Part shown: in pieces, positions 1-28,903 of the stretch
How positions within the stretch are numbered: position 1 is the stretch's first letter
Layout: every line of letters starts with the position of its first letter
Source: Bacteroidales bacterium
Lineage (GTDB): Bacteria > Bacteroidota > Bacteroidia > Bacteroidales > UBA10428
Direction of reading: 5' to 3'
Length of the DNA stretch: 28,903 nt
Assembly (NCBI GenBank): GCA_003508755.1
Contig: DNTK01000284.1
Span: 1-28,903, forward strand
Position numbers and translations under genes: made by a program
Notes under the pieces: model-generated
Told to the model about the DNA's origin: nothing
The model's input: only the letters and a program-made list of their open reading frames with translations
Databases searched by the model: none

Positions 1-958
1 GCATAAAATCTGCGAGCACAATTGCAGTAGCTGCTTCAACAATTACGGGTGCCCTGAGGGCTACACACAAATCATGTCGTCCTTCTACTTTGAGGGTATC
101 AACCTGTCCGGTTTTAACATTTAAAGTTTTTTGTTCTTTGCTAATACTCGAAGTGGGCTTAATTGCAATGCGAAATACCAGCTCATTCCCATTGGAGATA
201 CCTCCGTTTATTCCGCCGGCGTGGTTAGTTTCTGTTTTACCATCGATAGAGAGAATGTTGTCATTATGATCACTCCCCTTCATTCTGGCCGCCTGAAAGC
301 CCGAACCAAACTCAACCCCCTTAACAGCAGGTATTGAAAACATCATATGCGATAAAACCGATTCGAGAGAATCAAAAAATGGCTCGCCCAATCCAACCGG
401 AAGGTTCTGAGCACGGCATTCAATAATTCCTCCGATTGAGTTCTGCTCCTCCACTGCCTTGTCAATAGCTGCTTCAATGTCGGAATTACCTCCAGCCTCT
501 AATAACTTCGCATCGATATTTATTGGACTAATAAGCTTTTTAGCAATCACTCCTGCACCGACGAGTCCGAGCGTTAAGCGTGCTGAAAAATGTCCTCCAC
601 CTCGGTAGTCTTCAAATCCTCCAAATTTTTTTGAGGCAACAAAATCAGCATGTCCGGGTCGAGGCATTTCTCGTAATTTATCATAATCTTTAGAGCGTGT
701 ATTGGTATTTTCGAACTGAATGGCCAGCGGTGCTCCGGTGGTATGGTCATTAAAAACACCATTGGTTAGTTTTGGTAAATCGGCCTCTTTCCTGGGTGTG
801 GTGCCTTTTGCCCCTGCACGTCGTCGCGATAAATCAGCACTAAAATCGCTGAAGGCAAGTGGCAAACCCGCCGGCACACCATCGATAATAATGCCCACTC
901 CGGGGCCATGCGATTCGCCAAAAATACTCACTCGAAATATTTTTCCAAAGGTGTTCAT
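1..958 (-). CDS. aroC: Chorismate synthase (3' end runs off window)
   Basis: Missing from the ORF track because it is truncated. Manual translation from the ATG at 958 gives MNTFGKIFRVSIFGESHGPGVGIIIDGVPAG...PRPGHAD...YRGGGHFSAR, the chorismate synthase signatures. The ATG overlaps the aroD stop (TAATG). Confidence 0.96.
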   Translation of the reverse strand, partial: MNTFGKIFRVSIFGESHGPGVGIIIDGVPAGLPLAFSDFSADLSRRRAGAKGTTPRKEADLPKLTNGVFNDHTTGAPLAIQFENTNTRSKDYDKLREMPRPGHADFVASKKFGGFEDYRGGGHFSARLTLGLVGAGVIAKKLISPINIDAKLLEAGGNSDIEAAIDKAVEEQNSIGGIIECRAQNLPVGLGEPFFDSLESVLSHMMFSIPAVKGVEFGSGFQAARMKGSDHNDNILSIDGKTETNHAGGINGGISNGNELVFRIAIKPTSSISKEQKTLNVKTGQVDTLKVEGRHDLCVALRAPVIVEAATAIVLADFM

Positions 959-1608
959 TATTCGTTCAGTGTTTCATTAATGGTATCTACCAGTTCTTTC
1001 ATTTTTGAATAAGTGATTTGGCCCGGTGCAGTTTCTGCGCCACCATCTTCGGCTGCAAAAGTAAACTCTGCACCCAATAATGGAGCTACAATACGTGACA
1101 CTTTTCCTGCTGCTCCCATTCCCAGGGCAACCATGGGCTTATTGACAGAATAGAGAGATATTAGCCGTGCATTGTCCTCAAAGAAATTCACTTTTGTTGC
1201 AATTTTTGCCACATCAGCCCCCTTGTGGTAACATTCGTCAGCAATATCAAACAACTTTCGCATTCCCGGGGTTTCGGTAAAATTATGGTAAGAAATTATT
1301 ACCCGGCAATTGTTGCTTTTGGCTACTTCGATGAGCGCTTTTCTCTGATCTTCGCTGGCATCCAATTCTATATCTACATAGTTTGCTCCCGCTTCGATGG
1401 CCCGTCTTAGTTTAAAGTATTGCTCCTTTTCTGTCATATTATCGGGCCTGCAGGTGGCAATAAAATTGGCGTTTTCCTGACCGAAAACTACATCAATTGC
1501 TTCGTCGTCATACTCAGTTAAATCGAGTCGTATTTCGGCCATTTCTACCCCAGGAAGTATGGCAATGGCTTTTCTGTAATCTTTATCTGAAATCGCTACG
1601 CAAATCAT
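958..1608 (-). CDS. aroD: Type I 3-dehydroquinate dehydratase
   Basis: Motifs EIRLD, ISYHNF, ADVAKIA and ETAPGQ. Start placed at ATG 1608 (the track starts at the in-frame TTG 1611). Overlaps the aroB 3' end. Confidence 0.93.
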   Translation of the reverse strand: MICVAISDKDYRKAIAILPGVEMAEIRLDLTEYDDEAIDVVFGQENANFIATCRPDNMTEKEQYFKLRRAIEAGANYVDIELDASEDQRKALIEVAKSNNCRVIISYHNFTETPGMRKLFDIADECYHKGADVAKIATKVNFFEDNARLISLYSVNKPMVALGMGAAGKVSRIVAPLLGAEFTFAAEDGGAETAPGQITYSKMKELVDTINETLNE

Positions 1609-2626
1609 CAATTAATTGTTCAAGTTGTGAATAAGGTATTTTTTTTGTCACTGCCTCTCCAATGCCTTCAAGAAGTACAAGGTGAATTTCTTCGCCTTCA
1701 CGTTTTTTATCTTTTTTCATGGCATTAAAAAGCAAGGCAATATCGGTATTAGGCACAACCGGTAAATCGTATTGTAAAAGCACATTGCGAATGCGATCGG
1801 TATCTGCTGAACTTATCAATCCCAATTTCTCCGATACTTTAGCTGCAAGCACCATTCCTATGCTTACAGTCTGGCCGTGTAGTATTCCAGTTAGTTTTTC
1901 AATGGCATGGCCAAAAGTATGCCCCAGGTTAAGCAGCCTGCGCTCACCACGTTCACGTTCATCGGCCTCAACTACTTTTGCTTTCACTTCTACCGAATCG
2001 TAAATCATCTTAATCAGTGTACTGCTGTCATGCATTAATGCTGAATTGGCATTATTCTCGCAATAGGCAAACAGTTCTGCACTTTTTATTACGCCTGCCT
2101 TAATAATTTCTGAAAATCCAGCTTTAAACTGCTTTTCGTCAAGCGTTTTTAGCATGCCAGTATCGCAAAGAACAAATTCCGGTTGGCTAAAAACGCCAAT
2201 CATATTCTTGTAGCCCTGGAAATTAACTCCATTCTTTCCTCCCACACTGGCATCTACCTGCGAAAGTAAAGTGGTGGAAACAAAACCAAAAGGCATACCA
2301 CGCATAAAAGTTGAAGCTACAAATCCTGCAACATCACAAACTATTCCACCACCAATGGCCAGCAAAAATGTAGTTCTATCGGCTTCATAGTCGATCAATT
2401 TATCATAGATCTTCTCGAGAGTCAGCAGTGTTTTGTTGGTTTCTCCGAGTCCCATTTCAATTACCGGAACTTTTGATGGGAATCTTTTCCTGTATAGGCC
2501 TGCCACATAAGTATCGGTAAGTATAATGGTTTTTCTTCCCTTGAGATAGTTAGGAAGGTTCTCCATGCTCTCACCAATAAGTATTTTTGAAATATTCGAC
2601 TCAGCCTTTACCTCAAGTAATTTCAT
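1583..2626 (-). CDS. aroB: 3-dehydroquinate synthase
   Basis: Motifs AIGGGIVCDVAGFVAS, TTLLSQVDASVGGKNG, LNLGHTFGHAIE and DKK. Start is ATG 2626 or 2632; 2626 preferred because a promoter box abuts 2632. Confidence 0.96.
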   Translation of the reverse strand: MKLLEVKAESNISKILIGESMENLPNYLKGRKTIILTDTYVAGLYRKRFPSKVPVIEMGLGETNKTLLTLEKIYDKLIDYEADRTTFLLAIGGGIVCDVAGFVASTFMRGMPFGFVSTTLLSQVDASVGGKNGVNFQGYKNMIGVFSQPEFVLCDTGMLKTLDEKQFKAGFSEIIKAGVIKSAELFAYCENNANSALMHDSSTLIKMIYDSVEVKAKVVEADERERGERRLLNLGHTFGHAIEKLTGILHGQTVSIGMVLAAKVSEKLGLISSADTDRIRNVLLQYDLPVVPNTDIALLFNAMKKDKKREGEEIHLVLLEGIGEAVTKKIPYSQLEQLIDDLRSDFR

Positions 2627-2633
2627 ATTCATG

Positions 2634-2641
2634 CAAAGGTA
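2634..2641 (-). promoter_or_regulatory. Bacteroidota housekeeping -7 box (TACCTTTG), internal promoter for aroB-aroD-aroC
   Basis: Exact TAnnTTTG match in the short gap between the DAHPS/CM stop (2648) and aroB. Confidence 0.6.
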
Positions 2642-2647
2642 GAAAAA

Positions 2648-3733
2648 CTACTCATTCATTACTTTTTCCTGACGATTAATCGATTCCTGGTGAATGGCAC
2701 GAAGCACTTTAAGAATAAACTCTTCGCTCAGACCTTTACCGGTAGCTTTTTTAGTCCGCTCCTGTAGCAGTTCATCCCAGCGACCCGATTGCAGAATGGT
2801 TAAGTTGTTTTCCTTTTTATAACGACCTATTTTCTCGGCAACCTCCATACGACTGGCCAATATCTGTAAAAGTTGTGTGTCGTACTTATCTATTTCATGA
2901 CGCAATTCGTCCAGGGTATGCAAAGTCATAGTATTTTCGACATTCGGATTCCTAAGTACTAATCTATCAAGCAATTCCTTTAAAGCATTGGGAGTTAGCT
3001 GCTGTGCAGCATCGCTAATAGCTTTCTCGGGATTATTATGTGTTTCGATAATTAACCCTTCAAAGTTTAAGTCCATTCCCTTTTGGGAAATTTCAAAAAG
3101 GAGATCTCGATTCCCACAAATGTGACTCGGGTCAACAATAATAGGTAATTCAGGAATACGACGCTTGAGCTCAATAGGAATCTGCCATTGAGGTGCATTG
3201 CGATAAAAGCTTTTATCATAGCTGGAAAATCCCCGGTGAATGGCTGCCAGTTTTTTTATTCCAGCCTGGTTAATTCTTTCCAGTGCTCCAATCCAAAGTT
3301 CCACATCCGGATTTATAGGATTTTTGACCAGAACAGGTATGTCTGTACCTTCCAGGGCATCGGCGATTTCCTGAACAGCAAAAGGATTTGCTGTTGTACG
3401 AGCACCAATCCAAAGTATATCAACTCCGTATTTCAAAGCCTTAAATACATGGTTTGAGTTGGCTACTTCGGTAGCCGTAAGCATGCCCAGCTCAGCTTGT
3501 ACACGCTTTAACCAGTGGAGACCTTCCTTACCAACTCCCTCAAAGGTGTTAGGGCGTGTACGGGGTTTCCAAATACCCGCACGGAAAACATTCACGCCCA
3601 GGTTTTTAATCTTTTCTGCGGTATCCATTACCTGTTCTTCAGTTTCGGCACTGCAGGGGCCAGCCATTACCAGGGGGCGTTCATCGCTTACCCCGGGAAG
3701 TTTGAAGGGTTCAAGTTCTAATTTTACGCTCAT
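2648..3733 (-). CDS. Bifunctional DAHP synthase (type I-beta) / C-terminal chorismate mutase
   Basis: N-terminal AGPCSAE, RAGIWKPRTRP, IGART, KNP and DPSH motifs. C-terminal AroQ-like LDELRHEIDKYD...R...IGRYK. Start placed at ATG 3733; the track's longer start overlaps pheA. Confidence 0.93.
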   Translation of the reverse strand: MSVKLELEPFKLPGVSDERPLVMAGPCSAETEEQVMDTAEKIKNLGVNVFRAGIWKPRTRPNTFEGVGKEGLHWLKRVQAELGMLTATEVANSNHVFKALKYGVDILWIGARTTANPFAVQEIADALEGTDIPVLVKNPINPDVELWIGALERINQAGIKKLAAIHRGFSSYDKSFYRNAPQWQIPIELKRRIPELPIIVDPSHICGNRDLLFEISQKGMDLNFEGLIIETHNNPEKAISDAAQQLTPNALKELLDRLVLRNPNVENTMTLHTLDELRHEIDKYDTQLLQILASRMEVAEKIGRYKKENNLTILQSGRWDELLQERTKKATGKGLSEEFILKVLRAIHQESINRQEKVMNE

Positions 3734-3755
3734 ATCGTTTGTTTTTATTTTGTTT

Positions 3756-4616
3756 CTAATCCAATAGTTTAATACCCGAATAGTACTCACCCAGGATGTG
3801 CACATCAGAGGTAAAGGGCTTAATCGCTTTCAAAGCATGTTTGTACTGCTCGTAATCATTAACTTCCAAATCTACGTAGAATTGGTATTCCCAATCTTTC
3901 CCAATAATCGGCATAGACTGAATTTTAGTAAGATTAATTTCATGAAAACTGAAAATGGATAATATCTTTGAAAGGCTTCCATACTGGTGTGAAACCGCAA
4001 AGCTAATGGAGACTTTGTTAATATCCGAATCATGAAATGATCCTCCATTGCGGTCTTGCAGAATTAAAAAGCGTGTATAATTTTTCTTATTGGTTTCAAT
4101 TTCCTCTGCTACAATATCCAGTTTGTATTTTTTTGCAGCCAAATCACTTGCGATGGCAGCGATTCCTGTTAACTTTTCATCGGCAATCTTTTTAGCGCTC
4201 AAGGCTGTATCCAAGCTGTCCACGAGTTTTACTTCCGGATAATTGTCGAAAAAGTTCTGACACTGAAGAATTGCCATAGGGTGAGAAAACACCTCGCTAA
4301 TATCTGCCATGGTTTGCCCGGGAAGCGCAACCAGATTTTGCTTAATACGAAGGTATATTTCGCCTATTACCTTCATGTTTGATTCGAGTAAGAGGTTGTA
4401 GTTAGGCAATATACTGCCAGCCAAAGAGTTTTCGATAGCAGTAATACCAAAATCCACCAGACCATCCTTCAAGGCTTTAAACAAATCCTTAAAAGTGTTT
4501 CGAGGCACTATTTCAATGTTTTCATCACCGAAGTACTTAATGGCTGCTATTTCGTGGAAAGCACCGTACCCTCCCTGAATAGCAATTCGTTTTGTTTTTG
4601 AAATAGTGTCTGTCAT
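3756..4616 (-). CDS. pheA: Prephenate dehydratase with C-terminal ACT domain
   Basis: IAIQGGYGAFH, ENSLAGS, SHPMAILQC, NYTRF and ACT-like GSL..LSIFSFHEINLTKIQSMP. Confidence 0.94.
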   Translation of the reverse strand: MTDTISKTKRIAIQGGYGAFHEIAAIKYFGDENIEIVPRNTFKDLFKALKDGLVDFGITAIENSLAGSILPNYNLLLESNMKVIGEIYLRIKQNLVALPGQTMADISEVFSHPMAILQCQNFFDNYPEVKLVDSLDTALSAKKIADEKLTGIAAIASDLAAKKYKLDIVAEEIETNKKNYTRFLILQDRNGGSFHDSDINKVSISFAVSHQYGSLSKILSIFSFHEINLTKIQSMPIIGKDWEYQFYVDLEVNDYEQYKHALKAIKPFTSDVHILGEYYSGIKLLD

Positions 4617-4626
4617 AATTTTTTAT

Positions 4627-4658
4627 AAAAAAAAAAGTCCCGATTTTTTCGGGACTTT
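4627..4658 (-). terminator. Attenuator intrinsic terminator upstream of pheA
   Basis: Minus strand reads AAAGTCCCGA-AAAAA-TCGGGACTTT and continues into a T10 run that ends about 10 nt before the pheA ATG. Confidence 0.9.
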
Positions 4659-4696
4659 AAGCGTTAATATTTTAATTACCTATACTAAAAGCCCCT

Positions 4697-4756
4697 TCAT
4701 CTTTCGTTAAAAAAGAAATAAAAGAAGAAAAAGCTATATGCATGGTTTATAATCAT
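4697..4756 (-). CDS. Phe/Tyr-rich attenuator leader peptide MIINHAYSFFFFYFFFNER (19 aa)
   Basis: Manual translation: ATG at 4756, TGA at 4699-4697, 7 Phe and 2 Tyr within 10 consecutive codons. Lies between a -7 box and the terminator ahead of pheA. Confidence 0.88.
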   Translation of the reverse strand: MIINHAYSFFFFYFFFNER

Positions 4757-4778
4757 CGTTTTCTGTACTTTTCGAGAG

Positions 4779-4786
4779 CAAATATA
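4779..4786 (-). promoter_or_regulatory. -7 box (TATATTTG) of the leader-pheA operon
   Basis: Exact TAnnTTTG match 22 nt upstream of the leader ATG. Confidence 0.75.
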
Positions 4787-4850
4787 TAATCTTTTTTCAT
4801 ACGAAATGCATTTTCATGCATTTTTTTATGATTTTTGTCACATCTAATGT

Positions 4851-5483
4851 TTACTGGTTTATGTCGGATGTGGCTGCATTTTTCAGACTATCAAGATAGG
4901 CTTTAAATTCTTGTTCAGCGTTAACGATTGCCCTTGCTGTTTTCCTTTCTATAATTGCCGGAGCCATTGATTGTGTTTGTTGCTTTATATTATCTGAGGC
5001 AAACTGACGAAATTCATCACTCCTGATTTCTTCTTTAATCTGAATTTCCATATTCTTTGTGTAAGTTGAAGTAATTGAATCCAGTTTTTCTTCTAATTGT
5101 TGCACGTATTTATCCAGTTGTTCCAGCTGTTCGTGATGCAGCCTTGTAAGCTGATTTTTTGATTGATTAGCCATAGAAATTGCTGTAATAACGATAACTG
5201 TAATAACCAAAACTACAGCAGTAATTGAAATGAAGATTATCCGTCCGACACTTTTCCTGTAGCGTTGATTAAATTCATCAATCAATGTGCGTTCAAAGGA
5301 ATCTATCTCATCAAACGCTTCGTTCTTTAGACTGCCGATGCTTTTGCCCAGTTTCTTATCTACTCTTTTTGTAACCAGTTTTGAAATATCCTTTTTCACA
5401 TCCTTCCTGATGTCTTTTTCTATATCGTTTTTTAACGCTTTTTCAGCTTTTTTTCTACCAAGAAGTCTTATTTTCTTCTTCAT
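4851..5483 (-). CDS. Hypothetical single-pass membrane protein with Lys-rich N-terminus and coiled-coil C-terminus
   Basis: 210-aa ORF with its own -7 box, one hydrophobic segment (aa ~82-104) and a Q/E/L-rich helical tail. Confidence 0.75.
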   Translation of the reverse strand: MKKKIRLLGRKKAEKALKNDIEKDIRKDVKKDISKLVTKRVDKKLGKSIGSLKNEAFDEIDSFERTLIDEFNQRYRKSVGRIIFISITAVVLVITVIVITAISMANQSKNQLTRLHHEQLEQLDKYVQQLEEKLDSITSTYTKNMEIQIKEEIRSDEFRQFASDNIKQQTQSMAPAIIERKTARAIVNAEQEFKAYLDSLKNAATSDINQ

Positions 5484-5518
5484 AATCTTAACCTTTTCTA
5501 AAATACATAATAAGGATG

Positions 5519-5526
5519 CAAAGGTA
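5519..5526 (-). promoter_or_regulatory. -7 box (TACCTTTG) for the 4851..5483 gene
   Basis: Exact TAnnTTTG match 35 nt upstream of the ATG. Confidence 0.65.
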
Positions 5527-5619
5527 AATATAATATTAATTTAATGTTAATTTTATGTTACCTTATTGTAAGGTAAATGCTTATAGCCTTGATATTCTGA
5601 TGTTTAGAAATTCCTGGTA

Positions 5620-7485
5620 TTACTCATCCAGCTTCTCAGCCAATTCGAACCACCTTAACTCTTTAAGCTCTATTTCCGAAAGTAGTTCTCCGATTTGTTT
5701 GGAGGCATCGATTATCTGATCGTTCGATAGTTCACCTGAATTTAATTGATCTTCCAATTGTGATTTCTGAGTAGTTAATCCCTCAATTTCTTTTTCAAGC
5801 TGCTCATATTCTAATCGCTCGCTATAGGTAAGCTTATTTTGAGATTTTTGAGGCTTCGATATCTTGGGCTTTAAGCCCTCTTTTATTTTCCCGGCAGTTT
5901 TCTTCTGTTTTTCTGACCATTCGATATATTGCGTATAGTTGCCCGGATAATCCTTAACCATTCCTGTTCCGTTGAAAACAAAAACATGGTCTACCAATTC
6001 ATCAAGAAAATAGCGGTCGTGAGAAACTATTAAAACGCATCCTGAAAAATCCTGAAGGTATTCTTCCAGCACTTCGAGGGTGGCGATATCCAAGTCGTTG
6101 GTGGGTTCATCAAGAATTAAAAAATTCGGGCTTTGCATCAACACTGAGCAGAGGTATAAGCGTCTTTTTTCGCCCCCGCTGAGCTTATAAATATAATCGT
6201 ACTGTCGTGCCGGAGGAAATAAAAAGTGATTTAAAAACTGTGATGCAGTGATGATCGTACCATCTGATAGTTTTACAGTTTCTGCTATTTCGGTCAAGGC
6301 ATCGAGCACTTTCATTTTTTCATCGAAATGCAGGCCGTCTTGCCTGTAATATCCAAACTTTATAGTTTCGCCGGTTTCTATAGCCCCAGCAGCAGGTGTT
6401 AGTTTTTGTGTAACAATATCGAGAAATGTTGACTTCCCTGAGCCATTTGCACCCAGTATACCAATTTTCTCATAAGGATTAAAGGTATAAGAAAAATCTT
6501 TCAGATAGCAGTCACCATCCCAAAAGAAATCTAAATGCTTTGCAACCAGAATTTTCTTTCCGAGGCGCTTTCCACCCACATTAATTTTTACCTTTTCTTC
6601 ATTTCTCTTTTGGGCAGCCTTATCCTTTAATTGATAAAAATTCTCCATTCGGTACTTTGCTTTGGTACCGCGGGCTTTTGGCATGCGCCGCATCCATTCT
6701 GTCTCTTTCCGCAGCAGATTTTCAGCTTTAGAAACCTCCGCCATTTGTTGCTCAATGCGTTCGGCCCTCTTGCGCAGAAAATAAGAGTAATTACCCTTAT
6801 ATCGATAGATTTTCTGAAGGTCAATTTCGATGATATCGTTACATACCCGATCAAGAAAATAGCGGTCATGCGTAACCATTAAAAGTGTAACTTTTGATCG
6901 TTGCAAGTAATCTTCCAACCAGGTAATCGCATGCACATCGAGATGGTTGGTAGGCTCATCAAGTATGATAAAGTCTGGCTCATCTATTAACATTGCGGCC
7001 AAGGCAATGCGTTTTTTCTGACCGCCTGATAATTCGTTGATTTTTTGCTGAAAGTTGCTTATTCCAAGTTGAGAAAGCAACTGTTGTATTCTGCTCTCAT
7101 AATCCCATAGCTTTTCATTATCGATGCAAACCGACAATTCTTCAATCTTTTTTATGTTATTTTTCTCAACAGCTACCTCATACTCTTTTATCAAATCAAG
7201 AGAGGGATTATTAACATCAAAAATGGCTTCCAGAATCGATTTTGAAGCATCTAATTGTGGTTCCTGGGTTAAATAGCCAATCTTTTTTCCGGGTAAAAAT
7301 CTGTAAGCACCTGAATCATGTGATTCCTCACCAGCAAGAATATTTAACAGGGTAGTCTTTCCTGTACCATTTGCAGCAATTAATCCAGTTTTATCTCCCT
7401 CCTCAATCGAAAATGACACCTGTTTGAGTAACTGCAAATCCCCGATTGATTTCGATACTCCCTCAACTTCCAATATTGCTGGCAT
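5620..7485 (-). CDS. ABC-F family ATP-binding protein (Uup-like)
   Basis: Two ABC cassettes (NGTGKT/LSGGQ/LDEPTNHL and NGSGKS/LSGGE/LDEPTNDL), linker EWMRRMPKARGTKAK, C-terminal coiled coil, no TM segments. Confidence 0.92.
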   Translation of the reverse strand: MPAILEVEGVSKSIGDLQLLKQVSFSIEEGDKTGLIAANGTGKTTLLNILAGEESHDSGAYRFLPGKKIGYLTQEPQLDASKSILEAIFDVNNPSLDLIKEYEVAVEKNNIKKIEELSVCIDNEKLWDYESRIQQLLSQLGISNFQQKINELSGGQKKRIALAAMLIDEPDFIILDEPTNHLDVHAITWLEDYLQRSKVTLLMVTHDRYFLDRVCNDIIEIDLQKIYRYKGNYSYFLRKRAERIEQQMAEVSKAENLLRKETEWMRRMPKARGTKAKYRMENFYQLKDKAAQKRNEEKVKINVGGKRLGKKILVAKHLDFFWDGDCYLKDFSYTFNPYEKIGILGANGSGKSTFLDIVTQKLTPAAGAIETGETIKFGYYRQDGLHFDEKMKVLDALTEIAETVKLSDGTIITASQFLNHFLFPPARQYDYIYKLSGGEKRRLYLCSVLMQSPNFLILDEPTNDLDIATLEVLEEYLQDFSGCVLIVSHDRYFLDELVDHVFVFNGTGMVKDYPGNYTQYIEWSEKQKKTAGKIKEGLKPKISKPQKSQNKLTYSERLEYEQLEKEIEGLTTQKSQLEDQLNSGELSNDQIIDASKQIGELLSEIELKELRWFELAEKLDE

Positions 7486-7745
7486 AATGAATTACATTTG
7501 GCGTAAAGGTACTATTATAGTGCTAAAGGGCATATGGACACGAGGGCAAAAGTTAAACTAAAGCTATCATGAATAAAATTTAGCTTGTAATTAGTTACCT
7601 ATCGAACATAACCATCGTCAAGGAATCTTAATTAGAACGAATATTCTTTGGCACTTTTGTATCTCCGCAGTTGGGTTCAACAAATTTGAACAATATCTTT
7701 AGGTTTCAATTATTAACTTTATCTTTTCATTATTGCAATTATAAC

Positions 7746-8402
7746 ATGACAAAAAAAGAACGCTTCGAATTTCTGATTAACTATTTTACTGAAGCTATGC
7801 CTGTTGCAGAAACAGAGCTTGATTACACAGACCCATATGAATTAATTGTAGCTGTTATTTTGTCCGCGCAATGCACCGATAAACGTGTTAATATCATTAC
7901 CCCCCCTCTGTTTGAAGCTTATCCGTCGGTATATGATATGGCCAAAGCCACCCCGGAAGATATATTTGAATACATAAGAAGTTGTTCTTATCCCAACAAT
8001 AAAGCCAAACACCTGGCAGGTATGGCACAAATGCTCGTCGAAGAATTTAAGGGTGAGGTACCGGCAGACATTACTGAATTACAAAAGTTACCCGGTGTAG
8101 GACGCAAAACGGCCAATGTAATAGCCTCGGTAATATATAACATGCCTGCTCTGGCGGTCGATACGCATGTATTCCGGGTTTCTGCCCGAATTGGTTTAAC
8201 AACCCATGCGAAAACACCCCTGCAAACAGAGCAGCAGCTAGTTAAATATATACCTGATGACCTAATACCCAAAGCACACCACTGGCTCATTTTGCATGGA
8301 CGATACACCTGCATTGCTCGAAACCCCAAATGCGGGAAATGCGGTTTGAAAGAAATTTGCAAGCATTATACGAAACTGAAAAAACAATCAAGTGTTGATT
8401 AA
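7746..8402 (+). CDS. nth: Endonuclease III
   Basis: LSAQCTDKRVN, HhH motif LPGVGRKTANV, VDTHV and 4Fe-4S motif C-x6-C-x2-C-x5-C. Start placed at ATG 7746. Confidence 0.97.
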   Translation: MTKKERFEFLINYFTEAMPVAETELDYTDPYELIVAVILSAQCTDKRVNIITPPLFEAYPSVYDMAKATPEDIFEYIRSCSYPNNKAKHLAGMAQMLVEEFKGEVPADITELQKLPGVGRKTANVIASVIYNMPALAVDTHVFRVSARIGLTTHAKTPLQTEQQLVKYIPDDLIPKAHHWLILHGRYTCIARNPKCGKCGLKEICKHYTKLKKQSSVD

Positions 8403-8439
8403 TAAAGGGGTTTAGGTTTTTCTAAGAAACCTATAATAT

Positions 8440-8447
8440 TAACTTTG
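8440..8447 (+). promoter_or_regulatory. -7 box (TAACTTTG) for the 8480 gene and possibly the downstream cluster
   Basis: Exact TAnnTTTG match 32 nt upstream of ATG 8480. Confidence 0.65.
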
Positions 8448-8479
8448 TACTAATTACAATTAAGCTGTCTGCAGTGAGA

Positions 8480-9364
8480 ATGAAGTTCTTAGTGAGAATC
8501 ATATTTTTATTTTTCATATTAACGGTACCCAGTAGTTTTACCATTAAACGTATCGATTACCGCGAAGGTATGCACAACAATGTGTGCAAGGTTTTAAAAA
8601 ATAATATCCTTGTATACTTTGTTTTTGTCGATACAAGAACTACAGCACCATGGACAGAATACGACATTCGGTCTACCCTGGATTCTATGGATGTCGCAGT
8701 AAGGTGGATTGAAGATCAGGCAAGACAGGCAGGAATACCTCTCAACATTCGCACCGACTATTATATTGGATCTGAATACACCACTGTTCGAAAAAATCTG
8801 GCCTATGGCACCGTAATGGAAACAGCTAAAACTCCCAATACACGGAAAGGATTAGCGGAATTAAATAAATGGGCTGACGGAATAGCTGCGCGTATCGGAA
8901 AAGATGTTCATATCACTACAAAAGATGGTATTCCTGAAATTAAAAATCCAAGAAATAAAGAACGATTGGTAGCCCACCTGCGCGATGTACATCAGCTCGA
9001 AAGTGTCGCCTTGCTTTATCTCGTTAACAATTACTACCGGAACGATATTTCCTTAGCAGTAAATCACATGCACACAAACGATATTGAATTTGCCATCACA
9101 AGCTACAAGTATCCTTCGGTTATTGCACAAAATATTTTAAATCTTTTTGGAGCTGCCGATTTATCAAAAACCCTGTATCGCAAAAATGAGAAAAAAATAA
9201 AGTTAGCCGCGGAATACTTCCCCTACGATATTATGCAGGACGTATATGCAAAAAGCGTTAATGAACTGGAAATTGGTGAGTTTACACAATATCTGATAGG
9301 ATGGAAAGATAAACTTGATCAGAAATACCAGGTATTATTAACCGATGGGTTTGCTAATTTTTAA
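8480..9364 (+). CDS. Exported hypothetical protein, possibly a catalytically degenerate zincin-like fold
   Basis: Signal-like N-terminus MKFLVRIIFLFFILTVPSS. C-terminal SVIAQNILNLFGAADL resembles the AHExLHLFGAxDL zinc-binding context. Confidence 0.75.
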   Translation: MKFLVRIIFLFFILTVPSSFTIKRIDYREGMHNNVCKVLKNNILVYFVFVDTRTTAPWTEYDIRSTLDSMDVAVRWIEDQARQAGIPLNIRTDYYIGSEYTTVRKNLAYGTVMETAKTPNTRKGLAELNKWADGIAARIGKDVHITTKDGIPEIKNPRNKERLVAHLRDVHQLESVALLYLVNNYYRNDISLAVNHMHTNDIEFAITSYKYPSVIAQNILNLFGAADLSKTLYRKNEKKIKLAAEYFPYDIMQDVYAKSVNELEIGEFTQYLIGWKDKLDQKYQVLLTDGFANF

Positions 9365-9479
9365 ATAAAATCGATATTTTCGCAAGCAACAAGCAAATTT
9401 TGGATATAAGAAATAAAATATTAATTTTACTACTAAACAATAAGGAAAACAAGAGTTCCTAACCCCTAAAACACGAATA

Positions 9480-10418
9480 ATGCTACAAAACAACACTATC
9501 TCATCTATCAGCAAGTTATTTGTCGCATTTCTGCTAGTTTTTTCTATATCATCCTGTCAATCAGGACAAAAGAAAACCGACAAAGATATTAGTATCGACG
9601 ATTTCCTAACTGAGGATGTTATTTTTGACGATATTGATAAGGCTAAAAAGATTTTCTATTCATTGCCATCACCACTTGAAACGGCATTAATCATGAAGTC
9701 GGCAGGTGCCAAATATGATCAGGAAATCTTAAATTCGATTGACAATGTGCAGAATTACACAACAAATCGATCCATGGCCTTAAACTTAGGCATTTACACG
9801 ACTGATTTAAGTTTTGCCAGCTTATTTGAACAAACTCAGGCATCAATCGATTACATGGGAGCCGCCCGGGCCATGGCAGAAGGATTGGATATCACCGACG
9901 CCATTAACAGGGATACCATGGAGAAACTTGAAGCCAACCTTAATAACCGTGATGTGGTTATGGATATTATTTCCGAAACTTTCCTTAACTCCAGTTCGTA
10001 TCTAAAGGAAAATGAACGACAGGATGTGGCGGCAATAGTCTTGGTTGGTGGTTGGATTGAAGGCCTTTATCTGGCAGCGGAACTCACGGAAGGACAACCT
10101 GTTAAAAACAATAAGCTTGTTGACAGAATTTTGGAACAAAAATTATCATTAAATATCGTACATCGCTTATTAGAAGATAATAAAACCAAAAATTCCGGTG
10201 AAGTAAATGATGATATTATCGAACTAATTGCCGAGCTTCAGGATTTAAAGTCAGCTTTTGATAAAGTAAATGTTGAAACAACACAACCCTCGGTTGAAGG
10301 TGAAAATGCAGAAGGTGTAGCAAATATTAGATCAAGAACCACTGTAAGTGTTGAACAAGAAGATTTTGTAGCTTTGCAAGCATCAATTGTTAAATTAAGA
10401 ACCAGCTTCGTACAATAA
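9480..10418 (+). CDS. Uncharacterised lipoprotein (mostly helical, Bacteroidota type)
   Basis: Lipobox FSISSC followed by QSGQKK. Conserved-looking blocks LPSPLE, ALNLGIYTTDLSF and GGWIEGLYLA. Confidence 0.82.
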   Translation: MLQNNTISSISKLFVAFLLVFSISSCQSGQKKTDKDISIDDFLTEDVIFDDIDKAKKIFYSLPSPLETALIMKSAGAKYDQEILNSIDNVQNYTTNRSMALNLGIYTTDLSFASLFEQTQASIDYMGAARAMAEGLDITDAINRDTMEKLEANLNNRDVVMDIISETFLNSSSYLKENERQDVAAIVLVGGWIEGLYLAAELTEGQPVKNNKLVDRILEQKLSLNIVHRLLEDNKTKNSGEVNDDIIELIAELQDLKSAFDKVNVETTQPSVEGENAEGVANIRSRTTVSVEQEDFVALQASIVKLRTSFVQ

Positions 10419-10430
10419 ATAAGAAAAACC

Positions 10431-10871
10431 ATGAGAAAAGTTTACCTACTGTTTCTGATAGTTCTCATTGCCGCATTCTCAGCAACAAATAGTTATTCGC
10501 AATGTAAAGGATTTGCAAAAAAGATTTGCAAACTTGAGCTAATGCCTTACATTCACGATGGAGCATACCATGCTGCAATCTTAACTGAAGGAGAGGAAGC
10601 TGAACTATACAAAACCTTCTACAGCGGACAAGACTATCGCATAGCTATATGCGGAACCGATGCATTACCCGATATTGAATTCCAGGTTGTTGATGCTTAC
10701 AAAAATGTGTTGTACGATAATACCAAGAATGATATGTCGCGCATTTGGGATTTTCAACTTGATGCCTCACAAAACTTAAAAATTGCTATAAAAGTGCCGG
10801 TATCCAGCGAGCAAACAGAATACCCGGCGAGTGGCTGTGTAGCCATTATGTTTGGATTTAAAGAAGAATAA
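10431..10871 (+). CDS. Small secreted protein with 4 Cys, predicted beta-sandwich
   Basis: Sec signal ending SYS-Q, 12 nt after the lipoprotein stop and followed by a strong terminator. Confidence 0.82.
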   Translation: MRKVYLLFLIVLIAAFSATNSYSQCKGFAKKICKLELMPYIHDGAYHAAILTEGEEAELYKTFYSGQDYRIAICGTDALPDIEFQVVDAYKNVLYDNTKNDMSRIWDFQLDASQNLKIAIKVPVSSEQTEYPASGCVAIMFGFKEE

Positions 10872-10893
10872 CAAAACTTATCTACCATATAAC

Positions 10894-10924
10894 AAACCCG
10901 ATTCTTGACAGAATCGGGTTTTTT
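10894..10924 (+). terminator. Intrinsic terminator
   Basis: AAACCCGATTCT-TGAC-AGAATCGGGTTT followed by TTT. Confidence 0.88.
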
Positions 10925-11013
10925 ATTGCATGAAGCAAAATAATTGGCATGAAAAATGAATAACCTAATTCTTTTTTTTACGTTACTAATTAAAACACAT
11001 AAAACACGAAACA

Positions 11014-11832
11014 ATGAGAAAGATAATAAGCTCGATTTCAATAATTGCATTACTGCTTACCAGCTGCGAATGGCTTGATGAGAATCTGCCTGCCGCCCTC
11101 AGCGAGGAAGAAGTTATAGAAGGATTGAAAACAGCACTGGAAATAGGTGCCGATTCAGCTTCATCTTCTCTATCTGTATTAAACGGATATTATGGCGATG
11201 CACTGGTAAAGATTCCATTGCCTCAAGAAGCCGAATCGGTTCGTAATATGATCAATGGAAACTCTACACTTGCCAGCATTAGCGATTTGGTAGGACTGGA
11301 TGATGCTTTTGAGAACGTTATTGTTGCTGTGAATCGTGCCGCCGAAGATGCTGCCAGAGAAGCCACACCAATATTTGTTGATGCCATTACAGATATGACT
11401 ATTTCTGATGGCTGGGATATATTAAATGGTGTTGTCCCGGCATCTTCTTTTAAAAATTCAGGAGATTTTGATTCAACTGCAGCAACTCAATACCTAATGA
11501 ACCAAACATATAATCCACTTACGAATTTGTATGCACCAAAAATTAATGCTTCGCTTGACAAAACCTTAATTGGTGACAAATCGGCTGTAGATATCTGGAG
11601 AGACCTTACCGGAACTTACAACAACTTTGTTGGACGTACTGATGTAACGATCGCCCTGACACTTTCTGGTATTGACCTCCCTTCAAACATCAATGATGAT
11701 TTGGGTGAGTTTTCAACACAAAAGGCTCTCGACGGTATATATTATAAAGTGGGCGAAGAAGAAAAGAAAATACGTCGCAATCCGTTTGAATGGGCATTAG
11801 ACATCTTGCACAGAGTGTTTGGCAATTTATAA
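11014..11832 (+). CDS. DUF4197 family lipoprotein
   Basis: Lipobox LLLTSC. LSEEEVIEGLKTALEIG, VKIPLP, NRAAEDAA, FVDAITDMTISD and EEEKKIRRNP match my recollection of DUF4197. Confidence 0.87.
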   Translation: MRKIISSISIIALLLTSCEWLDENLPAALSEEEVIEGLKTALEIGADSASSSLSVLNGYYGDALVKIPLPQEAESVRNMINGNSTLASISDLVGLDDAFENVIVAVNRAAEDAAREATPIFVDAITDMTISDGWDILNGVVPASSFKNSGDFDSTAATQYLMNQTYNPLTNLYAPKINASLDKTLIGDKSAVDIWRDLTGTYNNFVGRTDVTIALTLSGIDLPSNINDDLGEFSTQKALDGIYYKVGEEEKKIRRNPFEWALDILHRVFGNL

Positions 11833-11858
11833 AATACCTAACCACTATTATATTTACT

Positions 11859-11888
11859 GGCGTTGCAGTTATTGGCAACGCCTTTTTT
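11859..11888 (+). terminator. Intrinsic terminator between the convergent DUF4197 and amn genes
   Basis: GGCGTTGC-AGTTATTG-GCAACGCC-TTTTTT. Confidence 0.82.
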
Positions 11889-11899
11889 ATGATATGCTA

Positions 11900-12670
11900 T
11901 TAAAACCTTAGGTGCTTTACCGATAGACCATGATCGCGGATCTCAATCAATGCATCTACGCCAATCTTAATTTGTGTTTCTACATAATTATTAGTAACGA
12001 GCTTGTCACTATCATCTGTTTTAACGCCTTCGGGTGTCATGGGTTGATCGGAAACCAAGAGCAATGACCCTGTTGGTATCTCATTCGTAAAACCTGTAAT
12101 AAAAATGGTTGCTGTTTCCATATCGATGCCCATAGCTCTTACAGAACGCAAATAGTTTTTGAATTCAGTGTCGTATTCCCATACTCTTCTGTTGGTTGTG
12201 TATATGGTCCCGGTCCAGTAATCGCATTGAAATTTACGAATGGTATTTGATACTGCTTTTTGCAGACTAAATGCCGGTAAAGCAGGCACCTCCGAAGGAA
12301 GGTAGTCGTTGGAAGTACCTTCCCCTCTTATTGCTGCAATGGGAAGTATAAAATCACCCAGTTTATTCTTCTTTTTTAACCCGCCGCATTTTCCCAAAAA
12401 TAATACAGCCTTCGGCTCAATAGCACTTAATAAGTCCATTATTGTGGCAGCATTGGCACTTCCCATGCCAAAATTTATCATAGTTATATCGCCTCTGGTA
12501 ACACTTGGCATATTTGTATCCTCGCCTTGAATACTTACCTGGTGCATTTCTGCAAAAATTTCGAGGTACTTGTTGAAATTTGTAAGAAGTATAAATTTCC
12601 CGAAATCTTCCAGTGGAATACCGGTGTATCGCGGAAGCCAGTTACTCACTATATCGTGTTTGGTTTTCAT
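11900..12670 (-). CDS. amn: AMP nucleosidase, short Bacteroidota type (PNP/UDP family)
   Basis: MKTKHDIVSNWLPRYTG, INFGMGSANAATIMDLL, FLGKCGGL and IDMETAT. Start placed at ATG 12670 (the track starts at GTG 12676). Confidence 0.9.
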   Translation of the reverse strand: MKTKHDIVSNWLPRYTGIPLEDFGKFILLTNFNKYLEIFAEMHQVSIQGEDTNMPSVTRGDITMINFGMGSANAATIMDLLSAIEPKAVLFLGKCGGLKKKNKLGDFILPIAAIRGEGTSNDYLPSEVPALPAFSLQKAVSNTIRKFQCDYWTGTIYTTNRRVWEYDTEFKNYLRSVRAMGIDMETATIFITGFTNEIPTGSLLLVSDQPMTPEGVKTDDSDKLVTNNYVETQIKIGVDALIEIRDHGLSVKHLRF

Positions 12671-12690
12671 AGGCACATTAAAATAATGGG

Positions 12691-15477
12691 TTATAGTTTT
12701 TCTTTTATGTATTTACCTGTATATGATTTCTGTTCGTTTACAATTTTTTCCGGTATTCCCTCGAATACAATATATCCACCTCCATCGCCACCTTCCGGAC
12801 CCAGATCAATAATCCAATCGGCACTTTTTATTACTTCAAGGTTATGCTCAATAATAACTATTGAGTGGCCTTTTTCGATTAAAGCATTAAAAGCCTCAAG
12901 TAATTTACGAATATCATGAAAATGCAATCCGGTGGTTGGTTCATCAAAAATAAATAAAGTAGGAGTTGCTTTTTCATGCGATAAAAACGATGCCAGTTTC
13001 ACACGTTGGCTTTCACCTCCGCTCAAGGTGCTCGACGACTGGCCAAGCTTCACATACCCCAATCCTACATCCGACAATGGCCGCAGCTTTTCTGTTATTT
13101 TCTTTTCAACCCCGCTTGTTTTCTTTCCAAAAAATTCAATCGCCTCATTCACTGTCATTTCGAGTACATCGTGTATATTTTTTCTATTGTACTTCACTTC
13201 CAGCACATCTTCTTTAAACCGCTTACCATGGCAATGCTCGCATGTTAATACAATATCGGCCATAAACTGCATTTCAACCTTAATGGTGCCCTCACCCTGG
13301 CATTCTTCACAGCGACCACCTTCTACATTAAAAGAAAAATGGGATGGTTTATATCCGTTGTATTTGGCATATTGCTGCTGCGAAAAGAGTTTGCGAATTT
13401 CGTCATAGGCTTTAAGGTAAGTTACCGGATTTGATCGGGATGACTTACCTATGGGATTCTGATCAACAAACTCAACATGAGAAATCGTATTGATGTCGCC
13501 AGTCAGCCTTGAATATTTTCCTGATTTTTCGCCATAACCATTAATGATTTTAGAGATAGCAGGAAACAATACCCCTTTAATGAGTGATGACTTTCCACTG
13601 CCACTTACTCCAGTAACTACCGTCATTATATTTAGTGGTATCTTTACATCAATGCCTTTTAGGTTATTTTCGTAAGCCCCTAAAATATCAATAGAATTAT
13701 TCCACTTTCGTCTGCGGATTGGCAACTCAATTTGTTCCTCTCCGGTTAAATATTTTGCTGTGTAGCCATCCTTTGCCTTCTTAATTTTATCGTAAGGACC
13801 AGAATATACAATATGGCCACCCAAGCGCCCTGCTCCGGGACCAATATCAATGATATCATCTGCAGCCCGTATTATTTCTTCTTCGTGTTCAACTAATAAA
13901 ATGGTATTTCCTGTTTCCTGCAGTTGTTTCAGTACTTTTACAAGTTTGTGTGTATCGCGTGGGTGCAACCCTATGCTGGGTTCGTCCAATACATAAAGTG
14001 AGCCTACAAGTGCACTGCCTAATATGGTGGCCAGATTAATACGCTGAGATTCTCCTCCGGATAATGATGCTGAAAGCCTGTTGAGTGTCAGATAACCTAA
14101 GCCTACATTGCATAAGTATTCTAAACGACTTTGAATTTCTGTAATAAGGCGCTTTCCCACCTGGAGCTCATAATCGGAAAACGCAAACCTATTAAATTTT
14201 TCTTGAAGTTTTTCAACCGGGATATCCACCAACTCGGGTAGTGAAATACCGTTTATTCGAACGTACGACGCCTCTTTCCTTAAGCGTTGCCCATGGCATT
14301 CCGGACATGTTGTTCGGCCCCTGTAGCGCGACAACATAACCCGGTACTGAATCTTGTACTTGTTCTCCTCAAGCATTCTGAAGAAACCATCCAGTCCTTC
14401 GAAATATTCATTCCCTGTCCATAATAACCGGCGTTGCTCCTCGGTTAATTGATAAATGGGTTTGTGAATCGGAAAATTAAATTTATCGGCATTGTAAACA
14501 AGTTCGTTCTTGTATTCCGACATCTTTTCCCCCCTCCAACAAACAATTGCTTCATCATAAACCGATTTGTTTTTATCAGGAATTACTAAATCTTCGTCGA
14601 TGCCAATTACTTTCCCATATCCTTCGCACACGGGACAAGCTCCCAGGGGATTATTAAAACTAAACAGATGCACGGTAGGTTCTTCGAAGCTCATGTTATC
14701 ACGTTCAAACAAGTTCGAAAAATTATGGGAAGTCATTCGGTTGTTTGCTTCGACCTGAATTACACATGCACCATCGCCCAGACGAAATGCATCCTGAACA
14801 GAGTCGGCATACCGACTAATCGAATCTTCATCGGTTTGGACCGAAACACGGTCGATAACAACATAGAATTCCTTCGCATCAGCAACTTGCTTTTCATCCA
14901 ACTCTTTTGTTTTATATACCTTCGAATCGATCTCCACACGGCCAATTCCTAAATGTTTTAAATCGGTAAGCAGCTGGTGGGCATCCAGGTTTTTAAAATC
15001 GCCGTATGGAGAAAGAATAATTATCCGGGTTTCAGCCTTTAAACGAGTAATAAAATCAACAACATCAGTAACGGTATCCTTTTTTACTTCTTTATTGGAA
15101 ACGGGTGAATATGTTCGACCAATACGTGCATATAAAAGCTTCAGGTAGTCATAAATCTCCGTTGAAGTACCAACTGTTGAGCGTGGATTCCGGGTGTTTA
15201 CTTTTTGCTCGATAGCAATGGCCGGTGGCAGTCCATTGATATAGTCCACCTCTGGTTTATTCATCCGCCCTAAAAATTGTCTCGCATAGGAAGAGAGGCT
15301 TTCTACATACCTGCGTTGTCCCTCTGCATATATGGTATCAAATGCAAGACTCGATTTTCCGGAACCAGAAAGACCGGTTACTACCGTAAAACTATTACGC
15401 GGAATAACAACATCTATATTTTTAAGATTGTGAACCCGGGCCCCTCTAACTTCAATATTTTTTTTCTGAAGTGGCAT
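12691..15477 (-). CDS. uvrA: Excinuclease ABC subunit A (Bacteroidota UvrA paralogue)
   Basis: [10 protein letters not shown], two Walker A motifs ([16 protein letters not shown]), two LSGGE signatures and four CxxC pairs. Confidence 0.96.
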
Positions 15478-15529
15478 ATATTTTGAGCGTATTAGAAGCT
15501 AATTAATATTTTTTTTCGAAAATTCCATG

Positions 15530-15537
15530 CAAAGTTA
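15530..15537 (-). promoter_or_regulatory. -7 box (TAACTTTG) for uvrA-amn
   Basis: Exact TAnnTTTG match 52 nt upstream of the uvrA ATG. Confidence 0.68.
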
Positions 15538-15640
15538 TTTGAATAAAGCAAAAAAAGTATTTAATTGCAGTCTAATTATTGAATCACCAAAAACAGATTG
15601 CCTATAGAGACACGTCTACTTCACTATTAATTAACATATC

Positions 15641-15647
15641 AGGAGGT
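15641..15647 (+). promoter_or_regulatory. Shine-Dalgarno-like AGGAGGT before the ECF sigma GTG start
   Basis: AGGAGGT-AGTT-GTG. Confidence 0.55.
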
Positions 15648-15651
15648 AGTT

Positions 15652-16242
15652 GTGATACATCAGGATCGGAATGATTTTGAGCTTGTGCAGGATTTCCTTA
15701 GGGGCAATCAATCAAGTCTAGAAGTTTTAATCAACAGGTATAGACAAAAGGTTTATACGTATATTCTATTTAACGTTAAAGATGCACATTTAGCAGAAGA
15801 CATCTTTCAGGACACCTTTATCAAGGTTATCAGGTCGTTGAAGAATGGGAAATACAAAGACAACGGCAAATTTCTCTCATGGGTTATGCGTATTGCGCAC
15901 AACTTAATCATCGATTATTACCGGAAGGAAAAACAACTCAATGCAATATCTAACGATAACTATGAGACTGATTTATTCAACAGTCAAAAGCTATCGGAAA
16001 AAACAGTTGAGGAAAATATTATCAACGAACAAGTTGTCAGGGATGTCAGAAGTCTCATAAAGGAACTCCCTTTTGACCAGAAAGAGGTAATAATTCTAAG
16101 ACATTATTGCAATTTTAGCTTTAAAGAAATTGCAGAATATACCGATGTTAGTATAAACACAGCACTGGGTAGAATGCGCTATGCGCTCATCAATCTGCGA
16201 AAGCTGATTGAAGAAAAAAATCTAAATCTGAACTTAGCGTAG
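15652..16242 (+). CDS. ECF-type sigma-70 family RNA polymerase sigma factor
   Basis: Region 2 AEDIFQDTFIKV...FLSWVMRIAHNLIIDYYRK. Region 4 LPFDQKEVIILRHYCNFSFKEIA...SINTALGRMRYALINLRK. 196 aa, GTG start. Confidence 0.94.
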   Translation: MIHQDRNDFELVQDFLRGNQSSLEVLINRYRQKVYTYILFNVKDAHLAEDIFQDTFIKVIRSLKNGKYKDNGKFLSWVMRIAHNLIIDYYRKEKQLNAISNDNYETDLFNSQKLSEKTVEENIINEQVVRDVRSLIKELPFDQKEVIILRHYCNFSFKEIAEYTDVSINTALGRMRYALINLRKLIEEKNLNLNLA

Positions 16243-16288
16243 TTCATAAAGAGAAAGTTTAACCAAGTTGAGTTTTTTGAAAAAAAAC

Positions 16289-16315
16289 AACAATATTTTT
16301 TTCATCTAGGCGTTA
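16289..16315 (+). promoter_or_regulatory. Candidate ECF-type promoter AAC-N19-CGTTA
   Basis: AAC at 16289-16291, 19-nt T-rich spacer, CGTTA at 16311-16315, about 40 nt before the small ORF. Confidence 0.4.
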
Positions 16316-16353
16316 TAGTGGTGTGAATTAAATCATTAATAATATAACCCACA

Positions 16354-16557
16354 ATGATGCCTATGAATAAAACATCTACTCTTGTTTATTCTATACATAA
16401 TGTTGGTTCCAAAGCGTCAGTTGATTTATTTTCAGCAGATACTTTTGATGTTATTGCCAAGCATCACGACTTAAGCAGACTTCCTGGCCCTGTAAAACTG
16501 GTCGACGTTCGACAGCAGGTGGTTGATAATATCTTAAGCATAGCTAAATCGTTATAA
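16354..16557 (+). CDS. Small hypothetical protein downstream of the ECF sigma
   Basis: A-rich ATG context and directly followed by a terminator. The tail VRQQVVDNILSIAKSL resembles small Bacteroidota proteins I recall next to this sigma type. Start could be 16354, 16357 or 16363. Confidence 0.65.
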   Translation: MMPMNKTSTLVYSIHNVGSKASVDLFSADTFDVIAKHHDLSRLPGPVKLVDVRQQVVDNILSIAKSL

Positions 16558-16578
16558 CATCTGGTTGTATAGAATTTT

Positions 16579-16607
16579 AAAATCCCGGTCGGAAGCCGGG
16601 ATTTTTT
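16579..16607 (+). terminator. Intrinsic terminator
   Basis: AAAATCCCGG-TCGGAAG-CCGGGATTTT followed by TT. Confidence 0.87.
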
Positions 16608-16685
16608 ATGATATATGCTTTTTTTAATTTCCTGTAATTTGGGTAGTTTAATGCCCCAGCAACGAATCAAAAATTATCTTGTAAA

Positions 16686-18821
16686 ATGAAAAAAATACCA
16701 TTCTTATTAATTATTCCCATTACAATGGCAGTATCGTGTATGACTGACAAACAAACAGACAAAAATCCATTCTTTGGGGAATACAATACTCCCTATGATA
16801 TTCCTCCCTTTGAAAGAATAGAGAATGAACATTATTTACCCGCTATAAAAGAGGGAATTAAACAGCAACTGGAAGAAATTGATGCGATTGTGCAAAATCC
16901 CGAAGAACCCAGTTTCGAGAATACCATATTAGAGCTGGATAAATCAGGAGAATTTCTGAACCGAACAACAAATGTGTTCTTCAACTTAAACAGCGCAAAC
17001 TCTGACGAAGATATGAGGGAGCTTGCGAAAGAAATTGGCCCCATGATTTCAGAACATAAAGATAATATCCTCTTAAATCAAGGGCTTTTTGAACGGGTAA
17101 AAGCTGTTTATGATGCCAGAAAAAATGCCGGAACTGATGGAGGCCCAGGATATAGTCCAGCCCAAATGCACGCTATTGAGAAGCATTATGACAGGTTTGT
17201 CCGCAATGGTGCAAATTTATCTGCAGAAGACCAGGAGATCCTTCGTAAAATCAACTCACAGCTTTCGAGTCTTCAGATAGCCTTTGGACAAAATTTACTT
17301 GAAGAAACCAATAAAAACTTCAAACTTATTATCGACCAAAAAGAAGATCTTGCAGGATTACCCGATGCTGTGATTGCAGGAGCTGCCGAAACAGCTGTCG
17401 AAAATGGATTAGAAGGAAAATGGGTGTTTACACTTCAGAAGCCCAGCATGATACCTTTTCTGCAATATGCGGAAAATCGGGAACTCAGAGAAAAAATATA
17501 CCGAGGGTATTTCATGCGTGGAAACAACCAGGATAATTTTGACAACAAGGAAATATTAAAGCAGATAGCTGAGTTGAGAGCAGAGAAGGCTAAGCTATTT
17601 GGTCACGAAACCCATGCACACTATGTGATCGGACAGAATATGGCAAAAACCCCGGAAAATGTGAATAGCTTTCTTGAGCGGTTATGGGAACCAGCCCTAA
17701 AAATGGCCAAAAATGAAGTAAAGGAAATGCAGGCCATTATTGATGCAGAAGGCGGAGAATTTGAATTGGCCTCTTGGGATTGGTGGTATTATGCCGAAAA
17801 ACTGAGAAAACAAAAGTATGATCTTGATGAAGCTCAATTAAAACCGTATTTTAAACTCGAAAACGTACGCGACGGGATGTTTTGGGTTGCGAAAAACCTG
17901 TATGGAATTGAACTTAAGAAACTTAACAATGTTCCAATGTATCACCCCGATGTGGAGGCCTATGAAGTGGTTGAAGAGGATGGTAAACATGTGGGTGTAC
18001 TGTATCTCGATTATCATCCCCGCGAAAGCAAGCGTGTTGGAGCATGGTGTACAGGATACCGCGAGGCCACCTATAAAGATGGGAAATTAGTGCCGCCAGT
18101 AATCTCCATTGTGTGTAACTTTACAAAACCAACCGAACAAATTCCATCTCTGTTGACCTGGGATGAGGTAACAACACTTTTTCATGAATTCGGTCATGCT
18201 CTTCACTTTTTATTTGTTGATGGGAAATACAATCTAACAGCAGGAAATGTGCCCAGAGATTATGTTGAGCTACCCTCACAAATAATGGAGAATTTTGCCG
18301 CTGAACCGCAAGTGTTAAAATACTACGGTAAGCATTATGAAACTGGTGAGACCATTTCTGATGAATTAATTGAGAAAATTCAGAAAAGCGGGCATTTTAA
18401 CCAGGGATTTATAACCGGAGAATACCTGGCTGCGGCATTTCTCGATTTAGCGTACCATAATTTAAAAGCTGGCGAAACAATCGAAGATGTATTAACATTT
18501 GAGGATGATGCCATGAGTGAAATTGGACTCATTGAAGAGATTATTCCAAGGTATCGTTCTACTTATTTTAACCACATTTTTAGTGGTGAATACTATTCTG
18601 CCGGATATTACGTATATATCTGGGCAGCAGTGCTAGATGCCGATGCTTTTGAGTATTTTAAACAGTCGGGAGATATTTTCAATAAGGAACTGGCAGCCAA
18701 ATTCAGAGAGAATTGCCTGGCAAAAAGTGGCGATATGGAAGGTATGGAAGCTTATAGATTATTTCGAGGACAGGAGCCTGAGGTGGCACCTTTACTTAAT
18801 AGAAGAGGATTAAACAATTAA
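16686..18821 (+). CDS. dcp: M3 family metallopeptidase (peptidyl-dipeptidase Dcp-like), lipoprotein
   Basis: Lipobox MAVSC, NPFF, zinc motif LFHEFGHALH, DYVELPSQIMEN, FNHIF..YSAGYYVYIWA and YRLFRG. Confidence 0.92.
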   Translation: MKKIPFLLIIPITMAVSCMTDKQTDKNPFFGEYNTPYDIPPFERIENEHYLPAIKEGIKQQLEEIDAIVQNPEEPSFENTILELDKSGEFLNRTTNVFFNLNSANSDEDMRELAKEIGPMISEHKDNILLNQGLFERVKAVYDARKNAGTDGGPGYSPAQMHAIEKHYDRFVRNGANLSAEDQEILRKINSQLSSLQIAFGQNLLEETNKNFKLIIDQKEDLAGLPDAVIAGAAETAVENGLEGKWVFTLQKPSMIPFLQYAENRELREKIYRGYFMRGNNQDNFDNKEILKQIAELRAEKAKLFGHETHAHYVIGQNMAKTPENVNSFLERLWEPALKMAKNEVKEMQAIIDAEGGEFELASWDWWYYAEKLRKQKYDLDEAQLKPYFKLENVRDGMFWVAKNLYGIELKKLNNVPMYHPDVEAYEVVEEDGKHVGVLYLDYHPRESKRVGAWCTGYREATYKDGKLVPPVISIVCNFTKPTEQIPSLLTWDEVTTLFHEFGHALHFLFVDGKYNLTAGNVPRDYVELPSQIMENFAAEPQVLKYYGKHYETGETISDELIEKIQKSGHFNQGFITGEYLAAAFLDLAYHNLKAGETIEDVLTFEDDAMSEIGLIEEIIPRYRSTYFNHIFSGEYYSAGYYVYIWAAVLDADAFEYFKQSGDIFNKELAAKFRENCLAKSGDMEGMEAYRLFRGQEPEVAPLLNRRGLNN

Positions 18822-18842
18822 TAATTTCACTCCATACAGATC

Positions 18843-18880
18843 AAAAAAACAGCTTACTCGAATGGTAAGCTGTTTTTTTT
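18843..18880 (+). terminator. Intrinsic terminator, potentially bidirectional
   Basis: A7-CAGCTTAC-TCGAATG-GTAAGCTG-T8. Confidence 0.9.
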
Positions 18881-19263
18881 ACTGGTCGAACGTTAGTTAA
18901 ACAACAGGATAAGTATTAATTTTTTGCCACTTACCTCCTCACACATACCAAGGTTGAAGTAGGGCGTGAGAAGGTAATTGTTGATTTTTTAAATGTAGAG
19001 TCGGATTGAGAAGGAAAATTGCAGGGCTGATTGAATTTAGGTGTCTGGGTTCGGTAATAAAAGGCTCTGGCAATTGATATAGAGGTTTGTATCTTGCTAT
19101 TCGGTATGTACATTCCATTCGGGTATTGTTACATTATCATATACCCATCAAGCAGGATTTTTGTTTTTTTTCTATGGTCAATGGAACATTCTACTTGACG
19201 ACTGGAATGAATATGATGACGAATATCACCACCTATAGGTGTCGGTAATCACCCATTAAAAAT

Positions 19264-19308
19264 AGGTGTTTACCAGCAGTATATGCTGAAAGCAGCTGGT
19301 AAACACCT
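19264..19308 (-). terminator. 14-bp perfect stem-loop downstream of the DUF3078 gene, probable terminator
   Basis: AGGTGTTTACCAGC-N17-GCTGGTAAACACCT, followed on the minus strand by ATTTTT. Confidence 0.6.
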
Positions 19309-19351
19309 GAAATATCACTGTAATTTATTGATATTATGGTAATTATGGAAA

Positions 19352-20224
19352 TCAGAACTTATACGCAATACCTGCTCCAAATATCTCTTTGAACTGCCAT
19401 TTACTTTTTAGCTCGTCCCCATCGGTAAATAGTACATCGTTATCCCATATAAGATGTGTATTAAGGTTAATTGACAGCACTTTAAATACGTTTATAGTAA
19501 GTAGTACCTCCCAATTCACATCGATATCCTCTACACCGGCAAACTCAAGATAGTCGGCAAATAAATCAAGCTTTGTGAGAAAATTTATGTTCTTAATAAG
19601 CTCCTTTTCATATTTGAACTTAACAATAGCCCCTAATTCCGACCTGAAATTCTTGCTGGAATCAATTGAATACCTTAAGGCATATTTTGTGTCGGAAACA
19701 TATATATTTTTTGTGTTTAAGGGCGACATAAACAAGGAAGCATGCTTATTCGGTTTGTAATTCATACCAATAGCAAGGTTTAGATATAAGGGAGCAAATG
19801 CTTCGGAAATTGGAATACTATCCGATTCAGCATAATCATATCCTTTATCGAATTGAGTACGAGCATTAAAAACGACTGTATAATACCATTTATCATTGGC
19901 CTTATAACCATAGGAAGAATTGAGCTCCAGGATATCATCGGTTTTCCTTAACCCCTGATTGCCTTGTTCTGCTCGGCCATATGCTAAATCCAGGTTATTT
20001 TCCCATAGCGAATTTCCTTTTTCGTAGTTGGCAAAAAGCCCCAAACGTCCACTGGCAGAATAACTGTTTTCGCCACCTGCAGCCCAATTAGTGAAACCTG
20101 CCTGCGACAATGTGAAATTAACCAAGCCACCCGCTTTCCATGCTGTATCTTTTACAACAGAATCCTGAGCATAAATTAGACTTGCTGATATTATTAGCGC
20201 TAGAAGTATTGAAATTCTTTTCAT
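19352..20224 (-). CDS. DUF3078 family outer-membrane beta-barrel protein
   Basis: Signal peptide, FTNWAAGGEN, WENNLDLAYG, RKTDD, alternating beta-strand pattern and C-terminal Phe (GIAYKF). Confidence 0.87.
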   Translation of the reverse strand: MKRISILLALIISASLIYAQDSVVKDTAWKAGGLVNFTLSQAGFTNWAAGGENSYSASGRLGLFANYEKGNSLWENNLDLAYGRAEQGNQGLRKTDDILELNSSYGYKANDKWYYTVVFNARTQFDKGYDYAESDSIPISEAFAPLYLNLAIGMNYKPNKHASLFMSPLNTKNIYVSDTKYALRYSIDSSKNFRSELGAIVKFKYEKELIKNINFLTKLDLFADYLEFAGVEDIDVNWEVLLTINVFKVLSINLNTHLIWDNDVLFTDGDELKSKWQFKEIFGAGIAYKF

Positions 20225-20239
20225 GATAAACGTGTATTT

Positions 20240-21064
20240 TTATTTCGATTTTGATTCAATAACTCGCATATCTTGCTGAGGGAATGGTATGGTTACACCT
20301 TCGGCATCGAATTGTTTTTTAATGGTCTCCTGCATAAAGAAAAATACATCCCAGTAATTGGCTGATTCGACCCATAGTCTAACCGCAAAATTTACAGAAC
20401 TATCGGCCAGTTCCACAACTCCAATAAATGGCGAAGGATCCTGAAGTACTTTATTATTTCCAGAAATTACCTTCTCGATAATTGACCTTGCTTTGTCTAT
20501 ATCGTCATCATAACTTATACCAAAAAGTAAATCAACTCTCCGGGTAGCTTCTTCGCTGAAGTTAACCAATGAACCTGTGGATAAGCCCCCGTTAGGTAAA
20601 ATTACAGTCTTATTGTCGGGTGTTTTGAGTATGGTATTAAAAATCTGGATTTTGTTTACAGTACCACTATGGCCTTGTGCTGTAATATAGTCGCCCACCT
20701 TAAACGGTTTCAACAATAGAATGATAACACCTCCGGCAAAATTCTGCAACATGCCGGATAATGCCATTCCAACGGCCAATCCCGCAGCACCCAATATTGC
20801 AATGAAGGAAGTAACTTGGATTCCTACCATCCCGATAACGGAGACAATTAAAAGTGTTTTTAGTAAAATAGAAATTAAACTTGAGAGGAAAGAAAGCAAA
20901 GACTCATCGATTTCTCGAACCTGCATGGCCTTTTTAATAAACTTGGTAGGGGATTTAATAATCCATAAACCAATGATTAACGTTAAAATAGCATAAAGCA
21001 CCTTTGGACCATGCGTAATAAGTCCATTCAACAGTAACTGAATAATGTTGTCTAATTTTTCCAT
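20240..21064 (-). CDS. mscS: Small-conductance mechanosensitive channel
   Basis: TM3 motif AILGAAGLAVGMALSGMLQNFAGG, KPFKVGDYI, GTVNKIQIFNT, RRVDL and GVTIPFPQ. Confidence 0.94.
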   Translation of the reverse strand: MEKLDNIIQLLLNGLITHGPKVLYAILTLIIGLWIIKSPTKFIKKAMQVREIDESLLSFLSSLISILLKTLLIVSVIGMVGIQVTSFIAILGAAGLAVGMALSGMLQNFAGGVIILLLKPFKVGDYITAQGHSGTVNKIQIFNTILKTPDNKTVILPNGGLSTGSLVNFSEEATRRVDLLFGISYDDDIDKARSIIEKVISGNNKVLQDPSPFIGVVELADSSVNFAVRLWVESANYWDVFFFMQETIKKQFDAEGVTIPFPQQDMRVIESKSK

Positions 21065-21168
21065 TTTAGTGAGTTTAGTGGGTTATCGTTTAGCATTATA
21101 ATCGAACAGAAATATTTGCCACAGCAAGCTCTTACCGCGGTTAACAACAAGTAAAAATAAATAATGTT

Positions 21169-21540
21169 CTAAATACCATGCTCTTTAAAATACAATCGTG
21201 TGAGAACTTTTTTAAGTTCGCGCAGAAAAATTAGTTCAGTTACTACTTCTGAGAGGGGTCTGTCTGGTTCGGCTGAGGCCTTTTGCTGTATTGCCTTTTC
21301 GGGGATATCTATCTGGTAAAGAAGCGATAAAAGTTTTGTATTACTGGAGTGCAACAGCTCAAAGACTTGCGCATTTAATTGCTTACTAAGTTCGGGATAA
21401 GCATACTTAATATCGCTTGGGAACTCTATGCTTAATCCAAAAAGTCCAAAGTCCTTGATGATTTGCAATGCTGTTTGTTTTACAATATCAGCATTATCGC
21501 GGTATTTTAATAAGTCGTTTTCTGATAAATCAATTTTCAC
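21169..21540 (-). CDS. Conserved-looking hypothetical helical protein (~123 aa)
   Basis: QIIKDFG...LLSLLYQIDIPE...RELKKVLTR. Start placed at GTG 21540; the track's extension to 21630 reads like AT-rich intergenic DNA. Confidence 0.7.
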   Translation of the reverse strand: MKIDLSENDLLKYRDNADIVKQTALQIIKDFGLFGLSIEFPSDIKYAYPELSKQLNAQVFELLHSSNTKLLSLLYQIDIPEKAIQQKASAEPDRPLSEVVTELIFLRELKKVLTRLYFKEHGI

Positions 21541-21664
21541 CCAGATACTGTTTTTAAGTAAGATTTCACGAAAAATAAAGATATTAAATGTTATGCTGTA
21601 AATGTACAATATCACTAGAACTTTCAGCAAGTGGAAGTTAGATAATACACTAATAATTTATTGT

Positions 21665-22276
21665 TCAGCTTATGGTTAAAGCGTCCTTTAAGAATTGCAG
21701 AATAGCATCTTTGCGTTCTTCTAGAATATCGTCATAATCTATTCCCATCTTTTCTTTTATCATAGGTTTAAGAACCGGCTTTGCAGCAAAAGGCAGTATG
21801 ATCATTCCCATCACATTCATTAACAAATGTGAAGGATGCACAGGACGGATTTTACCCAAATTAACTTCCTGCATGAACTGCAAGATAAACCCCTGAAGTG
21901 ATGGGAATATACCCTGTTCGATAACACGCTGCAAACGTTGGGGATTCTGATTCATCTCGTTTAAGATAAATACCGGTAAAAAAGAATTCTTCGATATAAC
22001 TTTTATATACACAGTAACCAGGTTTTCGAGCTGTTCCATAACGGAAAGCTGAGGGTCGAGGGCTTCGCCTATTCCGGCCGAAATAGTTTGAAAAACATCG
22101 ACGAATATCTTGTCAAAAAGCTTTTCCTTACTTCTGAAATAATAATGCAACAGCGCTTTATTAATGCCAGCCTCATTTGCAATTTCCTGCATGCGTGCAC
22201 CAGCCAAACCCTTTTTTATAAAAATTATTCTTGCCGCATCAAGAATCCGACTTTCTGTATCTTTAGATTTGGGCAT
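21665..22276 (-). CDS. TetR/AcrR family transcriptional regulator
   Basis: HTH RILDAARIIFIKKGLAGARMQEIANEAGINKALLHYYFRSKEKLF. Start placed at ATG 22276. Confidence 0.94.
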   Translation of the reverse strand: MPKSKDTESRILDAARIIFIKKGLAGARMQEIANEAGINKALLHYYFRSKEKLFDKIFVDVFQTISAGIGEALDPQLSVMEQLENLVTVYIKVISKNSFLPVFILNEMNQNPQRLQRVIEQGIFPSLQGFILQFMQEVNLGKIRPVHPSHLLMNVMGMIILPFAAKPVLKPMIKEKMGIDYDDILEERKDAILQFLKDALTIS

Positions 22277-22286
22277 ATAACCAATT

Positions 22287-22308
22287 ATTTTAACCTTCTG
22301 GTTAAAAT
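22287..22308. promoter_or_regulatory. Probable TetR operator palindrome ATTTTAACC-N4-GGTTAAAAT
   Basis: Perfect 9-bp arms 10 nt upstream of the tetR ATG, overlapping a -7-like TAATTTTA. Confidence 0.72.
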
Positions 22309-22404
22309 TAATAAATTTTAGTTGCTTTGCAGCTAAATTAAGGCTAAAGCTTTCACCAACCAAGGCACATTTTAAGCGACTCACAAAAATATCCTAAAAA
22401 TTTA

Positions 22405-23130
22405 TTAATCAAGGAGGTATAGTGTCCCTATGCCACTTCCGGTTTCTTGAACCTCAACCGGCTGACCTTTACAGAACACATCACCTACTCCAGCAATTTC
22501 AATATCAAGTTTAGAGATGACAGAGATTTCAAGTGTTCCGGTACCGCTGTGTTTTAGTAACATTTTATCGGCAATAAAATCGTACCCATAAATATTTCCA
22601 ACCATGCTATTGTTAATTTCAGCATCCATGGTTTTCCCCATTAAATCAATGTCTCCAACTCCATCGGAAATTAGATCAAATTCATCCAGTACAGCATTTA
22701 GTAGCATATAGCCAGTATTCTGTTTATTAATAAGCAACCGCTTCTGAATAATTCTATCCTGAATATACAGAGCGGTAACTCCATCAAGCGTTATACTATT
22801 GATAGTAGGAGCTGTAATAAAAATATCCAATTCTGTGGCTTCAAAGTCAGAGGCGTTGTCTGAATAAACTTTCAAATTGTTTCCTGTTGTTTCTACCTGC
22901 ACCAAATCCTGCAAATTATCATCCGTCTTAACCACAACACTATAGTTTTCGGACTGCGTGTAGTATATATTCACAACACCATCGACATACAAGTCGCTGA
23001 AATCCCCAACAGGGTATTTTCTGGAGGTAACATTGCCGCTGCCGGTAATTCCCTGCTCCATTTCACAACTAAAGAAAGAAATTAGAAGAAATAAATATCC
23101 GGGTAATTGATAAGATTTGAATGATTTCAT
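22405..23130 (-). CDS. GIN-domain (DUF2807-like) lipoprotein
   Basis: Lipobox ISFFSC, GITGSGNVTSR, VVVKTDDNL and repeating G-x-G-x-I beta-solenoid units. Confidence 0.86.
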   Translation of the reverse strand: MKSFKSYQLPGYLFLLISFFSCEMEQGITGSGNVTSRKYPVGDFSDLYVDGVVNIYYTQSENYSVVVKTDDNLQDLVQVETTGNNLKVYSDNASDFEATELDIFITAPTINSITLDGVTALYIQDRIIQKRLLINKQNTGYMLLNAVLDEFDLISDGVGDIDLMGKTMDAEINNSMVGNIYGYDFIADKMLLKHSGTGTLEISVISKLDIEIAGVGDVFCKGQPVEVQETGSGIGTLYLLD

Positions 23131-23150
23131 GGTTTCCTGGGTTTTGCTTT

Positions 23151-23180
23151 TAACGACATTTCTGTATAAAAAAGGTTGCA
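23151..23180 (-). promoter_or_regulatory. Candidate ECF-type promoter TGCAAC-N19-CGTTA
   Basis: Minus strand TGCAAC-CTTTTTTATACAGAAATGT-CGTTA, 20 nt upstream of the GIN gene ATG. Confidence 0.55.
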
Positions 23181-23221
23181 GGAAACAGAATAAATTTCAT
23201 TGGGAACAAGAACTAAAAATA

Positions 23222-26200
23222 CTAATCACGCGTAAGGTGTTTCGCAATTATTCCAACCAAAATATTGCTTTTAATAGGTTTTGAAATATAATCATCAAAA
23301 CCTACCCTTCTAAATTCCGATTCTTCTTCGGGTCGTGCAAAAGCTGTTTGTGCAATTATAAGCTGATTGGGAAACATTGCTTTAATCTTTTTTGTCGCAT
23401 CTAATCCATCCATTACGGGCATCTTTATATCCATTAGAACCACATTGTAATCGTTTACCGATACCATTCTTACAGCCTCTTCGCCGTTTTTAGCCCAGGA
23501 AACTTTAACGCCCCGCTTATTAAGAATTCCACGTAAATAATTATAATTGGTTTCTTCATCCTCGGCTATGAGTATATTCAGATCTGATAAATCAATGTTT
23601 TTATTGTCGGCTATCTGTTTAACATCCTGCTCAACAATAGCTGCTTCAGCTATTTCGCCGATGGGCACTGACAAATAAAACTTTGAACCCATATCTTTCT
23701 TCGATTCTACCCATAACCTTCCATCCAGCATGGTGGCCAGTTTATTCGATATCGTCAATCCAAGGCCCGCTCCTCTATATAGCTTACGGCCCGATTCCTC
23801 CCCTTTTCGAAAGCGATTAAATATTTGACCCAAGTCTTCCTCCGGAATTCCAATACCGGTATCACTTACCGTATAAACAATGTCAGAACCATTCCTGTAT
23901 ACGGTGAGTTCAATTTGTCCTTGACTGGTAAACTTAAAGGCATTATCAAGCAGATTATTCAGTATTTGTCGTAACCTAAGCTCATCGCTGTTTACAAATA
24001 TTTTTTTATCGCTTAATTGATTATGGTATTTAAACCCGACTTTACTATTATCCCGCCTTTTAAGTAACTCCCAATTAAAATAGGTTTCATTAATAAAGGC
24101 ATTGACCTCAAAAACTGACTTCTTAACTAATAACTGGTTGGCCTCAATTTTAGATAAATCAAGGATATCATCAATTAAAATTAACAGCGACTCACTATTC
24201 ATATTAATCTGTCGAATATATTCTTGTTTTTCCTGAGTTCTTAGTTCCTCATCCGCCAACAGAGAGGCAAACCCAACTATTGCATTCATTGGAGTGCGAA
24301 TCTCATGTGACATATTCGATAAAAAGGCCATCTTTAATTGTTCCGATTCTTCTGCCTTTCTTTTAGCCTGCTCCAGTTCATTTGTTCTATCGCGTACAAT
24401 TTCCTCCAGGTTATTTCTGTGTTTCTCCAGCTCAATGTTTTGATGCTCAATTTTATGATAGCTACTTTCCAGTTTTGTATTTGCCTCAATTAGATTTTCC
24501 TTTTGCTTCTTTAGCTCCTCGCTTTGCTGATTAATTTCAATATTCTGTGTTTCAAGAACTGTATTCAGCGAGCGCAGCTCAGATGTACGTTCGTCAACCA
24601 TGCGCTTTAACAACGATCCCTGTATTCGAAGCGTTCGTACACGAAACCTGTAAATGGCAAGTAGCAATAATACGATACTGATAACAACCAGTAATCGGAA
24701 TATTGGGGTTTGATAAAATGGGGGCTCCAGGTATATGTCAAGAACAACAGTGTTTTCTGTGGAAATTCCGTGGAGGTTAATTCCTCTTACCTCGAAACTG
24801 TAAGAGCCAGGGTCTATATTTGTATAAGTAGCTCGGCGACGAGAACCTGTCCGCATCCATTCTGTATCAAAACCTTTTAACCTGTATTCGTAGGTATTCA
24901 GTTCAGGGACATTATAATCGAGCAAAGCAAATTCAAAGGTAAATGTTGATTGCCAATGTTTAAGTCTTACCTCATCGGTGTAAGAAAGGCTCTTTATGAT
25001 GGGTGATGATTTTTTACCTGGTAAAACCTCTTCATCGAAAATAAACATGCGGGTAAGTACCACATCTCCGGTATTTTTACTTTCAATAATATCAGCAGGA
25101 TGAAACGCGTTGTAGCCATTAATACCGCCAAAATATAAAACTCCCGACGAACATTTTAATGCTGAATGTAAATTAAACTCATTCGCCTGTAATCCATCAA
25201 TTGTATTAAAATTGCGCACCCTTATTGAATCTGATTCGAACTTTAACTTAGCAATACCATTATTCGTGCTTAGCCACAGGTAGCCAAAATCATCTTCTAA
25301 AATAGCCTGCACAGTATTCCCCGGTAAACCCTGATTGCGATTGTAGCTGGTAAATGTTTTTGTATTGGGATTAAAAAGGTTAAGTCCGCCATCGTGCACA
25401 CCAATTAATATTCGCTTGTTAGAATCTTCGAAGATGACTCGAATTTCATTGCTTGTAAGCCCCGTAATGGAGTCTTTACCAAATGTGATGAACTTATTGC
25501 CTTTTGAACCCGGAAGCAGACAAACACCACCGTGGTAGGTTCCAATCCATAAATTATTTTTCGAATCAACTGTTAGTGTACTTAAATAATCCTCTGCTAA
25601 TGATTCTTTTGTGTTTTTATCGTTTAGAAAATATTCAAACTGGTCTTTGGAGGGTATAAATTTATTAAGACCTCCTCCCAAGGTTGCCAACCAAACTACT
25701 TTTTCATCGTTACTTAATTCAATATCCCATATGTCGTTGCTGTTAACAGAATTATCCATGGACTTTACATAATGCTTCGCTTTATTAGTTTTTAGATTAT
25801 AGATAAAAAATCCTGTTCGGTAAGTACCAATATATATATTGCCTCTGGAATCTGTTTTCATAGAAGTAACTACCTTCGCCTTACTCAGGAGTGGGTGTTT
25901 GATTGGGGCATGCCTGTTTGTTTCTGGATTTAAGATGTTTATTCCTCCCCCATCGGTCCCTATCCATACTTTTCCATCTGTAGTTTCACAAAAGGAAAGA
26001 ATAGCATTGTTATTTAGTTCTCCTTCTGAGCCAAAACTGCGCACATGGTTAAAGCTTTGTTTATACCAATTGGTATAGGATACCCCACCGTTGTAGGTTC
26101 CAATCCAGAAATTAGTGTCAGGGTCGGCATAGATGTAATAAATTATATTAGAACTGAGCGCATACTTATTCCCTAGCTGGGGTGTATGGTATTCAATTCT

Positions 26201-27094
26201 TCCTGTTTCCGGCTGATAGATGTTTAATCCTGCTCCGCCTGTGCCAATCCATATATTCCCGGAGGCATCTTCATTAAATCTTCTGACAATTGAGTGGTTA
26301 AGGTGCTTTGAATCGGCTTTGCCGGATTTCAGTTGCAGGTATTGGCTGGTAATTTCATTTAATCGAAAAGCACCAGATTCATAAGTTCCAAACCATATTC
26401 CCCCTCGTCTATCCTGAAAAATATCCAATACATTCTCGCCACTCAAATAAGCACGCACGGTTGCTACTAAACCTGAGGATTTTTTTTTAAATTTCTGAAT
26501 TTTAAATGCTCCGGTTGTATGTGCAATCCAAATGGAGTTGTTTCTATCGATGTATAACTTAGCATCAGTTATAGATGGAATAAGTTTATTATTCTCGTCG
26601 ATTAATTTTACAGGCGAATAAGCAGCTGTTTCTTTATTAAAAAGATAAATTCCTTCATTAAATGTGCCAACTAAAAGGTTGCCTTTAAAAGAAACCAATG
26701 CTGTTACATTATTATTTTCTTGTGATATCCCATGTCTAATGGGGTAATTCACAAACCTTTCGTATTCACGCACATATTTACTTATTCCACCCTGATTTGT
26801 TCCTATCCATAAAGTTTTTTCCTCATCTTCAATTATAATATTTGCACGACCCAGACCAATGGAATTCGAATCATGTTCATCATGAAAATAATGCTTAATG
26901 GTATAGCCATCCCATTTATTTAGCCCATTATTTGTGCAAAACCAAAAAAATCCTTCGTAATCTTTTATGATACAGTTAACGGTACTTTGCGACAGCCCCT
27001 GCTCGTGTGTTAAATGATAAAACTTAAGCGAAGGAGAAGCACTGTAAGTAAGAAATGTTAAAAAAGTTAGAACAAAAGTAAGAAGTAACCTCAT
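23222..27094 (-). CDS. Hybrid sensor histidine kinase/response regulator with periplasmic beta-propeller and Y_Y_Y domain
   Basis: Signal peptide, many (I/L)WIGT.GGL propeller repeats, YEYRLKGFD..W..ATYTNIDPGSY, TM segment, coiled coil, H-box SHEIRTPMNAI, N-box NLLDNAFKFT, DTGIGI, GAGLGL and C-terminal REC LMDIKMPVMDG. Confidence 0.94.
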   Translation of the reverse strand: MRLLLTFVLTFLTFLTYSASPSLKFYHLTHEQGLSQSTVNCIIKDYEGFFWFCTNNGLNKWDGYTIKHYFHDEHDSNSIGLGRANIIIEDEEKTLWIGTNQGGISKYVREYERFVNYPIRHGISQENNNVTALVSFKGNLLVGTFNEGIYLFNKETAAYSPVKLIDENNKLIPSITDAKLYIDRNNSIWIAHTTGAFKIQKFKKKSSGLVATVRAYLSGENVLDIFQDRRGGIWFGTYESGAFRLNEITSQYLQLKSGKADSKHLNHSIVRRFNEDASGNIWIGTGGAGLNIYQPETGRIEYHTPQLGNKYALSSNIIYYIYADPDTNFWIGTYNGGVSYTNWYKQSFNHVRSFGSEGELNNNAILSFCETTDGKVWIGTDGGGINILNPETNRHAPIKHPLLSKAKVVTSMKTDSRGNIYIGTYRTGFFIYNLKTNKAKHYVKSMDNSVNSNDIWDIELSNDEKVVWLATLGGGLNKFIPSKDQFEYFLNDKNTKESLAEDYLSTLTVDSKNNLWIGTYHGGVCLLPGSKGNKFITFGKDSITGLTSNEIRVIFEDSNKRILIGVHDGGLNLFNPNTKTFTSYNRNQGLPGNTVQAILEDDFGYLWLSTNNGIAKLKFESDSIRVRNFNTIDGLQANEFNLHSALKCSSGVLYFGGINGYNAFHPADIIESKNTGDVVLTRMFIFDEEVLPGKKSSPIIKSLSYTDEVRLKHWQSTFTFEFALLDYNVPELNTYEYRLKGFDTEWMRTGSRRRATYTNIDPGSYSFEVRGINLHGISTENTVVLDIYLEPPFYQTPIFRLLVVISIVLLLLAIYRFRVRTLRIQGSLLKRMVDERTSELRSLNTVLETQNIEINQQSEELKKQKENLIEANTKLESSYHKIEHQNIELEKHRNNLEEIVRDRTNELEQAKRKAEESEQLKMAFLSNMSHEIRTPMNAIVGFASLLADEELRTQEKQEYIRQINMNSESLLILIDDILDLSKIEANQLLVKKSVFEVNAFINETYFNWELLKRRDNSKVGFKYHNQLSDKKIFVNSDELRLRQILNNLLDNAFKFTSQGQIELTVYRNGSDIVYTVSDTGIGIPEEDLGQIFNRFRKGEESGRKLYRGAGLGLTISNKLATMLDGRLWVESKKDMGSKFYLSVPIGEIAEAAIVEQDVKQIADNKNIDLSDLNILIAEDEETNYNYLRGILNKRGVKVSWAKNGEEAVRMVSVNDYNVVLMDIKMPVMDGLDATKKIKAMFPNQLIIAQTAFARPEEESEFRRVGFDDYISKPIKSNILVGIIAKHLTRD

Positions 27095-27177
27095 ACCACA
27101 ATTCTCTGGAAACTAGATTTGAATATACAAATTTTATTGTTAGTTCCAGTTAAAATCATGTGCCTATTCCATGCAAA

Positions 27178-27795
27178 TTAATAGGTCAAAGTTCCAGTTG
27201 ATTTTATTCTATCGGCAAGTTTGGTAAAATCGGCATGAGAATATCCTGCACCCTTAAAAACCACATCGGCAAGTTTCTTATTTGGAGCCACATAAATATC
27301 GTGCATGGGTCGCACAGTGGCCAGGTATTGGTTCACTATTGATTCAACTGTTCGCCCACGTTCTTCTCTGTCGCGCACCAGGCGCCGAATAAACCGAATA
27401 TCTGAGGGCGTGTCCATAAACACCTTAAGATCAAACAGTTCATCTGGTATTCCGATGTTGTACAAGAACAGGCCTTCGATTATCAGCAACTTATTTACTT
27501 GAAGACTTTTTGTTTCTTTTTTTCGACCATGGTTTTCGTAATCGTAAACCGGGACTTCTATTTTCCTGCCCTCTTTAAGGGCTTCTATATGTTCGATAAA
27601 AAATGTGATATCAAGACTATCAGGATGATCATAGTTAACCTTAGACAATTCTTCGACCATACCACTAAAGTTCTTATAATAATTATCGAGTGAAAGGATG
27701 CCTACCTCACAATCGAATAGTTTCGATAGTTTTTTTGCCAGTGTAGTCTTGCCACTTGCTGAACCACCGCATATCCCAACAATAAACAGACTCAA
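27178..27795 (-). CDS. udk: Uridine kinase
   Basis: Walker A GICGGSASGKTT, LDNYY, NYDHPDS, IIEGL, DIRFIRRLVRDREERGR and VRPMH. TTG start. Confidence 0.93.
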   Translation of the reverse strand: MSLFIVGICGGSASGKTTLAKKLSKLFDCEVGILSLDNYYKNFSGMVEELSKVNYDHPDSLDITFFIEHIEALKEGRKIEVPVYDYENHGRKKETKSLQVNKLLIIEGLFLYNIGIPDELFDLKVFMDTPSDIRFIRRLVRDREERGRTVESIVNQYLATVRPMHDIYVAPNKKLADVVFKGAGYSHADFTKLADRIKSTGTLTY

Positions 27796-27842
27796 TACCG
27801 AATATTTTAAATAATAAATGACTGTAAAGTAAAAAGAAAATA

Positions 27843-28903
27843 CTAATCAAGGTAGGTATTTATCCATTCTTTCACCTTTTTATCCTCCCTTTGCGTATCA
27901 TTTTTATGAAAAAATTCATTCGTGGGTGCATCGTAAACATAATCTTTAATATATTCCTTGTGGTTTGCACTCACATCAGCAATGGCATCAATTATGTACT
28001 CCGCTTCTTCATTTGTCATTACGGGATGAATAGACATCCGAATCCAACCCGGTTTCATAGACAAATCGCCATGATCAATCTGGTTGGTAATAATTTTAGA
28101 GGTATCTACATCAACCGCTAGTAAAAAATGGCCATAAGTACCGGCGCAAGAGCAACCACCGCGTGTTTGGATGCCATATTTGTCGTTAAGGAATTTTACC
28201 ACAAAATTATAATGTGCCTCATCAATATAGAAAGAGAAAATACCCAGACGCTCTTTTATGTTACTGGCAAGGATATGAAGATTGGGGATTTTTTCGAGTC
28301 CTTTCCAAATAAGATCGTTTAGTTCTTTTTCGCGTTTAAGCATATTTTCTACGCCCATTTCTTCTTTTAGCTTAATTGCCAGTGCAACCTTAATGGTCTG
28401 AAGAAATGCAGGGGTTCCTCCATCCTCACGCTGCTCAATATCATCGACATATTGATGACCTCCCCAGGGATTGGTCCATTCGACAGTACCTCCGCCGGGG
28501 CAATCCGGCACCTTGTTATGGTATAAAGCGCTGTCAAAAATTAATATTCCTGTTGTACCGGGTCCACCAAGAAACTTATGAGGCGAAAAAAAGATAGCAT
28601 CTAATTTGCGTTTTTCATTTCCCGGATGCATATCAATATCGACATATGGAGCCGATGCGGCAAAATCCACAAAGCATAAACCACCGTGTTCGTGCATAAC
28701 TTCGGCAATGTCGTAATACGGCGAAGCGACTCCTGTTACATTTGAATACGATGTAACAGCAGCTATTTTTGTTTTTCTGTTTGCGTACTTATGCAATAAT
28801 TTGTGCAATGCTTCAAGATCAACCAGCCCATTACCATCGGACGGAATAACTACAACATCTCCCAGGGTTTCAATCCAGGACGTTTGATTGGAATGATGCT
28901 CCA
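27843..28903 (-). CDS. Aminotransferase class V-fold PLP enzyme, cysteine desulfurase-like (5' end off window)
   Basis: The frame stays open to the window edge (EHHSNQTSW). SNVTG, VDFAASAPY, PLP-lysine motif FSPHKFLGGPG and RGGCSCAG. Confidence 0.88.
   Translation of the reverse strand, partial: EHHSNQTSWIETLGDVVVIPSDGNGLVDLEALHKLLHKYANRKTKIAAVTSYSNVTGVASPYYDIAEVMHEHGGLCFVDFAASAPYVDIDMHPGNEKRKLDAIFFSPHKFLGGPGTTGILIFDSALYHNKVPDCPGGGTVEWTNPWGGHQYVDDIEQREDGGTPAFLQTIKVALAIKLKEEMGVENMLKREKELNDLIWKGLEKIPNLHILASNIKERLGIFSFYIDEAHYNFVVKFLNDKYGIQTRGGCSCAGTYGHFLLAVDVDTSKIITNQIDHGDLSMKPGWIRMSIHPVMTNEEAEYIIDAIADVSANHKEYIKDYVYDAPTNEFFHKNDTQREDKKVKEWINTYLD

Follow-up and report, generated by a model that had tools for sequence, protein, structure and literature searches.

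The window (the whole 28,903-nt stretch of DNA that was analysed) carries, on one strand and with tight spacing, the genes pheA, a DAHP synthase/chorismate mutase fusion, aroB, aroD, and aroC. Ahead of pheA on the same strand, we observed a promoter box, a short open reading frame (ORF) that is rich in Phe and Tyr codons, an intrinsic terminator, and a set of RNA segments with alternative pairing partners. Listed in the direction of transcription, with the basis of each assignment, these features are:

4779–4786, minus strand: −7 promoter box TATATTTG of the Bacteroidota type (consensus TAnnTTTG); read from the sequence, with conserved spacing
4697–4756, minus strand: leader ORF of 19 codons plus TGA, MIINHAYSFFFFYFFFNER, with 7 Phe and 2 Tyr; read from the sequence and conserved as an ORF
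4709–4738, minus strand: regulatory codons 7–16 (Y S F F F F Y F F F), where the ribosome is proposed to stall; from the codon pattern in the genus
4678–4746, minus strand: 1:2 hairpin, an anti-antiterminator and possible pause hairpin; from minimum-energy folds
4685–4695, minus strand: segment 2, the antiterminator strand GGGGCUUUUAG; from the sequence, its pairing, and co-variation
4651–4661, minus strand: segment 3, CUUAAAGUCCC, common to the antiterminator and the 5′ arm of the terminator; from pairing, co-variation, and folds
4627–4658, minus strand: intrinsic terminator with a 10-bp stem (4658–4634) and a T10 run (4636–4627); from the terminator scan, folding, and alignment
3756–4616, minus strand: pheA, prephenate dehydratase with an ACT domain, the first structural gene; Pfam PDT at 1.8e-57, plus ACT
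2648–3805, minus strand: DAHP synthase/chorismate mutase fusion; ORF and domain search
1583–2632, minus strand: aroB; ORF and domain search
958–1611, minus strand: aroD; ORF and domain search
2–958, minus strand: aroC, cut by the contig end; ORF and domain search

In a relative with a complete genome (G005), whose PheA is 85% identical, the same gene order is followed by tyrA (prephenate dehydrogenase). The operon thus serves the synthesis of Phe as well as Tyr, in keeping with the mixed composition of the leader. Taken from 3805, the longest ORF for the DAHP synthase/chorismate mutase shares 50 nt with pheA; the ATG at 3733 is the likelier start because it lies 22 nt past the pheA stop and fits the 361-aa length of the G005 orthologue. 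Within the operon, an exact TACCTTTG lies at 2634–2641 (minus strand), 1 nt before the aroB ATG at 2632; this site is not conserved, as 20 relatives were checked and none had a TAnnTTTG in the 60 nt that lead up to aroB. On the other side of the leader, a 210-aa ORF that belongs to no Pfam family (4851–5483, minus strand) stands between an ABC-F ATPase gene (5620–7485) and the leader promoter. The ORF (of at least 150 aa) closest to the leader in G005 is the ABC-F gene itself, and from this comparison of sequences the 210-aa ORF may be a lineage-specific insertion. The region has a G+C content of 35%, the nearest named records are metagenome-assembled genomes of uncultured Bacteroidales, and the stretch is found in DNA sequencing runs of samples from microbial mats and salt marshes. 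In two salt-marsh metatranscriptome runs with small shares of the region, low-depth contigs covered only 4197–4457 and 3600–3891, i.e., parts of pheA and its 3′ junction, and did not extend to the leader.

The leader ORF extends from an ATG at 4756–4754 to a TGA at 4699–4697, and 9 of the 10 codons 7–16 encode Phe or Tyr, just as a sequence-only reading of this DNA, made before our analysis, had described. That reading had also named the TATATTTG at 4786–4779 as a −7 box, and this sequence indeed fits TAnnTTTG. It begins 30 nt ahead of the leader ATG, a distance that implies a 5′ untranslated region of roughly 12–18 nt. A Phe/Tyr-rich ORF of 17–21 codons that ends ~80–90 nt before pheA was present in all 29 relatives (22 genomes of the genus and 7 from other families of the order, all with sequence upstream of pheA). 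The comparison of pheA upstream regions across Bacteroidota, which the sequence-only reading had put forward as a check, gave a similar picture: Among 105 non-redundant loci that were fetched via PheA alignment, 100 displayed a Phe/Tyr-rich leader ORF upstream of pheA, in a set that takes in Bacteroides nordii, Parabacteroides, Dysgonomonas, Muribaculaceae, Paludibacter, and Tannerella as well as Lentimicrobium, Saccharicrinis, and Saprospiraceae. A TAnnTTTG box was found upstream of the leader ATG, at a median distance of 29 nt, in 69 of 83 loci and in every locus of the genus, a fixed spacing that puts the leader at the transcript's 5′ end.

The pattern of substitutions in the leader follows its codons. 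Across the 22 sequences of the genus, codons 9–15 showed an invariant T at the first position, T or A at the second, and T or C at the third, so that these codons vary solely between TTY and TAY and every variant still encodes Phe or Tyr. Gaps inside the Phe/Tyr run were 3 nt long in the MAFFT alignment of the genus. Judged from these sequences, the reading frame of the leader ORF is under selection in the genus. Because Tyr accounts for 2 of the 9 sensing codons, the sensitivity to Tyr may be low.

Downstream of the leader, a hairpin with the stem AAAGUCCCGA/UCGGGACUUU (5 G-C pairs, 5-nt loop) and a stability of −14.5 kcal/mol runs into the T10 tract, and the pheA ATG at 4616 follows 10 nt past the T run. 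The consensus terminator scan recovered this hairpin and T10 (4658–4627), which had been described earlier as standing directly before pheA, as its one terminator, where 0.6 were expected in shuffles. In the alignment of the genus (25 sequences), 96.4% of the cells of the terminator stem were paired, and 3 pairs had changed on both sides. Of the 100 loci with a leader, 83 contained a terminator, and in 82 loci it had a stability of −13 to −24 kcal/mol and a run of T7–T10. For the other 17 loci with a Phe/Tyr leader, the terminator finder returned none between the leader stop and pheA, which may reflect either a different control mode or a limit of the finder. Loci of this kind include L041–L045, where the leader ends ~45 nt before pheA, and L054, L057, L059, L070, L075, L095, L096, and L100.

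The segments between the leader and pheA provide an alternative partner for the 5′ arm of the terminator. A single A stands between the leader stop and GGGGCUUUUAG, and an AU-rich spacer separates GGGGCUUUUAG from CUUAAAGUCCC. The sequence-only reading had proposed that these two segments (4695–4685 and 4661–4651) form an antiterminator that is mutually exclusive with the terminator. We found that they pair at 10 of 11 positions, with one U-U mismatch and a helix energy of −10.0 kcal/mol, and that the helix excludes the terminator by sharing its 5′ arm. Its GGGG:CCC core was 94.6% paired in the alignment of the genus.

Across the phylum, the position of segment 2 relative to the leader stop distinguishes two layouts. 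In the short-leader type, which includes the window, segment 2 begins 0–1 nt past the stop codon, whereas in the long-leader type, which is found in Parabacteroides, Bacteroides, and Muribaculaceae, it lies inside the ORF, 10–30 nt before the stop. Under either layout, segment 2 would be occluded by a ribosome that has translated the leader to its end. Loci of the long-leader type comprise L047, L048, L056, L066, L077, L089, L090, L093, L098, and L107, among others; the end of their ORFs encodes a conserved tail (e.g., KAGICM, with GCAGGA pairing to UCCUGC).

Co-variation between the two strands of the antiterminator depended on the breadth of the comparison. Within the genus alignment, covariation of the 2:3 helix was not significant (78 of 500 shuffles reached the observed percentage paired), as the helix hardly varies there and the alignment columns are disrupted by gaps. 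For a wider test, we instead computed per-locus duplexes and permuted the partners. In each of 82 loci, the duplex was taken as the best pairing of the terminator 5′ arm with the RNA that begins where the Phe/Tyr run ends and reaches the terminator, a start point chosen because a search region beginning 15 nt before the stop misses segment 2 in loci of the long-leader type. The duplex reached −8 kcal/mol or lower in 77 of the 82 loci and −10 kcal/mol or lower in 69. Between loci, both strands were observed to change in concert, as in GGGGCU/AGUCCC, UUGGGAU/AUCCCAA, and AGCGGGA/UCCCGCU, with further matched changes in GGCAGGAUUUU/AAAAGUCCUGCC and GAACGGGAUU/AAUCCCGUUC. For the 42 distinct types of arm, own partners gave −12.87 kcal/mol versus −8.64 ± 0.39 kcal/mol for permuted partners (z = −10.9; 0 of 10,000 permutations), a test that overstates independence because the loci are related. 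Given the many different arm sequences, chance co-variation is nonetheless very unlikely. The search for compensatory changes that had been suggested alongside the earlier reading thus succeeded across the 42 arm types and for three pairs of the terminator, but not for the 2:3 helix within the genus.

Two relatives from the genus departed from this picture. In L014 and L015, the leader stop comes earlier and GAGGC replaces GGGGC in segment 2, and the duplex with the terminator arm amounts to just −2.5 kcal/mol. The switch in these two loci may be weakened or rewired.

Folding of the region revealed a further element that went beyond the list of the sequence-only reading: a 1:2 hairpin, present in the minimum-energy fold at −18 to −20 kcal/mol, where the Phe-codon tract at 4735–4717 pairs with 4708–4690, a stretch that includes the stop codon and GGGGCU. 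The regulatory codons 7–16 overlap segment 1 of this hairpin. With its addition, the four-segment set of a classical attenuator is complete. In the genus alignment, 77.7% of the cells of the 1:2 hairpin were paired and its covariation was no better than in shuffles; the helix may in part arise because a U-rich Phe tract faces a purine-rich segment. As a whole, the 156-nt region folded better than all of 200 dinucleotide shuffles (z = −3.44).

In full-length equilibrium folds, the terminator (−14.5 kcal/mol) beat the antiterminator (−10.0 kcal/mol) whichever Phe/Tyr codons were masked. Since the terminator is always preferred at equilibrium, the switch must be kinetic. The terminator of the E. 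coli trp attenuator is likewise more stable than its antiterminator at equilibrium. We also folded nascent RNA, which extended up to the terminator loop and was truncated before segment 4, with an assumed ribosome footprint that reached, as an approximation, from 15 nt before to 14 nt after the first base of the A-site codon. With no ribosome, the nascent RNA formed the 1:2 hairpin (−20.2 kcal/mol) and left segment 3 free. With the A site on codon 9, 12, 13, or 16, it formed the 2:3 antiterminator, in whole folds of −13.1 to −15.4 kcal/mol. When the ribosome was placed at the stop codon, the assumed footprint covered segment 2, and segment 3 was free. Masking of the leader, another check named with the sequence-only reading, hence made no difference at equilibrium, where the terminator was always kept, but yielded three predicted states in the nascent folds.

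We consider it highly probable (roughly 90%) that the element acts as a ribosome-mediated leader-peptide transcription attenuator, through which the supply of charged tRNA-Phe, and less strongly that of tRNA-Tyr, controls pheA, the DAHP synthase/chorismate mutase gene, aroB, aroD, and aroC (and tyrA, where present). The sequence-only reading had reached a pheL/trpL-type attenuation, and the conserved in-frame ORF and terminator, the co-variation of the 2:3 strands, and the folds at different ribosome positions all speak for it. From these patterns, we infer leader translation, ribosome stalling, transcription-translation coupling, and a response in vivo. The proposed sequence of events is as follows. 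Transcription would start a few nucleotides past the −7 box, and the 19-codon leader would be translated as the RNA emerges. With ample Phe and Tyr, the ribosome would reach the UGA at 4699–4697, where its footprint would cover GGGGCUUUUAG; with segment 2 covered, segment 3 would be free to pair with segment 4, and RNA polymerase would terminate at the T10 before pheA. When Phe-tRNA or Tyr-tRNA is scarce, the ribosome would stall on codons 9–16, thereby opening the 1:2 hairpin and freeing segment 2, which could then pair with segment 3 before segment 4 is made, so that no terminator would form and the operon would be read through. If the leader is not translated at all, the 1:2 hairpin would sequester segment 2, and termination would be expected. 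On this modeling, read-through would depend on kinetics and on a presumed coupling of transcription and translation.

Other explanations of the same features fared less well. The strongest of them, which we nevertheless regard as improbable, holds that the leader works mainly via Rho loading or via translation initiation at pheA, with intrinsic termination being secondary. Translation initiation in Bacteroidota involves no strong Shine-Dalgarno sequence and is said to depend on unstructured A-rich leaders, and with a hairpin and U tract that end just 10 nt before the pheA AUG, the alternative folds could control initiation there; the 17 loci with a Phe/Tyr leader and no detected terminator point in the same direction. 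However, the canonical terminator is strong in the 82 loci described above, its 5′ arm is exactly the sequence that co-varies with segment 2, and the pheA start codon was unsequestered in every fold. Still less probable is that the 19-aa product, rather than being a passive codon sensor, has a function of its own, as a small hydrophobic peptide or as a sequence-specific nascent arrest peptide like TnaC or SecM. The peptide is indeed hydrophobic, its length is conserved within the genus (17–21 aa), and a Tyr-Ser ahead of the run is fairly conserved. Yet, phylum-wide, the flanking residues and the length (16 to 33 aa) vary freely and the Phe/Tyr composition alone is conserved, while the conservation of Ser is explained at the RNA level by the pairing of its codon, AGC, with the GCU of segment 2. 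Least probable of all, and effectively refuted already by the co-variation, the promoter spacing, and the codon pattern, is that the hairpin and T10 are a constitutive terminator (e.g., of the 210-aa ORF) or a partial insulator with a chance Phe/Tyr ORF in a T-rich spacer: While T-rich tracts and short ORFs are common in such an AT-rich region and a single terminator-like site is unremarkable by itself against the shuffles, a conserved promoter box separates the upstream gene from the leader, the changes in the in-frame ORF all preserve Phe or Tyr, the ORF stays with pheA despite the different upstream neighbor in G005 (the adjoining ABC-F gene), and segment 2 co-varies with the terminator arm.

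The attenuator that we favor resembles the E. coli pheL-pheA system and, more broadly, the class of trpL, hisL, leuL, and thrL, with which it shares the same four-segment logic. E. coli pheL comprises a leader ORF with Phe codons, 1:2, 2:3, and 3:4 helices, and a terminator that is more stable than the antiterminator, and its segment 2 begins just past the stop codon. The window differs from pheL in that Tyr codons are conserved in the run, which suggests a dual signal, and in that the promoter is of the Bacteroidota type and no Shine-Dalgarno sequence is present. The operons differ as well: DAHP synthase/chorismate mutase, aroB, aroD, aroC, and tyrA accompany pheA in operons of the window's type, whereas in E. 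coli pheA stands alone. The Rfam model RF01859 (Phe_leader) matched the window over its full length with 34.2 bits (E = 8.7e-4), below the gathering threshold of 55, and no Rfam family reached gathering in 20 diverse related loci. The element works like pheL but lies outside the Rfam family RF01859. Within the same phylum, Bacteroid-trp (RF01692) is likewise a leader-peptide attenuator of an aromatic amino-acid operon; it differs in having Trp as the sensing codons, in the operon that it controls, and in its sequence family, and it is included in Rfam, whereas the Phe/Tyr element is absent from it.

A closer counterpart is found in Flavobacterium psychrophilum, for which a pheA leader-peptide attenuation element has been annotated (Guerin et al. 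2021, ISME Commun, PMC9723704). There, a 171-nt 5′ segment precedes pheA and its transcription start was mapped, and the accompanying tables display a high leader signal with low pheA in some conditions and high signals for both in minimal medium (PMC9723704). The sequence-only reading had stated that it knew of no experimentally characterized case in this lineage. With a mapped start and condition-dependent read-through in F. psychrophilum, this statement no longer holds in full, although that work contains no mutational test (PMC9723704). In the literature, we found no genetic test of such an element in any Bacteroidota and nothing specific to pheA for Bacteroides. A transcriptome paper on B. 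thetaiotaomicron mentions leader-like short ORFs only generically, and Naville and Gautheret (2010) mention neither Bacteroidetes nor pheA.

Compared by layout, the window shares with F. psychrophilum the pheA leader architecture of Bacteroidota, i.e., an ORF, a terminator, and a complementary segment. Both belong to the same phylum, have pheA as the first gene, and carry an aromatic-rich short ORF that is followed by an intrinsic terminator. In the F. psychrophilum sequence (PMC9723704), GGGATTGT within the ORF exactly complements ACAATCCC of the terminator 5′ arm, which amounts to the 2:3 logic of the long-leader type; segment 2 accordingly lies inside the ORF there and just past the stop in the window. 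The F. psychrophilum peptide, MNTNNTFYSNNSFYFYWNIGRDCYMVI, has 27 aa with fewer Phe and one Trp, compared to 19 aa in the window, and the operon consists of pheA-aspC3 rather than of pheA and shikimate genes.

Some loci were found to carry two tandem Phe/Tyr-rich leader ORFs before pheA (L051, L060, L079, L086, L101, L067, L038, and L039). Such tandem leaders occur in loci of the Saprospiraceae-like kind and in some from Bacteroidales. In the majority, the proximal leader lacks a −7 box of its own, and in several cases another terminator stands directly ahead of it.

The element is a genuine and widely conserved Phe/Tyr attenuator that is mechanistically textbook and that will not surprise a specialist; the pheA attenuator reveals no new principle. 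What the comparison adds is phylum-wide support for the antiterminator helix of an element that is missing from Rfam and from the annotation of Bacteroidota, and an indication that classical attenuation with coupled transcription and translation occurs widely in a phylum that initiates translation differently from E. coli. It also supplies a rule for annotation (a short Phe/Tyr ORF and then a terminator, upstream of pheA) and makes the element a natural candidate for a Phe/Tyr-responsive switch. A more far-reaching proposal, which we find doubtful and put forward only tentatively, is that this one Phe-biased attenuator (7 Phe, 2 Tyr) could be the main transcriptional gate in the genus for pheA and tyrA and for the common shikimate trunk (DAHP synthase, aroB, aroD, and aroC) at once, as a member of a phylum-wide family outside Rfam that comes in two layouts, in a phylum without Shine-Dalgarno-led initiation. 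If that were true, sufficiency of Phe and Tyr would throttle the supply of chorismate for Trp, folate, and quinones too. This would imply an unrecognized compensating device, e.g., basal read-through of a relatively weak terminator or lineage-specific internal promoters.

Leaders of this general kind also occur elsewhere in the same genome, where we ran a scan for leaders followed by terminators on the 66%-complete assembly. One candidate from the scan, MQDRFWWDQ (contig C507), lies past the end of a convergent PKD-domain gene, and it is most likely a chance ORF beside the terminator of that gene. A His leader, MYISNTHKHHHHAG, was found ~100 nt upstream of hisG (Pfam HisG and HisG_C; contig C265, 1139–1183, minus strand; locus L113), with a terminator of −15.9 kcal/mol. 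A Trp leader, MNKFFYTNWWWLGVIK, with a strong terminator precedes trpE-trpG-trpD (contig C258, 4024–4074, minus strand; loci L111 and L114), and it scored 44.2 bits against the Rfam model of Bacteroid-trp, just below the cut-off of 49. With these two leaders besides the one at pheA, the organism appears to control three amino-acid operons in this way.
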